Source: Bacillota bacterium
GTDB taxonomy: Bacteria; Bacillota; Dethiobacteria; DTU022
Length of the DNA: 59,395 nt
Assembly: GCA_012840855.1 (NCBI GenBank)
Contig: DUVX01000033.1
Span: forward strand, 1-59,395
Direction: 5' to 3'
Shown here: in pieces, positions 1-59,395 of the stretch
Position numbering within the stretch: the stretch's first letter is position 1
Layout of the letters: each line of letters opens with the position of its first letter
Translations under genes and position numbers: made by a program
Notes under the pieces: model-generated
The model's input: only the letters and a program-made list of their open reading frames with translations
The model's database searches: none
What the model was told of the DNA's origin: nothing

Positions 1-1
1 A

Positions 2-466
2 AGCCATACAATCCGTAACATTATTGATGGTTCGCCCAGTATAGTAATAGCAAATGGCAAAATCATAGAAAAGGAATTGCGCAAGTTACGTTATAATGTT
101 TCCGACTTAATAGGTCAGTTACGGGAAAAAGATGTGCCCAATATTGCTGATGTGCAATATGCTATTTTGGAAACATCCGGTGAACTGAGTGTACAGTTAA
201 AGGCTAATAAGCGGCCGGTAACTCCGGAGGATTTAGGTTTACCCACTAAATATGAGGGCATACCTACGCCACTCATTTTTGATGGTCATATTCATTATAA
301 TAACTTACGCAATTTACAGCTTGACGAGGGCTGGTTACTTAAAGAGGTGCGTAAGCAGGGTATTGAGCGGATCGAAGATGTGCTATATGCCAGCCTCGAT
401 ACTGATGGTAAGCTATATCTTAGTGAAAAGGAAAATGCTATCAAAAAGAATAAACCCGCAAGCTAA
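2..466 (+). CDS. DUF421/YetF-family membrane protein, C-terminal part (5'-partial)
   Basis: Frame is open from base 2 (SHTIRNIIDGSPSIVIANGKII...LRKLRYNVSDLIGQLREKD...YAILETSGELSV), typical of YetF C-terminal domains. Confidence 0.85.
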   Translation, partial: SHTIRNIIDGSPSIVIANGKIIEKELRKLRYNVSDLIGQLREKDVPNIADVQYAILETSGELSVQLKANKRPVTPEDLGLPTKYEGIPTPLIFDGHIHYNNLRNLQLDEGWLLKEVRKQGIERIEDVLYASLDTDGKLYLSEKENAIKKNKPAS

Positions 467-501
467 ATGCAGGTTTATTGTACTTTTTCAGGGAGGGAGA
501 A

Positions 502-1056
502 ATGAAGAAACCTTTGCTTTTTGCACAGGACCTAGTAAGAGATGCGGTAAAAGCGGGAGAAATTGTTGTTGATGCAACTTGTGGTAATGGCCATGATACA
601 GTTTTTTTGGCCCAATGTGTAGGCGCAGAAGGGCATGTATATGCTTTTGATATCCAAGAAGAAGCAATAGAGAGCACAAAGAAAAGAATAAAGTCTGCAG
701 GAGTACAGGAGAGGGTAACATTAAATCATGCTAATCATGCGAACAGGGAAGCCTGGCCTCAAACACAGCTGGCTGCAGTAATGTTTAATTTGGGATATTT
801 GCCCGGAGGGAACCACGCTATAATTACAAGAGCAGAAACAACCGTATCTGCGCTGCAGATTGCTGTTAATTCTTTAAAAAAGAATGGTATTATAACATTA
901 GTCGTTTATACCGGACATCCGGGTGGAGCGGATGAGTATCATGCTGTGCGTAATTTTTGTGCTGCTTTATCACAGCAAAATTTTGCCGTACTGGAGTATC
1001 AGTTTATTAATCAGCTTAATCAACCACCATTACTCCTTGCAGTTAAGCGTCTTTAA
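502..1056 (+). CDS. ytqB: Class I SAM-dependent methyltransferase, YtqB/MnmM-like
   Basis: VDATCGNGHDT, FDIQ, MFNLGYLPGG and YTGHPGG motifs; SD GGGAGG before ATG 502. Confidence 0.8.
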   Translation: MKKPLLFAQDLVRDAVKAGEIVVDATCGNGHDTVFLAQCVGAEGHVYAFDIQEEAIESTKKRIKSAGVQERVTLNHANHANREAWPQTQLAAVMFNLGYLPGGNHAIITRAETTVSALQIAVNSLKKNGIITLVVYTGHPGGADEYHAVRNFCAALSQQNFAVLEYQFINQLNQPPLLLAVKRL

Positions 1057-1128
1057 ATGCGGTTTGTCTTGGCCCAGTTATAAAATACACGTTTTAATAT
1101 AGGAATAATTAAAAAATTGCATTAATTA

Positions 1129-1178
1129 GCAGGAAATTTGCCTAAATTTCTTGAATACAATTTGAACTACGCTATAAT
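1129..1178 (+). promoter_or_regulatory. Overlapping putative sigmaH and sigmaA promoters of rex
   Basis: GCAGGAAAT-N12-CTTGAAT (sigmaH-like, 1129-1156); TTGAAT-N16-TATAAT (1151-1178). Confidence 0.5.
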
Positions 1179-1234
1179 AATGGTAAGTTATGTAATAGGC
1201 TTGAAATTATAAGCTTACATTTTTTTCTACCAAT

Positions 1235-1252
1235 ATGTTACAATAGTAACAG
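1235..1252. promoter_or_regulatory. Putative Rex operator (autoregulation)
   Basis: Palindrome aTGTTAC-AATA-GTAACAg resembles the clostridial Rex box TTGTTAANNNNTTAACAA and lies between the promoter and rex. Confidence 0.6.
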
Positions 1253-1310
1253 ATTATTTTTTATGCTTTGATTTACTGGCAAAAAGTTGTATATGGAGGA
1301 GGAAGTAGTT

Positions 1311-1952
1311 ATGTCCAGACGTAAGGCCCCTAAATCTGTAGTAAAGAGATTACCTGTTTATTTGAGAATATTAGATAATCTTATCCGCCGCGATGTAGAG
1401 ATTATTTCTTCTCGTGTTTTGAGTGAAGAAACCGGTTTTACTGCTGAGCAAATTAGAAAGGATTTAGCTTATTTTGGTGCTTTTGGTACGCGTGGTACAG
1501 GATATAATACCAGCTATCTTAGAGAAAAGCTGTTAAGGATAATTGGTTTGGATAAGCAAACAAAAATTATTGTGGTTGGTTTTGGTCATCTTGGTAAGGC
1601 ACTTACACGTTATAATGCCGGCAAAAATCGTTATGTTGATATTATTGGGGTTTTTGACAGAAAACCTGGGGAAACCGGTATTGAAGGTTTAGAGGTACTG
1701 ACTATGGACAAATTACCGGAGTTTTTGCAGCGGGAAAAAGTTAAAGTTGCCATGCTAACGGTTCCGGCTGAAGCGGCTCAAGATGTGACCAATTTACTTG
1801 TAAAAAACGGTATAACAGCTATTTTAAATTTTGCACCGATAAAATTAGATGTTCCTGAGCATGTTTATGTTCATAATGCTGATTTAACTACTGAATTACA
1901 AACATTAATTTACTACTCATCCGAAGATGAAAGACATCATCATACGGAATAA
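1311..1952 (+). CDS. rex: Redox-sensing transcriptional repressor Rex
   Basis: KRLPVYLR, QIRKDLAYFG.FGTRGTGY winged helix, Rossmann GFGHLG, ILNFAP; SD GGAGG. Confidence 0.95.
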   Translation: MSRRKAPKSVVKRLPVYLRILDNLIRRDVEIISSRVLSEETGFTAEQIRKDLAYFGAFGTRGTGYNTSYLREKLLRIIGLDKQTKIIVVGFGHLGKALTRYNAGKNRYVDIIGVFDRKPGETGIEGLEVLTMDKLPEFLQREKVKVAMLTVPAEAAQDVTNLLVKNGITAILNFAPIKLDVPEHVYVHNADLTTELQTLIYYSSEDERHHHTE

Positions 1953-1971
1953 ATTTCCTGGCAAAGAGCTG

Positions 1972-2000
1972 TTGACTTTTATTCATTACTTGTGTATACT
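1972..2000 (+). promoter_or_regulatory. sigmaA promoter of tRNA operon
   Basis: TTGACT-N17-TATACT. Confidence 0.75.
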
Positions 2001-2019
2001 ATAAAAGTGTCATGAATAC

Positions 2020-2096
2020 GGAGCTGTGGTGTAGAGGCCTAACATGCCTGCCTGTCACGCAGGAGATCGCGGGTTCGACTCCCGTCAGCTCCGCCA
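2020..2096 (+). tRNA. tRNA-Asp(GTC)
   Basis: Cloverleaf; anticodon arm CCTGC-CTGTCAC-GCAGG; TTCGA loop; CCA end. Confidence 0.97.
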
Positions 2097-2104
2097 TTTT
2101 ATTA

Positions 2105-2180
<76 letters not shown>

Positions 2181-2185
2181 GCGGT

Positions 2186-2260
2186 GCGGAAGTGGCTCAG
2201 TGGTAGAGCATCGCCTTGCCAAGGCGAGGGTCGCGGGTTCGAATCCCGTCTTCCGCTCCA
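2186..2260 (+). tRNA. tRNA-Gly(GCC)
   Basis: Anticodon arm TCGCC-TTGCCAA-GGCGA; CCA end. Confidence 0.97.
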
Positions 2261-2265
2261 TCCGA

Positions 2266-2339
2266 GGCGACATAGCCAAGTGGTAAGGCAGAGGACTGCA
2301 AATCCTTTATCCCCGGTTCGAATCCGGGTGTCGCCTCCA
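2266..2339 (+). tRNA. tRNA-Cys(GCA)
   Basis: Anticodon arm GAGGA-CTGCAAA-TCCTT; CCA end. Confidence 0.97.
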
Positions 2340-2346
2340 TTTTTTT

Positions 2347-2437
2347 GCCGGGGTGGCGGAACAGGCAGACGCAAGGGACTTAAAATCCCTCGGGTAAAGC
2401 GATACCCGTACCGGTTCGATTCCGGTTCCCGGCACCA
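2347..2437 (+). tRNA. tRNA-Leu(TAA)
   Basis: Anticodon arm AGGGA-CTTAAAA-TCCCT; long variable arm; CCA end. Confidence 0.95.
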
Positions 2438-2460
2438 CCTGATATCATAGTACTACCTTG

Positions 2461-2489
2461 GGCAGACTTCGGTTCTGCCTGATTTTTTT
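2461..2489 (+). terminator. Rho-independent terminator of tRNA operon
   Basis: GGCAGA-CTTCGGT-TCTGCC followed by T-run. Confidence 0.75.
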
Positions 2490-2538
2490 AAGCCGAAACC
2501 TTTCAGCGCTATCGCTATCATCACCAGGGTTTGGCTAC

Positions 2539-2691
2539 CTCCTGGAAGGCGATCTGCCCAGCCCGGTCAACCCGCCAACGGGTTGCTATTTCCATACGCG
2601 TTGCAACCGGGTGCTACCGATCTGCCGGGAAGAGGAGCCGGAGATGCGGGATCGGGGAGGAGGTCACTACGTGGCCTGCCATAATCTTTAG
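2539..2691 (+). CDS. C-terminal fragment of oligopeptide/dipeptide ABC transporter ATP-binding protein (5'-truncated at the junction)
   Basis: [21 protein letters not shown]...C...HYVACH, the OppD/OppF C-terminal Cys domain; no upstream ATPase domain. Confidence 0.85.
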
Positions 2692-2868
2692 ATAACGCTG
2701 CCCGGTTTGTCCTGCCAGCTCTTCTCCCGGAGGTGCAAGGTAAGCCTGCCGGGGTTGGTGCGTTATTTCTTAAAAAGCCTTTTTTTGTTCTACCGGTGAT
2801 GATATAATAACTGCAGTTTAACGCCGTTGCGGTTGCGAAAGGCAGTGCACGTAAAGGAGGAGAGGGAT

Positions 2869-2961
2869 CTGGCGAAGGTAAAGACCAGCAAACAGTTGAA
2901 AAGACAGCGCAAAAAAAGACGCAGAGCCAAGAAGAGAAAGAGGCTCAGGGGCCGGACCTAG
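2869..2961 (+). CDS. Putative 30-aa highly basic small protein (CTG start)
   Basis: SD AAAGGAGG (2853-2860) 8 nt before CTG; (M)AKVKTSKQLKRQRKKRRRAKKRKRLRGRT; extended -10 TGaTATAAT at 2800-2808. Confidence 0.6.
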   Translation: MAKVKTSKQLKRQRKKRRRAKKRKRLRGRT

Positions 2962-3105
2962 CCCGCGCTCTACCTTTCGGGCTGTTGAAGATCTGACGAG
3001 TACTGTTACCGGTGATTGCCGGCAGGGAACAGGCTTAGTATGTTTTCCTCCGGCAGATCCCCGGAAGAATAAAAAGGGAGCTATTCAGTCTGGAGTCACC
3101 TTTCC

Positions 3106-3130
3106 CCGTAACCCCGGTTACGGTTTTTTT
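3106..3130 (+). terminator. Rho-independent terminator
   Basis: CCGTAAC-CCCG-GTTACGG followed by T-run. Confidence 0.85.
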
Positions 3131-3222
3131 GTACAGCGGCTCACTTCATCTTCTCCGAAGGGTATGCTATGATTCTATCGATTACATCATAATGGTTGTT
3201 TTTTTATGCAGGAGGTGTGGCG

Positions 3223-4842
3223 GTGAGAGTGCTTGTCAGCGACCCCCTCTCTTCCGAGGGGATCGCTCTATTAAAGAAGCACCACCAGGTGGATCAGCTA
3301 TTTGGGCTCGATGAGGAGCAGCTGGTGGGAGAGATCGGCAAATATGATGCTCTGGTGGTGCGCAGCGGGACAAAGGTAACCGCCGCGGTGATCGATGCGG
3401 CGAAGAAATTACAGGTAATCGGACGTGCCGGAGTGGGGATCGATAACATAGATCTGGAGAGGGCCACGGCAAAAGGGATCATCGTGCTCAATGCTCCCGA
3501 GGGAAATACCATCTCGGCGGCGGAGCATGCTCTGGCCATGCTCACTTCATTGGCCCGGAATATTGCAGCGGCGGACTGCGCTCTGAAGGAAGGCCGCTGG
3601 GAGCGGAGCCGTTTCATGGGGGTGGAGCTGAATCAGAAGACGCTCGGTATTATCGGGCTGGGCCGCATCGGCAGCGAGGTGGCCCGCCGGGCCAGGGCGA
3701 TGGGGATGCGGATCGTGGCCTATGATCCCTATATCCCGGCGGAGCAAGCCGAAAAAATAGGTGCTACCGCGCTCCCTCTGGAGGATCTGTTCAGGAGGTC
3801 CGATTTTATCACTCTTCATCTGCCCTGCAACAAGCAGAGCTATCACCTCATCGGGGAAAAGGAGCTGGCCCTGATGAAAACGGGGGTGCGGCTGGTCAAT
3901 TGCGCCCGGGGGGGGCTGATCGATGAAGCTGCCCTCTATGAAGCGATCAAGGATGGAAGGGTGGCTGGGGCGGCTCTCGATGTCTTTGAGCATGAACCGC
4001 CTCTGGAGAGCCCGCTACTGGAGCTTCCCGGGGTTGTGGCTACGCCGCACCTGGGCGCCTCGACCAGGGAGGCCCAGGTTAATGTGGCCCTGCAGGTGGC
4101 GGAGCAGGTGGTCCTGGCCCTGCGTGGAGATCCTGTCGTCTCGGCGGTGAATATGCCTTCCATGCTGCCTGAAGAGATGGCTGCGGTGAAGCCCTATCTG
4201 CCCCTGATGCGCCTTCTGGGCGGCCTTTACTTCCATCTATACGGCGGCCGTATCGATGAGATCGAGCTCTACTACGGCGGTGAAGTGGCCGGCCATGCCG
4301 TCGCACCCCTGACCACCGCCTGCCTAATCGGGCTTTTTTCGCATATCCTGGGGGAGCAGGTGAACTATGTCAACGCTCCCCATATCGCCCGTAGCCGGGG
4401 GGTCAGGGTTCGCGAGTCAGTGAGCAAAAATATCGATAATTTTACCAACCTGGTGATGCTGACGGTGAAGGCGGGTTCCGAAAAGTATACCATCGCCGGT
4501 ACCATCTTTAACCGAAGCGATATCCGAATTGTCCGGATCGGCGATTACCGGATCGAGGTGATCCCCTCAGCCTATATGCTCCTGTGTACCTACAGCGATA
4601 GGCCCGGGGTGATCGGCCGCGTCGGCACCTTTCTGGGGGAAAAGGGGATCAATATCGCCGGGATGCAGGTGGGGCGCCGCTCTGCCGGGGGAGAGGCGAT
4701 CATGGCCCTTCAGGTAGATGAGCCGCTCTCGCCCGCGGTTCTCCAGAGGTTGGCGCAGCTGGAGGGGATCCTGACGGCCCGCTTCGTCCACCTCGAGGAG
4801 CGGGAGCTCTCGCCGCTTCTGGAAAATAGCAGGGGTTTTTAA
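3223..4842 (+). CDS. serA: D-3-phosphoglycerate dehydrogenase (with ASB and ACT domains)
   Basis: GRAGVGIDNID, GLGRIG, NCARGG, TPHLGAST, C-terminal ACT (DRPGVIG...GINIA); SD GGAGGT before GTG 3223. Confidence 0.95.
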   Translation: MRVLVSDPLSSEGIALLKKHHQVDQLFGLDEEQLVGEIGKYDALVVRSGTKVTAAVIDAAKKLQVIGRAGVGIDNIDLERATAKGIIVLNAPEGNTISAAEHALAMLTSLARNIAAADCALKEGRWERSRFMGVELNQKTLGIIGLGRIGSEVARRARAMGMRIVAYDPYIPAEQAEKIGATALPLEDLFRRSDFITLHLPCNKQSYHLIGEKELALMKTGVRLVNCARGGLIDEAALYEAIKDGRVAGAALDVFEHEPPLESPLLELPGVVATPHLGASTREAQVNVALQVAEQVVLALRGDPVVSAVNMPSMLPEEMAAVKPYLPLMRLLGGLYFHLYGGRIDEIELYYGGEVAGHAVAPLTTACLIGLFSHILGEQVNYVNAPHIARSRGVRVRESVSKNIDNFTNLVMLTVKAGSEKYTIAGTIFNRSDIRIVRIGDYRIEVIPSAYMLLCTYSDRPGVIGRVGTFLGEKGINIAGMQVGRRSAGGEAIMALQVDEPLSPAVLQRLAQLEGILTARFVHLEERELSPLLENSRGF

Positions 4843-4881
4843 TGCCCCCAGATATCAAATTTACTTCAAGGAGGTGTGGTG

Positions 4882-5094
4882 ATGCCTCTCTATGAATTTT
4901 ACTGCCCTCAATGCGACAAGCGTTTCGAGGAGCTCTGCCGCGGCACCACGGAGAACCTGCCCTGTCCCCAGTGCGCTACGGAATCGAAGAAGGTGCTCTC
5001 GACCTTTCGCGCCGGTTGGGGCGGTCTCGGTTCAGAGGCGGCTGCTTCAAGCCGCTGTAGCGGTTGCAGCGGCAAAAGCTGCAGCAGCTGTTAG
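4882..5094 (+). CDS. FmdB-family zinc-ribbon regulatory protein
   Basis: MPLYEFYCPQC...FE...CPQC, Cys-rich tail CSGCSGKSCSSC; SD AAGGAGGT. Confidence 0.85.
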   Translation: MPLYEFYCPQCDKRFEELCRGTTENLPCPQCATESKKVLSTFRAGWGGLGSEAAASSRCSGCSGKSCSSC

Positions 5095-5116
5095 CGGGAT
5101 TCTCAATCTGTAGAGC

Positions 5117-5153
5117 TGCCCCTTCACCGGCGATGCGGTGAAGGGGTATTTTT
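5117..5153 (+). terminator. Rho-independent terminator
   Basis: CCCCTTCACCG-GCGATG-CGGTGAAGGGG then TATTTTT. Confidence 0.85.
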
Positions 5154-5229
5154 GTGCATAGCTGCGGCGGGGAGGGGGGAACAATAAACTATCCACTTTT
5201 TCCTAGAGCCCAAAAAGGCGGGACCGGCT

Positions 5230-5871
5230 ATGTATGCCAGAGCTCCGGGGGTTATGCTTGTAGTTATTGTCATAGCGGTAATCTACCTGATCTTGCTGCA
5301 CCGGGTACTGAAGCGGCTGCAGATGGATCAGAAAACAGCGCTTGTTCTGGTGGCGCTGCTCTATGTGGCCGGTTTCGCTCCCTCGGTGCCGCTGGGTGGG
5401 GGGCTCGCTATGAACCTCGGCGGGATGGGGATACCGCTGGCGATCTGTGTCTACCTCATCCTGAAGGCGCCGACAAAAAAAGAGAAATGGCGCGGTCCCC
5501 TGACGGCGGTGGCGGTGGCGGCCCTGGTTTGGAGCCTGGACCGCCTTCTGCCGATCAATCCCGGATCGCTGGGCTATGAGCTCGATCCGCTCTACCTTCC
5601 GGCGGCGGCGGCGGGGCTCATCGCCTACCTTCTCGGCCGCTCACGCCGCGCTGCCTTTATCGGCGGCGTCGGCTCTATCCTCTTCATGGATCTGAGCTCC
5701 TGGGCAGAAAATATAGGGCGTGGCTTTAGGGATATACCGGTTGTCCTGGGCGGCGGCGGTATCTTCGACGCTGCTCTGATCGCCGGGGCTATCGGGACTC
5801 TGCTGGCCGAAGTGGTTGGCGAAGTAAAAGAACGGCTCCACGGTGGGCCGGATGAGGGTGAGCGGCATTAA
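5230..5871 (+). CDS. DUF1614-like membrane protein (start may be 5254)
   Basis: Multiple TM segments, NLGGM.IP and LGGGGIFD motifs; located upstream of spoIIP. Confidence 0.7.
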   Translation: MYARAPGVMLVVIVIAVIYLILLHRVLKRLQMDQKTALVLVALLYVAGFAPSVPLGGGLAMNLGGMGIPLAICVYLILKAPTKKEKWRGPLTAVAVAALVWSLDRLLPINPGSLGYELDPLYLPAAAAGLIAYLLGRSRRAAFIGGVGSILFMDLSSWAENIGRGFRDIPVVLGGGGIFDAALIAGAIGTLLAEVVGEVKERLHGGPDEGERH

Positions 5872-7504
5872 GCGAATATGGGGGCTGGTGACGGCGATAT
5901 TGTTTCTCCTGCTGCTTCCTGCGGCGGGCGGGGAGGGGTCTGATTATTCCCCAGCGGTAGCCGGCCAGGCTCTGGCCCGGGAAGGGCACGGCGATGAGCT
6001 CTCCGCAGAGGAGCTGAAAAGCGGGCGCTATTTCTACATGATCGATGAACGGGGGCGCACGATCCTGATCACCGGCCGGCGGCTGGGGGTAAAAGATCGC
6101 TTTTTAAATGCGGACAATGAGCTCTACGAAGTGGAAAGTGTGAAGGGAAACCTAGCTCGGGCTCGTTTTGTAGAAAGGGTGGAACTAAATACCGGGTGGG
6201 GGTGCTCCCCTGGGGGGGAAGGGGCTTCCCCGGCGGCGCAGGAGATAAAGCCGGCCTACAGGATAGCGATCTACCATACCCATAACGCCGAATGCTATGT
6301 CCCCAGCGATGGCACCGAAAGCGTCTACGGTACCGGGGGGATTCATGAAGTGGGCCTGGCCTTCAAGGAATCGCTGGAGAAAAAAGGGGTTAAGGTGCTC
6401 TACTCCGATCAGCTGCACCTGCCCCATGATCGCGGCGCCTACCGGCGCTCGCGGGGTACGGCGCTGCGCCTGCTGCGGGAGCACCCCGACGCCATCTTCG
6501 ATCTGCACCGGGATGCCGCTCCCTGGGAAAAGTATGCCCTGGAGCTGCAGGGCGAAGAGCTTACCCAGATCCAGATCGTGGTGGGCTTGAGCAACCCCGG
6601 CGTGGCGACGAACCAGCAATTTGCCTATGATCTCAAAGGGTATGCCGATCGGATCTACCCGGGCCTGATCCACGGTGTTTTACTGATCTGGGGAAGTTAC
6701 AACCAGGATCTTTCGCCGCTGGCCCTCCTGCTGGAGGTGGGGGCTCACACCAATACTAAGGAGGCGGCAGAGCGGGGGATTGCCCGCTTTGCCGATGTGG
6801 TCTCCTACTATTTTTACGGCCCCGCCTTCTTGAAAGATCGGAAAATAGCGCCCCGGGAGCGGGCGGCGCAGGAGCCGCCTGCTGATAGGCCGCGTTATGG
6901 AATAATGCGCGCTTTCTCCGGAACGATCCTGAGCCTTCTATTGGTATCGACGGGGGCTTCGCTCGGTTTCTATTTTTTGAACAGCCCCGATGCCCTGGAA
7001 AGGTTATATCTCTGGATCGAAGCGCTCCCGGAGAGGCTGGCCCGGTTGCGCCGCAGAAGCCGACTTTTCTGGGGAAACCTGCCGGGCCTCCTGAAAAACC
7101 TGCGCCGGGCCGCCCCGTTCAATCTCAGCGTGGCCTGGCATAGACTGGGAAGAGAAAGAGCGATTTTGCCCTGGATCAGACGTGAACTGATCTTCACGGT
7201 GCGGTGGTGGGCTAAAAAAGGGCTTGCTGAAGCGGCCGCCCTCTGGAGAGAAGCGCCGCAAAATTTGCGGCGCGCCTGGGAAGTTCTACGCTCAGAGAAA
7301 GAAGAGCTGCCCCGGGTTTTGCGCAAAGAGTTTTCTTTCCTGGAAAAGGCTCTGCGCCGCCTTTCTGACAGGTTTTCTGCTGTTATCGATGAATCCCGGG
7401 GCAGGCTGCGCTTCGCTCTAATGGAGGCCAGAAGCGAGATAGCGGTTATTGCCAGGCTGCTCCGCGAGTATACCCTTCAGCTTCGCAACCGTCTGCGTCC
7501 CTAG
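5858..7504 (+). CDS. spoIIP: Stage II sporulation protein P (amidase) with extended C-terminal tail
   Basis: Signal/TM; IYHTHNAECY, DLHRDA, YNQDLSP, LLEVG motifs; start uncertain (5843/5852/5858). Confidence 0.85.
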   Translation: MSGIKRIWGLVTAILFLLLLPAAGGEGSDYSPAVAGQALAREGHGDELSAEELKSGRYFYMIDERGRTILITGRRLGVKDRFLNADNELYEVESVKGNLARARFVERVELNTGWGCSPGGEGASPAAQEIKPAYRIAIYHTHNAECYVPSDGTESVYGTGGIHEVGLAFKESLEKKGVKVLYSDQLHLPHDRGAYRRSRGTALRLLREHPDAIFDLHRDAAPWEKYALELQGEELTQIQIVVGLSNPGVATNQQFAYDLKGYADRIYPGLIHGVLLIWGSYNQDLSPLALLLEVGAHTNTKEAAERGIARFADVVSYYFYGPAFLKDRKIAPRERAAQEPPADRPRYGIMRAFSGTILSLLLVSTGASLGFYFLNSPDALERLYLWIEALPERLARLRRRSRLFWGNLPGLLKNLRRAAPFNLSVAWHRLGRERAILPWIRRELIFTVRWWAKKGLAEAAALWREAPQNLRRAWEVLRSEKEELPRVLRKEFSFLEKALRRLSDRFSAVIDESRGRLRFALMEARSEIAVIARLLREYTLQLRNRLRP

Positions 7505-7663
7505 CGGCGCATATGCTGTCCCGATCGTTTCCCTTCAGCATTTTTCTCTACTCCCGGCGCCGCCTTCGGGGAAGGTAAATGGGCAGCGATGTAGAATCCA
7601 TTTTAGGGATGCTTTTACAACAACCATAAATCAGGCAGCAAGTAAGATCAACGGAGGATCTAG

Positions 7664-15835: not shown

Positions 15836-17548
15836 ATGTCTGTTCGGGAATGGAAGTTGCCGCTGCTGAATGACTACCCGGAAAAGTGGGCCCGCCAGGA
15901 TCCCCGGAAACCGGCCCTGGTCCAGCACGAAGATGACAACACTGTAACCTATAAGCAGTTTAATTCCATGGTCGATTTCTTTGCTTTGCGCCTTCTTGAT
16001 CTGGGGATCAAGAAGGGGGACCGCGTGGCGACAATGCTCGTCTTGATCCCGGAGCATGTCATGCTGATGTATGCCTGTTTCAAGATCGGCGCGATCATCG
16101 CTCCCCTGGATGTGCGCCTAAAGGAGGCCGAGGTAGTTCGCGATCTGGGCAAGATTAAGCCGAAGGCCTTCTTCTTTCTAGGGAAGACACCGCTGCGCGA
16201 CTTTCGTGAAGTGGGCAGAGCGGTACAGGAAGAGTGTCCCTATGTGGAGCATCTGGTCCAGTTTACCCCCAACCCGGGGCCCGGAGAGCTTCTCGGCGGG
16301 GCGATGGCGATCACCGAGATGATGAACAAACGAAAGCTATTAGCTCTGAAGATCAAGGATATCTTTACCGGCGGGCTGAAAAAAGCGGCCGCCCTGATCG
16401 ATACCCATACACCGGCCCTCATCATCTTCACTACTGGTACGACAGGAGAGCCGAAGCCGGCGGTGATGAGCCATGAGAATATTATTATCCAGAATGAAGT
16501 GCTCGCCCGGGGGTTGGCGGGGAAAGTGGCGCGGGAAGAGATGCGCATGCTGATCAACCTGCCGCCCAGCCATGTAGGCTGCGTCACCGAGCAGCTGATG
16601 ACCACCCTTTATCTCGGGGGGACAGCCTACCTGATCCGGATATTCGATCCGAAGATGACCCTCGAGGCCATCGAGAAGCACCGGATAGTGGTGCTGGGTC
16701 AGATCCCGACGCAGTATCGCCTGGAGTGGGCTCTCCCAGGGTACGCCGATTACGATCTGAGCAGCCTTCGCTTCGCCATCTATGGCGGCTCGGCTGTGGA
16801 TACCGTCTTCCTGAGGGAGATGGCCAAAATGGCTCCCAATTTCGGTACCGGCATGGGGATGACCGAGACGGCGGGATTTTACACCTACACTGCGCCCGAT
16901 ATCAGTGTAGAGGAGATGGCTGGCCAGGTGGGCGCCGCCTTCGATGATCTGGCCCCGGTAACGGTGCGCCAACCGATGCGGCCTGATGGCAGCGCCGGGG
17001 AAGAGCTGCCCGATGGGGAAGTAGGCGAGATCTGCGTACACGGGCCCATTGTTTTTCAGGGCTACTACAATCTCCCCGAGGAGACGGCGAAGACAGTCTC
17101 CACCGACGGCGTTCTCTATACCGGGGATATGGGCTACTACAAGATGGTGGGCGACAACCGGGCCCTTTTCCTTTCGGGGCGGCAGAAGTTTGTAATCAAA
17201 CAGAAGGGTTACCAGGTCTTTCCCGATGAGGTGGAGGAGTATATCGCCTCTCATGAGAAGGTGGACCTTGTCGATGTGGTGGGAATCAAGCATAAGCTCT
17301 TCGATGAGGGGATCTTCGCCTTTGTCCGGCCCAAAAAAGGGGTGGAGCTGACGGCGGAAGAGATTGCAGATTACTGCAAAGAGATCGCTTCATACAAGAG
17401 GCCGCAGCATGTGGAGATCTGGCCCCAGGAAAAAGATTTTCCCCTCACCAGGGTAGCCAAGGTGGACAAGCGTGAGCTGAAACTTATCGCCGAAAAAGTT
17501 GTCGAAAAACTGCGCCGCGAAAACAGGTGGGATGCCGCTTCCGTCTAA
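15836..17548 (+). CDS. Class I adenylate-forming enzyme (acyl-CoA ligase)
   Basis: FTTGTTGEPK AMP-binding motif, GMTE, YTGDMG, GRQK, C-terminal AKVDK; SD AGGAGG. Confidence 0.9.
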   Translation: MSVREWKLPLLNDYPEKWARQDPRKPALVQHEDDNTVTYKQFNSMVDFFALRLLDLGIKKGDRVATMLVLIPEHVMLMYACFKIGAIIAPLDVRLKEAEVVRDLGKIKPKAFFFLGKTPLRDFREVGRAVQEECPYVEHLVQFTPNPGPGELLGGAMAITEMMNKRKLLALKIKDIFTGGLKKAAALIDTHTPALIIFTTGTTGEPKPAVMSHENIIIQNEVLARGLAGKVAREEMRMLINLPPSHVGCVTEQLMTTLYLGGTAYLIRIFDPKMTLEAIEKHRIVVLGQIPTQYRLEWALPGYADYDLSSLRFAIYGGSAVDTVFLREMAKMAPNFGTGMGMTETAGFYTYTAPDISVEEMAGQVGAAFDDLAPVTVRQPMRPDGSAGEELPDGEVGEICVHGPIVFQGYYNLPEETAKTVSTDGVLYTGDMGYYKMVGDNRALFLSGRQKFVIKQKGYQVFPDEVEEYIASHEKVDLVDVVGIKHKLFDEGIFAFVRPKKGVELTAEEIADYCKEIASYKRPQHVEIWPQEKDFPLTRVAKVDKRELKLIAEKVVEKLRRENRWDAASV

Positions 17549-17777
17549 AAAAAGTTTGGGGCAGCTCTCCCCTTTGCTGTCCCGGTGTTGATTGTTTCGC
17601 TCCTTTCTCTGCACAGCTGCCGGCGCCGGTGTGGGGGAGGGAGCGCTTTTAAATGCTCCCCCGGCCTGCTCAGGCGAGCATATCGCCGCCCGTCGGCAAT
17701 TTTATCTGAAATAATAGCCCTGCTTTGATATAATGTGTTGAAGGTATCTGCATAAATCGACGGGAAGGTGGTCTGCT

Positions 17778-19061
17778 TTGGGAAAGAAACAGGGCTCTGA
17801 GCGGAAACGCTTGCTCTTATTTATCGTTGCCTGTTTGCTTTTAGTGGGTTCGGCCTACCTGGTTTCCCAGGTGGCGCTGGGCACGGATCTGGGCAAGAGA
17901 GCGCTGGCCTGGACCGGCAAAGAGGATATCGGGATCAAGCGCGGCCTCGATATCGCCGGCGGGCTGTATGTGCTTCTGGAGGCGGTGGAGACGGGAGATG
18001 AGGAGATCGATGCTGATGCTATCGAGCGGACCGTGGCGGTCATCCGCATGCGCGTCGATGAGCTCGGTGTAGCCGAGCCGGTGATCACGTCGCAGGGCAA
18101 AAACAGGATCCGCATCGAGCTGCCCGATATCGATGATCCGGAGAAAGCCCGCGAAATCATCGGCCGCACCGCCAGGCTCTCCTTCGTCGATCCCGAGGGC
18201 GAGGAAGTTCTCACCGGCGCCAACCTGCGCCGCGTCCAGGCGATGCGGGATCCCAGCGAGCCCGAGCCCTTTATCTCCCTGGAGCTGGATAAGGAGGGCA
18301 CCAAGAACTTCGCCGAGGCTACGGGCGAATTTTACGGTCAGAAGATCTATATCCTTCTCGACGGTGAGGTCATCTCTGACCCCGTGGTGAACGCAGTGAT
18401 CACCGACGGACAGGCTCGGATTACCGGCCGCTACACTTTCGAGGAAGCAGCGGAGCTGGCCCTGCTGCTGCGCAGCGGTTCCCTTCCCGTGGAACTGAAG
18501 GAGCAGGAATCGCGCCTTGTCGGGCCAACCCTGGGACGACGGACCATGGATGTGAGCATCTACGCCGCCGCTGCCGGGCTGGTGGCGGTGCTGCTCTATA
18601 TGATCATATTTTACCGTTTTGCCGGCTTCATCTCCGGTATCGCCCTGCTATTTTACCTGACGCTGGTCCTAGGGGCGCTGACGCTGCTGCCGACGACCCT
18701 GACCCTCCCCGGCATCGCCGGCCTGATCCTCTCTATCGGTATGGCCGTCGACGCCAACGTGCTTATTTTTGAGCGGATCAAGGAAGAACTGCGCTCCGGG
18801 CGCACTGTTCACCGGGCCATGGAAAACGGTTTTCAGCAGGCTTTCCGGACCATCCTTGACTCGAACGTTACCACCATTATCGCTACCGTTGTTCTCTTCG
18901 CCCTGGCCAGCGGCCCTGTACGCGGGTTTGCGGTGACGCTCTTTATCGGTGTTATTTGCAGCATGTTTACCGCGGTGACGCTGACGCGCTCCCTGATGCG
19001 CCTTGCTTTTCAGGCCGGGTTGATGCGCAGCAGCCGGTATGTGGGGGTGAAGACAGCATGA
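17778..19061 (+). CDS. secD: Protein translocase subunit SecD
   Basis: GLDIAGG, RVDELGVAEP, GMAVDANVLIFERIKEE. Confidence 0.95.
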   Translation: MGKKQGSERKRLLLFIVACLLLVGSAYLVSQVALGTDLGKRALAWTGKEDIGIKRGLDIAGGLYVLLEAVETGDEEIDADAIERTVAVIRMRVDELGVAEPVITSQGKNRIRIELPDIDDPEKAREIIGRTARLSFVDPEGEEVLTGANLRRVQAMRDPSEPEPFISLELDKEGTKNFAEATGEFYGQKIYILLDGEVISDPVVNAVITDGQARITGRYTFEEAAELALLLRSGSLPVELKEQESRLVGPTLGRRTMDVSIYAAAAGLVAVLLYMIIFYRFAGFISGIALLFYLTLVLGALTLLPTTLTLPGIAGLILSIGMAVDANVLIFERIKEELRSGRTVHRAMENGFQQAFRTILDSNVTTIIATVVLFALASGPVRGFAVTLFIGVICSMFTAVTLTRSLMRLAFQAGLMRSSRYVGVKTA

Positions 19062-19978
19062 TTCGCTTTATCCGTAATCGTAAAATTCCTTACGCCCTCT
19101 CCCTGATCCTGATCCTGGTCGGCGCGATCTCGCTCGCTCTTTCCGGTTTGAACTTAGGCATCGATTTCGCCGGGGGGACGGTCTTTCACCTGAACCTTAC
19201 TGACGATTTCACCATGGAAGAGGTAGAAAAGCTCTCTGGAGAGATCCCTGAGCTTAAGGGCGCAGCGTTGCAGATGGATCAGGGGCATGATCCACAGGGC
19301 CGGATTACCAGAGGGGTGGTCATCAAGAGCGCCTATATCGAGGAAGGGCGCCGCAACTCCATTCTCGACACTTTCAGAGAGCACTGGCCCTCGCTGGGCC
19401 CCGATGATCTGCGCGTGGAGAGCGTGGGCGGAGTGATCAGCGGTGAGCTGGCCCGCCAGTCACTCATCGCCCTGGTCGTGGCCATCGCCGGGATGGTTCT
19501 TTATATCACGTTCCGTTTCGAATTTCGATTCGCCCTGGCGGCGATCATCGCCCTGCTCCACGATATCTTTATTATCGTGGCCGTATTCTCAATTTTTCAG
19601 ATCGAGGCCAATGTGCCCTTTATTGCAGCCCTGCTTACCATATTCGGCTATTCGGTCAACGATACTATTGTTATCTTCGACCGGATCAGGGAAAATATCA
19701 AGCGCAAAAAGAAAGAGGAGTACGCCGCTCTGGTCGATGAGAGCATCAACCAGAGCCTTGTGCGCACGCTGAACACCTCGCTGACCACATTTATAGTTCT
19801 ATTGGCCCTGCTGGTCGGCTTTTTCTACTTTATCGGCAGTTTCGATCTCATCGCCTTCGTCGTAGCCCTGCTCATCGGCGTCATCGTGGGGACCTATTCA
19901 TCGGTATTTATCGCCGCGCCCCTCTGGTTCGATCTGACGGAGCTTAATTTTCGCAGGGCGCGCCGCCGCCGCGCCTGA
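19058..19978 (+). CDS. secF: Protein translocase subunit SecF
   Basis: GIDFAGG, ALLHD, GYSVNDTIVIFDRIRE; ATGA overlap with secD. Confidence 0.95.
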   Translation: MIRFIRNRKIPYALSLILILVGAISLALSGLNLGIDFAGGTVFHLNLTDDFTMEEVEKLSGEIPELKGAALQMDQGHDPQGRITRGVVIKSAYIEEGRRNSILDTFREHWPSLGPDDLRVESVGGVISGELARQSLIALVVAIAGMVLYITFRFEFRFALAAIIALLHDIFIIVAVFSIFQIEANVPFIAALLTIFGYSVNDTIVIFDRIRENIKRKKKEEYAALVDESINQSLVRTLNTSLTTFIVLLALLVGFFYFIGSFDLIAFVVALLIGVIVGTYSSVFIAAPLWFDLTELNFRRARRRRA

Positions 19979-20037
19979 GAACGAACCAGGTGACCCTCGC
20001 AGCGGTTGCATTGGGGAAAGGAGACAGCCCTTAAAAG

Positions 20038-22470
20038 ATGAGTCTATCTCAGAAACGCTGGGACGAGCCGGCTTCGGCATCTGACGGAGCGGTGACCGCC
20101 CTGGCGGAAGAGCTGAATATTATGCCGGCTCTGGCCCGGGTTCTATTCCAGCGGGGGATCAAAGAGAGCGCTGCCGCCCGCAGCTTTCTTGATCCCTCGC
20201 TGGAGCGGCTCCATTCCCCCTGGCTGATGAAGGGGATGGAGCGCGCGGTGGCGCGGATCTGCACCGCCCTGGAAAAAGGCGAGAAGATCGTTGTACATGG
20301 CGACTATGATGTCGACGGGATTACCGCGGCGGCGCTCCTGATGGAGGTGCTACGGCAACTCGGGGCGGCGGTGGTGGACTTTTACCTGCCCAGCCGTTTC
20401 CGGGAAGGCTATGGGCTGCACCGCGAAGCGCTGGAGCAGATCGCCGCGGCGGGAGCCGACCTGCTGATCACCGTCGATTGCGGCGCCAACGCTTCCTCTG
20501 AAATCGCTTGTGCCCGCAGCCTCGGCTTGGATCTGATCATTACCGATCATCACAAGACTTTTGAGCCGCTTGAGGGAGCCGCAGCAGTTCTTAATCCCCT
20601 GCAGGAGGGCTGCCGTTACCCCTTCAAGGATCTTTCCGGTGCAGGGATCGCCTTTAAACTGGCCACAGCGCTGAAAGAAAAAAAGGACGCGGCTTTTCCG
20701 GAAGATCTTCTCGATCTGGCCGCCCTGGGGACGGCGGCCGATATGGTGCCGCTACTCGGAGAAAACCGTATCTTGACCGCCCAGGGGCTGGCGCGGCTGA
20801 GGCGTGCACCGCGGCCTGGCCTGGAGGCTCTGGCAAAAATTGTGGGGATCGAGCCGGCGCAGATCGACAGCTATGCGCTCTCTTTTATACTGGCTCCGCC
20901 GCTCAATGCTGCAGGCCGCCTGGGTGAGGCCGATCCGGCGCTCCGCCTGCTTCTGGAACAGGACAGGGAGAGCGCCGCAGCTCTTGCCCAGAATTTACAT
21001 AACATAAATCGCGAGCGCCGTGACAGGGAAGCGCGGATTCTCCGCGAGGCTGAAACTGTTCTAAAGAGCGATCGCTGCGCCGCGGGGGAGCATATCATCA
21101 CTCTGGCCGGCGACGGCTGGCCTCACGGGGTCATCGGCATCGTTGCTTCACGCCTGGCGGAGCGTTTTTACCGGCCCGTGGTGCTCATCGCTCTTGACGG
21201 CGATGAGGGGCGGGGCTCGGCGCGCAGCATCCCCGGTTTCGATATCACCGCTGCCTTGCACAGCTGTGCGCCGCTCCTGGAGCGTTTCGGGGGGCACACC
21301 CAGGCCGCCGGCCTGACGATCAGGGCGGAGCGCGTCGCTGATCTGCGCAGGGAACTCAATCGCTATGCTGCGCCGCAACTGCGGCGCGAGAAGCTTTCGC
21401 CCCTTCTTCAGTTTGATGCCGCCCTGGATCCGCCGGAGATCGGGATGGAGTTGGCCCGCCAGGTGGCGCTGCTGGAGCCCTTCGGGGTGGCCAATCCGCC
21501 GCCCCTTTTTTGTGGCCGGGGTTGGGAGCTGCGCTCATGGCGCCTCGTGGGGGCCGACCGAAAACACCTCAAATTAAATCTGGCCAGTGATGAGCACCGG
21601 GCGGCGCCGATCTTTTTCTCGGCGGCTTCACTGGAGCCCTCTCTCAGGCGGGGCCGCCGCTTCGATCTGGCTTTTACCCTGAGAGAGGGGCGCTTCAAGG
21701 ACCGGCCCATTCTCGATATGGTCTTGAAAGATCTGCGACGGGCCGATCGCCATACGGGCGGCCGAGTTACCGTCATCGACAGGCGCGAACGCCGCCGCCT
21801 CGCTTTGCTGAACAGAATTCTACGCGCTGACGCTGCGCCGGCGGTCATCTTCACCGCCACAAAAGGGCGGCGGGCGGCGCTGAAAGAGAAGCTGATGGCG
21901 GAGCAGCCGCTTGCTTTTCTCGGCAGCGGGAGAGATAATTATGAGGAGGGCTCGCCCGCACCGGCGTGCGGTTACCCGGTGCTGGTCCTATATGATCTGC
22001 CCCTGACGAAGAAGATCGTGCAGCAATATTTCGATCGCTGCGCCGCCGAAGGCGGCCTCCGGATCTATCTTCTTTACAGCGAAGCCGATCGAAAACGCAA
22101 TGATCTGCTGCTCAATCTGGCACTGCCTTCGGATGACGCCCTGGGTGAAATCTATCGCGCCTGGGCCGAGGCCGCTACGGCTACAGGGAAGGCCGGACTG
22201 CCGGCCAGTCTGCGGGAAAGGTTCGCTGCGCCGGCGGGAACAAAATTTTGGGAGCGCTGCCTGAAGATCTATGCTGAAGCGGGGCTTTGTCGCGGCGGAG
22301 CGCCTTTACCACCGGAGGATCTTTCCATGCTGGGGCGATCGCTCCAGCGCTCGCCCGCTTTCCAAGCAGTGCGCGAGCTGCGCGAGGGTTGCTTTCGCTA
22401 CCAGGAGATGCTTCTAAAAAGCTCTCCGGGAGAGCTGGCTGCCGCCTGGGATCAGCTGCTTGAGGTTTAG
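20038..22470 (+). CDS. recJ: ssDNA-specific exonuclease RecJ
   Basis: HGDYDVDG, VDCG, TDHH, LNAAGRL, GSARS, FGGH..AAG. Confidence 0.95.
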   Translation: MSLSQKRWDEPASASDGAVTALAEELNIMPALARVLFQRGIKESAAARSFLDPSLERLHSPWLMKGMERAVARICTALEKGEKIVVHGDYDVDGITAAALLMEVLRQLGAAVVDFYLPSRFREGYGLHREALEQIAAAGADLLITVDCGANASSEIACARSLGLDLIITDHHKTFEPLEGAAAVLNPLQEGCRYPFKDLSGAGIAFKLATALKEKKDAAFPEDLLDLAALGTAADMVPLLGENRILTAQGLARLRRAPRPGLEALAKIVGIEPAQIDSYALSFILAPPLNAAGRLGEADPALRLLLEQDRESAAALAQNLHNINRERRDREARILREAETVLKSDRCAAGEHIITLAGDGWPHGVIGIVASRLAERFYRPVVLIALDGDEGRGSARSIPGFDITAALHSCAPLLERFGGHTQAAGLTIRAERVADLRRELNRYAAPQLRREKLSPLLQFDAALDPPEIGMELARQVALLEPFGVANPPPLFCGRGWELRSWRLVGADRKHLKLNLASDEHRAAPIFFSAASLEPSLRRGRRFDLAFTLREGRFKDRPILDMVLKDLRRADRHTGGRVTVIDRRERRRLALLNRILRADAAPAVIFTATKGRRAALKEKLMAEQPLAFLGSGRDNYEEGSPAPACGYPVLVLYDLPLTKKIVQQYFDRCAAEGGLRIYLLYSEADRKRNDLLLNLALPSDDALGEIYRAWAEAATATGKAGLPASLRERFAAPAGTKFWERCLKIYAEAGLCRGGAPLPPEDLSMLGRSLQRSPAFQAVRELREGCFRYQEMLLKSSPGELAAAWDQLLEV

Positions 22471-22510
22471 GGCCGGCAAAAATAATTAAAGATAAGATCG
22501 GTGAAAGAAG

Positions 22511-24688
22511 ATGCCGGTAAAAGAAAAAAAACTGGACAATCTAAAAAAACTGCTGGCCCGTCATTACCCCAGCGTTGATGATTGGGCTCGGGTGGAGAAA
22601 GCATACGCGTTGGCGCGGCAGGCGCACAGCGGGCAGCGGCGTGAATCGGGAGAGTCATTTATCAGCCACCCCCTAGGGGTGGCTACGATCCTGGCCGAAC
22701 TGGGCCTTGATTTGACCACGGTTATAGCGGGGCTGCTCCACGATGTCGTCGAGGATACGGCGGTAACCCTGGAGGAGATCAGGGAGAGCTTCGGGGAGGA
22801 GATCGCCGCCCTGGTGGACGGGGTCACAAAGCTGAGTCGCCTTGATTTTGCCTCTCGCGAGGAGCAGCAGGCCGAGACCCTGCGGAAGATGTTCATCGCC
22901 ATGGCCGAGGATATCCGGGTTATCCTGATCAAGTTGGCCGACCGGACGCATAATCTGCGCACCCTGCGCTACCTCGATCCGCGGAAGCAGCAGGAGATTG
23001 CACGGGAGACGATGGAGATCTATGCGCCGCTGGCCCACCGCCTCGGTATCTATAAGATCAAATGGGAGCTTGAGGACAGCGCCTTCCGTTATATGCAGCC
23101 CGGCGCCTATTATCGGCTCGTCGATCAGCTGGCCAAAAAGAGGCGGGAGCGGGAGCAATTTATCAGCCGCCTGATCAATATTATTATGAAACGCCTCGAA
23201 GCGGTGGGTATGACCGCCGAGATCCAGGGGCGGCCGAAACACCTCTACAGCATCTATCACAAGATGAAAGAGCAGGAGAAGGATTTAAGCGAGATCTACG
23301 ATCTCACCGCCATCCGCGTCATCGTGGATTCGGTAAAGGATTGCTACGGCGTCCTCGGCACGATCCATGCCATCTGGAAGCCCATCCCGGGCCGGTTCAA
23401 GGATTATATCGCCATGCCCAAACCGAATATGTACCAGTCGCTGCATACGACGGTGGTGGCCGCCGAGAACGAGCTCGTCGAGATCCAGATCCGCACCTGG
23501 GAGATGCACCGCACCGCCGAATACGGTATCGCTGCGCACTGGCGCTACAAGGAGAAGATCACCGATGAGCGCGAATTCGATCAGAAGCTGGCCTGGCTGC
23601 GCCAGCTGCTTGAATGGCAGCAGGATTACCGGGATGCGCGGGAATTCATTGAAAACCTGAAGCTCGATCTTTTTACCGATGAGGTCTTTGTCTTTACGCC
23701 GCGCGGCGATGTCATCGATCTCCCCGCCGGCTCCATACCTATTGATTTCGCCTACAAGATCCACACCGATATTGGCCACAGCTGCACCGGTTCGCGGATC
23801 AATGGACGGCTCGTCCCCCTCGATTATGTCCTGAAAACGGGGGATATGGTGGAGATTATCACCGGCAAGCACAGTTCACCCAGCCGCGATTGGCTGAATA
23901 TGGTGAAAAGTGCCCAGGCGAAAAATAAGATCCGCAGCTGGTTCAAGCGGGAGCGTCGGGAGGAAAATATTGAAAAGGGCCGCGAGATGATCGAACGCGA
24001 GAACCGCCGCCTCGACTACGACCTGAGGGATCTGCTCAAAAGCGACCTGGTGGAAGAGGTGGCGCGGAAGTTCAATCTTCAGTCGGCAGACGATCTATAC
24101 GGCGCTGTGGGCTACGGCGGCATCACCGTCCGGCAGGTTATCGGGCGGCTGCGCGAGGAATATCGCCGCAAGTACGGCCTGAAGGAAGAGACGCTGCCGC
24201 AGACCAGGCCGGAGCAGCGCCCGCCTCCCTCTGCCCCCGGAGTGATCGTCGAGGGGATCGACAATATCCTGGTACGCTTCGCCCGCTGCTGCAATCCTGT
24301 GCCCGATGATGCCATCGCCGGGCTGGTGACGCGCGGCCGGGGGGTCTCCATCCATCGCGACGACTGCCCTAATTTAAAGGCTTACCGCTCCGAGAGCGGC
24401 AGGCTGCTCAAGGCCGCCTGGGAGAAGGAAGCGGCGCGGGCTTACCCGGTAACCATCGAGGTAGCGGCCAATGACCGGACCAACCTGCTGGCTGATATTA
24501 CGGCGGCCATCAGCGAGTGCAAGATCCAGATCGCCGCGGTGAACGGGCGCGCTGAGAGGGACAATACGGCGATCATCCATCTGACCCTGAGCGTAAAGGA
24601 TCGGGCGCAGCTGGAGCAGGTGATGAGCCGGGTCAAGAAAGTGAAAGATATCTACAGTGTGCGCCGTCATCTTTACTGGAAGAGCTGA
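22511..24688 (+). CDS. relA: Bifunctional (p)ppGpp synthetase/hydrolase
   Basis: [30 protein letters not shown]; TGS and ACT domains. Confidence 0.97.
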
Positions 24689-24705
24689 TCGGGGGAGGCG
24701 GAAAA

Positions 24706-25155
24706 ATGCGTGCAGTGGTACAGCGTGTGGAGAGGGCCTCGGTGGCGGTAGGCGCGGAAATCATCGGAAAGATCGGCCCCGGCCTTGTTGTCTACCTGGG
24801 CGTGGGGCGGGACGATAGCGCCGCCGATTGCAGCTACCTGGCCAAAAAGATTGCAGGGCTGCGTATATTCGAGGATGAGAGCGGGCGGATGAACCTCTCT
24901 GTCAGGGAAAACGGGGGGAGCATCCTCTGCATCTCCCAGTTCACCCTCTACGGTGATTGCCGTAGAGGGCGCCGGCCCAGCTTCACCGCCGCCGCTTTGC
25001 CGGAGAAAGCGGCGGAACTTTACGAGGAATTCTGCACCCGCTTGAGTGAGGAGGGGCTCGCGATCGCCCGGGGACGCTTCGGGGCGATGATGCAGATAGA
25101 GCAGGTTAACGACGGGCCGGTGACGATCCTGCTGGATAGCGGCAAGAATTTCTAG
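24706..25155 (+). CDS. dtd: D-aminoacyl-tRNA deacylase
   Basis: [19 protein letters not shown]. Confidence 0.95.
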
Positions 25156-25243
25156 CGATCTGCACTTTGGGATCGACAAAGCAATCTATTGGCAGCGGGA
25201 CAGCTGCCAAAAATGAGAGATCATTTGGGAAGGGTGAGGGTAA

Positions 25244-28200
25244 TTGCAGTATCGGGCTCCCCGGGGTACCCGGGACCTTTTGCCGGGGGAGATTGAAAGA
25301 TGGCATTTTCTCGAGGAAACATTCAGGGGGCTCTGCGCACTCTACGGCTACGGTGAGGTGCGCACGCCTTTTTTCGAGCAGACCGATCTTTTTGCTCGCA
25401 GTGTGGGTGAAGAGAGCGATATCGTTTCCAAGGAGATGTATACGTTTAAGGATCGCAGCGGCCGCAGCCTGACCCTGCGGCCTGAGGGTACGGCGGCGGT
25501 GGCTCGCGCTTACCTGGAAAATAATTTAAAAGACCGGCCGCAGCCGATCAAACTCTACTATGTGGGGCCCATGTTCCGCTATGATCGTCCGCAGGCAGGG
25601 CGTTACCGCCAGTTTCACCAGGTGGGGCTGGAGCTTTTCGGTGCCGCCCATCCCGTTGCCGACGCCGAGATTATCGCTCTATCCATCAATTTTTTGAAGG
25701 CGCTGCATATTGACGATTTCAACCTGGAGCTGAACAGCGTGGGCTGTCCCCGTTGCCGTCCCGCTTACGGGGAAGAGCTGCGCGGCTTCCTGCGCTCGCT
25801 CAAAGAGGAGCTCTGCTCGGACTGCCGGCGCCGCTTCGAGGAGAACCCCTTGCGGGCGCTGGACTGCAAGGAGCCCCGCTGCCGCGAACTGGTCCGGCAG
25901 GCGCCGATGATGCCCCAGCGCCTTTGCGCGGAATGCCGGATCCATTTCGCGGAGCTGCAGCGGATTCTCGATGGCCTGAAGATTCCCTTTCTCCTCAACC
26001 CCCGTCTTGTCCGCGGCCTCGACTATTACAGCCGCACCGCTTTTGAATTTGTTCCCCGTGAGGACAGGGCCCTCGGTTCTTTAGGCGGCGGCGGGCGCTA
26101 CGATTACCTCGTTGAGTACTGCGGCGGACCGCCCGTTCCCGGGGTGGGGGTAGCTCTGGGTATAGAGCGTCTCCTCACCGCCGCCGGGGCGGCGGCGATA
26201 TCGCCCTTCTCTACGGCGGAGCCGCCGCTCTATATCGCTTCGGCTGGAGAGGGCCTCTCCCCGGAGACGCTGGCCCTTGCGGAAGGACTCCGCCGCCGTG
26301 GCATCCCCGTGGAGACTGAGCTGATGGAGCGCAGCCTGAAGGGGCAGATGAAATATGCCGGCCGGAAAGGTTTCCCGGCGGTGCTGCTCATCGGCTCGCG
26401 CGAGCTGGAGACAGGGACCGTGACCCTGCGCCGCATGGACAGCGGCGAGCAGGAGACGGTGCCCCGCGCCGGGCTGGCGGAGAGGCTGCAGCGGGAGGGG
26501 CTTCTCCCCCGGCGGCAGGAGGCGACAGCCGGCGGAACGGCAGAGGGAGCGGAACCGCCGGGTTGCGGGGAGCTGCGCGCCGGCGATGCCGGCAAAGAGC
26601 TGGCCCTGCGGGGCTGGGTGCAGCGCCGTCGCGATCATGGCGGGCTTCTCTTTGTCGATCTGCGCGACCGCACCGGGCTGGTTCAACTGGTCTTCAACAG
26701 TGAGGGCGACCGGGAGCTTTTTGCCCTGGCCGAAAGCCTGCGCAGCGAGTACGTCATCGCTGTGCGGGGTAAAGTGCTCCGCCGCGATCCCGACCAGCGC
26801 AACCCCGCCCTGAAGACGGGCGAGATCGAGATTCAGGTTGCGCATCTGGAGATCCTCAATCGCTCGAAGACGCCGCCCTTTTATATCGAAGACGGGCTCC
26901 ATGTGGACGAAAACCTACGCCTGCGCTATCGCTATCTCGATCTGCGCCGTCCCGAGAACTACCGCCGTCTGGCGCTACGCCACCGTGCGGTAAAGCTGAT
27001 CCGTGATTATCTCGACGGGTGCGGCTTCCTGGAAATCGAGACCCCGGCGCTGACGCGCAGCACCCCTGAGGGGGCGCGTGATTACCTGGTACCCAGCCGG
27101 AGTAGCCCCGGTTCCTTTTACGCCCTGCCGCAATCGCCGCAGCTTTTCAAGCAACTGCTCATGGTGGGCGGCGTGGAGCGCTATTTTCAGATCGCCCGTT
27201 GCTTTAGGGATGAAGATCTGCGCGCGGACCGGCAGCCCGAGTTCACCCAGATCGATATCGAGGCCTCCTTCATGGAGAGGGAGCGCCTGTTTGCGATCAT
27301 GGAGGGGATGATGGCTCTCCTTTACAGCGGGCTCCTCGGCTATGAGCTGCCTCGCCCCTTCCTTCGGTTGACTTACCGCGAGGCGATGGAGCGTTACGGC
27401 ACCGACAAACCCGATCTGCGCTTCGGGATGGAGCTGATAGATTGCAGCGAACCGGCCCGGGAAAGCGAATTCAAGGTTTTCCGGAGCGCTCTCGAGGCCG
27501 GCGGAGCGGTCAAAGCGCTGCGGGCCCCGGGGAAGGGCGGCTACAGCCGCCGGGAGCTCGATGAGCTTGTCGCCCTCGCCGTTGGCTGGGGAGCGGGGGG
27601 GCTAGCCTGGTTAATCCGCGAGGAGCAGGGCTGGCGCTCGCCCATCGCTAAATTTTTCAGCCCCGCCCTGCTGGAGAAGATCGGGGAGCTTGCCGGAGCC
27701 GTTCCCGGCGATCTGCTGCTTTTTGCCGCCGGTGATAGATCGCTCTGCAATGAAGTCCTGGGCCGGATGCGGCTGCACCTCGCTCCGGAGAGCCTGCCGG
27801 CGGAGCCGCATTTTCTCTGGGTCGTCGACTTTCCCCTCTTCGAGTACGATCCGCTGGAGAAAAGGCTGACTCCGGCGCACCATCCCTTCACGGCGCCGCG
27901 GGAGGAAGATCTGCCGCTTCTCGAGAGTGAGCCCCTGGCGGTGCGCTCGCAGGCCTACGACCTGGTGCTTAATGGGGTGGAGCTGGGCTCGGGGAGCAAC
28001 CGGATCCACCGCCGCGAGATCCAGTGGCGCATCTTCCGGGAGCTGGGGATCTCGGAGGATGAAGCGATGGAGAAATTTTCTTTTCTCCTGGAAGCACTGG
28101 AGTACGGGGCGCCTCCCCACGGGGGGATCGCCCTGGGCCTGGACCGCCTGGTGGCTCTCTTCACCGGAGACGAGTCGATCCGGCAGGTGATCGCCTTTCC

Positions 28201-28321
28201 GAAGACCGCCGCTGGAAGCTGCCTGCTCACGGGCGCACCGGCTGAGGTGGCGCCGCAGCAGCTGCAGGAGCTGGGCCTCAGCATTAAATCCGCCTTAAAA
28301 GACGGCGGCCCAGACCGCTGA
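25244..28321 (+). CDS. hisS-aspS: Fused histidyl-tRNA synthetase / aspartyl-tRNA synthetase (1025 aa)
   Basis: HisRS motifs RPEGTA, FRYDRPQAGRYRQFHQ, RGLDYY, GGGRYD (to ~26500); AspRS motifs RRRDHGG, PEGARDY, FRDEDLRADRQPEF, PPHGG...DRL (from ~26561); no stop between them. Confidence 0.9.
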   Translation: MQYRAPRGTRDLLPGEIERWHFLEETFRGLCALYGYGEVRTPFFEQTDLFARSVGEESDIVSKEMYTFKDRSGRSLTLRPEGTAAVARAYLENNLKDRPQPIKLYYVGPMFRYDRPQAGRYRQFHQVGLELFGAAHPVADAEIIALSINFLKALHIDDFNLELNSVGCPRCRPAYGEELRGFLRSLKEELCSDCRRRFEENPLRALDCKEPRCRELVRQAPMMPQRLCAECRIHFAELQRILDGLKIPFLLNPRLVRGLDYYSRTAFEFVPREDRALGSLGGGGRYDYLVEYCGGPPVPGVGVALGIERLLTAAGAAAISPFSTAEPPLYIASAGEGLSPETLALAEGLRRRGIPVETELMERSLKGQMKYAGRKGFPAVLLIGSRELETGTVTLRRMDSGEQETVPRAGLAERLQREGLLPRRQEATAGGTAEGAEPPGCGELRAGDAGKELALRGWVQRRRDHGGLLFVDLRDRTGLVQLVFNSEGDRELFALAESLRSEYVIAVRGKVLRRDPDQRNPALKTGEIEIQVAHLEILNRSKTPPFYIEDGLHVDENLRLRYRYLDLRRPENYRRLALRHRAVKLIRDYLDGCGFLEIETPALTRSTPEGARDYLVPSRSSPGSFYALPQSPQLFKQLLMVGGVERYFQIARCFRDEDLRADRQPEFTQIDIEASFMERERLFAIMEGMMALLYSGLLGYELPRPFLRLTYREAMERYGTDKPDLRFGMELIDCSEPARESEFKVFRSALEAGGAVKALRAPGKGGYSRRELDELVALAVGWGAGGLAWLIREEQGWRSPIAKFFSPALLEKIGELAGAVPGDLLLFAAGDRSLCNEVLGRMRLHLAPESLPAEPHFLWVVDFPLFEYDPLEKRLTPAHHPFTAPREEDLPLLESEPLAVRSQAYDLVLNGVELGSGSNRIHRREIQWRIFRELGISEDEAMEKFSFLLEALEYGAPPHGGIALGLDRLVALFTGDESIRQVIAFPKTAAGSCLLTGAPAEVAPQQLQELGLSIKSALKDGGPDR

Positions 28322-28592
28322 AGGCGTCAATGAGGTCATGCATCACCCCGGCGCCGCGGGAGATGATCAGCCCGGTGAGCAGGTAGTCGATATAGGTGCA
28401 GCGGATGAAACCGCCGCCGGCGATGGCCAGCAGGCCGCGGTCGGTAAGGTAGCAGACCAGGACGCCCAGAACGGCAGCGAGCAGCTTTGCCGGCAGCCGT
28501 CTGAGGAGGGGAAAAGATCCCCGCAGGGCCTCGGTGATAAATTCCACCACCACGGCCAGGTAAAAGAGAACGATGAGGGCTTCAGTCAACAT
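28284..28592 (-). CDS. Small membrane protein, holin-like
   Basis: 102 aa with ~3 hydrophobic segments, LTGLIISRGA..HDL motif; SD GAGGAGG; converges on and overlaps the aspS end. Confidence 0.6.
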   Translation of the reverse strand: MLTEALIVLFYLAVVVEFITEALRGSFPLLRRLPAKLLAAVLGVLVCYLTDRGLLAIAGGGFIRCTYIDYLLTGLIISRGAGVMHDLIDAFSGLGRRLLRRI

Positions 28593-28710
28593 CTTTACGG
28601 TCCTCCTCTCTATCTCCGGTGATCTATGATATGCTTGCTCACCATCAGGCGCCTTTAGGTTGGCCCTGCCTCCGGGCGCTTTGTTTTCCAGGATGTTACT
28701 TTTAGTTTGC

Positions 28711-28739
28711 TTGATTCTTGTTCTGAAATATGCTATGAT
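28711..28739 (+). promoter_or_regulatory. sigmaA promoter of 6S RNA
   Basis: TTGATT-N17-TATGAT with extended TG. Confidence 0.75.
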
Positions 28740-28749
28740 CCGGGTGCAC

Positions 28750-28932
28750 AAGGACCCTGCTGTGTTCGTGTCTACCGGTAAAGTTTTGAGCTAACACATG
28801 ATTCTCGGGAGCCTGGTCTTTAGCTGTGGCGTAGCAGCCTCCCTTGAGAGGACCTACAAAGCAGTTAAGAGGGCACCCACTTTTTGGGGGAACAGTTCAA
28901 AACCCAACGGTCCACGGCATAGCGGGGTTTTT
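28750..28932 (+). ncRNA. ssrS: 6S RNA
   Basis: Closing stem GACCCTGCTGTGTTCGTG (28753-28770) pairs with CACGGCATAGCGGGGTT (28913-28929); ~180 nt; GGGAGC/GGCACCCAC core; usual position downstream of aspS. Confidence 0.85.
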
Positions 28933-28956
28933 TTGGTTGGAAAGGAGGAGTTGCCC

Positions 28957-30282
28957 TTGCCCCTCTTGATAGACGAACTCTCCACCCGGATCAGACAGGG
29001 CCTTCAGGAAGGTGTTCATCCGGGAGATCTGCTCGAACTGCTCGATCAGCTCAGCGACGAAGAGAAAACAGAGATATTGAAGCTGCTCTCTGACGACGAA
29101 GTGACGGCGCTGATCCAGGAGATGGAGCGTTTTGAGCAGGTATCTCTTTTTCGCCTTCTTGATTACGGCCGGGCTCCCGCTGTTCTTAAAGCGATGGCTT
29201 CCGACGATGCCGTCGATTTGCTAGGCGAGCTGTCGCCGGAGGAGATCGCCGCTTTGCTGCCGCTGGTGGATGAGGAGGGCGCCAAGTTCAGCGGGCTGCT
29301 GAAGTATCCCGAGGAGAGCGCCGGGGGGATCATGACTACTGAGTATATCTCCCTGCCGGCCGATCTGCCCGTGGAAGAAGCGATTGCACGGCTGCGCGAG
29401 ATCGCGCCCCAGGCGGAGACGATCTACTATGTATTTGTCGTTGATCTGGAAAACCGGCTCATCGGCGTGCTCTCGCTACGTGACCTCATCGCCGCTCCCG
29501 ATGGCACCCCGCTTAAAGAGATCATGCGGCACAACGTGATCAGCGTCAATGCCGCGCTCGATCAGGAAGAAGTCGCCCGGGTGGTGGTGAAATACGATCT
29601 GCTTGCTCTGCCGGTGGTCGACGACAGCAACCGCCTTCTGGGAATTATCACTTTTGACGACATCATGGATGTTCTGGAGCAAGAGGCCACGGAGGATATC
29701 TACCGCCTCGCCGGGGCCGGCGAGGTCACCGGCGTGGAGCTCATGGAGGCTTCCGCCTACCAGGTCGCCTGGCATCGCACTCCCTGGCTACTGCTGAGCA
29801 TGCTCGGGGGGATCGCGGCCGGTTACATTATGAGCACCTTCGAAAGCACCCTGGAAGCGATCCTGGTGCTCGCTTTCTTTATCCCGGTGATTATGGATAT
29901 GGGGGGCAATGTGAGCACACAGTCCTCGACGATCTTTGTCCGGGGGATCGCCACCGGGGAGATCAAGGGAAACGGTATCTGGCGGTATCTTTTTCGTGAG
30001 ATACGGGTGGGGCTTTTGATGGGGGTTCTCTTCGGTCTGCTGGTGGCCGCAGCAGCGTTGCTCTGGCGGGGAAACCCCGTTTTGGGGCTCGTTGTCGGCA
30101 CCTCCATGATCGCCACCATCTCGCTCGCCACGATTATCGGCACGCTGGTCCCGCTATTTTTTCACAAGCTTAAAATAGATCCGGCGATAACCTCGGGGCC
30201 CCTGGTGACGACGATCAAGGATATCACCGGCCTGCTCATCTATTTCGGAATGGCTACTCTTTTTCTTGATTATCTTTGTTGA
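28957..30282 (+). CDS. mgtE: Magnesium transporter MgtE
   Basis: N-domain, CBS pair (SAGGIMT), MGGNVSTQS, DPAITSGPLVTTIKD; SD AAAGGAGG then TTG. Confidence 0.93.
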   Translation: MPLLIDELSTRIRQGLQEGVHPGDLLELLDQLSDEEKTEILKLLSDDEVTALIQEMERFEQVSLFRLLDYGRAPAVLKAMASDDAVDLLGELSPEEIAALLPLVDEEGAKFSGLLKYPEESAGGIMTTEYISLPADLPVEEAIARLREIAPQAETIYYVFVVDLENRLIGVLSLRDLIAAPDGTPLKEIMRHNVISVNAALDQEEVARVVVKYDLLALPVVDDSNRLLGIITFDDIMDVLEQEATEDIYRLAGAGEVTGVELMEASAYQVAWHRTPWLLLSMLGGIAAGYIMSTFESTLEAILVLAFFIPVIMDMGGNVSTQSSTIFVRGIATGEIKGNGIWRYLFREIRVGLLMGVLFGLLVAAAALLWRGNPVLGLVVGTSMIATISLATIIGTLVPLFFHKLKIDPAITSGPLVTTIKDITGLLIYFGMATLFLDYLC

Positions 30283-30544
30283 GATGTCAGCCGGCGACAG
30301 GTTGCCATATTAAATGCAGCACCCGCTCTTTTTGCTGTTGCGAAAATTTTTATCCTGCTTGAAAGAAGAGATCGGTTGCGGATAATGGCGAGATAGCACG
30401 AGGGCCGGCGGCGGAATCGATCTAAAAACAACAAAATAGGTCAGCATACCCGAATATACATTACATAAAATTGTATATACTGTTAATTACTAGTGAGAAG
30501 AGGATGGTTTATTCCTCTTTTTTTTTATTTGGTGCCTTTTACAG

Positions 30545-30606
30545 GCAGGAGATCGGTAAAGTGGCGCGAATTGAATATCAGGTGGTGGATTGTGGGGTAA
30601 AGTGGG
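30545..30606 (+). promoter_or_regulatory. sigmaH-type promoter and MraZ-binding repeats upstream of the dcw cluster
   Basis: GCAGGA-N17-GAAT (30545-30571); GTGG(T/G) at 30582, 30592 and 30602 with 10-bp period. Confidence 0.7.
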
Positions 30607-30616
30607 TGAGGCGGGC

Positions 30617-31048
30617 GTGTTTACCGGTGAATATCTACATACGCTCGATCAAAAGAGTCGGGTGATCATTCCCGCCAGGTTCCGGGAGGAGCTGGGGGAT
30701 ACCTTTATGATCTCCCGCGGCCTCGACCGGTGTATCTTTGTCTACCACCTTAATGAATGGAGCAAGATCGAACAGAAGGTCAAAGAGCTGCCCCTGACCA
30801 GGAGCGATGCACGGGCTTTTACTCGCTACCTCTTTTCCGGCGCCGCCGAAGTAGAGACGGATCGGCAGGGGCGGGTCTTAATCCCCCAGGGCTTGCGCGA
30901 GTACGCCCGTATTGAAAAAGAGGTTATGATCATCGGCGTCTCCAACCGCGTGGAAGTATGGAGCGCCGAGGCCTGGAAAGAATATACCAGCGCGGAAAAT
31001 CTTGATTTCGAGGCCGCTGCCGAAAAACTGGCGGATCTTGTTTTCTGA
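30617..31048 (+). CDS. mraZ: Division/cell wall cluster repressor MraZ
   Basis: FTGEY.HTLD.K.R.IIP, DRQGRVLIP, GV.NRVEVW. Confidence 0.95.
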   Translation: MFTGEYLHTLDQKSRVIIPARFREELGDTFMISRGLDRCIFVYHLNEWSKIEQKVKELPLTRSDARAFTRYLFSGAAEVETDRQGRVLIPQGLREYARIEKEVMIIGVSNRVEVWSAEAWKEYTSAENLDFEAAAEKLADLVF

Positions 31049-31061
31049 TCGGAGGACGGCG

Positions 31062-32021
31062 ATGATCGAAAAACATATTCCGGTAATGGTTGAAGAGGTA
31101 ATTTTTTACCTCAACTGCCGTGACAGCGGTATCTATGTGGATGCTACCGTGGGGGACGGCGGGCACGCCGCCGCCATCTGCAGAACGCTGGGGCCTGACG
31201 GGTTCCTCATCGGTCTGGACTGGGACGGTGCGGCTCTAGAGCGGGCCGCTGAAAGACTGGCGAAATTTAAGGGGAAATTTATCCTGCGCCAGCGCAGTTA
31301 TGCCGGCCTCAGTGAGGTCCTGGAAGAGGAGGGGATCTCCCAGGTGGATGGAATCTTGCTGGATCTCGGCGTCTCCACGCTACAGCTGAGCGATCCCTCG
31401 CGCGGTTTTTCATACCAGCAGGATGAACCGCTCGATATGCGCATGGATCATCGCCTGGAAAAGAGCGCTGCCGATCTGGTCAACGGCCTGCCGCAGGCGG
31501 AGCTATCTCGACTGATCTACCGCTATGGGGAGGAGAGGTGGGCCCGGCGGATTGCAGCAGGGATCGTGTCGACTCGCAAAAAAAGCGGCCCCATCGAAAG
31601 CGGAGCGGCGCTGGCTGAGGTGATCAAAAGGGCGATCCCGGCGGCGGCACGCCGTAAGGGCGGCCACCCCGCGCGGCGCACATTTCAGGCGCTACGCATC
31701 GCCGTCAACGGCGAGCTGGATAATATTGAAGCTGTTCTGCCACAGGCGGTGACAACGCTGCGGCCCGGGGGGAGGATCTGCGTCATCGCTTATCATTCCC
31801 TGGAGGATCGCATTGTAAAGCGTTTCTTCCGGAAGCGCTCCCGCCGCTGCAGCTGTCCGCCCATGGTTCCCTGCACCTGCGGTGGGGATGGGGAGCTGAT
31901 CCGGATAACCCGGAAGGCGGTGCGGCCCTCCGCCGAAGAGGTGAGAGACAATTTCCGCGCCCGCAGTGCGCTGCTACGTGCTGCGGAGAGGAGCGTTCTA
32001 TCGAGCGAGGAAGGTGCATAA
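31062..32021 (+). CDS. rsmH: 16S rRNA m4C1402 methyltransferase
   Basis: HIPVM, DATVGDGGH, DLGVS, PLDMRM, FQALRIAVN, HSLEDR. Confidence 0.96.
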   Translation: MIEKHIPVMVEEVIFYLNCRDSGIYVDATVGDGGHAAAICRTLGPDGFLIGLDWDGAALERAAERLAKFKGKFILRQRSYAGLSEVLEEEGISQVDGILLDLGVSTLQLSDPSRGFSYQQDEPLDMRMDHRLEKSAADLVNGLPQAELSRLIYRYGEERWARRIAAGIVSTRKKSGPIESGAALAEVIKRAIPAAARRKGGHPARRTFQALRIAVNGELDNIEAVLPQAVTTLRPGGRICVIAYHSLEDRIVKRFFRKRSRRCSCPPMVPCTCGGDGELIRITRKAVRPSAEEVRDNFRARSALLRAAERSVLSSEEGA

Positions 32022-32023
32022 CA

Positions 32024-32419
32024 GTGTTACAGGCCAGAAAAGCAGCTCTACCCCTCCGGCCCGTACCGGAGCCGCCTTACGGGGCGGCGGGGAAGCTGCA
32101 GACAAAAACTAAAGATCGCCGCAAGGGCTTGAAAGGTATATCGCTTATTCTACTGCTCGGCTGCTTTTTTTTCGGCCTGGTGGTTATCGCCCAGTATTCA
32201 TCGATCGTGACTTTGAACTATCGGCTTTATCAGGCCGAAACGAGGATCAAGGAGCTCGACGAAGAATATCGTCAGCTTGAGCAGCAGGCCGCCCGGTTGA
32301 GTTCCCTTTCGCGCATCGAGACCATCGCCCGCACGGAGCTGGGCATGCGCGAACCGGAAAGCGGCCAGCTGATGGTCGTGACGGCGGGGCGGGAAGAGAG
32401 TTCGTCGCCGGGGGAGTGA
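32024..32419 (+). CDS. ftsL: Cell division protein FtsL
   Basis: TM plus coiled coil, RIETIARTELGM; synteny. Confidence 0.85.
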   Translation: MLQARKAALPLRPVPEPPYGAAGKLQTKTKDRRKGLKGISLILLLGCFFFGLVVIAQYSSIVTLNYRLYQAETRIKELDEEYRQLEQQAARLSSLSRIETIARTELGMREPESGQLMVVTAGREESSSPGE

Positions 32420-32426
32420 ACGCTCC

Positions 32427-34523
32427 TTGTTGGAAAGCCAAGTGACGCTTTCAGCAGTGCGCCGCAGGGTTGCGGTCCTGTTTTTCGTGGTAGTTATAGC
32501 GGTGGTTGCGCTCATCGGCCGGCTGGCCTGGTTACAGATATTTCGCTCCGAGAAACTCTACGCTGCCGCCTGGGAGCAGTGGAACCGCAGTGTTCCGGCG
32601 CGGTCACCGCGAGGGTCGATCTATGATCGCGAGGGAAGGATCCTTGCCGGCAGCATTACTGTGGATACGATCACGGCTCTCCCGGCTCAGGTGGAGGATC
32701 CCCCGGGGACGGCCCGGGCGCTGGCCCCACTTCTGGAGATGCCGGAGGAGGAGCTCCTGGAGCGCCTGACCATGGAGCGAAGCTCCATCTATCTGAAGAG
32801 GAAAGTGCCGCCGGAGGTCTCGCAGGAGGTGCGCGAGCTCGATCTGCCGGGGATCGTCTTTACCCCCGAGGGGCAGCGTTATTACCCCAACGGATCGCTC
32901 GCCTCCCAGCTGCTCGGTTTTGTTGGGATGGACGAAGGGTTGGCGGGGCTGGAGAGCTACTATGAAAAATATCTTCAGGGAAAAGAGGGCTACCTGCTCT
33001 TCCCCTCCGATAATTTGGGCCGGCAGATTCCGCATGAGGTGAAGCGTTTCGTCCCGCCCAAGGAAGGGATGGATCTACACCTCACTGTTGATGAGACGAT
33101 TCAGTATATTGTGGAGCGTGAGCTTGCCCGGGCGATGATCGAGTTTCAACCGAAAGGAGCCCTCGCCATAGCCGCTGATCCGAAGACGGGGGCAATCCTG
33201 GCGGCGGCTTCGAAACCGGACTACGACCCGATGAATTATGAGGAAGGCGAGGACTACTGGGCCCTCACTCCGGTTACAGGCTCCTATGAACCGGGCTCGA
33301 CCTTCAAACTGGTGACGCTCTGCGCCGCCGTGGAGGAGGGGCTCTACAATGAAAAAGAGCATTTTTATTGCCGGGGCTTCGCCACTGTGGGCGGCCACAA
33401 TATCAGGTGCTGGACAGGAAGCGGTCACGGCAGTATTACATATCTTGAAGCGGTGGAGAGCTCCTGCAACCCCGCCTTTATGCAGCTCGGGGAGAGGCTC
33501 GGCGCGGAGAGGCTCTTCGGCTATATCCGCGCTTTCGGCTGCGGTGAACGCAGCGGTATCGACTACCCCGGGGAGGGCGAGGGGCTAATTTTCGAGCCGG
33601 AGCAGGTCGGACCGGTAGAGCTGGCCACCAGCTCTTTTGGCCAGGGAATCTCGGTAACGCCGCTGCAGCAGCTCATGGTAGTCTCCGCCATCGCCAACGG
33701 CGGCAACCTGATGAAGCCTTACCTGGTGGAAAAAATCTGCAACCTGGAAGGGAAAGCGGTCTACGAGCGGGAGCCGGAGATCGTCCGTCAGGTTATTGCA
33801 AAATCAACTGCCGATAAGGTTATCTGGCTCATGGAGAATGTGACGCTGCACGGCAGCGCCATGAATGCGGCCATCGAGGGTTACCGCATCGCTGCGAAGA
33901 CGGGCACAGCGGAAAAGGTGGGGGCCGGGGGCGCCTATATCGGCGGCGAGTATATCGTCTCTCTCGTCGGTTTTGTTCCCGCCGAAGATCCGCAGATCGT
34001 GCTCTACGTAGCCGTCGATGGAGCGACCCGCGGTGTTCAGTGGGGCTCCCAGATCGGTGCCCCCATATTCAAGCGGATCATGACCGATGTGCTCAACTAC
34101 CTGCAGGTACCTCCCTCAAAGGGCGAGGCGCTGCCGGAGGCAAAACCGGTGAAGGTGCCCGATCTGATGGGGCTGAGCGCCGATGAAGCGGCGGCAAAGC
34201 TGGAGACCGCCGGGCTGATGTTAAGATTGGTCGGAGAAGGGCAATCTATTGTTAATCAGACCCCGAAATCGGGAGCGTCGGTGCCCCGGCAGACACAGAT
34301 TGTGGTTTACCTGAGCGATGAAGAGAATCGCTCTGATCAGATCAGCCTGCCCGATCTGCGCGGCTTCACAATGAAGGAAGCGGGGGAGGTGCTCACCTGG
34401 CTGGGCCTTTACCTGCAAGCGGAGGGATCGGGTATCGCTGTGGAGCAGAACCCTTCCGCCGGCACCCCCATCGAGGCGGGTGAGGCTGTTGAAGTATTGT
34501 TTGAAGCTCCCATGGAGCGCTAG
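32427..34523 (+). CDS. spoVD: Class B penicillin-binding protein (SpoVD/FtsI) with two PASTA domains
   Basis: RGSIYDR, EPGSTFK (SxxK), SCN, KTGTA. Confidence 0.88.
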   Translation: MLESQVTLSAVRRRVAVLFFVVVIAVVALIGRLAWLQIFRSEKLYAAAWEQWNRSVPARSPRGSIYDREGRILAGSITVDTITALPAQVEDPPGTARALAPLLEMPEEELLERLTMERSSIYLKRKVPPEVSQEVRELDLPGIVFTPEGQRYYPNGSLASQLLGFVGMDEGLAGLESYYEKYLQGKEGYLLFPSDNLGRQIPHEVKRFVPPKEGMDLHLTVDETIQYIVERELARAMIEFQPKGALAIAADPKTGAILAAASKPDYDPMNYEEGEDYWALTPVTGSYEPGSTFKLVTLCAAVEEGLYNEKEHFYCRGFATVGGHNIRCWTGSGHGSITYLEAVESSCNPAFMQLGERLGAERLFGYIRAFGCGERSGIDYPGEGEGLIFEPEQVGPVELATSSFGQGISVTPLQQLMVVSAIANGGNLMKPYLVEKICNLEGKAVYEREPEIVRQVIAKSTADKVIWLMENVTLHGSAMNAAIEGYRIAAKTGTAEKVGAGGAYIGGEYIVSLVGFVPAEDPQIVLYVAVDGATRGVQWGSQIGAPIFKRIMTDVLNYLQVPPSKGEALPEAKPVKVPDLMGLSADEAAAKLETAGLMLRLVGEGQSIVNQTPKSGASVPRQTQIVVYLSDEENRSDQISLPDLRGFTMKEAGEVLTWLGLYLQAEGSGIAVEQNPSAGTPIEAGEAVEVLFEAPMER

Positions 34524-34618
34524 GAAGCGCCGGCACAGCTTTCTCTTCCGGGAATATGATAAGATTACGGATTCATGGGTGTAATCCGGCAATTAATCCG
34601 GAAGAGGAATGAGGGAAG

Positions 34619-36121
34619 ATGGATCTGAAAACGCTATTGAAGACGCTGCTGTTAAAAGAGATAGAGGGTGAGGTTGCCGGTGAGGTGAGCGGGTTGGCCT
34701 GTCACAGCAAAAAAGTTGAAGAGGGCGCGCTTTTTTTTGCCCTCAGCGGCCGACGCGAAGAGGGCTGGCGCCATGCTGGGGAGGCTTTTCAAAGGGGGGC
34801 CCTGGCGGCGGTGGTGGAGAAGGGCTGCCCCCTTGGGGGTTATCCGCTGATCCGCGTTCCCGTCGTCAGGACGGCCCTGGCCCTTTTAGCCGATCGCTTT
34901 TACGGCCATCCTTCGCGTGATTTTCGGCTCATCGGGGTAACGGGAACGAATGGCAAGACGACCACATCCCACCTCATCGATGCTCTTTTCCGGGCGCGCG
35001 GCGGGGTCACCGGGCTGCTGGGCACGATCTGCCATCGCCTGGGCGATGAAACGAGGGCGGCCACGGCGACGACGCCGGAAGCCCACGAGCTGCAGGGGAT
35101 GCTCTCCCGGCTTTCCGGGATGGGGGCCTCTCATGTAACTATGGAGGTCTCTTCGCATGCTCTGGTCCAGGAGCGGGTTTTGGGATGCCACTTTGATGTG
35201 GCTGTCTTAACCAATATCACCAGCGAGCATCTGGACTTTCATAAGAACCTCGCCGCCTACCTGAAAGCAAAAACAAAGCTCTTTGCCCACAGGGGTTGGG
35301 ACGGGGCGGCGGGCCCGGCGGCGGCGGTGCTCAATGCAGACTGCCGCTATTACCCTTATATCAGGCGCTGGACGAGCGGTCAGTGCATCACCTACGGGAT
35401 CGATTCGCCAGCGGAGGTGCAGGCGGTGGAGTGTCGCTGCAGCGCTGGGGGGATCTCCTTCCGGGTTCTCTCTTTTGCCGGGAGCGAGCGCTTTCGACTA
35501 CCTTTAAAGGGGCGTTTTAATATTTACAACGCCCTGGCGGCTATCTCCACGGGGCTGGTAGAAGGGTTGGCTTTAACGGAGATGGCGCCGGTTCTAGAGA
35601 ACTTTTCGGGGGTGCCCGGCCGCTTTGAGCCGGTAGAGGCAGGCCAGGACTACCCCGTGCTGATCGACTATGCCCATACGCCCGATGGGCTGGCCAGCTC
35701 CCTGCAGGCGGCCCGCGAGATCACGCCCGGGCGGGTTATCGTTGTTTTTGGGTGCGGGGGGGAACGGGATCGCAGCAAGCGCGCTCTGATGGGGGAGGCT
35801 GCGGGGAACTACAGCGATCTGGTATTCCTCACCGATGACAACCCCAGAGGCGAGGATCCGCGCCAGATCACCGCCGAAGTGCTCCCGGGCCTGGAGCGCA
35901 GCAGCCCGGCAGAGGGTTACCGGGTGCTCCATGACCGCCGGGAGGCCATCGCAGCCGCTCTCGAAGAGGCGGGAGAAGGCGATCTTGTTCTTATCGCCGG
36001 CAAGGGCCATGAGGAGGAGCAGGTGTACGGCGGACAGAGAATAAAATTTTCCGATCGCGAGGTGGCGGCGGAGCTCATCCGGAGCCGTCTTGAGGGGAGA
36101 GAGATGCTCAGTGTTAATTAA
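34619..36121 (+). CDS. murE: UDP-MurNAc-tripeptide ligase (meso-DAP type)
   Basis: GVTGTNGKTT, MEVSSH, DYAHTPD, DNPR, AGKGHE. Confidence 0.95.
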   Translation: MDLKTLLKTLLLKEIEGEVAGEVSGLACHSKKVEEGALFFALSGRREEGWRHAGEAFQRGALAAVVEKGCPLGGYPLIRVPVVRTALALLADRFYGHPSRDFRLIGVTGTNGKTTTSHLIDALFRARGGVTGLLGTICHRLGDETRAATATTPEAHELQGMLSRLSGMGASHVTMEVSSHALVQERVLGCHFDVAVLTNITSEHLDFHKNLAAYLKAKTKLFAHRGWDGAAGPAAAVLNADCRYYPYIRRWTSGQCITYGIDSPAEVQAVECRCSAGGISFRVLSFAGSERFRLPLKGRFNIYNALAAISTGLVEGLALTEMAPVLENFSGVPGRFEPVEAGQDYPVLIDYAHTPDGLASSLQAAREITPGRVIVVFGCGGERDRSKRALMGEAAGNYSDLVFLTDDNPRGEDPRQITAEVLPGLERSSPAEGYRVLHDRREAIAAALEEAGEGDLVLIAGKGHEEEQVYGGQRIKFSDREVAAELIRSRLEGREMLSVN

Positions 36122-37499
36122 AGGAACCGACCTGCTCAAAGCCTGCCGGGGCGAGCTGCTTCAGGGAGATCCGGAGCAGCTCATCACCGGGTTTTCCATC
36201 GACAGCCGCACTACCGAGAAAGGGGATTTTTTCGTGCCTTTGCGCGGCGAAAAAGAGGACGGGCATCGCTATATTAGCAGTGCCGCCGCCGCCGGCGCCT
36301 GCGGCTCTTTCTGTTCCCAGGGCCCGCCCGTGGGGCTGGCGCCTAATTTTTTGCTCATCGGAGTGCCCGATGTTCTCGAAGCGCTGCAGCAGGCGGCCGC
36401 CTATCACCGCCGCCGCTTCGAGTTGCCGATAATCGGCGTAACCGGCAGCAGCGGCAAGACGACAACAAAAGATCTTATCGCCGCTGTCCTCTCCGGCGGA
36501 CCGAAAGTGCTGAAGAGCGAGGGCAATCTGAACAACGAGATCGGGCTGCCCCTGACCCTGCTGCGCCTCGATAAGGACTGCGCAGCGGCGGTGCTGGAGA
36601 TGGGCATGAGCGCACCGGGCGAGATCGCTCTGCTGGCACGGCTGGCGGGGCCGCATTTCGGGGTGATCACCAATATCGGGACCGCCCACCTGGAATCGCT
36701 GGGCAGCCGGGCGGCGATTGCGTCGGCGAAAGAGGAGCTGCTCGACGCCATTGGCGTCCGGGGGACTGCAGTTTTGAACGCCGATGATCGCTTCCTGCAG
36801 GAGATGGGGGCCCGCTTCAAAGGCAGGCTTTACACTTTCGGCTTCTCGCGCAGCGATCTCCGGGCTTCTTCCTACAGGCTGCAGGGGGAGAGCAGCCATT
36901 TCGAAGTATCTTTTCCCGGGGGCGAGGGGGGCTCTTTCAGCCTGCCGCTGCCCGGGCGGCACTTTGTCAGCAACGCTCTCGCCGCCCTGGCTATCGGTTA
37001 TCTTCAGGGGGTGAGCCTGCCGGAGATGAGATCCCGGCTAGAGGGAACGCAGATTACCGGGGGGCGGCTGCAGATCTTCACGAACAGGGTGGGGATAAAG
37101 ATCATCGACGACAGCTATAATGCCAATCCCGATTCTGTGAGAGCGGCGCTGGAGGTGCTCCGGGAGCTGGGCGGATCCAATACTATCGCTGTCCTGGGGG
37201 AGATGCTGGAGCTGGGGCCCTCGGAAAAAGAGCTGCACCGCAAGATCGGGCGCTATGCTGCCGGCTGCCGCATCGGCGCTCTTATCGGGGTGGGCCCGCT
37301 CGGGGCTGAGATCGCCGCCGCCGCTGCGGCTGCTGGGCTCACTGCCCGGGCTTGCGACGACCGCAGAGCAGCGGTAAAGGCGGTGCGGGCGCTCTCGCCG
37401 GCCCCCGGCTGCTATATCCTGGTGAAGGGTTCGCGGGGGATGCGTATGGAGGCGATTGTAGAGGAACTGAAGGACGGGGCGGAAGGAGATTCGGAATAG
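36111..37499 (+). CDS. murF: UDP-MurNAc-tripeptide--D-Ala-D-Ala ligase
   Basis: IDSR, GVTGSSGKTT, NNEIGLP, DDSYNANP, KGSRGM. Confidence 0.95.
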   Translation: MLIKGTDLLKACRGELLQGDPEQLITGFSIDSRTTEKGDFFVPLRGEKEDGHRYISSAAAAGACGSFCSQGPPVGLAPNFLLIGVPDVLEALQQAAAYHRRRFELPIIGVTGSSGKTTTKDLIAAVLSGGPKVLKSEGNLNNEIGLPLTLLRLDKDCAAAVLEMGMSAPGEIALLARLAGPHFGVITNIGTAHLESLGSRAAIASAKEELLDAIGVRGTAVLNADDRFLQEMGARFKGRLYTFGFSRSDLRASSYRLQGESSHFEVSFPGGEGGSFSLPLPGRHFVSNALAALAIGYLQGVSLPEMRSRLEGTQITGGRLQIFTNRVGIKIIDDSYNANPDSVRAALEVLRELGGSNTIAVLGEMLELGPSEKELHRKIGRYAAGCRIGALIGVGPLGAEIAAAAAAAGLTARACDDRRAAVKAVRALSPAPGCYILVKGSRGMRMEAIVEELKDGAEGDSE

Positions 37500-38458
37500 T
37501 GCCACAGAGTATCTGGATGACGGTATTGTTCGCCTTTATTATCAGCGTGGCCCTAGGCCCCCTTTTTATCGGGCTGCTCCGCCGGCGTCACCTGGGTCAG
37601 CAGATTCGCGACGACGGGCCCGCCCATCACCTGAAAAAAGCGGGTACACCCACGGCGGGAGGGGTTCTGTTTCTGCTTGCCGCCGCTGTTGCCCTGCTGG
37701 TGCGGGGATTTTATACGTCTCTCCTGGGGATGGCGCTCCTGCTGACCCTCGGTAATGCTCTTATCGGCTGGCTCGACGATTACGCCAAAATATCGCGGGG
37801 GCGCTCGCTGGGCCTGAAAGCGCGCAACAAGATCGCCGGGCAGGCTCTCGTTACGGCGATCTTTACCGGGCTGCTCTACTTTTCCGGGCACTATGACCCG
37901 GTGGTGACTGTTCCTTTCAGTGGCTTTGCGATCAATCTGGGCTGGTTTTATCCGGTCTTTATTTTTATAATAATCATGGCGACGACCAACGCTGTGAACC
38001 TGAGCGACGGCATCGACGGCCTGGCCGGGGGGACGGCGATCATTACCTTGCTCGCTTTTCTCTATATTGCTCTGGAAAGCGGCCATGCTGATCTCGCTCT
38101 TTTCTGCGCCGCTCTGGTGGGCGGGGTCTTCGGTTTTTTGATCTACAATCTTCACCCCGCTCGCATCTTTATGGGCGATGTGGGCTCGCTGGGGCTGGGC
38201 GGCGCCCTGGCGGCGGCGGCGATACTGACGAAGGCGGAGCTTTCGCTGGTAATTATCGGGGGGATCTATGTTCTCGAGGCTCTTTCGGTGATCCTGCAGG
38301 TGATCAGTTTTCAGCTCACCGGCCGCCGGCTGCTGCTGATGGCGCCGCTACATCACCATCTCGAGCTGAAGGGATGGAGCGAATGGCAGGTCGTCACCGC
38401 ACTCTGGGGCCTGACTTTTATTTTTGCCCTGGCAGGCTTGCTGGAGTGGCTCCTGTGA
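37499..38458 (+). CDS. mraY: Phospho-MurNAc-pentapeptide transferase
   Basis: KAGTPTAGG, LDD, NAVNLSDGIDGLA, FMGDVGS, APLHHH. Confidence 0.95.
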   Translation: MPQSIWMTVLFAFIISVALGPLFIGLLRRRHLGQQIRDDGPAHHLKKAGTPTAGGVLFLLAAAVALLVRGFYTSLLGMALLLTLGNALIGWLDDYAKISRGRSLGLKARNKIAGQALVTAIFTGLLYFSGHYDPVVTVPFSGFAINLGWFYPVFIFIIIMATTNAVNLSDGIDGLAGGTAIITLLAFLYIALESGHADLALFCAALVGGVFGFLIYNLHPARIFMGDVGSLGLGGALAAAAILTKAELSLVIIGGIYVLEALSVILQVISFQLTGRRLLLMAPLHHHLELKGWSEWQVVTALWGLTFIFALAGLLEWLL

Positions 38459-38485
38459 TGACTGAAGAGGGGAGGTCCGGCTGCT

Positions 38486-39880
38486 GTGATCGATCTGATC
38501 CGCCGTAAAACTGTTATCGTTGCCGGCCTGGCCCGTAGCGGAATGGCAGCTGCGGCGCTACTGGCTGAAAAAGGCGCCCGGAATATTATTGTTACCGATC
38601 TCCGCCCCGCTGCGGGGCTGGAGCAGGAGCTGGCCGTTCTGGGGAAATATGGGCAGATCCGGCCGGTGACGGGCGGAAACCCCCCGGAGCTGGTCACGAG
38701 GGAAGTGGGCCTGGTGATCAAAAGCCCCGGGATTCCGCCCACGCTGGAGATCTTCGAAAGGGCAAAGGCGTTACAAATACCGGTTTTATCGGAGATAGAG
38801 CTGGCATATGCTTTCATGAGGGCTCCCCTGATCGGGATTACCGGGACTAACGGCAAGACCACCACCACGGCGCTGGTGGCGGAGATGCTCGCCGAAGGGC
38901 GCTTTAACGGGGCCCTCGCTGCGGGAAATATAGGGGTGCCGCTCTGCAAGGCGGCAAGTACTGTGGGCTCCTCAGGGGCGGTGGCAGCTGAGCTGAGCAG
39001 CTTTCAGCTTGCCGACATCTTGCATTTTCGCCCATCGGTGGCGCTCTTTTTGAATTTTGCAGAGGATCATCTCGATTATCATGGCAGCCTGGAAGAATAT
39101 TATCGCGCCAAGAAGAGGATCTTTGAAAACCAGTTGCCCGGAGACTTTGCTGTGCTAAACGCCGCTGATCCCGCCGTGGCGCAGCTGGAAAACGAGCTTT
39201 CCGGGACGCTGCTTCGCTTCGCCAGGGGCCCGGTGCCCTGCGGTGCCGGTATCGATCACGGACAGGTGGCCCTGTTTAAAGATGCCGCAGTTATTGCCTA
39301 TCTCTGCCCCGTGGAGGAGGTGGCTCTGCCAGGAGAACACAATCTTGAGAATGCTCTGGCCGCCGCCGCGGCAGCCTGGGCGGCGGGGGTGGCACCGGAG
39401 GCAATCGGAGCGGTACTGCGCCGTTTTCAGCCCATCGCACATCGCCTGGAGCCCGTGGCCGAGATCGGCGGGGTGCTTTTTATCAACGATTCCAAGGGGA
39501 CCAACCCTGAAGCTGCGATCCGGGGGCTGCGCTCCTTTCCTGGCAAAAAAAAGATCCTTATCGCCGGGGGGCGGGATAAAGGGAGCGATTTTAGTGAACT
39601 GGCCGCTGTAATCAAAGAAGAGGTGCGCTACCTTTTTCTCTATGGTGAGGCGAGGGAGAAACTGGCGCGGGCCGCCAGAGAGGCGGGGTTTGGCGCCTAT
39701 GAACTGGTTGCTGGCCTCGAGGAGGCGGTGGCGGGGGCGCGGAGCCGGGCCCGGCCCGGTGAGCTCGTCCTGCTTTCGCCGGCCTGCACCAGCTGGGATA
39801 TGTTTACCGACTATAAGGCCAGGGGCAGCTATTTTAAAGAGCTAGTCCGCAACATTTCCGGAACAGAGGGGGAGCAATGA
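38486..39880 (+). CDS. murD: UDP-MurNAc-L-Ala--D-Glu ligase
   Basis: GLARSG, SPGIP, GTNGKTT, ELSSFQL, NDSKGTN, LSPAC.SWD. Confidence 0.95.
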   Translation: MIDLIRRKTVIVAGLARSGMAAAALLAEKGARNIIVTDLRPAAGLEQELAVLGKYGQIRPVTGGNPPELVTREVGLVIKSPGIPPTLEIFERAKALQIPVLSEIELAYAFMRAPLIGITGTNGKTTTTALVAEMLAEGRFNGALAAGNIGVPLCKAASTVGSSGAVAAELSSFQLADILHFRPSVALFLNFAEDHLDYHGSLEEYYRAKKRIFENQLPGDFAVLNAADPAVAQLENELSGTLLRFARGPVPCGAGIDHGQVALFKDAAVIAYLCPVEEVALPGEHNLENALAAAAAAWAAGVAPEAIGAVLRRFQPIAHRLEPVAEIGGVLFINDSKGTNPEAAIRGLRSFPGKKKILIAGGRDKGSDFSELAAVIKEEVRYLFLYGEAREKLARAAREAGFGAYELVAGLEEAVAGARSRARPGELVLLSPACTSWDMFTDYKARGSYFKELVRNISGTEGEQ

Positions 39881-40983
39881 CGAAGAAGGAGCCGCTTCGG
39901 GAACCCGATTATGCCCTGATCTTAGTAACTTTTTTGTTGCTGGGAATTGGGCTGATCATGATCTTCAGCGCCAGCTATGTCATCGCCGAGGAGGAGCAGG
40001 GAAACCCCTACTATTTTCTGCAGCGCCAGGCGATCTGGATCGCCCTGGGCCTTGTAGGGATGTATCTGCTCTCCCGGGTGAATTATCGGGCGCTACGGCG
40101 GCTATCACTAATCATGGTTTTGCTCAGCTTCATCCTGCTGACCCTTGTTTTTACGGGTCTGGGGACCGATCTGGGGACAGGAGCGAAGCGCTGGCTCAAC
40201 CTCGGGTTTTTTACTTTTCAGCCCGCTGAATTTTGCAAGCTCTCCTTTGTCATCTTCACCGCCGCCTTTATGAGCAGCCGCAGTATCAGGATGGAAAAAT
40301 TCTGGTCCAGCAGTTTTGTGCCTCTTCTGCTGGCGGGGGCGGCCTTTTTGATGATCTTTTTCCAACCCGATCTCGGCAGTGCCCTTGTTCTGCTTGCCGG
40401 AACTGGCGCCATCGTGCTCCTGGCGGGGATGCCTTTTAAGCAGGCGCTTGCTATCGGTCTAGTTTCGCTGCCTGCTCTGGTGGTGCTCACGATCAAGGAG
40501 CCATACCGCGTTAAAAGGCTTTTCTCTTTTGTCGATCCCTGGGCCGATCCGACCAGGGACGGCTACCATATCATTCAATCGCTTTATGCCCTGGGACCGG
40601 GGCATATTTTTGGGGTGGGTTTGGGTAGGAGCCGTCAGAAACTCTACTACCTCCCTTTCCCCCACAACGATTTTATTTTCGCTGTCATCGGCGAGGAGCT
40701 GGGATTTATCGGCACTACGGCGGTGCTGCTGCTCTTCTTTGTGCTCACCTGGCGGGGCCTGAAGATCTCGCTGACGGCGCCCGACACCTTCGGCAGCCTC
40801 CTGGCGGCGGGGATCACGGCCATGCTGGTGATGCAGGTGCTGATCAATATCGGCATGGTCACCGGTTCGCTGCCGGTGACGGGGATCAATCTGCCGCTTA
40901 TCAGCGCCGGGGGCAGCTCGGTTTTTCTGAATCTCATCGGCCTCGGGATATTGCTCAATATATCGCGCCACTGTCGAAAATAG
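39877..40983 (+). CDS. ftsW: SEDS glycosyltransferase FtsW/SpoVE
   Basis: GAKRW, QPAEF.K, QPDLG, NDFIFAVIGEELG, LPLISAGGSS. Confidence 0.93.
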   Translation: MTKKEPLREPDYALILVTFLLLGIGLIMIFSASYVIAEEEQGNPYYFLQRQAIWIALGLVGMYLLSRVNYRALRRLSLIMVLLSFILLTLVFTGLGTDLGTGAKRWLNLGFFTFQPAEFCKLSFVIFTAAFMSSRSIRMEKFWSSSFVPLLLAGAAFLMIFFQPDLGSALVLLAGTGAIVLLAGMPFKQALAIGLVSLPALVVLTIKEPYRVKRLFSFVDPWADPTRDGYHIIQSLYALGPGHIFGVGLGRSRQKLYYLPFPHNDFIFAVIGEELGFIGTTAVLLLFFVLTWRGLKISLTAPDTFGSLLAAGITAMLVMQVLINIGMVTGSLPVTGINLPLISAGGSSVFLNLIGLGILLNISRHCRK

Positions 40984-41007
40984 CAGTGAGAGAAGGGAGG
41001 GGGAGCA

Positions 41008-42114
41008 GTGCGCATAGTTATTAGCGGGGGTGGGACAGGCGGTCATATCTATCCCGCCCTGGCTTTGGCCCGCTATCTGCGCCGCCGGGATCCACAGGCG
41101 GAGCTGCTTTTTGTGGGCAGCGAGGAGGGGCTGGAGCAGAAGATCGTCCCTGCGGCAGGTTTTGCAATGGAGACGGTTCCGGCACGCGGTTTTCAGCGAA
41201 ACCTGCGCGGCCTGCTTCCTTTCAGCCGCGTGCTCTGGCGCGGCCTTTCGCAGGCGCGCAAAATTCTGAACCGCTTTCAACCGGATATTGTTTTCGGCAC
41301 CGGAGGCTATGTCTCGGCCCCAGTAATAATGGCAGCCCTGCTCTCCCGCCTGCCCACAGCTCTGCACGAGCAGAATGCGCTGCCGGGGCTGGCGAACCGG
41401 CTCCTAGCGCCGCTGGTGGAGCGGGTCTGCCTCTCCTTCGAGGAATCACGGGGGGCCTTTCCCCAGCGGAGCAGGGCTGTTTTTACGGGTAATCCCCGCG
41501 CCAGCGAGGTGGCATCGGTGGAGCGCAGGGCGGCACAGGAGCAATTGGGGCTCGACCCTTCCCTGGAAACGATCCTGGTATACGGGGGCAGCCGGGGCGC
41601 TTTGAGGATAAATGAGGTCGTTACAGATTTTCTGGCGGCGGGTTCGCTTCCGCCTTCGACACAGCTCCTCTATGTCACTGGAGAGATCTACTACCGGGAA
41701 GTTAAAGAAAAATTGGGGTTGCTGCCGAAAAGGGTGCGGCTCTATCCCTATCTCGACGAGATGCCGGCGGCCCTCGCCGCTGCCGACCTGGCGGTGACCC
41801 GCGCCGGCGCCACCACTCTTGCTGAACTCACCGCTCTGGGGCTGCCGGCGATCCTTGTTCCCTCGCCCAATGTGGTACATAATCATCAGTATCATAATGC
41901 CCGCCTGCTGGAGAAGGCGGGCGCAGCGCTGCTGATTGAGGAGAAAAATTTCAACCGCTACCGTCTGCAGCGCGAGCTGAAGCGCCTGAGCGGAGCACCG
42001 GACCTGCTCGGCCGGATGGGGCGGGCGGGAAAGAGAATGGGGGTTCCCGATGCCGCGGAGCGCCTTTACCGCTGTCTTTGCGAGATTGCGAAAGGGCCTA
42101 CCGGAGAAAGCTAA
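41008..42114 (+). CDS. murG: Lipid II glycosyltransferase MurG
   Basis: GGGTGGHIYP, GGYVS, HEQN, GGSRGA, RAGATT. Confidence 0.96.
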   Translation: MRIVISGGGTGGHIYPALALARYLRRRDPQAELLFVGSEEGLEQKIVPAAGFAMETVPARGFQRNLRGLLPFSRVLWRGLSQARKILNRFQPDIVFGTGGYVSAPVIMAALLSRLPTALHEQNALPGLANRLLAPLVERVCLSFEESRGAFPQRSRAVFTGNPRASEVASVERRAAQEQLGLDPSLETILVYGGSRGALRINEVVTDFLAAGSLPPSTQLLYVTGEIYYREVKEKLGLLPKRVRLYPYLDEMPAALAAADLAVTRAGATTLAELTALGLPAILVPSPNVVHNHQYHNARLLEKAGAALLIEEKNFNRYRLQRELKRLSGAPDLLGRMGRAGKRMGVPDAAERLYRCLCEIAKGPTGES

Positions 42115-42168
42115 CATAAGCGTTGGCGGGGGCATAGAATAAATTATCCTGTTGGAGGGCTTAAACAG

Positions 42169-43068
42169 TTGAATCCAAAAGAAGAGCTGGGCCGGCTCCT
42201 GCAAGCCGGCGTCAGGGAGAATGAACCGATGGCATTACATACCTCCTGGCAGGTGGGGGGGGCGGCCGATTATTACCTTTTACCTGCCGACGAGACTGAG
42301 CTGCAGGAGATCGTCCGCTACTGCAAGAGGGAAGGCCTGCCGCTTTTTGTTTTCGGTAACGGAACCAATCTTCTCGTCCGGGACGGCGGCATCAGGGGGC
42401 TGGTGGCCCAGATCGGCGCCCCCTTCAATTATATCTATCGCGAAGGTGAGTTGCTGCGCGCCGGAGCGGGCGTGTCGCTCACCTCCCTGGCGCGAAGGGC
42501 GGCGAAGGAGGGGCTGCAGGGCTGCGGTTTCGGCGCCGGCATCCCTGGCTCCCTGGGGGGCGCCCTGGTGATGAACGCCGGGGCTTTTGGCAGCTACATC
42601 GGCAGCCTGGTGGAGGAAGTACGGCTGGTCTGCCCTGACGGGGGAGCGATCTCACTGGGATCTGAAGAGCTAGTTTTCGGTTATCGCCGGAGCAACCTCG
42701 CCGGAAAAGGGATTATTGTGGAGGCCCTGCTGAGGTTGAAACAGGGGGAGCCCGCCGCATTGGCGGAAGAGGTGGAGAGCTATCTGGCCGAGAGGCGCCG
42801 GCGCCATCCTTCACAGCCCAGTGCCGGCAGCGTTTTCCGCAACCCTCCGGGGCGGCCGGCGGGGGGACTCATCGAGGAGGCCGGCGGCAAAGGGCTCTCT
42901 GTCGGCCCGGCGCAGGTTTCGGAAAAACACGCCAATTTTATCGTCAACAGCGGCGGGGCGACGGCCGCGGATATAGAAGAGCTGATCGGGGTGGTCCGGC
43001 GGCGGGTCAAAGATAGATTTGCCGTGGAGCTGCAGACGGAGGTTCGGATTATCGGCGAAAAGAGATAA
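42169..43068 (+). CDS. murB: UDP-N-acetylenolpyruvoylglucosamine reductase
   Basis: GNGTNLL, IPGSLGGA..MNAGA, SAGSVFRNP, HANFIVN. Confidence 0.95.
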   Translation: MNPKEELGRLLQAGVRENEPMALHTSWQVGGAADYYLLPADETELQEIVRYCKREGLPLFVFGNGTNLLVRDGGIRGLVAQIGAPFNYIYREGELLRAGAGVSLTSLARRAAKEGLQGCGFGAGIPGSLGGALVMNAGAFGSYIGSLVEEVRLVCPDGGAISLGSEELVFGYRRSNLAGKGIIVEALLRLKQGEPAALAEEVESYLAERRRRHPSQPSAGSVFRNPPGRPAGGLIEEAGGKGLSVGPAQVSEKHANFIVNSGGATAADIEELIGVVRRRVKDRFAVELQTEVRIIGEKR

Positions 43069-43088
43069 ATTTATGGGAGTGGAGCAGT

Positions 43089-44372
43089 GTGGCGAAATAT
43101 CTGGTTCAGGGGGGCCTCCCTCTTGCTGGAACAACAGGAGTGCACGGCGCCAAAAATTCAATCTTACCCGTTCTGGCCGGCTCCCTGCTCAATCAGAGCA
43201 CAGAGGAGATCCGCCTAAAGAGGGTGCCGATGCTCGGCGACGTCCGGGCGATGGTCTCTATCCTCACCCGTCTGGGGGCGCGGGTCGGCTATGACGGTTC
43301 AGATCTGCTGATCAATACCGCCGATCTGAACTGCTATCATGTTCCCGATATACTGATGCGGGAGATGCGCTCCAGTATATTCTTGATGGGGCCGCTGCTG
43401 GGCCGGCTGGGCCGGGTGCAGATCTGTTACCCCGGCGGCTGCGCCATCGGGGATCGCCCCATCAACCTGCATCTGGAAGGGCTGGGGAAGCTGGGGGCAA
43501 CCGTTAAGGAGAAAGACGGCTACATCGAAGCGCGGGGACGGCTCCGCGGCGGGGAGGTGGGCCTGACCTATCCCAGCGTGGGGGCCACGGAGAACCTGAT
43601 GCTTGCAGCGGTGAGCGCCCGCGGCGATACGGTGATCTACAATGCCGCTTGCGAACCGGAGATCGTCGATCTGCAGAATTTTTTGAATACCATTGGGGCC
43701 AACATCAGCGGTGCCGGTACCCCGAGGATCAGGATCAGGGGGGGCTGCGATCTGCACGGCGGCACCTACCGCGTTTTTCCCGATCGCATCGTCACCGGCA
43801 CCCTTCTTCTCGCCGGGGTGATTACCCGGGGCTCCATCACCGTGACAGGGGTTATCCCGGAGCACCTTACCGCCCTGCTCGAGCTGCTCAGGGAGGCCGG
43901 TGTAACAGTAGAAGTGAACGGAAACGCCATTACAGTGGAGGCGGCGGGCCCTTTGAAGGCCATCCCCCGGGTCGTGACCGGCCCGTACCCGGGCTTTCCC
44001 ACCGATCTGCAGCCCCAGTTTCTGGCTTGCCTGGCCCTGGCGCAGGGAGAGAGCAACGTTGTAGAGCGTGTATTCGAGAGCCGTTTTCATCATATTCCCG
44101 AGCTGTGCAAGATGGGGGCGCAAATCGAGCTTTCCGGACCGCAGGCCCGGCTGCGGGGAGTCGATCGTTTCAAGGGCGCCGTGGTCAGGGCTACCGATCT
44201 GAGGGCCGGCGCCGCTTTAGTTATGGCCGCCTTAGCTGCTGCCGGAAACAGCGAGATCCTGGAAGTAAAGCATATCGAACGCGGTTACGATCAGCTGCCG
44301 GAGACATTTGCGGCGTTGGGGGCGCGGATAACCAGGGAAGAGGGTGCGCGCCGGGAGCTTTCGCTCCGATGA
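43089..44372 (+). CDS. murA: UDP-GlcNAc 1-carboxyvinyltransferase
   Basis: GAKNS, PGGCAIG.RP, SVGATEN, PGFPTD, DLRAGAA. Confidence 0.95.
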   Translation: MAKYLVQGGLPLAGTTGVHGAKNSILPVLAGSLLNQSTEEIRLKRVPMLGDVRAMVSILTRLGARVGYDGSDLLINTADLNCYHVPDILMREMRSSIFLMGPLLGRLGRVQICYPGGCAIGDRPINLHLEGLGKLGATVKEKDGYIEARGRLRGGEVGLTYPSVGATENLMLAAVSARGDTVIYNAACEPEIVDLQNFLNTIGANISGAGTPRIRIRGGCDLHGGTYRVFPDRIVTGTLLLAGVITRGSITVTGVIPEHLTALLELLREAGVTVEVNGNAITVEAAGPLKAIPRVVTGPYPGFPTDLQPQFLACLALAQGESNVVERVFESRFHHIPELCKMGAQIELSGPQARLRGVDRFKGAVVRATDLRAGAALVMAALAAAGNSEILEVKHIERGYDQLPETFAALGARITREEGARRELSLR

Positions 44373-45160
44373 GGGGCCGGCGAAAGCAAGACGGGCCGCT
44401 CAGGCTGGTGCGTTCACCCGCGCCAAAAAAGCGTCGCCGGCTGAAGGGGAGGCCCCTGCTTTTTTTGCTGTTTCTGTTGCTGCTTTTGGGTACGGGCCTG
44501 CTCCTTTCCCGGGGGTTTGATCTTCTTTGCCGGGTGGAGCAGATCAGAGTTACCGGTGTGGCCCGGCTCGATGAAGCGGCGATCGTCAACCGCTGCGGGG
44601 TCAAAAAAGGGACAAGCCTGCTCCTGCTCAGCACCCGCAAAGTTGAACAGAGAGTCGCCGGGTTGCTGGAGATCTGCTCCGTGGCGGTAAGCAGAGAATT
44701 TCCGAATACCCTGGCGATCGCGGTGCAGGAGCGGGTGGCGGTGGCCACGTTGCTGGCCGGAAACTGTTTCTGGTTGCTTGATGGAGAGGGCGTCGTCTTT
44801 GCCGAGCAGGTCTACCCCGCCGGGGGCCTGCCGGTGATCACCGGTGTGGCGGCGGATGAGATTATACTTGGGGAGCCCCTGGCGAGCGAGCTGAAGCACG
44901 AAGCCCTGCTTCCTTTTTTGGAATCGCTTTCCGGGACCCTGGCGATCGAGGTGGCGGAATTGAACCTTGCGGATCCGGGGGATCTGATCCTTTATACCGT
45001 GGACAGGCGCAAAGTCCTACTGGGGGGCAGGGAAAAGATGGCGCAAAAACTAGATCTTCTTCAGGAGGCGCTCGCCCGCCTGCCGGGCAATGGCACGGGG
45101 CGGTGCCTCGATCTGCGGGCCGGGGATCGCCTGGTGATGGTAATCGAAAAAGAGAGATAA
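44369..45160 (+). CDS. ftsQ: Cell division protein FtsQ/DivIB
   Basis: Basic N-terminus, TM, POTRA (VSREFPNTL.I.V.ER), LDLR; ATGA overlap with murA stop. Confidence 0.85.
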   Translation: MRGRRKQDGPLRLVRSPAPKKRRRLKGRPLLFLLFLLLLLGTGLLLSRGFDLLCRVEQIRVTGVARLDEAAIVNRCGVKKGTSLLLLSTRKVEQRVAGLLEICSVAVSREFPNTLAIAVQERVAVATLLAGNCFWLLDGEGVVFAEQVYPAGGLPVITGVAADEIILGEPLASELKHEALLPFLESLSGTLAIEVAELNLADPGDLILYTVDRRKVLLGGREKMAQKLDLLQEALARLPGNGTGRCLDLRAGDRLVMVIEKER

Positions 45161-45176
45161 ATTTGCCTGGAATTGT

Positions 45177-45204
45177 GAAGGGGAATATTTAGGTAATGTT
45201 GAAT
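45177..45204 (+). promoter_or_regulatory. Putative sigmaH promoter of ftsAZ
   Basis: GAAGGGGAA-N12-GTTGAAT. Confidence 0.45.
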
Positions 45205-45233
45205 TGATCTGGGAAGGGTAAAGGGGTGTAGAT

Positions 45234-46466
45234 ATGGCTCGTAAAAATAATCTTGTTGGCATCGATGTGGGAACGACTCAGGTAAGGGTTATTGTAGGAG
45301 AACCCCGCCCGGACGGCACTATCAGTATCATCGGTCTCGGGCTAAGTCCTACCGAAGGGATGCGAAAAGGGGCAATCATCGATCTGGAACTTACGGTGGA
45401 GGCGATCGCCGCGGCTGCTGCAGAAGCAGAAAGGATGTGCGGTTTCAAGATCGACTCCGCTTACGTGGGGTTGCAGGGGCTGAACACGGAGCTGGTCAAC
45501 AACCGCAGCGTTGTTGCAGTCCAATCCGATGATCGCGAGATCGGGGCTGAAGATCTGGAGAGGGTGATCCAGGCGGCCCGGGTTATCGCTTTGCCCCTCG
45601 ATCGAGAGATCGTCAAGGTTATCCCCCGGGAATTTATCGTGGACGGCTACGACGGAATCCGCGATCCCGTGGGTATGCTCGGGGTGCGCCTGGAGATCGA
45701 CGCCCTCATCGTCACTAGCCCGATCACCTCTTTGCGCAACCTGATGCGCTGTGTCAACCGCGCCGGGATCAATGTGGAAGGGATGGTTCTCCTCTCCCTG
45801 GCTGGCTCCGAGGTGGCCCTCTCGAGCGATGAAAAGGAGCTCGGTGTCTTTTTTGTCGATATCGGCGGGGGTACCACAGAGCTGGCTTTCTTTCAACAGG
45901 GGAAACTGAACCGTCTGTCTGCCGTCCCCATCGGGGGCGCGCATATCACCAATGATCTGGCTCTCGGGTTGAGGACAAGCTTTACCGCAGCCGAGAATAT
46001 TAAGATAGAGTACGGCAGCGCCTTTGCCACGCTGGCCTCCGATGAAACCGACATCGGGATCAGCAGCGTGGGTAGCCGGGAGCAGCGGCAGGTTTCGGCT
46101 AAGGAGGTCAGCCGCTATATGGAGCCGCGGGTGCGAGAGCTGCTGCAGATCATCCGCGAAGAGATGAACAGGATGGGCTGGCCTGAGCTGCCCCCGGCCG
46201 GCGTGGTCTTCAGCGGCGGTGTTTCTCAGATGAAGGGGCTGCTTGAACTGGCTTCGCTGGTCTATGAGAGCGACCGGGTGCGCTGCGCCGAGCACGATTT
46301 TGTCGGTATCCAGAACCCCATCTATACGAATGCGGCAGGGCTGCTTTACTATGTTAACCGGCAGCAGCTTCTTTTTTATCGCCAGGAACGAAGCGAGGGC
46401 ACATTCCGAAAAAAAACGGGCCTGTGGCAGCGTATAAAAGATTGGTTTTTTGAAATTGTGGAGTAG
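45234..46466 (+). CDS. ftsA: Cell division protein FtsA
   Basis: GIDVGT, DIGGGTT, GGAHITND, C-terminal amphipathic helix LWQRIKDWF. Confidence 0.96.
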   Translation: MARKNNLVGIDVGTTQVRVIVGEPRPDGTISIIGLGLSPTEGMRKGAIIDLELTVEAIAAAAAEAERMCGFKIDSAYVGLQGLNTELVNNRSVVAVQSDDREIGAEDLERVIQAARVIALPLDREIVKVIPREFIVDGYDGIRDPVGMLGVRLEIDALIVTSPITSLRNLMRCVNRAGINVEGMVLLSLAGSEVALSSDEKELGVFFVDIGGGTTELAFFQQGKLNRLSAVPIGGAHITNDLALGLRTSFTAAENIKIEYGSAFATLASDETDIGISSVGSREQRQVSAKEVSRYMEPRVRELLQIIREEMNRMGWPELPPAGVVFSGGVSQMKGLLELASLVYESDRVRCAEHDFVGIQNPIYTNAAGLLYYVNRQQLLFYRQERSEGTFRKKTGLWQRIKDWFFEIVE

Positions 46467-46493
46467 GATCTTCTTAAGGGGGTGTTCGAGAAA

Positions 46494-47585
46494 ATGATCG
46501 AATTTGAAAATGAAAGGCCCCAGTTTACTTCGATCAAGGTCGTTGGTATCGGCGGCGGTGGAAACAACGCCGTCAACCGGATGATCAGCGCCGGTTTAAA
46601 GGGCGTCGATTTTATCACTGTCAACACTGATGCTCAGGCGCTACATCTGGTGCAGTCGCCGGTGAAGTTGCAGATCGGGGAGAAACTGACAAAGGGGCTG
46701 GGTGCGGGAGCCAACCCGGAGATCGGCCGCCAAGCCGCCGAGGAAAGCCGGGAGCTAATCGAGGAAAATCTGCGCGGGTCGGATATGATCTTTCTGACCG
46801 CCGGGATGGGCGGCGGTACCGGTACCGGGGCCACCCCGGTGCTCGCCGAAGTGGCCCGGGAGCTGGATGCTTCGCCGCTGAAGCGGCCCCTCATCGTGGG
46901 CGTGGTGACGAAACCGTTTAGCTTCGAGGGGCGGAAGCGGCAGCAGCAGGCCGAGGAGGGGATCGCCCGCCTGAAGGAGAAGGTCGATACGCTTATCACC
47001 ATCCCAAATGATCGCCTTTTTCAGGTTATCGACAAGAAAACCCCGATCCTGGAAGCCTTCCGGGTGGCCGACGATGTGCTGCGGCAGGCGGTTCAGAGCA
47101 TCTCCGATCTCATCGCCGTTCCCGGCCTGATCAACCTTGACTTTGCCGATATCCGCACGGTTATGTCCGAGACGGGCCCGGCGTTGATGGGTGTGGGCGA
47201 GGGCAGCGGTGACGACCGCACCGCCAAGGCGGCCCGGGCGGCTACGAGCAGCCCTTTGCTGGAAACATCCATTGACGGCGCCACCGGTTTGCTGATCAAT
47301 GTCACCGGAGGGACCGATCTGGGCCTCTTTGAAGTCCAGGAAGCGGCCGATATCGCCGGTGAGGCCATCGATCCCGATGCCGTCGTTATTTTCGGGGCCA
47401 CCATCGATCAGAAGCTGCAAGATAGGGTGCGGGTGACGGTGATCGCCACCGGCTTCAAGGGCAAACAGCGCTCCCAGCAGCAGAGGCTGCCGGAGATAAA
47501 TTACAGCGACTACGCTCACAGCGAAGAGATTGACCGCCCGGCCTGGTCGCGGTTTCAAGAGAGGGAGAAGATCGCGGAAAGCTAG
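46494..47585 (+). CDS. ftsZ: Cell division protein FtsZ
   Basis: [24 protein letters not shown]. Confidence 0.98.
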
Positions 47586-47613
47586 GGATTTCTTTAAAAT
47601 CCGGACTGCGCAT

Positions 47614-47643
47614 GATTCCCCGCCTGAGGCGGGGAATTTTTTT
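47614..47643 (+). terminator. Rho-independent terminator after ftsZ
   Basis: ATTCCCCGC-CTGAG-GCGGGGAAT followed by T-run. Confidence 0.85.
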
Positions 47644-47775
47644 GTCACTATTTCCTCGCAGCGCGGCGCCAAAGTGTGACAGACTTTTGCAGCGCCGGGG
47701 ATCTACAATAGGGCATATCCATAATCGCGGGCTCATATATATTTACAGAACAAGCCCCCGCGGGCGGGGTGAAAA

Positions 47776-48648
47776 ATGTATCTTGATCTTCTTTTTTCTA
47801 TTAGTGTGCTGGTGCATTACTCCCTTTTGCTGCTAACGGCAAAATTTTTTCATCGCCAGAGCAGCAGCGGGCGCCTGCTGATGGGGGCCTCCCTGGGAGC
47901 CTTCGCCGTCCTGCTCCTGCCGCTGCCGCTTTCTAAAGTGGCGGCGGTGGTCCTAATCCTGGTGCTGCCCCTGCTGATGGTCCTGGTGGCCTTCTGGCCG
48001 CTGCGGCTGCGGGAGGCGATCTATTCCTGGGGCGCCTTCTTTCTCTTTTCCTTCATGCTGGCCGGCGCGCTTACGGCGCTGCTCAACCTTGAACGGTTCC
48101 GCCGCCTCTTCTCCACGGCGGCGGGGAGCCTGGTTCTCTGCGGCTCCTGCGCCGCTCTTTACCTGCTCTTTTCCCTGCTACGGCCGCTGTCGGAAGAGAA
48201 GGGGTGGCAGAGGCTCTGGAGCGTAGAACTGCAGGTGGCCTGGCGGGGAAGAGAAAAAAGGGTGCCGGCGTACCTCGATACGGGAAACCGGTTGCGCGAT
48301 CCCTTCTCCAGCCTGCCGGTGATCGTCATCGATTACCGCTGCCTTGAAGAGATGCTGCCGCCGGCGCTCTACCGGGTTCTGGCCGATGAGGGGGAGCAGT
48401 CCTGGCGCGCCCTGGAGCAGCTTCCCGATCCGGGGCTGGCGCGCTCTTTTACCCTGATCCCCTGTTATGGAGTGGGCCGTGGGGAGAAACTCCTGCTCGG
48501 CCTCAAGCCCGATGATGTCATTTTGTACGAGGGGGGACAGAGCCGTTCCCTGGGATCAAAAGTTTATCTCGGATTAACCCGGCGCGGTTTTGGACCGGCG
48601 GCTGATTACCGGGCCCTGTTGCCGCCGGATCTGCTCCATGCCGGGTAG
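47776..48648 (+). CDS. spoIIGA: Pro-sigmaE processing peptidase
   Basis: Multiple N-terminal TMs, LDTGNRLRDP aspartic motif; directly upstream of sigE. Confidence 0.9.
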   Translation: MYLDLLFSISVLVHYSLLLLTAKFFHRQSSSGRLLMGASLGAFAVLLLPLPLSKVAAVVLILVLPLLMVLVAFWPLRLREAIYSWGAFFLFSFMLAGALTALLNLERFRRLFSTAAGSLVLCGSCAALYLLFSLLRPLSEEKGWQRLWSVELQVAWRGREKRVPAYLDTGNRLRDPFSSLPVIVIDYRCLEEMLPPALYRVLADEGEQSWRALEQLPDPGLARSFTLIPCYGVGRGEKLLLGLKPDDVILYEGGQSRSLGSKVYLGLTRRGFGPAADYRALLPPDLLHAG

Positions 48649-48674
48649 CCCGGTAAGAAAAGGGGTGGTCTATT

Positions 48675-49406
48675 TTGGATAAAGGGAGATTGCTGGAGCT
48701 TAAAATCAAATTGATCCTGTTGCGATTGAGGCGTTTTTTCGGTCTGGCGTACCTCGACTATCTTTACTATGTGAGCAGCAGCGAAGCGCTGCCGCCGCCG
48801 CTGAGCCTCGAAGAAGAGGGTTACCTGCTGGAAAAGCTGAAAAAAGGGGATCGGAATGTCTGCACCGTCCTCATCGAACGAAACCTGCGGCTCGTCGTCT
48901 ATATCGCTCGGAAGTTCGAAAATACGGGTATCAGCATCGATGATCTTGTCTCTATCGGGACAATCGGCCTGATCAAGGCGGTTAACACCTTTGATCCTCA
49001 CAAGAATATCAAGCTGGCAACCTACGCCTCCAAGTGCATCGAGAATGAGATCCTTATGTTCTTGAGGCGCAATAACCGGGTGCGCAGTGAGATCTCCTTC
49101 GACGAACCTCTCAATGTGGATTGGGACGGCAACGAACTTCTTCTTTCCGATGTTCTTGGCACCGAGGGCGATCTGGTACTGAAGAATATCGAAAAAGAGG
49201 TGGAGCGCAAGCTGCTCTACCTGGCCATGGATAAGTTGAGCAGCCGGGAACGCCGGATCATGGAGCTGCGCTTCGGCCTGACGAACGGCGTGGAGAAGAC
49301 GCAGAAAGAAGTGGCCGAATTACTGGGGATCTCGCAGTCCTATATCTCCAGGCTGGAGAAGCGGATCATCAAGCGCCTGCAGCGAGAAATCCGGAAGATG
49401 GAATAG
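48675..49406 (+). CDS. sigE: Sporulation sigma factor SigE
   Basis: Pro-sequence, [41 protein letters not shown]. Confidence 0.97.
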
Positions 49407-49424
49407 TCCGCAGAAGCCCCGGCA

Positions 49425-49452
49425 GTATAAAATGAGCCTCCTGGGAGATACT
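49425..49452 (+). promoter_or_regulatory. sigmaF/sigmaG promoter of sigG
   Basis: GTATA-N14-GGAGATACT, same layout as the B. subtilis spoIIIG promoter. Confidence 0.75.
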
Positions 49453-49488
49453 CTAGTTATCTCTCAACAGCTGCAAGGGGCGAAAAAC

Positions 49489-50259
49489 TTGAACAAAGTG
49501 GAGATCTGTGGCGTTAATACGTCCAAGCTTCCTGTGTTGAAAAATAAGATCATGCGGCAGCTTTTTGTGTCGATGCAGCAGGGAGACGGCGGGGCCAGGG
49601 AGAAGCTGATCAGCAGCAACCTGCGCTTGGTTCTAAGCGTGATCCAGCGATTTAACAACCGTGGTGAATATGTTGACGATCTTTTTCAGGTGGGCTGTAT
49701 CGGCCTGATCAAGGCCATCGATAATTTTGATCTGGGGCAAAACGTCAAGTTTTCAACCTATGCTGTCCCCATGATCATCGGCGAGATCCGCAGATACCTG
49801 CGGGACAACAATCCTATCCGGGTGAGCCGTTCCCTGCGCGACATCGCCTACAAAGTGCTCCAGGTAAGGGATGTGCTGGCCAACAGGCTTTCCCGGGAGC
49901 CGTCGATCCGCGAAATCGCTGCCGAGCTAAAGATCGAACCGGAAGAGATCGTCAACGCCCTCGATGCTATCCAGGAGCCGGTCTCCCTCTTTGAGCCGAT
50001 CTACCATGACGGGGGAGATCCCATCTTTGTCATGGATCAGATCTGCGATGAGAAGAACAATGATCAGCGCTGGCTGGAGATCCTGGCGATTAAGGAAGCG
50101 ATGACCAGGCTCAGCGAGCGCGAGAAGATGATCCTGACGATGCGTTTCTACCGGGGCAAGACCCAGATGGAGGTGGCCGACGAGATCGGCATCTCCCAAG
50201 CCCAGGTCTCTCGTCTGGAGAAGGCCGCCCTGGGCCATCTGCGGAAGCATGTTCAGTAA
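49489..50259 (+). CDS. sigG: Sporulation sigma factor SigG
   Basis: NKVEICGVNTSKLP, DDLFQVGCIG, TQMEVADEIGISQAQVSR. Confidence 0.97.
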   Translation: MNKVEICGVNTSKLPVLKNKIMRQLFVSMQQGDGGAREKLISSNLRLVLSVIQRFNNRGEYVDDLFQVGCIGLIKAIDNFDLGQNVKFSTYAVPMIIGEIRRYLRDNNPIRVSRSLRDIAYKVLQVRDVLANRLSREPSIREIAAELKIEPEEIVNALDAIQEPVSLFEPIYHDGGDPIFVMDQICDEKNNDQRWLEILAIKEAMTRLSEREKMILTMRFYRGKTQMEVADEIGISQAQVSRLEKAALGHLRKHVQ

Positions 50260-50334
50260 GCAAGACTATTCGAATTGCCTCCCCGCCGCCATCAGTCTAT
50301 AATATAGAGAAAGATCTACCGGAGGGGAGATCCA

Positions 50335-50577
50335 TTGATCAGAATAAGCGAGTTGCGGGAACGCGAAGTAGTCAATGTTAATGACGGCCGCAGGCTGGGG
50401 GCGATCCGCGATCTGGAGCTCGATCTGGAGAAGGGGACAGTGAAGGCGATTATTGTGCCCGCCGCCGGCCGGATCTGGGGCAAACTTTCCCGCACCCAGA
50501 GCTATCTGATCCCCTGGGAAAAGATCGTCAAGATCGGCGTTGATACCATTCTCGTCGATCATCCTGTGGGCGACTAG
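50335..50577 (+). CDS. ylmC: YlmC/YmxH PRC-barrel sporulation protein
   Basis: RISELR.REVVN..DGRRLG, IPWEKIVKIG.D.ILV. Confidence 0.92.
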   Translation: MIRISELREREVVNVNDGRRLGAIRDLELDLEKGTVKAIIVPAAGRIWGKLSRTQSYLIPWEKIVKIGVDTILVDHPVGD

Positions 50578-50657
50578 GGGTTCACATTATCTGCGCAGAT
50601 ATGGGGGTTAAAGAGGCGGTGGATCCGCCTTTGGCTGGATTCGGGGGGGGAAGAGCG

Positions 50658-52580
50658 ATGGGCGAAACACCTGCTTCACAGAATGAGCCGCTACAGGAGG
50701 AAGTTCCCTTCAGGGAAATCCGGAAGCGGGACGGCCGGGTAGTTGTATTTGAGCCCGCTAAGATCACCGATGCTATCTTCAAGGCGGTTCAGGCCGTGGG
50801 GGGGAGCAACCGGGAGATCGCTGAGAACCTGACCTGGCAGGTGGTTCGCTACCTAAAAAAGGCGGGCTACGGGGGGATCGTCCCGGCGGTGGAAGAGGTC
50901 CAGGATTCGGTGGAGAAGGTGCTGATTGAAAATGGACATGCCCGCACAGCGAAGGCCTACATCCTCTACCGTGATCGGCGGACTAGGATCCGCGAAGCGA
51001 AGACGGAGCTCATGGATGTAGTTAAGGAGATTTTGGTAGAAACCAGCCGCGAAAGCGCTGCTATCAGCAGCTCGCCCTCGGCAAAGATGCTACAGATCGC
51101 CATGGCAGCGAGCAAAAAATATTACCTGAGCAACCTTCTCCCGGGCGATTTTGCTTCTGCACACCGGGAAGGCTCTCTACATATCCATGCCCTGGGCTAT
51201 TACAGCAAGACGATCAATTCCTTGCAGATCGATCTGGCGCAGCTGCTGAAGGAAGGTTTTAATGCGGGCTGCGGCTATATCCGTCCACCGAAAGGGATCG
51301 TTGCTGCGGCGGCGCAGGCGGCGATAGCTTTGCAGAGCAGTCAAAATGATATGTTTGGGGAGCAAAGCTTTCCTCATTTTGATCGTCATATGGGCGGGGT
51401 GATCCGCTCCCTGCAAGAAAAGCCCGGGGAGGAAGAGATCTACCAAGCCATGGAAGGGCTCGTCTGCAATCTCAATTCGATGTATACCCGGGCGGGGGCC
51501 CAGCCGCCCCGCTCCACCATAAACCTGGGGACCGATACCACCGCCGAAGGGCGCGCCGTTACCGGGGCGATCCTCGAGACTTTCCACCGCGGCCTGGGGC
51601 ATGGCGAAGACCCCCTTTTCCCCCACCTGGTCTTCAGGGTCAGGAAGGGGATCAATTTTGGACCGGCTGATCCAAACTTCGACATCTACCGGTTGGCTTT
51701 GACCGTGGCATCGCGGCGAAGAAATATCGCCTTCAGCTTCATGGACAGTACCTTTAACCGGGATTTTGGCGGCGAGGTTGCCTATACGGGCTCCGGGAGC
51801 CGGGTCATCGGTAACCGCCACGGACCGGAGAGCCCGGCGGGCCGGGGCAATATCGCTTTCACCACCCTTAACCTGCCCCGGGTGGCTTTCGAGAGCGGCG
51901 GCGGGGTAGAGCTTTTTTTCGTCGAGCTGGACCGGATGCTGCGCCTGGCAGCCCGTCAGCTGATCCACCGCTACGGTGTCGTCTCGCGGCTGCGGATCAA
52001 AGAGCTGCCCTTCCTGATGGGCGGGGGGCTCTACTGCGGCTCGGACAGGCTGGCTCCCGAGGATCAGATCGGCGGGGCGATCAAGCACGGCACCCTGGCG
52101 ATCGGCTTTATCGGCCTGGCAGAAACGCTTCAGCTGCTCACCGGAAAGCACCACGGCGAGGACGGGGAGGCGCTGCAGCTGGGGCTGCAGATCGTCGATC
52201 ATATGCGCCGGCGGTGCAACCAGTTCAGCGATGAATATGATCTCAATTTCGCCCTGCTGGCGACGGAGGCGGGGGGCGTGGGTGTCCGCTTTGCCCGGAT
52301 CGACCGGGAGCGCTTCGCAGCGGCCCCGGGGGTGGCGGACAAAGAGAGCTATACCGCTTCATTCCATCTGCCGGCGGGCAGCTCTGTTGAGACAGCAGAA
52401 AAAGTCAAAATTGAAGGTCAATTTCATCGCTACTGCAACGCCGGCCACTGCAGTCATGTGAAGCTGGGGGAGCGTCGTTTGCAAAGTGTCGAGGCGATGG
52501 ATGGAATCGTTCGCCTCATGGATGCCGCCGATCTCGGCCTGGGCAGGATCAGTTGCTATTCTGGCGGTTTGCAGAGCTAA
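50658..52580 (+). CDS. ATP-cone protein with class III ribonucleotide reductase (NrdD)-like core, apparently catalytically inactive
   Basis: ATP cone IRKRDGR...VEEVQDSVEKVL...TAKAYILYR; NrdD core motifs (GRGNIAFTTLNLPR, IGFIGLAE); both catalytic Cys positions read Ser and the glycyl-radical C-terminus is absent. Confidence 0.85.
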   Translation: MGETPASQNEPLQEEVPFREIRKRDGRVVVFEPAKITDAIFKAVQAVGGSNREIAENLTWQVVRYLKKAGYGGIVPAVEEVQDSVEKVLIENGHARTAKAYILYRDRRTRIREAKTELMDVVKEILVETSRESAAISSSPSAKMLQIAMAASKKYYLSNLLPGDFASAHREGSLHIHALGYYSKTINSLQIDLAQLLKEGFNAGCGYIRPPKGIVAAAAQAAIALQSSQNDMFGEQSFPHFDRHMGGVIRSLQEKPGEEEIYQAMEGLVCNLNSMYTRAGAQPPRSTINLGTDTTAEGRAVTGAILETFHRGLGHGEDPLFPHLVFRVRKGINFGPADPNFDIYRLALTVASRRRNIAFSFMDSTFNRDFGGEVAYTGSGSRVIGNRHGPESPAGRGNIAFTTLNLPRVAFESGGGVELFFVELDRMLRLAARQLIHRYGVVSRLRIKELPFLMGGGLYCGSDRLAPEDQIGGAIKHGTLAIGFIGLAETLQLLTGKHHGEDGEALQLGLQIVDHMRRRCNQFSDEYDLNFALLATEAGGVGVRFARIDRERFAAAPGVADKESYTASFHLPAGSSVETAEKVKIEGQFHRYCNAGHCSHVKLGERRLQSVEAMDGIVRLMDAADLGLGRISCYSGGLQS

Positions 52581-52593
52581 AGGGGAACTAATT

Positions 52594-53463
52594 TTGGTGG
52601 ATACAGGGTCTGAAAAAGGCTTTCAGCTGCGCCGGCAGGGGGATCTTCTCTACATGCAGGCGCCGTTGCTGGCGGGTTGCGATGGCGTAATTCACGCTTT
52701 TTCGACACGCCGAGGCGGCTGCAGCAAAGGGGATATGGCCGCGCTGAATACTGCCTTTCATACCGATGATGATACCGGGAATGTCTTTGAAAACCGGCGC
52801 CGTTTTTTGGAGCCGCTCGGTTTTCATCCCAACGAAGTTATTGCGGCGATCCAGGTGCATGGGAGCAGGGTCCGCCGCGTGGAGGCGGTAGATCGCGGGC
52901 GCGGCGCCGCCCCGGGTAATTTTTTGGGTGAGGGCGACGCCCTGATTACGGATCTGCCGGGCCTGCCCCTGACGGGCTACGCCGCCGACTGCCTGCTGCT
53001 CTTTATTGTCGATCCTGGAGTGCCGGCGGTAGCGCTGGCCCACGCCGGGCGGCAGGGCACGCTGGAGAATATGGCTGGAGCGGTGGTGGCGGCGCTGAAT
53101 TCACACTTTAATGCCGACCCCGCGCGGATGCTGGTGGTGCTCAGCCCCGGCATCTGTGGCCGCTGCTATACCGTGGAGCGTGATCTGGCTGGGGATTTCA
53201 GGGAGGACGGCTGGTGTAAAAAGCCCTATCTGTGGGAGGGCACGCCAGGGGAATTTCACCTCGATCTGGCGGCGATAAACCGGCGGCAGCTGCTTCGGGC
53301 TGGGATCAGGCCCGGCAATCTGGCCGGATGCCGCTGGTGCAGCTCTTGCAGCCCCGCCCTGTTTTATTCTTACCGGCGCGACCGGGGGAAAACGGGCCGG
53401 ATGATGGGTCTCATCGCCTTGCAAGGCGGCGGGGACGGAGCGGCGGGGGGCGGTGGGGCTTGA
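52594..53463 (+). CDS. pgeF: Peptidoglycan editing factor / YfiH-family protein
   Basis: HAFSTRRGG, QVHG, ADCL, AHAG, YSYRR. Confidence 0.9.
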   Translation: MVDTGSEKGFQLRRQGDLLYMQAPLLAGCDGVIHAFSTRRGGCSKGDMAALNTAFHTDDDTGNVFENRRRFLEPLGFHPNEVIAAIQVHGSRVRRVEAVDRGRGAAPGNFLGEGDALITDLPGLPLTGYAADCLLLFIVDPGVPAVALAHAGRQGTLENMAGAVVAALNSHFNADPARMLVVLSPGICGRCYTVERDLAGDFREDGWCKKPYLWEGTPGEFHLDLAAINRRQLLRAGIRPGNLAGCRWCSSCSPALFYSYRRDRGKTGRMMGLIALQGGGDGAAGGGGA

Positions 53464-54602
53464 ACGGGCGGCGGGTAAGGAGGGCTGCTGCCCGGGAGCG
53501 GCTGCGCGTGCTGCCGGGAAAGGGGCGCCGTTTTGCCCATCTCCGGCAGGCTGCTATATTCTATATAATTCTGGGATTGTTGGGTCTGCTGATCCTGCAG
53601 GCTGCCTACCACTGGATCGGGCCCCATTTTTTAGCTCGGCGGCTGCAGATAGTGACGGCGGTGGCGGGAGCGCTGGAGAAAAAATTGACGGTGGAGGGCC
53701 TGCACACCAGGGAGGAGCAGCTTCTTACGGCGCCTTGCTCCGGAGTGATCATCGAGCTGGCCCCTCCGGGGGAGAGGGCGCCCGCCGGGAGCGCAGCGGC
53801 GGTGATCGCCCCCCTTTCCGCAGAGGAGAAGCGGCAGCTGGAGGAGCAGGCAAGCTCTACGGAAAGCCCCTGGGAAAGATTAAAGGGTTTTATCTCCGAA
53901 CTTATCGGCGGAACCGGTGAAAAAAAGGGAGAGGCTCCTTTCCTGATTACAGGCACCATGCCGCCATGGACGGCTGAAAGCGTTACGCTGCCTCTTCCGA
54001 GGGCGGGCCTGCTGCTGCACCGCCTGGATGGTTGGGAGGAGAGCAGTGAAAGCCCCTACTTTTCGGCGGAACAATACGCCGAAATTTCCAAAGAAACATT
54101 TGTAGCGCAAGAAGGACTCTGGGTAGAGCAGGGGCAGCCCTTAGTGAAGCTTATCGACAACTGGCAGTGGTATTATAACCTGCTGTTACCGCTTGATCCG
54201 GGGCGGACTCTGGCAGCGCGGGAAAGCGTCCTGTGCAAATTTGACTTTGCCCCGGATGAACCCGTAAAGGCCCTCCTCATGGAGGCGGAGATCGATGCGG
54301 AGGCGGAAGAAGTTCGGCTGACCTATTGCATCAGGGAGCAATTTCCCGGTTTTGAAGGGCTGCGCTGGTCCAGGGCGGAGCTCCTGCTGGAACGCAGTGA
54401 GGGGATCATCATTCCCGCCGCCGCCCTGGTGGAGCGCGAGGGGGAGAGGGGCGTCTATCTTAACCGGGCCGGAGCGGTCAAATTTCAACCCGTGACGGTG
54501 CTGGCTGAGGAGGGTGAGCAGCTGGCAGTGGAAGGGCTCGAGCCCGACAGCATGGTGATCACCCATCACGCTCTAGTGCGGGAGGGGCAGCGCCTCGATT
54601 GA
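53460..54602 (+). CDS. Putative membrane-fusion (HlyD-like periplasmic adaptor) protein
   Basis: N-terminal TM, barrel-sandwich APCSG, GIIIP.AALV...GVY; usual position before yggS. Confidence 0.7.
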   Translation: MNGRRVRRAAARERLRVLPGKGRRFAHLRQAAIFYIILGLLGLLILQAAYHWIGPHFLARRLQIVTAVAGALEKKLTVEGLHTREEQLLTAPCSGVIIELAPPGERAPAGSAAAVIAPLSAEEKRQLEEQASSTESPWERLKGFISELIGGTGEKKGEAPFLITGTMPPWTAESVTLPLPRAGLLLHRLDGWEESSESPYFSAEQYAEISKETFVAQEGLWVEQGQPLVKLIDNWQWYYNLLLPLDPGRTLAARESVLCKFDFAPDEPVKALLMEAEIDAEAEEVRLTYCIREQFPGFEGLRWSRAELLLERSEGIIIPAAALVEREGERGVYLNRAGAVKFQPVTVLAEEGEQLAVEGLEPDSMVITHHALVREGQRLD

Positions 54603-54676
54603 CCCGCCGGGATGCGGCCGTTAATATAACAGACGAAGCAGCTTTTTGGCTGCTGCATGGAAGTGAGTGAGGCGAG

Positions 54677-55363
54677 ATGCTGGCAGATAACCTTGGAAAA
54701 ATTCACAGAGAGATCGATGCAGCGCTTGAACGGTCGGGACGCCGGGGGGAGAAAGTGCGCCTGGTTGCGGTAACCAAGACCGTGGGCCCCGAGCAGGTAA
54801 GTGCGGCGGCGGCACTGGGGTTGCGCGACTTCGGCGAAAACCGCTTTCAAGAAGCTCGGCAGAAACTGCAGCTTTTTCCCGGGCTGCGGTGGCACTTTAT
54901 CGGCCATCTGCAGACCAACAAAGCGGGGGAGGTGCTGGCGGGATTCACGCTAATCCATTCCTTGGACCGGATCAGGCTGGCCCGCAGGCTGCAGTCCCGG
55001 GCGGAGCGCTCGGGGAGGGAGGCCCGCTGCCTGGTGCAGGTGAATATCTCCGGCGAAAAGAGCAAGTTCGGCCTGTCGGAGAAAGAGCTTCCCGATTTTC
55101 TGGAGGCGATGCGCGATTTTCCCCGGGTTCGGGTGGAGGGCCTGATGACGATGGCTCCCCGGGTGGAAGATCCGGAAGAGGTGAGGCCGCTGTTCCGCCG
55201 TCTGCGGGAGCTGCGGCGGAGCTGTGCTCGGCCGGGGCTGGAGTTGCGAGAGCTCTCCATGGGGATGACCAGCGACTATGTCGTCGCTGTGGAGGAGGGG
55301 GCCACCATCGTGCGCATCGGCACCGCCCTCTTCGGTGCACGTACGATGCAGTCAGAGCGGTAA
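54677..55363 (+). CDS. yggS: PLP homeostasis protein YggS/YlmE
   Basis: LVAVTK, FGEN, WHFIGHLQTNK, LSMGMT.DY..A.EEG.T.VRIGT. Confidence 0.95.
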   Translation: MLADNLGKIHREIDAALERSGRRGEKVRLVAVTKTVGPEQVSAAAALGLRDFGENRFQEARQKLQLFPGLRWHFIGHLQTNKAGEVLAGFTLIHSLDRIRLARRLQSRAERSGREARCLVQVNISGEKSKFGLSEKELPDFLEAMRDFPRVRVEGLMTMAPRVEDPEEVRPLFRRLRELRRSCARPGLELRELSMGMTSDYVVAVEEGATIVRIGTALFGARTMQSER

Positions 55364-55422
55364 AGAGGGTGCAGGGGCCGAAGGGCCCCTGCTGCCGATC
55401 TTTGTAAAAGCGAGGTGAGGGT

Positions 55423-55758
55423 ATGGCAGAGTATGGTGAGGGGGGCGGCCGGCCAAATCCGGCTCCCGGGGATGCCGTCCCGGGAGCGGGTACCAAAAAA
55501 GAGATCGCCGGTACGGTGGCAGCGCTGCGGTTAGATGCGGTGATGGCACTCGGGTTCAACCTCTCCCGTTCCCGGGCGGTGCTCCTGATCAAGGGGGGGC
55601 TCGCGGAGGTGAACGGACACCGGGTGGAAACACCAGGCTACCGGCTGAAGCAGGGTGATCTCGTCTCTTTACAGAGACGGGGGAGCCTGGAGCTCGCCGC
55701 CCTGGAGGGGAAAAGTCGTAAAGGAAGGTGCCGGGTAAAACTTTATAAATTTACCTGA
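55423..55758 (+). CDS. S4 RNA-binding domain protein (C-terminal part of YlmH only)
   Basis: TVAALRLDAV...SRS...VNG...GDLVS..RRG...SRKGR; SD GAGGTGA. Confidence 0.75.
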   Translation: MAEYGEGGGRPNPAPGDAVPGAGTKKEIAGTVAALRLDAVMALGFNLSRSRAVLLIKGGLAEVNGHRVETPGYRLKQGDLVSLQRRGSLELAALEGKSRKGRCRVKLYKFT

Positions 55759-55762
55759 TGCG

Positions 55763-55790
55763 GCAGGATTGGCCAGAAGATTGTCGAAAT
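55763..55790 (+). promoter_or_regulatory. sigmaH-like promoter with overlapping Spo0A box upstream of divIVA
   Basis: GCAGGATT at 55763; perfect TGTCGAA at 55782-55788. Confidence 0.5.
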
Positions 55791-55835
55791 AAAGTTATAG
55801 AAAGATTTTACCGATCAGGACAGGGAGGAAGAAAG

Positions 55836-56456
55836 ATGACATTAACTTCAATGGATATACATAACAAAGAATTCACACACTCCTTTCGGGGTTATTCCGT
55901 CGAGGAGGTCAACGATTTCCTTGATCGTGTTGCCAAAGATTTTGAGCAAATCCTGCGGGACAACCTTGAGCTTAAAGATCAGATCAACCAACTCAACGAG
56001 AAGATGAAGGGCTACCAGAAGCTTGAAGCGACGATGCATAACGCCATCGTTATCGCCCAGGAAGCGGCCGAAGAGGTGAAGCAGAATGCCAAGAGAGAAG
56101 CAGACCTGATCCGGCGCGAGGCCGATCGCGAAGCCCAGAAAATAATTGAGGATTCGCGGTACCGCTCCAGCAGGATTCTCACGGAGCATGATGAGCTTTT
56201 CAAACAGGCCCATGTGTTTAAGATGCGTTTTCGCTCCTTTCTCGAAGCGCAGATAGCAGCGCTAGAGATGGAAGATTGGATGGAGCCTTCGGCGCAGCAG
56301 ACCTACCGGCCTGCGCCTTCGAGGCAGGCTCCGCCGGCCCAGCCGCCGCTCCGTCAATCAACACCGTACCAGCAGGCGCCGCCTCAAACGGCTTCCGCCC
56401 AGCCGCAGCAGTCGCCGCCGCCGCTGCCCGGTGAGCATCATGAGTATAAGGATTGA
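55836..56456 (+). CDS. divIVA: Cell division initiation protein DivIVA
   Basis: LT.MDIHNKEF..SFRGY..EEVNDFLD, coiled coil, P/Q-rich tail; SD GGGAGG. Confidence 0.93.
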   Translation: MTLTSMDIHNKEFTHSFRGYSVEEVNDFLDRVAKDFEQILRDNLELKDQINQLNEKMKGYQKLEATMHNAIVIAQEAAEEVKQNAKREADLIRREADREAQKIIEDSRYRSSRILTEHDELFKQAHVFKMRFRSFLEAQIAALEMEDWMEPSAQQTYRPAPSRQAPPAQPPLRQSTPYQQAPPQTASAQPQQSPPPLPGEHHEYKD

Positions 56457-56481
56457 TTATCGGGGGCAATCTTGTTATAAT
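56453..56481 (+). promoter_or_regulatory. sigmaA promoter of ileS leader
   Basis: TTGATT-N17-TATAAT with extended TG. Confidence 0.8.
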
Positions 56482-56499
56482 CTAATAAAATAAGCTTCA

Positions 56500-56756
56500 A
56501 CGGCGATGAACGGGCCAGTAAGCAGCGGGTAGTCTCTTCAGAGAGCCGGCGACGGTGTAAAACCGGTGGGGCATCGCTGCCGAATATCCCCCGGGAGCCC
56601 CTGTGCCAAATCCAAAAAGGGAGAGTAGACACAGGCGGTGCCCCCGTTAAAGGCCCAGCAATGAGTGGCCGCCGACCTGTATCCTGGGGCGGCTAGCAGG
56701 GTGGTACCGCGGGAGAAGATCTCGTCCCTAGTAGAAGTGGGGCGGGATTTTTTATT
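56500..56756 (+). ncRNA. T-box riboswitch (Ile, ATC specifier)
   Basis: GCGATGAA start, AGAGA/GGTGTAA stem I, GAAT-ATC specifier, T-box AGCAGGGTGGTACCGCG, terminator ATCTCGTCCC...GGGGCGGGAT-TTTTT. Confidence 0.92.
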
Positions 56757-56776
56757 TGAACAGGAGGCGTCAGGAG

Positions 56777-59395
56777 ATGAAGGATTACCGGGAGACATTG
56801 AACTTGCCCCGTACGGATTTTCCCATGCGGGCGCAGCTACCCCGGCGGGAGCCGGAGATTTTAAATTTTTGGGAAGAGATCGAGATCTACAAAAAGGTGC
56901 TGCAGAGGCGGCGGGGAGCGCCCCGTTTCATCCTGCATGATGGACCGCCCTACGCGAACAATGATATTCATATGGGGACGGCCCTGAATAAGGTGCTGAA
57001 GGACTTTATCGTCAAGTATAAGACGATGCGCGGTTACGATAGCCCTTACGTGCCCGGCTGGGATACGCATGGCCTACCCATTGAGCACCAGATCATCAAA
57101 AGCCGGGGCATCGATCGAAAAGAGGTTTCCCCCATCGAATTTAGGCGGATGTGCCGCGATTACGCCCTCGAGTATGTCTCCATCCAGCGCGAGCAGTTCC
57201 GGCGTCTGGGTGTGCGGGGCGACTGGAAAGATCCCTATCTCACACTTGCACCCTCTTTTGAAGCCCGCCAGATCGGCGTCTTCGGCGAGATGGCTGCACG
57301 CGGCTATATCTATAAGGGGCTGCGCCCTGTCTACTGGTGCCCTCGCTGCGAGACCGCTTTGGCGGAGGCCGAGGTGGAATACGGCGACCACCGGGCCGAT
57401 TCGATCTATATCAAGTTCCCGGTGCTCGAAGATCGCGGCCTGCTAGGCGGAGCAGCGGGCGCCTTCTGCCTGATCTGGACGACAACAGCCTGGACGATAC
57501 CGGCCAATCTGGCCATCTGCCTCCATCCTGATCTCGATTATGTGCTCGTGGAGGCGGGGGCGGAGAGATATCTCCTCGCCGAGGGGCTTCTCGAGAGCGT
57601 TACCGATGCGCTGGGCGGCAAGGGCTGGAAGGTGCAGCGCCGTTTCAAGGGGCGGGAACTGGAAGGGGTTGTCTGTCGCCATCCCCTTATCGATCGGGAG
57701 TCGCCGCTGATCCTGGGGGATCACGTCACCCTGGAGCAGGGCACCGGCTGCGTCCATACCGCGCCGGGGCACGGCCTGGAAGACTTCATTGTGGGGCGGC
57801 TTTACCGGCTGCCGGTGCTGAGCCCCATCGACGACCGCGGTTATTTTACCGATGAAGCGGGCGAGTTCGCCGGGCTTACGTACACAGCGGGCGGTGAAGC
57901 GGTGATCCGAGCCCTGGAGCGAGAAGGGCGGCTGGCGAAGGCATCGTCTATCGAGCACCAGTATCCTCACTGCTGGCGCTGCAAGGAGCCGGTAATCTAC
58001 CGTGCCACAGAGCAGTGGTTCGCCTCCATCGACGGCTTTCGCCAGGAGGCACTGCAGGCCATCCGCCGGGTTAAGTGGACTCCCGCCTGGGGGGAGGAGC
58101 GGATTCACAATATGGTTGCCGAGCGTCAGGATTGGTGCATCTCCCGGCAGCGGATCTGGGGGGTGCCCATCCCGATTTTCTACTGCCGGGACTGCGGTGA
58201 GGCGATCATCGATCCTCAGGTCATCGAGGGGGTCTCGAGCCTCTTCGCCCGGGAGGGCTCCGACAGCTGGTTTGTCCGGGAAGCGTCGGAGATCCTGCCG
58301 CCGGGATATCGTTGCCCTGCCTGCGGCGGCGGCTCTTTTCGCAAAGAGCATGATACCATGGATGTCTGGTTTGATTCCGGGACGAGCCATTTTGCCGTTC
58401 TCGAGGGGAGGCCGGAGCTGCACTGGCCGGCAGATCTCTACCTCGAGGGAAGCGATCAGTATCGCGGGTGGTTCCACTCCTCGCTGCTTACAGCAGTGGC
58501 GGTGCGCGGCGAGCCGCCCTACCGCGCTGTGCTTAGCCATGGCTGGGTAGTCGACGGCGAGGGGCGGAAAATGTCGAAGTCGCTGGGCAATGTTATCGCC
58601 CCCGAGGAGATCGCCGGGCAGTACGGCGCCGATATCCTACGGCTCTGGGTTGCTTCGGCCGATTACACCAGCGATATCCATCTCTCTCCAGCAATCCTGA
58701 AGCAGCTTTCTGAAGTTTACCGGAAGATCCGCAATACCTGCCGCTTTTTACTGGGTAATTGCTTTGATTTTGATCCGTCAACCCAGGCTCTCCCGTACAG
58801 CTCCCTCGAAGAATTCGACCGCTGGGTGCTGCACCGCCTGGGCCGGCTTATCGACAGGGTAACCCGGGCTTATGACAGCTATACCTATCATCTTATCTAC
58901 CAGGATCTGCATAATTTCTGCACCGTCGACCTGAGCAATTTTTATCTCGATGTGCAAAAAGACCGGCTCTACTGCTCTGCCCCCGATGATCCGGCCCGCC
59001 GCTCCGCCCAGACCGTGATGATGACCGTCCTGGAATGCCTGACCCTGCTGATGGCGCCCATCCTTACCTTTACCGCCGAAGAGCTTTGGCAACAGCTGCC
59101 CAACAAACGGTGGCCCAGCGTCCAGCTCGCCGACTGGCCCGAAGCGGATCGATCGTGGGATGATCCAGAGCTAGGCCGGCGCTGGGAGCAGCTCCTGGCT
59201 GTGCGCGACGAGGTGTCCCGTGTTCTCGAGGAGGCACGCCGGGGAAAAATCATCGGCAGCTCGCTGGGCGCCGATCTGATCCTGCGGGCCGAGGGCGATC
59301 TTTATCGGCTGCTCCGGGCCTACCGGGAGAAGCTGGCCGGGATCTTCATCGTCTCCAGTGTAGAGCTTCATGAGGGGTTGGGGAAAGCACCCGAT
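56777..59395 (+). CDS. ileS: Isoleucyl-tRNA synthetase type 1 (3'-partial)
   Basis: MKDYRETLNLP.TDFPMR, LHDGPPYAN.DIHMGT, GWDTHGLP, WTTT.WT, DWCISRQR.WG, KMSKS; runs off the window end. Confidence 0.96.
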   Translation, partial: MKDYRETLNLPRTDFPMRAQLPRREPEILNFWEEIEIYKKVLQRRRGAPRFILHDGPPYANNDIHMGTALNKVLKDFIVKYKTMRGYDSPYVPGWDTHGLPIEHQIIKSRGIDRKEVSPIEFRRMCRDYALEYVSIQREQFRRLGVRGDWKDPYLTLAPSFEARQIGVFGEMAARGYIYKGLRPVYWCPRCETALAEAEVEYGDHRADSIYIKFPVLEDRGLLGGAAGAFCLIWTTTAWTIPANLAICLHPDLDYVLVEAGAERYLLAEGLLESVTDALGGKGWKVQRRFKGRELEGVVCRHPLIDRESPLILGDHVTLEQGTGCVHTAPGHGLEDFIVGRLYRLPVLSPIDDRGYFTDEAGEFAGLTYTAGGEAVIRALEREGRLAKASSIEHQYPHCWRCKEPVIYRATEQWFASIDGFRQEALQAIRRVKWTPAWGEERIHNMVAERQDWCISRQRIWGVPIPIFYCRDCGEAIIDPQVIEGVSSLFAREGSDSWFVREASEILPPGYRCPACGGGSFRKEHDTMDVWFDSGTSHFAVLEGRPELHWPADLYLEGSDQYRGWFHSSLLTAVAVRGEPPYRAVLSHGWVVDGEGRKMSKSLGNVIAPEEIAGQYGADILRLWVASADYTSDIHLSPAILKQLSEVYRKIRNTCRFLLGNCFDFDPSTQALPYSSLEEFDRWVLHRLGRLIDRVTRAYDSYTYHLIYQDLHNFCTVDLSNFYLDVQKDRLYCSAPDDPARRSAQTVMMTVLECLTLLMAPILTFTAEELWQQLPNKRWPSVQLADWPEADRSWDDPELGRRWEQLLAVRDEVSRVLEEARRGKIIGSSLGADLILRAEGDLYRLLRAYREKLAGIFIVSSVELHEGLGKAPD

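Follow-up and report, generated by a model that had tools for sequence, protein, structure and literature searches.

A conserved hisS::aspS gene fusion that very probably joins two complete aminoacyl-tRNA synthetases in uncultured Bacillota

Introduction

Can a bacterium make two essential aminoacyl-tRNA synthetases of different specificity as one polypeptide? This question is raised by a single open reading frame in a 59,395-nucleotide stretch of DNA, hereafter called the window (GenBank assembly GCA_012840855.1, contig DUVX01000033.1), from an uncultured biogas-reactor bacterium of the phylum Bacillota. Histidyl-tRNA synthetase (HisRS) and aspartyl-tRNA synthetase (AspRS) are both homodimers, and their genes, hisS and aspS, serve as separate single-copy markers. 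To our knowledge, it is very rare for two different complete aminoacyl-tRNA synthetases to be fused, and animal EPRS is the standard example. In the accounts of EPRS given by two articles, this protein carries two complete synthetases of different specificity joined by a linker, arose by gene fusion and has been kept over a large clade (PMC4394549, PMC11580382).

An earlier note, made from the letters of the window alone, proposed that the reading frame is a bacterial case of this kind, that it evolved as a fusion rather than by the simple loss of a stop codon, and that its AspRS half might also serve tRNA-Asn. Here we examine these proposals by profile and structure matches, by comparison with related genomes, and by the recovery of the same junction from other sequencing studies.

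Results

Two synthetase modules in one frame

The fused gene, its modules and its neighbours are listed in Table 1. An in-frame TAA lies immediately 5' of the TTG start, and the product is estimated from its 1025 residues to be about 113 kDa. The shorter of the two upstream genes presumably resembles dtd, which encodes D-aminoacyl-tRNA deacylase. The hisS-aspS pair of Bacillus is reportedly regulated by a T-box. No T-box was found upstream of hisS at the Rfam gathering score within positions 20000-32000, and the locus is therefore not classed as a T-box operon. The sole Rfam match at gathering score in that interval is a 6S RNA.

Table 1. Features of the hisS::aspS locus in the window
Feature	Position	Strand	Description
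Fused hisS::aspS ORF	25244..28321	+	1025 aa, TTG start, stop codon included; frame kept in relatives
HisRS module, residues 1-419	25244..26500	+	Class II catalytic core and C-terminal HGTP anticodon-binding domain; TIGR00442, PF13393, PF03129
Linker LLPRRQEATAGGTAEGAEPP, residues 420-439	26501..26560	+	Putative one-time intergenic spacer plus first aspS codons
AspRS module, residues 440-1025	26561..28318	+	N-terminal OB-fold anticodon-binding domain, class II core, GAD insertion; NF001750, PF01336, PF00152, PF02938
His465 codon in RRRD-H-GG	26636..26638	+	Candidate marker of tRNA-Asn acceptance; PDB alignment
Shine-Dalgarno-like purine-rich run AAGGGTGAGGG	25230..25240	+	3 nt 5' of the TTG start; putative function
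Upstream gene, putative RelA/SpoT	22511..24688	+	ORF list; label from translation; same-strand cluster
Upstream gene, 149 aa	24706..25155	+	ORF list; gap of 88 nt between its end and the fusion

The HisRS module scores 499.4 bits against the hisS model TIGR00442 (cut-off 286.75), with residues 5-407 covering positions 2-405 of the 406 in the model. It also aligns end to end with the solved HisRS 1qe0 (E=3e-111; query 4-414 against 3-417 of a 420-residue chain). Pfam places the HGTP anticodon-binding domain, which distinguishes HisRS from HisZ, at residues 331-417 (PF03129, E=1.3e-16). In the unfused relative G017, the hisS stop codon falls at the equivalent of residue 420.

The AspRS module is matched just as extensively. 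The model for bacterial-type AspRS, NF001750, scores 796.4 bits (cut-off 443) and pairs residues 441-1015 with positions 9-587 of 590, and the AspRS model TIGR00459 scores 719.5 bits (cut-off 373.85). Pfam locates the OB-fold at residues 455-538 and the GAD insert at 746-839. Against the solved AspRS 1efw (E=9e-186), positions 2-574 of the AspRS-half query align with 8-577 of a 580-residue chain. Because the AspRS match is short by only ~6-8 N-terminal residues, we regard the module as essentially complete. The earlier description of a complete HisRS and a complete AspRS in one 1025-aa frame, joined by a linker of about 20 residues near 26501-26560, is thus borne out by the Pfam, NCBIfam and PDB matches, with the linker at residues 420-439.

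The fused frame among relatives

The fusion is widespread in the family to which the source genome belongs. Among 73 genomes of this family, the junction frame is open in 59, which span 16 genera and share 56-81% identity with a 340-aa junction query; seven are unfused and seven are uninformative. The 59 genomes are kin, and they represent one or two fusion events rather than 59 independent observations. This distribution runs counter to the possibility, raised in the earlier note as evidence against a fusion, that all close relatives have separate genes of near-identical sequence. Together with the variable but in-frame linker described below, it supports an evolved fusion over a simple lost stop codon.

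The same note had stated that hisS and aspS lie side by side as separate genes in Firmicutes, and this holds for a substantial share of the loci compared here. When the junctions of 31 relatives' loci were translated, 18 proved to be fused and 13 split, with stop codons in the same frame separating six of the split pairs and a change of frame separating the other seven. A set of 80 loci taken from other GTDB species contains 55 split pairs, 22 cases that could not be judged and three fusions, all three within the window's family. Elsewhere in the same order, none of 39 matching genomes carries the fusion. Two open frames, of 1064 aa in genome G111 and 792 aa in G110, were considered as fusions and rejected, since the ORF listing gives separate hisS and aspS genes.

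Protein databases offer further observations. A representative library clustered at 50% identity holds a single fused protein (P0005) among its best 150 matches, and such a library is therefore unusable for counting fusions. Distant fused frames (P0089-P0092 and P0096-P0098), considered as possible independent fusions, are leads only. One of these, P0091, has a single close fused relative, P0090 (71% identity), and the AspRS sequences nearest to it are stand-alone proteins of 573-587 aa with 71-75% identity. In the ESM Atlas, both Pfam families occur together in a cluster of 52 members around a 1016-aa representative, again as a lead only.

How often the genes fused was addressed with gene trees for each half, which are quick-search trees of 40 rows (AspRS) and 42 rows (HisRS) rather than species trees. 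In the AspRS tree, the fused genes fall into two clades, and two of the unfused genera g12, g14, g16 and g19, namely g12 and g16, lie beside the clade of the window; a single fused clade is not rejected by the AU test (p=0.082). The HisRS tree fits one origin, except for the long-branched G017. Judged from these trees, the fusion would have arisen once or twice.

A linker in place of the aspS start

Unfused members of the family and order have a spacer of roughly 50-140 nt between the two genes, and their aspS has a ribosome-binding site and a start codon that opens the sequence M-x-x-(K/R)-T-H-x-C-G. Both signals are gone in the fusion. The window has no hisS stop codon, no aspS Shine-Dalgarno sequence and no aspS start: positions 26459-26618 contain no in-frame stop, ATG, GTG or TTG, and neither of the remaining frames contains another possible start for AspRS at the junction. 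The earlier claim that AspRS has no in-frame start of its own was therefore correct. In the fused loci, the spacer measures 60-111 nt and is always a multiple of three; its length and sequence vary while the frame is kept.

Across 86 aligned fused proteins, the majority fraction per column is only 0.22 in the linker, whereas the two domains reach 0.78 and 0.80. The AlphaFold2 (AF2) monomer model gives pLDDT values below 50 at residues 420-437. Given its mediocre overall quality (mean pLDDT 67.9, pTM 0.44), the model shows no more than that the linker is of low confidence and probably flexible; contacts between the halves were sought in it, and it is too weak to tell. Two short elements are conserved nevertheless, EPPGCG in the subclade of the window and A-E-V-x-L-P in the other, larger subclade. 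We considered A-E-V as the relic of a GGAGGTG Shine-Dalgarno sequence and rejected this idea, since its glutamate and valine are mostly encoded by GAA and GTN and vary synonymously; the following leucine is encoded by CTG, TTG, TTA or CTC and is replaced by phenylalanine in one genome. Such synonymous variation indicates that conservation acts on the peptide and not on an RNA signal.

A different kind of relic is found in genome G073, whose linker keeps an in-frame GGAGAGGTGGAA-ATG-AAG-AGC-CAT (M-K-S-H-Y-C-G). On the strength of this sequence, the ATG is a relic of the former aspS start.

Among the alternatives to a single bifunctional product, the one that survives best is that free AspRS is also, or even mainly, made, either from a non-canonical internal start in the linker or by proteolysis of the linker. 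The linker is probably exposed, as its low AF2 confidence suggests, a methionine occurs in the linker region of 20 of the 86 fused proteins, and the A-E-V-x-L-P element could in principle be a processing site. We scanned for a Shine-Dalgarno core with an in-frame start within 90 nt 5' of the conserved Cys-Gly. Such candidates occur in 3 of 26 fused loci as compared with 8 of 15 split loci, which agrees with the loss of the internal start, although the scan is crude and insensitive, having missed the true aspS start in the other split loci. It returned none in the window, which also lacks the start codons noted above. The start candidates of other genomes vary in position, and a stop-free, in-frame linker in 59 genomes would be needless if free AspRS were selected. 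We therefore consider separate production of AspRS to be quite unlikely.

Both halves as working enzymes

A second alternative is that one half is catalytically dead, for example that the HisRS region is a HisZ-like regulatory or tRNA-binding appendage and that the real enzyme is encoded elsewhere, in unassembled DNA. The HisRS region does match the HisZ model TIGR00443, and the assembly is 92% complete. However, the HisZ score of 178.7 bits lies under its cut-off of 271.65, whereas the hisS model is matched far above its own, and the anticodon-binding domain of HisRS is present. The core HisRS segments are invariant in all 86 aligned fused proteins, including R79-P80-E81-T83 and G282-G283-G284-R285-Y286. 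Residues of AspRS that are likewise invariant in 86 of 86 include Q630-S631-P632-Q633, F654-R655-D656-E657-D658 and G961/G965/D967/R968. As read from this alignment, catalytic and tRNA-binding residues are retained in both halves. Among the matches listed, second HisRS-like frames occur only in unfused genomes. Taken together, these findings make a dead half very improbable.

When the whole fusion was used as query, the sole match listed for the source genome apart from the fusion was a LysRS-like frame of 487 aa with 31% identity. A gene for tRNA-His(GTG) was found by the tRNA scan. Because key residues are kept in both halves and no other copy was found in the genome, the fusion is most likely the only source of His-tRNAHis and Asp-tRNAAsp in the cell, although at 92% completeness a second hisS or aspS, or an asnS, that escaped assembly is conceivable.

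Reality of the junction

The source genome is a metagenome-assembled genome (MAG) in 177 contigs, and the junction was therefore sought in other data. An identical junction stretch is present in 20 of the 24 sequencing runs listed, from 13 studies. Contigs from four runs, three of which are metatranscriptome libraries, traverse the junction with no indels, so that the indel or stop codon for which the earlier note had advised looking was not found. In each of the RNA libraries X18 and X19, a single contig (5414 and 5184 nt) covers all of 25000-28500, with 32 and 33 substitutions, respectively, and no gaps. A contig of the third RNA library (X17) spans 26337-28500, and a DNA contig from X9 spans 25925-27255 with zero differences. 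RNA-library contigs may include DNA, and transcript ends are not visible from them. Variable sites number 38, with 32 of them at third codon positions and 31 synonymous; the stretch 26153-26604 contains none. Two joints were also listed (26302->28258 in X17 and 27046->27877 in X9), each with a shorter side of only 21 letters; joints with such short sides often stem from other organisms or repeats.

The fusion is not an assembly artefact. That it reflects an error of assembly, binning or sequencing, or a recent lost-stop lesion in this MAG only, is effectively refuted: the assembly is fragmented and some distant 'fused' database frames (P0099 and P0110) do resemble frameshifted translations, but the junction recurs without indels in the contigs of other studies, 59 genomes from 16 genera retain the fusion, and 86 full-length fused protein clusters come from NCBI, ENA, JGI and Logan.

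Amino acid specificity of the AspRS half

The suggestion that AspRS is non-discriminating was based on its RRRD-H-GG motif, in which we take the choice between His and Leu to govern discrimination between Asp and Asn. His465 aligns with a histidine in 4wj3, 5w25 and 4rmf, which are named as Asp/Asn ligases, and with a leucine in the Asp ligases 1efw (the Asp-only enzyme of Thermus) and 6hhv. The 4wj3 chain is the best PDB match to the anticodon-binding domain and scores 589 bits overall against the AspRS half.

The gene content of the genome points in the same direction. No asnS match above cut-off was found in the source genome, where the best candidate is the 487-aa LysRS-like frame with 96 bits, and no AsnRS was detected at E<=1e-60 in any of 14 genomes from the window's genus (g1) and the related genus g15, the source genome included. 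GatCAB is judged to be present from gatB alone (570.6 bits, over its cut-off). No tRNA-Asn was found among the 35 tRNAs; tRNAs for Tyr and Ile are absent too, and since the assembly is incomplete, this has no bearing on the proposal in either direction.

One point limits the original argument. All 86 fused proteins carry His465, also those of the subclade that possesses AsnRS, and thus this residue alone does not track the absence of AsnRS. With AsnRS not found, GatB present and the histidine matching that of Asp/Asn ligases, the AspRS half of the window is nonetheless likely to be non-discriminating.

Discussion

We are confident that the window carries a genuine and long-maintained fused gene whose one chain holds a complete HisRS followed by a complete bacterial-type AspRS. 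The ancestor would have been an ordinary adjacent hisS-aspS pair. With the hisS stop codon lost, translation would have run on in frame across the short spacer and the opening codons of aspS, turning this stretch into a flexible linker. Decay of the ribosome-binding site and start codon of aspS would have followed. Given this decay of the internal start signals, AspRS would be made only within the fusion. We infer translation as one chain, both activities and the charging of tRNA-Asn from the sequence. In the subclade that lacks AsnRS and bears GatB, the fusion probably also supplies Asp-tRNAAsn, which GatCAB would convert to Asn-tRNAAsn.

The closest parallel is EPRS, which carries two different complete synthetases on one chain, as the bacterial fusion is predicted to do. 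As in EPRS, two complete units stand in an uninterrupted frame that is conserved among species. The differences are considerable. EPRS is eukaryotic, combines a class I with a class II enzyme by means of structured WHEP repeats and resides in a multi-synthetase complex, whereas the fusion described here combines two class II homodimeric enzymes from neighbouring bacterial cistrons by means of a short, variable, low-complexity linker. In gene content, order and strand, the locus still equals the separate hisS-aspS pairs of Bacillota and other bacteria.

Other synthetases are also fused within one polypeptide, namely (alpha-beta)2 GlyRS, double-length TyrRS, AspRS-GatC (NF009460) and the LysRS-MprF protein LysX (NF002821 was among the models listed), but none of these joins two different complete synthetases. 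Scores of 625 bits for AspRS-GatC (cut-off 1379) and 139 bits for LysX (cut-off 742) show that the protein of the window belongs to neither of the latter two. The 2024 review of AARS Online names only EPRS, double-length TyrRS, GlyRS with fused subunits, and AlaRS, PheRS and PylRS in fused or split form (PMC11580382). A full-text literature search likewise found no description of a HisRS-AspRS fusion.

With respect to the AspRS half, the nearest known counterpart is the Asn-transamidosome system of H. pylori, which is described in one article as using a non-discriminating AspRS (PMC3367201). The AspRS of such assemblies (4wj3 and 4wj4) shares with the fused form the bacterial type, the GAD insert and the RRRD-H-GG histidine, and the genome of the window is AsnRS-less and GatB-bearing. 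Unlike that stand-alone enzyme, the fused AspRS has the N-terminus of its anticodon-binding domain tethered to HisRS.

Since both parent enzymes are homodimeric, the simplest expectation for the fused protein would be an (HisRS-AspRS)2 particle. A bolder idea is that the fusion serves beyond co-expression as the core of a bacterial multi-synthetase particle, which might take the form of closed (HisRS-AspRS)2 units or of open chains that recruit GatCAB. Non-discriminating AspRS assembles with GatCAB and tRNA-Asn into a transamidosome, and tRNA-His, tRNA-Asp and tRNA-Asn are three of the four queuosine-family tRNAs with GUN anticodons. We hold this idea only tentatively and think it unlikely to be correct. 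If it were true, the charging of these three tRNAs and the formation of Asn would take place in one assembly, and the conservation of EPPGCG and AEVxLP in the linkers would mirror docking or spacing constraints within the particle.

The fusion also matters for annotation. Two markers, hisS and aspS, are one gene here, and public records name the fused proteins only 'aspartate--tRNA ligase', such that these genomes seem to lack HisRS. More broadly, at least 16 genera of uncultured Bacillota from biogas reactors have the fusion as a fixed trait. Fused and unfused relatives, along with the genome that keeps a relic of the aspS start, provide a stepwise record of how two essential dimeric enzymes became one chain. 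The hisS::aspS gene is thus a rare counterpart of the animal Glu-Pro enzyme and may serve as a simple bacterial model of how multi-synthetase assemblies originate.

Two complete synthetases in one reading frame

The earlier note had described a single 1025-aa ORF that carries both histidyl-tRNA synthetase (HisRS) and aspartyl-tRNA synthetase (AspRS), and the ORF listing and profile searches recover exactly this arrangement (table). An in-frame TAA and a purine-rich run resembling a Shine-Dalgarno (SD) sequence (25230-25240) precede the start codon. Each half can be aligned over its full length with a solved enzyme, the first with HisRS 1qe0 (chain residues 3-417 of 420) and the second with the Thermus AspRS 1efw (8-577 of 580). 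By profile, the fused protein belongs to both the HisRS and the bacterial AspRS families and fails the NCBIfam models for AspRS-GatC and LysX fusions; the best 25 of 41 matched families include no curated NCBIfam model that combines HisRS with AspRS. The proposed linker of about 20 residues without an in-frame start codon is likewise borne out: no stop, ATG, GTG or TTG occurs in the frame of the ORF from 26459 to 26618, and neither of the two remaining frames offers an alternative AspRS start at the junction.

Features of the fused gene, its surroundings and relatives' loci
Feature	Location	Strand	Basis and remarks
tRNA-Asp(GTC) gene	window 2020-2096	+	same contig as fused synthetase
Fused ORF	window 25244..28321	+	1025 aa, TTG start (ORF listing)
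HisRS, complete	residues 5-407		TIGR00442, 499 bits vs cut-off 287 (profile search)
HGTP anticodon-binding domain, HisRS half	residues 331-417		profile search
Linker LLPRRQEATAGGTAEGAEPP	residues 420-439; window 26501-26560		between HisRS and AspRS
Bacterial-type AspRS, complete	residues 441-1015		NF001750, 796 bits vs cut-off 443 (profile search)
OB-fold anticodon-binding domain, AspRS half	residues 455-538		profile search
GAD insertion, AspRS half	residues 746-839		profile search
6S RNA	window 28751-28932	+	RF00013, 96.8 bits, full model; directly downstream of fused gene
A-E-V-x-L-P linker motif	loci L009-L012, L121, L123-L125 and others		39-57 nt upstream of conserved K-T-H-Y-C-G
Frames of genus g35	G070:C58:24774-26057; G071:C203:997-2283; G071:C141:7279-8511

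The fusion in independent assemblies and in relatives

A 901-nt stretch across the junction is present in 20 of 24 listed sequencing runs. The runs come from 13 metagenome studies (biogas, digester, bioreactor) and include four RNA libraries. Contigs of four runs were compared with window positions 25000-28500. Those of X18 and X19 (RNA library) each cover this region as a single contig, gap-free and with 32 and 33 substitutions, that of X17 covers 26337-28500, and a DNA contig of X9 covers 25925-27255 with zero differences. An indel or stop at the junction, which the earlier note took as grounds for abandoning the fusion, is absent from these junction-spanning contigs, for which no inserted or deleted letters are listed over 25000-28500. 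Variable sites number 38, with 32 at third codon positions, 31 synonymous and none within 26153-26604. Such contigs are uninformative on transcript ends, and DNA may be present in the RNA libraries. Two joints are also listed among the contigs; their shorter side is only 21 letters, and joints of this kind frequently stem from other organisms.

The family of the window (f1) comprises 73 species genomes. A 340-aa query with the junction at its centre matched 59 of them, from 16 genera, without interruption through the junction (56-81% identity), so it is not the case that all close relatives keep separate genes. Seven genomes are unfused (G015, G017, G019, G067, G068, G022 and G071), including G022, whose HisRS terminates in a stop codon, and G071, where HisRS stands alone and AspRS is of a different type. 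Contig ends or a missing match leave seven more without a verdict (G003, G045, G069, G070, G074, G013 and G075). In the order's four remaining families, 42 genomes were searched and 39 matched, but not one of these carries the fusion: stops lie inside the match in eight, and the match comes from the AspRS part alone in 31. Two genomes outside f1 with suspiciously long open frames proved on inspection to have split genes. A further 80 loci of other GTDB species comprise three fused loci (all f1), 55 split loci and 22 for which the local search did not locate the HisRS end.

Protein collections from NCBI, ENA, JGI and Logan contain 86 fused clusters of full length (1022-1051 aa; identity to the protein of the window 59-100%), plus four fragments spanning the junction. 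Where they are named at all, it is only as "aspartate--tRNA ligase [Bacillota bacterium]" or "aspartyl-tRNA synthetase". Other lineages have sporadic fused ORFs (P0089-P0092 and P0096-P0098; an ESM Atlas cluster with 52 members), and the AspRS relatives nearest to P0091 are stand-alone proteins; an old, clade-wide fusion is demonstrated in f1 only. The linkers of the distant fused ORFs P0096 and P0097 contain two to three tandem copies of the 9-residue unit RTEVQATSM. Independent assemblies and conservation are two kinds of evidence that the HisRS-AspRS fusion is real, and it is conserved.

The linker

Across the 86 aligned fused proteins, the segment equivalent to R408-C441 spans 31-53 aa (median 40) and is rich in A, E, G and P. 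Its mean majority-residue fraction is 0.22, whereas the HisRS and AspRS modules reach 0.78 and 0.80, respectively. An AlphaFold2 monomer model from the 86-sequence alignment gives pLDDT below 50 at residues 420-437 and, with a mean pLDDT of 67.9 and pTM of 0.44, is too weak to judge contacts between the two halves. The subclade of the window conserves (E/D)-P-P-G-C-G-E-L-R and lacks A-E-V-x-L-P, whereas in the larger subclade A-E-V-x-L-P is conserved, some 12 residues ahead of K-(T/S)-H-Y-C-G. Codons of both motifs vary synonymously, and the constraint therefore acts on the peptide. Might A-E-V-x-L-P be a docking or processing element?

Origin of the fusion

As the earlier note had said of Firmicutes, hisS and aspS are neighbouring but separate genes in split relatives: the hisS stop is followed by a spacer of ~50-140 nt with a strong SD (AGGAGG or GGAGG) and then by aspS, whose product begins M-x-x-(K/R)-T-H-x-C-G. 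In the unfused genome G017, hisS stops exactly where the window's linker starts (…EQEG then stop, versus …QREG continuing into LLPRR). In fused genes the two conserved blocks lie 60-111 nt apart, a multiple of three in 18 of 18 loci; 13 split loci have same-frame stops in six cases and different frames in seven. The linker of G073 (locus L120) contains in frame GGAGAGGTGGAA-ATG-AAG-AGC-CAT… (M-K-S-H-Y-C-G), and those of G005 and G020 (L004/L005) have CTN-TAC (L-Y) immediately before R-T, the counterpart of the CTG-TAC spacer between SD and TTG start in unfused genus g16. We read these sequences as surviving relics of the old aspS start arrangement. A crude scan, which misses 7 of 15 real starts, looked for an SD core with an in-frame start no more than 90 nt ahead of the conserved Cys-Gly; it picked out candidates at 3 of 26 fused loci versus 8 of 15 split loci, and none in the window.

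Given the layout of split relatives, the frame-keeping distances, the relics and the start scan, the most likely history would be loss of the hisS stop codon, in-frame read-through of the former spacer, and decay of the aspS initiation signals afterwards. The earlier preference for an evolved fusion over a simple lost stop holds up, given the spread of the fusion through f1 and a linker that is always in frame.

In an AspRS gene tree (40 rows, quick search), fused genes form two clades: A, with genera g1, g15, g2 and g17 and the window itself, and B, with the remaining genera. Unfused g12 and g16 are weakly supported (83) as neighbours of clade A; G017 branches at the base. Forcing all fused rows into a single clade costs 3.8 log-likelihood units and is not rejected (AU p=0.082). 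In the HisRS tree (42 rows), g16 and G015 fall outside the fused genes as a whole, and the long-branch G017 lies among them, its place unresolved. The simplest reading would be one old fusion, in which the unfused genera either branch near the base or reflect a single secondary fission; two parallel fusions are a possible alternative.

Function and the asparagine pathway

All 86 fused proteins share R79-P80-E81-T83 and G282-G283-G284-R285-Y286 in HisRS and Q630-S631-P632-Q633, F654-R655-D656-E657-D658 and G961/G965/D967/R968 in AspRS, which we take to be class II and family motifs. Both halves bear the signature of purifying selection. With the whole fusion as query, no second HisRS- or AspRS-like gene was found in the window's genome (177 contigs, 92% complete), only a 487-aa LysRS-like frame. 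The same incomplete assembly has 35 tRNAs in total, including tRNA-His(GTG) and two tRNA-Asp(GTC), and no Asn, Tyr or Ile tRNAs were found among them. With no second copy found and both cognate tRNAs present, the fused protein is most likely the only HisRS and the only AspRS that the cell has.

The earlier note took RRRDHGG as a sign of a non-discriminating AspRS, and this claim has indirect support. His465 of this motif aligns with His in three solved chains named Asp/Asn ligase (4wj3, 5w25 and 4rmf) and with Leu in the Asp-specific Thermus enzyme (1efw and 6hhv). Published mutagenesis reportedly gives the residue at this position a role in tRNA-Asn acceptance. However, not one of the 86 fused proteins departs from His465, even where the genome has AsnRS. 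For this reason, we regard genome context as a stronger argument than the residue for the NON-DISCRIMINATING reading of the AspRS half. The window's genome has gatB, whereas neither an AsnRS scoring above the cut-off nor an AspRS-like frame of archaeal type was found in it. A search at E<=1e-60 recovers AsnRS in none of the 14 genomes of g1 and g15 (the window's included), nor in g2, g17, g12, g14 and g16, but in nearly all of clade B, for example in g4 (14/15), g5 (7/8) and g18 (7/7), and likewise in almost all genomes of g6, g20 and other genera. Its presence or absence divides f1 cleanly along the two fused subclades, and the indirect Asn-tRNA pathway therefore seems to be obligatory in only one of them.

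Genus g35 of f1 has a stand-alone HisRS (431-aa frame) and no bacterial AspRS, whose place is taken by a class IIb frame of ~440 aa with a score of 252-256 bits on the asnS model, below the cut-off. This frame, possibly an archaeal-type AspRS, coexists with a true AsnRS.

Gene neighbourhood

Upstream spacers are short, at 17 nt between the relA-like and dtd-like genes and 88 nt between the dtd-like gene and the fused ORF (window 24706-25243), and an Rfam scan of window 20000-32000 at the gathering threshold found no T-box leader. Thus, the fused gene is probably co-transcribed with the relA-like and dtd-like genes rather than controlled by a tRNA-sensing leader. Downstream, the mechanical ORF 28798..30282 overlaps the 6S RNA, so the true start of this gene, which looks like a candidate MgtE-type Mg transporter, probably lies later.

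Relation to known fused synthetases

The closest analogue in kind is metazoan EPRS, although that protein is eukaryotic, unites a class I and a class II enzyme, and has a structured WHEP linker. By descent, the closest counterparts are ordinary adjacent hisS and aspS genes. A full-text search of openly accessible articles, under several names for the fusion, returned nothing relevant on a HisRS-AspRS protein, and the fused-synthetase passages of PMC4394549, PMC5388404 and PMC11580382 do not mention one. The fusion, which is probably obligate, is a new form of fused synthetase, unrecognised in annotation.

Follow-up and report, generated by a model that had tools for sequence, protein, structure and literature searches.

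An open nrdD frame with predicted loss of catalysis is kept under purifying selection, with its ATP cone intact, in a Bacillota genome

What keeps a class III ribonucleotide reductase gene open once the parts needed for catalysis appear to be gone from its product? The question is posed by a locus (L011) in the window, that is, the whole stretch of 59,395 nucleotides analyzed here, which belongs to a metagenome-assembled genome (G000) that is 92% complete and divided among 177 contigs. The gene, classified as a dead, C-terminally truncated nrdD by open reading frame (ORF) translation, Pfam, alignment, AF2, and Foldseek, lies at 50658..52580 on the plus strand and comprises 640 codons plus a stop. 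A start at 50658 is favored, with relatives aligning from that point, although a longer frame from the ATG at 50601 exists. The first-pass annotation had described an uninterrupted 640-aa NrdD with a conserved ATP cone, and this description was borne out: the translation (P0001) is free of stops, Pfam detected the ATP-cone domain at residues 20 to 109 (PF03477, E 5.6e-22; 50715..50984, plus strand; also found in the genome scan), and the NRDD domain (PF13597) spans residues 133 to 631 (E 2.4e-126, 423 bits). P0001 also passes the NrdD equivalog threshold, scoring 386.6 against TIGR02487, for which the cut-off is 326.35. Structure modeling, which had been proposed as a check, pointed the same way. 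The AF2 model (pLDDT 88.5, pTM 0.81) had chains of PcNrdD, the Prevotella copri enzyme, as its top Foldseek matches (8p2c_A, E 7e-50, TM 0.83), and P0001 matched 8p23 with an E value of 3.3e-112; the NrdD fold is therefore predicted to be retained.

The immediate neighbors are a ylmC/ymxH-like PRC-barrel gene upstream (50335..50577, plus strand; Pfam PRC E 1.3e-13), syntenic with ylmC of relatives, and a pgeF/ylmD-like gene (Cu-oxidase_4) downstream (52594..53463, plus strand). As the first reading of the locus had stated, pgeF begins 13 bp past the stop of the dead nrdD (stop at 52578-52580, TTG start at 52594), and no nrdG is present at the locus. The 13-bp spacer carries the Shine-Dalgarno sequence of pgeF. 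A consensus scan placed a sigma-70-like promoter (TTGCCT-17-TATAAT, 10/12) upstream of ylmC at 50275..50303 on the plus strand, a weak hint of where a ylmC/dead-nrdD/pgeF transcript could start. Two metatranscriptome libraries, each from a different study, yielded contigs that span ylmC to pgeF without gaps, although such contigs may hold DNA and neither strand nor expression level can be read from them; those of both libraries start at 50333/50336 and run on through the dead nrdD. Rfam scans of positions 47000 to 57000 and of the nrdJ locus detected no riboswitch near either gene.

Comparison with PcNrdD indicates where catalysis would have been lost. According to the PcNrdD study (PMC11226230), Cys171 and Cys416 are the two mechanistic cysteines, Cys416 at the tip of the finger loop is the radical initiator, and the NxN motif has a substrate-flap role. 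In P0001, codon 188 (51219..51221, plus strand) is TCC, encoding Ser in the sequence T-I-N-S-L-Q of the first barrel strand, and aligns with Cys171. Codon 379 is likewise TCC, in Y-T-G-S-G-S-R, and aligns with Cys416, such that the finger-loop Cys-Arg has become Ser-Gly across codons 379 and 380 (51792..51797, plus strand). The flap remnant reads S-A-A at residues 133 to 135, compared to N-A-N in relatives (51054..51062, plus strand). Further replacements on the same strand include Asp to Gly at codon 180 (LDYY to LGYY; 51195..51197), GGQ to GEQ at codon 235 (51360..51362), TPAEG to TEAGG (52263..52277, in which the Glu corresponds to PcNrdD Glu581 by offset mapping), and, by alignment, YTNS to YTAS (52350..52361). 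GGQ, TPAEG, and YTNS are canonical in the 26 nondegenerate proteins of the set P0001 to P0031, apart from the minor variants YSNS and YANS of the last. Of the 316 alignment columns with ≥95% conservation across 112 active relatives, P0001 deviates at 47; since these motifs are near-invariant in relatives, the changes are not a matter of chance.

The C terminus is also missing. P0001 matches positions 2 to 504 of the 562-position NRDD profile, leaving positions 505 to 562 unmatched, and it stops 8 residues past the end of homology, before the Zn ribbon and the RRITGYLS glycyl-radical loop of relatives. The nonhomologous 8-residue tail and stop (52554..52580, plus strand) lie at the point where the Zn ribbon/glycyl-radical domain of relatives begins; the tail may derive from the 3′ end of nrdG, to which its DNA aligns weakly. 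All of these losses had been claimed from the window alone (both catalytic cysteines read as Ser, at 51219-51221 and 51792-51794; GEQ, TEAGG, and YTAS in place of the usual motifs; an end before the Zn ribbon and glycyl loop), and each held when relatives were aligned. With the Cys pair, flap, substrate motifs, and glycyl-radical domain all missing and no NrdG found in the 92%-complete genome, P0001 is predicted to be dead for catalysis.

Gene order in the relatives examined in detail gives the ancestral arrangement as sigG-ylmC-nrdR-nrdD-nrdG-pgeF. Only 4/85 scanned loci lacked a match to either nrdR or nrdG next to nrdD: that of the window, L036, L039, and L040. The first-pass annotation had placed the gene in the slot usually held by nrdR, but that slot held nrdR-nrdD-nrdG, and the window gene is instead the resident nrdD of the ancestral locus after deletion of both neighbors. 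A possible link to sporulation, also raised in that annotation, would derive from the ancestral synteny with sigG and ylmC. In the protein tree, active NrdDs enclose a single clade (support 100/97) made up of P0001, P0002, P0003, P0008, and P0014, whose branches are approximately 5-fold longer; all five degenerate proteins are stop-free and 640 to 685 aa in length. C188S, the first inactivating change, is common to all five, which are now 69 to 78% identical. Orthologs with the same defects are represented by P0002, P0003, P0008, P0014, a strain contig (L108), and the same-genus genome G001, which encodes a P0008-type protein and from which nrdR is already gone; the NrdDs of L143 and G003 are of the active type. 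Neither a P0003- nor a P0014-type locus was detected in the metagenome scan, which returned only L108, at 99% identity. Ten sampled genomes carry a dead NrdD at this locus, and in eight of them no NrdR was found; however, NrdR is kept beside a dead or truncated NrdD in G027, G039, and L061, and its loss is therefore not obligatory.

The dead pattern arose independently at least twice more at this locus, namely in G023 and across an entire sister family. The rooted tree requires three origins of the dead state here, with the independence of the f3+f4 clade taken from a quick tree with long branches. The sister family (f3 type; P0272 to P0322) comprises at least 51 clusters of 554 to 655 aa. At six of its loci (L039, L040, and L097 to L100), the architecture matches that of P0001, with a cone joined to a dead core of the same endpoint in ∼610 to 650 aa, and the gene sits in the same ylmC-X-pgeF arrangement with neither nrdR nor nrdG there. 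Both types have undergone Cys to Ser, GGQ to GEQ, LDYY to LGYY, and GCR to GxG replacements, and the changes D180G, C188S, G235E, and R380G are identical and parallel between the f3 type and the window clade; the Glu at codon 235 is 98% conserved in the f3 type. In contrast to P0001, the f3 type has an independent and much older origin (43 to 48% identity to P0001 in the genome search), with ∼45 to 52% of conserved core columns changed and conserved residues of its own, such as Tyr52. Its genomes also differ from the host in encoding a second NrdD elsewhere; the two copies checked (L103 and L104) were canonical in all motifs. Of the 150 top-ranked cluster representatives at 50% identity, 123 aligned at the first Cys, which was absent in 29, and 113 aligned at both Cys residues, of which 20 had neither, so the phenomenon is not confined to this genome.

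Selection after inactivation was estimated from the DNA available for the dead clade, namely G000 and 138 codons of G001, by a three-taxon NG86 branch split, YN00 being unusable for several distant pairs due to saturation. The dN/dS ratio on the G000 branch was 0.24 overall, and those of the two active sisters were 0.10 and 0.07, values that are rough given a dS of 0.5 to 1 and the three-taxon split. Between G000 and G001, both dead, residues 19 to 137 (cone plus linker) gave a dN of 0.108, a dS of 0.80, and a ratio of 0.135. The metagenomic strain contig differs from the window gene by 13 synonymous and 6 nonsynonymous substitutions (ratio 0.146, binomial p 6e-5), with zero indels over 4390 nt; among the variants listed from four runs, 19 were synonymous and 9 were nonsynonymous. 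A decaying pseudogene, an alternative raised when the gene was first noted, would have no orthologs and a dN/dS near 1, but conserved orthologs exist and dN/dS is far below 1. The dead nrdD has been under purifying selection since its inactivation.

This constraint is not uniform along the protein. We tallied, separately for cone and core, the columns that are conserved in active relatives but changed in each protein. P0001 is changed at 0/52 cone versus 44/238 core columns (Fisher p 1.5e-4), and P0003 gave the same counts (0/52 versus 44/238). Corresponding values were 0/52 versus 25/238 for P0008, 2/52 versus 35/237 for P0014, and 2/52 versus 41/238 for the dead NrdD of G023. At the six f3 loci, 2 to 5 of 52 cone columns were changed versus 103 to 121 of 229 to 233 core columns, and in G027 3/52 versus 119/208. 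Eight active controls had 0 to 1 of 52 cone and 0 to 9 of 238 core columns changed. On the G000 branch, dN/dS was 0.061 in the cone, the same level as in active enzymes, versus 0.28 in the core, 3- to 4-fold that of active relatives, which means that erosion continues in this lineage and that part of the core may be dispensable. Cone-specific constraint of this kind would fit the sensor or scaffold idea put forward in the first-pass annotation.

In the 92%-complete host genome, whose missing part could hold an active NrdD, NrdG, or NrdR, the window protein is the single NRDD match and the single ATP-cone match. The sole reductase found is a class II NrdJ, which carries no cone. For NrdR, TIGR00244 had no match in the 92%-complete genome or among the NCBIfam matches of P0001, and for NrdG, TIGR02491 and TIGR02495 gave nothing above cut-off in it. 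An nrdG ortholog query returned only weak radical-SAM matches in the host, while the same query in G004 returned a 72% match. Rescue by a separately encoded Gly-radical domain had been named as a possibility; we searched the genome and found no small stand-alone domain, all four Gly_radical matches lying in frames of 692 to 1099 aa, nor was NrdG found. NrdR boxes were scanned with a 16-nt consensus. As a positive control, this consensus matched exactly just upstream of nrdR in four loci and with three mismatches in L013. No box was detected at ≤3 mismatches in the window or the nrdJ locus, or at ≤2 mismatches genome-wide in G000; a single box occurs in G004, preceding the nrdR of that genome. 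These results suggest that NrdR acted chiefly on the operon that encodes it, and for that reason we make no argument that the dead NrdD replaces NrdR. A complex prediction for the cone (residues 1 to 128) with the host NrdJ scored 0.00 against a mark of 0.32, which bears neither way on binding.

Could the gene nonetheless be a young pseudogene, dispensable since NrdJ supplies dNTPs and simply not yet hit by a stop or frameshift? Catalysis is clearly lost, nrdR and nrdG are deleted, the protein has evolved ∼5-fold faster than active relatives with a core dN/dS of 0.28, and genuinely frameshifted nrdD copies seem to exist in other MAGs (L077 and L086). We nevertheless regard this account as unlikely, and it is already largely refuted: five proteins have C188S in common and, despite their later divergence to 69 to 78% identity, are all stop-free, dN/dS is 0.15 to 0.24 rather than 1, and the cone evolves as in active enzymes (0.06) with 0/52 conserved columns changed. 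In simulation, 300 random substitutions leave just 0.25% of genes stop-free, yet the genes of G000 and G004 differ at 471 nt; no indels were seen among the strains, and the same state has lasted across the whole sister family, in which a same-genus pair gave a dN/dS of ∼0.09. The frame might alternatively be kept open only for downstream expression, by translational coupling or avoided polarity on pgeF, with the protein itself inert. The Shine-Dalgarno-bearing 13-bp spacer and the RNA-library contigs continuous from ylmC into pgeF are compatible with such an arrangement, but it would bar stops rather than amino acid changes, whereas substitutions run at 13 synonymous to 6 nonsynonymous with a dN/dS of 0.15 to 0.24, and their depletion is domain specific (0.06 in the cone versus 0.28 in the core). 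A clean ORF deletion would also serve equally well, and we consider this explanation very improbable.

A dominant-negative or regulatory subunit that heterodimerizes with an active NrdD, as the first-pass annotation had entertained, lacks its partner in this host, where one NRDD match and no NrdG were found in the 92%-complete genome. NrdDs are dimeric, with one monomer active at a time in PcNrdD (PMC11226230), and f3 dead NrdDs coexist with a second NrdD that has all motifs intact in L103 and L104. However, the second NrdD in f3 genomes is only ∼30% identical to P0005-type NrdD, so a shared dimer interface is doubtful, and the f3 type has not conserved the loop-2/specificity region (conservation 0.45 versus 0.95 over residues 261 to 280). 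Heterodimerization thus seems quite unlikely. It is scarcely credible that P0001 retains reductase activity or serves as some other radical enzyme, working through different residues or a trans-acting radical domain. The NrdD fold is kept, and the genome encodes four other glycyl-radical enzymes along with radical-SAM activases, but both Cys residues, the flap, the substrate motifs, and the entire glycyl-radical domain are gone, no small stand-alone Gly-radical domain was found in the 92%-complete genome, and the 44/238 changed core columns bring no new conserved active-site pattern in the clade. Of the earlier interpretation as a whole, the stop-free dead NrdD under selection with its cone kept has stood, and the nrdR slot and the active-NrdD partner have not.

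The reading we favor, and hold to be likely, is that P0001 is a retained, noncatalytic, ATP/dATP-binding descendant of the resident NrdD, probably a sensor or buffer for which the core serves as scaffold. In an ancestor within the genus, nrdR would have been deleted and the first active-site Cys lost. The lineage would then have shed, step by step, nrdG, the C-terminal Zn ribbon/glycyl-radical domain, the finger-loop radical Cys, and the motifs that contact substrate. Purifying selection meanwhile kept the frame open and preserved the NrdD fold, and it acted most strongly on the N-terminal cone. The cone would still bind ATP/dATP and the dead core could act as a scaffold, probably changing its conformation or oligomerization with the bound nucleotide, as active NrdDs do. 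A sensor role, which we infer from conservation, or a buffer role would fall to the sole cone protein found in a genome where a cone-less NrdJ is the sole reductase found and NrdR was not found. More tentatively, dead NrdDs in general could be recurrently evolved stand-alone ATP-cone sensors: once class III catalysis became dispensable, only cone and scaffold would remain of the enzyme, retained as a cellular dATP/ATP reader that acts in trans, for example, on a cone-less NrdJ or on nearby replication, division, or sporulation functions, and that takes over nucleotide-status sensing where NrdR has also been lost.

The searched literature yielded no description of a dead NrdD kept under selection. 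Because P0001 scores above the TIGR02487 cut-off and its relatives carry the database name anaerobic ribonucleoside-triphosphate reductase, metabolic reconstructions would wrongly credit class III ribonucleotide reduction to their hosts, which are abundant anaerobic-digester bacteria. A cone that stays fully constrained as the reductase around it dies, in no fewer than three independent lineages, implies a role for cone plus core apart from ribonucleotide reduction; this selectable role may already be present as a second function in active NrdDs. What an ATP cone regulates once no enzyme remains to be regulated is now a testable question.

Yeast Rnr4 is an inactive RNR-family paralog that has lost catalytic or cofactor residues yet is retained; as a radical-generating subunit of class I, it pairs with an active paralog, whereas P0001 is a predicted dead class III catalytic subunit with no active partner found in its genome. 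NrdR, the Zn-ribbon and ATP-cone repressor of nrd operons, is encoded directly upstream of nrdD in relatives and resembles P0001 in being nonenzymatic, with an ATP/dATP-reading cone as the functional element (binding by P0001 is predicted). In contrast to NrdR, P0001 has no Zn ribbon and no TIGR00244 match, DNA binding is not indicated, and its cone is joined to a 500-residue dead reductase core. Compared to active class III NrdDs (P0004/P0005; P. copri 8P23, S. thermophilus 9D3X, and phage T4 1H78), P0001 is without the mechanistic Cys pair, the NxN flap, the Zn ribbon, the glycyl-radical domain, and the partner NrdG, and so would be unable to work as a reductase, yet it shares their family, fold, and N-terminal cone and has 74 to 75% identity to active enzymes from its own genus, whose chromosomal locus it also occupies.

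Translation of positions 50658-52580 (+) gave an uninterrupted open frame of 640 codons. The encoded NrdD homologue (P0001) carries an ATP cone at residues 20-109 (Pfam, E 5.6e-22) and an NRDD barrel at residues 133-631 (E 2.4e-126). Since the barrel matched only positions 2-504 of the 562-position profile, the C-terminal part is absent: the protein ends 8 residues past the last homology, ahead of its relatives' Zn ribbon and RRITGYLS glycyl loop, and a 13-bp spacer separates its stop codon from the pgeF start. The closest solved structure was Prevotella copri NrdD (PcNrdD; 8p23, E 3.3e-112). In this alignment, Ser188 (TCC, 51219-51221) pairs with Cys171 and Ser379 (TCC, 51792-51794) with Cys416; the available text of PMC11226230 gives Cys416 as the initiator of the radical and Cys171 as the second cysteine of the mechanism. 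Other motifs are also altered, with GEQ for GGQ, TEAGG for TPAEG, and YTAS for YTNS; the NxN flap, among the most conserved NrdD motifs according to the same text (PMC11226230), reads S-A-A. Every element of what the first-pass annotation had observed (open frame, cone, both Cys-to-Ser changes, altered motifs, missing C terminus, and pgeF spacer) was recovered. An AF2 model of P0001 was a confident NrdD fold (pLDDT 88.5, pTM 0.81), with low confidence at the former flap (residues 129-135), and its top Foldseek matches were PcNrdD chains, led by 8p2c_A in the tetrameric state (TM 0.83).

In the relatives inspected closely, the locus order is sigG-ylmC-nrdR-nrdD-nrdG-pgeF, with an NrdD of ~696 aa. 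Across 85 loci scanned, nrdD had no adjacent match to nrdR or nrdG at four (the window's own, L036, L039, and L040); matches to nrdG were missing at a further 12 and to nrdR at 2, mostly where a contig ends, with a real absence at L061, away from any contig end. Taken together with the operon order of the relatives, this comparison identifies the window gene as the resident nrdD left after deletion of both nrdR and nrdG, rather than a gene inserted in the nrdR slot, where the first-pass annotation had placed it. Its final codons could be left over from the 3' end of nrdG, to judge from a weak DNA alignment. The window gene itself was the single match to NRDD and to the ATP cone in the source genome (G000; 1.88 Mb, 177 contigs, 92% complete), and the scan of this 92%-complete assembly found no NrdR and no NrdG match above cut-off. 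The class II reductase of G000, NrdJ (738 aa; lgN, barrel, and TSCPD), is without a cone. All four Gly_radical matches in G000 fall in frames of 692-1099 aa; thus, no spare, separately encoded glycyl-radical domain that might restore reductase activity was found there.

Other features of these genomes were recorded alongside. In G000, a 1097-aa ORF on contig C171 (L106:635-3928, +) has Fer4_12 and Radical_SAM domains at residues 17-181 and a PFL-like glycyl-radical enzyme with Gly_radical at residues 259-1077, so that activase and enzyme are fused in a single polypeptide. Directly upstream of the G000 nrdJ lie three tRNA genes (L105, 4412-4651, -). In the window, a T-box leader (56497-56732, +; Rfam RF00230, 111.9 bits) lies just 3' of a DivIVA-like gene (55758-56456). 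Large in-frame insertions that split the match in two were observed in the nrdD frames of four loci (L089-L092; 924-1227 aa) and in the NrdJ frames of many genomes of family f1 (1106-1170 aa; e.g., L168-L179); these look like inteins, and the window's NrdD-like gene and the G000 NrdJ have no such insertions.

Among the best 121 homologues (90%-identity clusters), 10 lacked one or both of the Cys or the Gly. Five of these form a group (P0001, P0002, P0003, P0008, and P0014), P0072 and P0103 stand apart as additional cases, and the records of P0020, P0074, and P0107 seem to be fragments. An IQ-TREE phylogeny of 35 proteins placed the five in a single clade (support 100/97) within the active NrdDs of their genus, with P0004 as its sister and ~0.67 changes/site from the clade base to P0001 versus 0.13 for P0004. 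Cys188->Ser and loss of the Asn in YTNS are common to all five. The Zn ribbon is kept in P0008 and P0014, and Gly-Tyr is still present in P0008; truncation at 640 aa is common to P0003 and P0001/P0002, and the finger-loop Cys is lost only in P0001/P0002. Within the same genus, G001 has a P0008-type gene immediately after ylmC, nrdR having been lost, and the operon is intact in G002, G003, and G004. These graded losses, the common C188S change, and the intact same-genus operons show that inactivation was early and that the frame was kept open across several splits. Of the separate cases, P0072 (L061, 662 aa) retains both Cys without the Zn ribbon and glycyl domain, with nrdR but no nrdG match nearby; in P0103 (696 aa), Gly replaces the first Cys and the NxN and TPAEG motifs are altered, but the glycyl domain is kept. 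At L077 and L086 (GTDB MAG contigs), nrdD occupies two overlapping frames with nrdG still downstream, possibly through frameshift or assembly error; these could be true pseudogenes, in contrast to the stop-free dead copies.

Nei-Gojobori distances in a three-taxon split gave a whole-gene dN/dS of 0.24 on the G000 branch (dN 0.132, dS 0.553), compared with 0.10 on the active G004 branch (0.039, 0.393) and 0.07 on the active G002 branch (0.036, 0.516). On the G000 branch, the ratio was 0.061 for the cone (0.033, 0.542) and 0.28 for the core (0.144, 0.516); between G000 and G001, both dead, residues 19-137 gave dN 0.108 and dS 0.80. A 99% identical metagenome contig (L108) differed from the gene by 13 synonymous and 6 nonsynonymous changes (dN/dS 0.146; binomial p 6e-5 against the 76% nonsynonymous sites expected), with no indels relative to the window over 4390 nt. 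Contigs of four runs carried 28 in-gene changes among the variants listed (19 synonymous, 9 nonsynonymous), with no indels reported among these variants. In simulations, 0.25% of genes remained stop-free after 300 random substitutions and 11% after 100; the G000 and G004 genes are separated by 471 nt differences. These results reject neutral decay and fit purifying selection that is relaxed yet ongoing. The decaying pseudogene against which the first-pass annotation had proposed a selection check is thus not what was found: orthologues are conserved, and the branch ratio is far from 1.

Constraint was unevenly distributed. At columns with at least 95% conservation across 112 active relatives, P0001 had changed at 0/52 in the cone and 44/238 in the core (Fisher p 1.5e-4), as had P0003; the counts were 0/52 and 25/238 for P0008, 2/52 and 35/237 for P0014, and 0-1/52 and 0-9/238 for eight active controls. 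The contrast was seen again in G023, from another genus of the same family (2/52, 41/238), at six loci of the sister family f3 (2-5/52, 103-121 of 229-233), and in G027 of family f4 (3/52, 119/208). In the P0001 group, the cone is thus under exactly the constraint seen in functional NrdDs, and it is the catalytic core that erodes.

The dead state also recurs. The G023 NrdD (697 aa) has Ser at the first Cys, GVQ, GCG, ASSPG, YSDS, and RRVSGRLM, and lies at the same locus without adjoining nrdR or nrdG. All seven sampled f3 genomes and G027 carry there ATP-cone NrdD-like frames with neither Cys that end where P0001 ends (627-653 aa where complete; G027, 575 aa; G039, cut by a contig end). In one f3 genome (G029), a 58-aa frame between ylmC and the dead nrdD (L097, 1816-1989, +), 42% identical to the NrdR C-terminal part, is what survives of the deleted nrdR. 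At least 51 clusters at 90% identity (554-655 aa) make up the f3-type family, which has its own conserved residues, and a same-genus pair gave dN 0.20 and a saturated dS of 2.2 (dN/dS ~0.09). At nine columns changed in both lineages with the new residue fixed in the f3 type, P0001 has the identical change at four (D180G, C188S, G235E, and R380G). Three origins of the dead state at the locus are needed on a tree rooted on the second NrdD of f3 genomes, from a "quick" search with long f3 and f4 branches. Beyond this order, the first Cys is missing in 29 of 123 aligned best 50%-identity cluster representatives and both in 20 of 113, with at least 4-5 changes between states needed (quick tree, 54 rows). 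G039, with its dead NrdD beside pgeF, has on another contig (C53:71435-72412) nrdR followed by a 144-aa frame matching only the NrdD ATP cone (65% to residues 9-147), which could represent a broken gene or a free-standing cone.

Of the 10 sampled genomes that carry a dead NrdD at the locus, 8 yielded no NrdR (G000, G023, G026, G029, G031, G033, G035, and G037), or 9 of 11 with G001 (omitted from the first count; 84% complete, partial at the locus), counts that represent about three independent events among kin rather than independent genomes. G027 and G039 keep NrdR despite a dead NrdD. Among 30 sampled genomes that have no dead NrdD, all but G022 (66% complete, no NrdD match either) encode NrdR. 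nrdR and nrdD share an operon. With an NrdR-box consensus, boxes were found just upstream of nrdR in relatives (in G004, only one, at its own nrdR) and none in G000. We therefore read NrdR loss as a consequence of the operon's death and do not take it as evidence for replacement of NrdR by the dead NrdD.

The window stretch occurred in 20 runs, which belong to 11 studies of biogas, digester, landfill, and bioreactor samples; 4 of the runs are recorded as RNA. Two metatranscriptome libraries from different studies yielded gap-free contigs from 50333/50336 to past 52647, from which RNA origin, strand, and level are not provable; both start at the ylmC start, ~30 nt 3' of a promoter-like site (50275-50303).

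Searches of the Creative Commons and bioRxiv literature for NrdD pseudoenzymes, inactive or noncatalytic ATP-cone proteins, and NrdD-like proteins returned nothing relevant, and inactive class III sequences went unmentioned in the main text of an RNR phylogeny paper, as judged by a term search (PMC9531940). Together, the sequence comparisons show that the window gene is genuine: it encodes an NrdD that is free of stops, under selection, and dead for catalysis, and whose function would be noncatalytic. In active NrdDs, ATP or dATP in the cone repositions the cones and the active-site flap and alters oligomeric state, according to the available text of two studies (PMC11226230; PMC12662201). With flap, substrate site, and radical domain gone and the cone intact, we infer that the dead NrdD would still bind ATP/dATP and pass this binding through its dead dimeric core to a target other than its own catalysis, as a putative sensor or buffer for the dATP/ATP ratio in a cell where the sole reductase is cone-less. 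The dead NrdD is a new form inside the known NrdD family.
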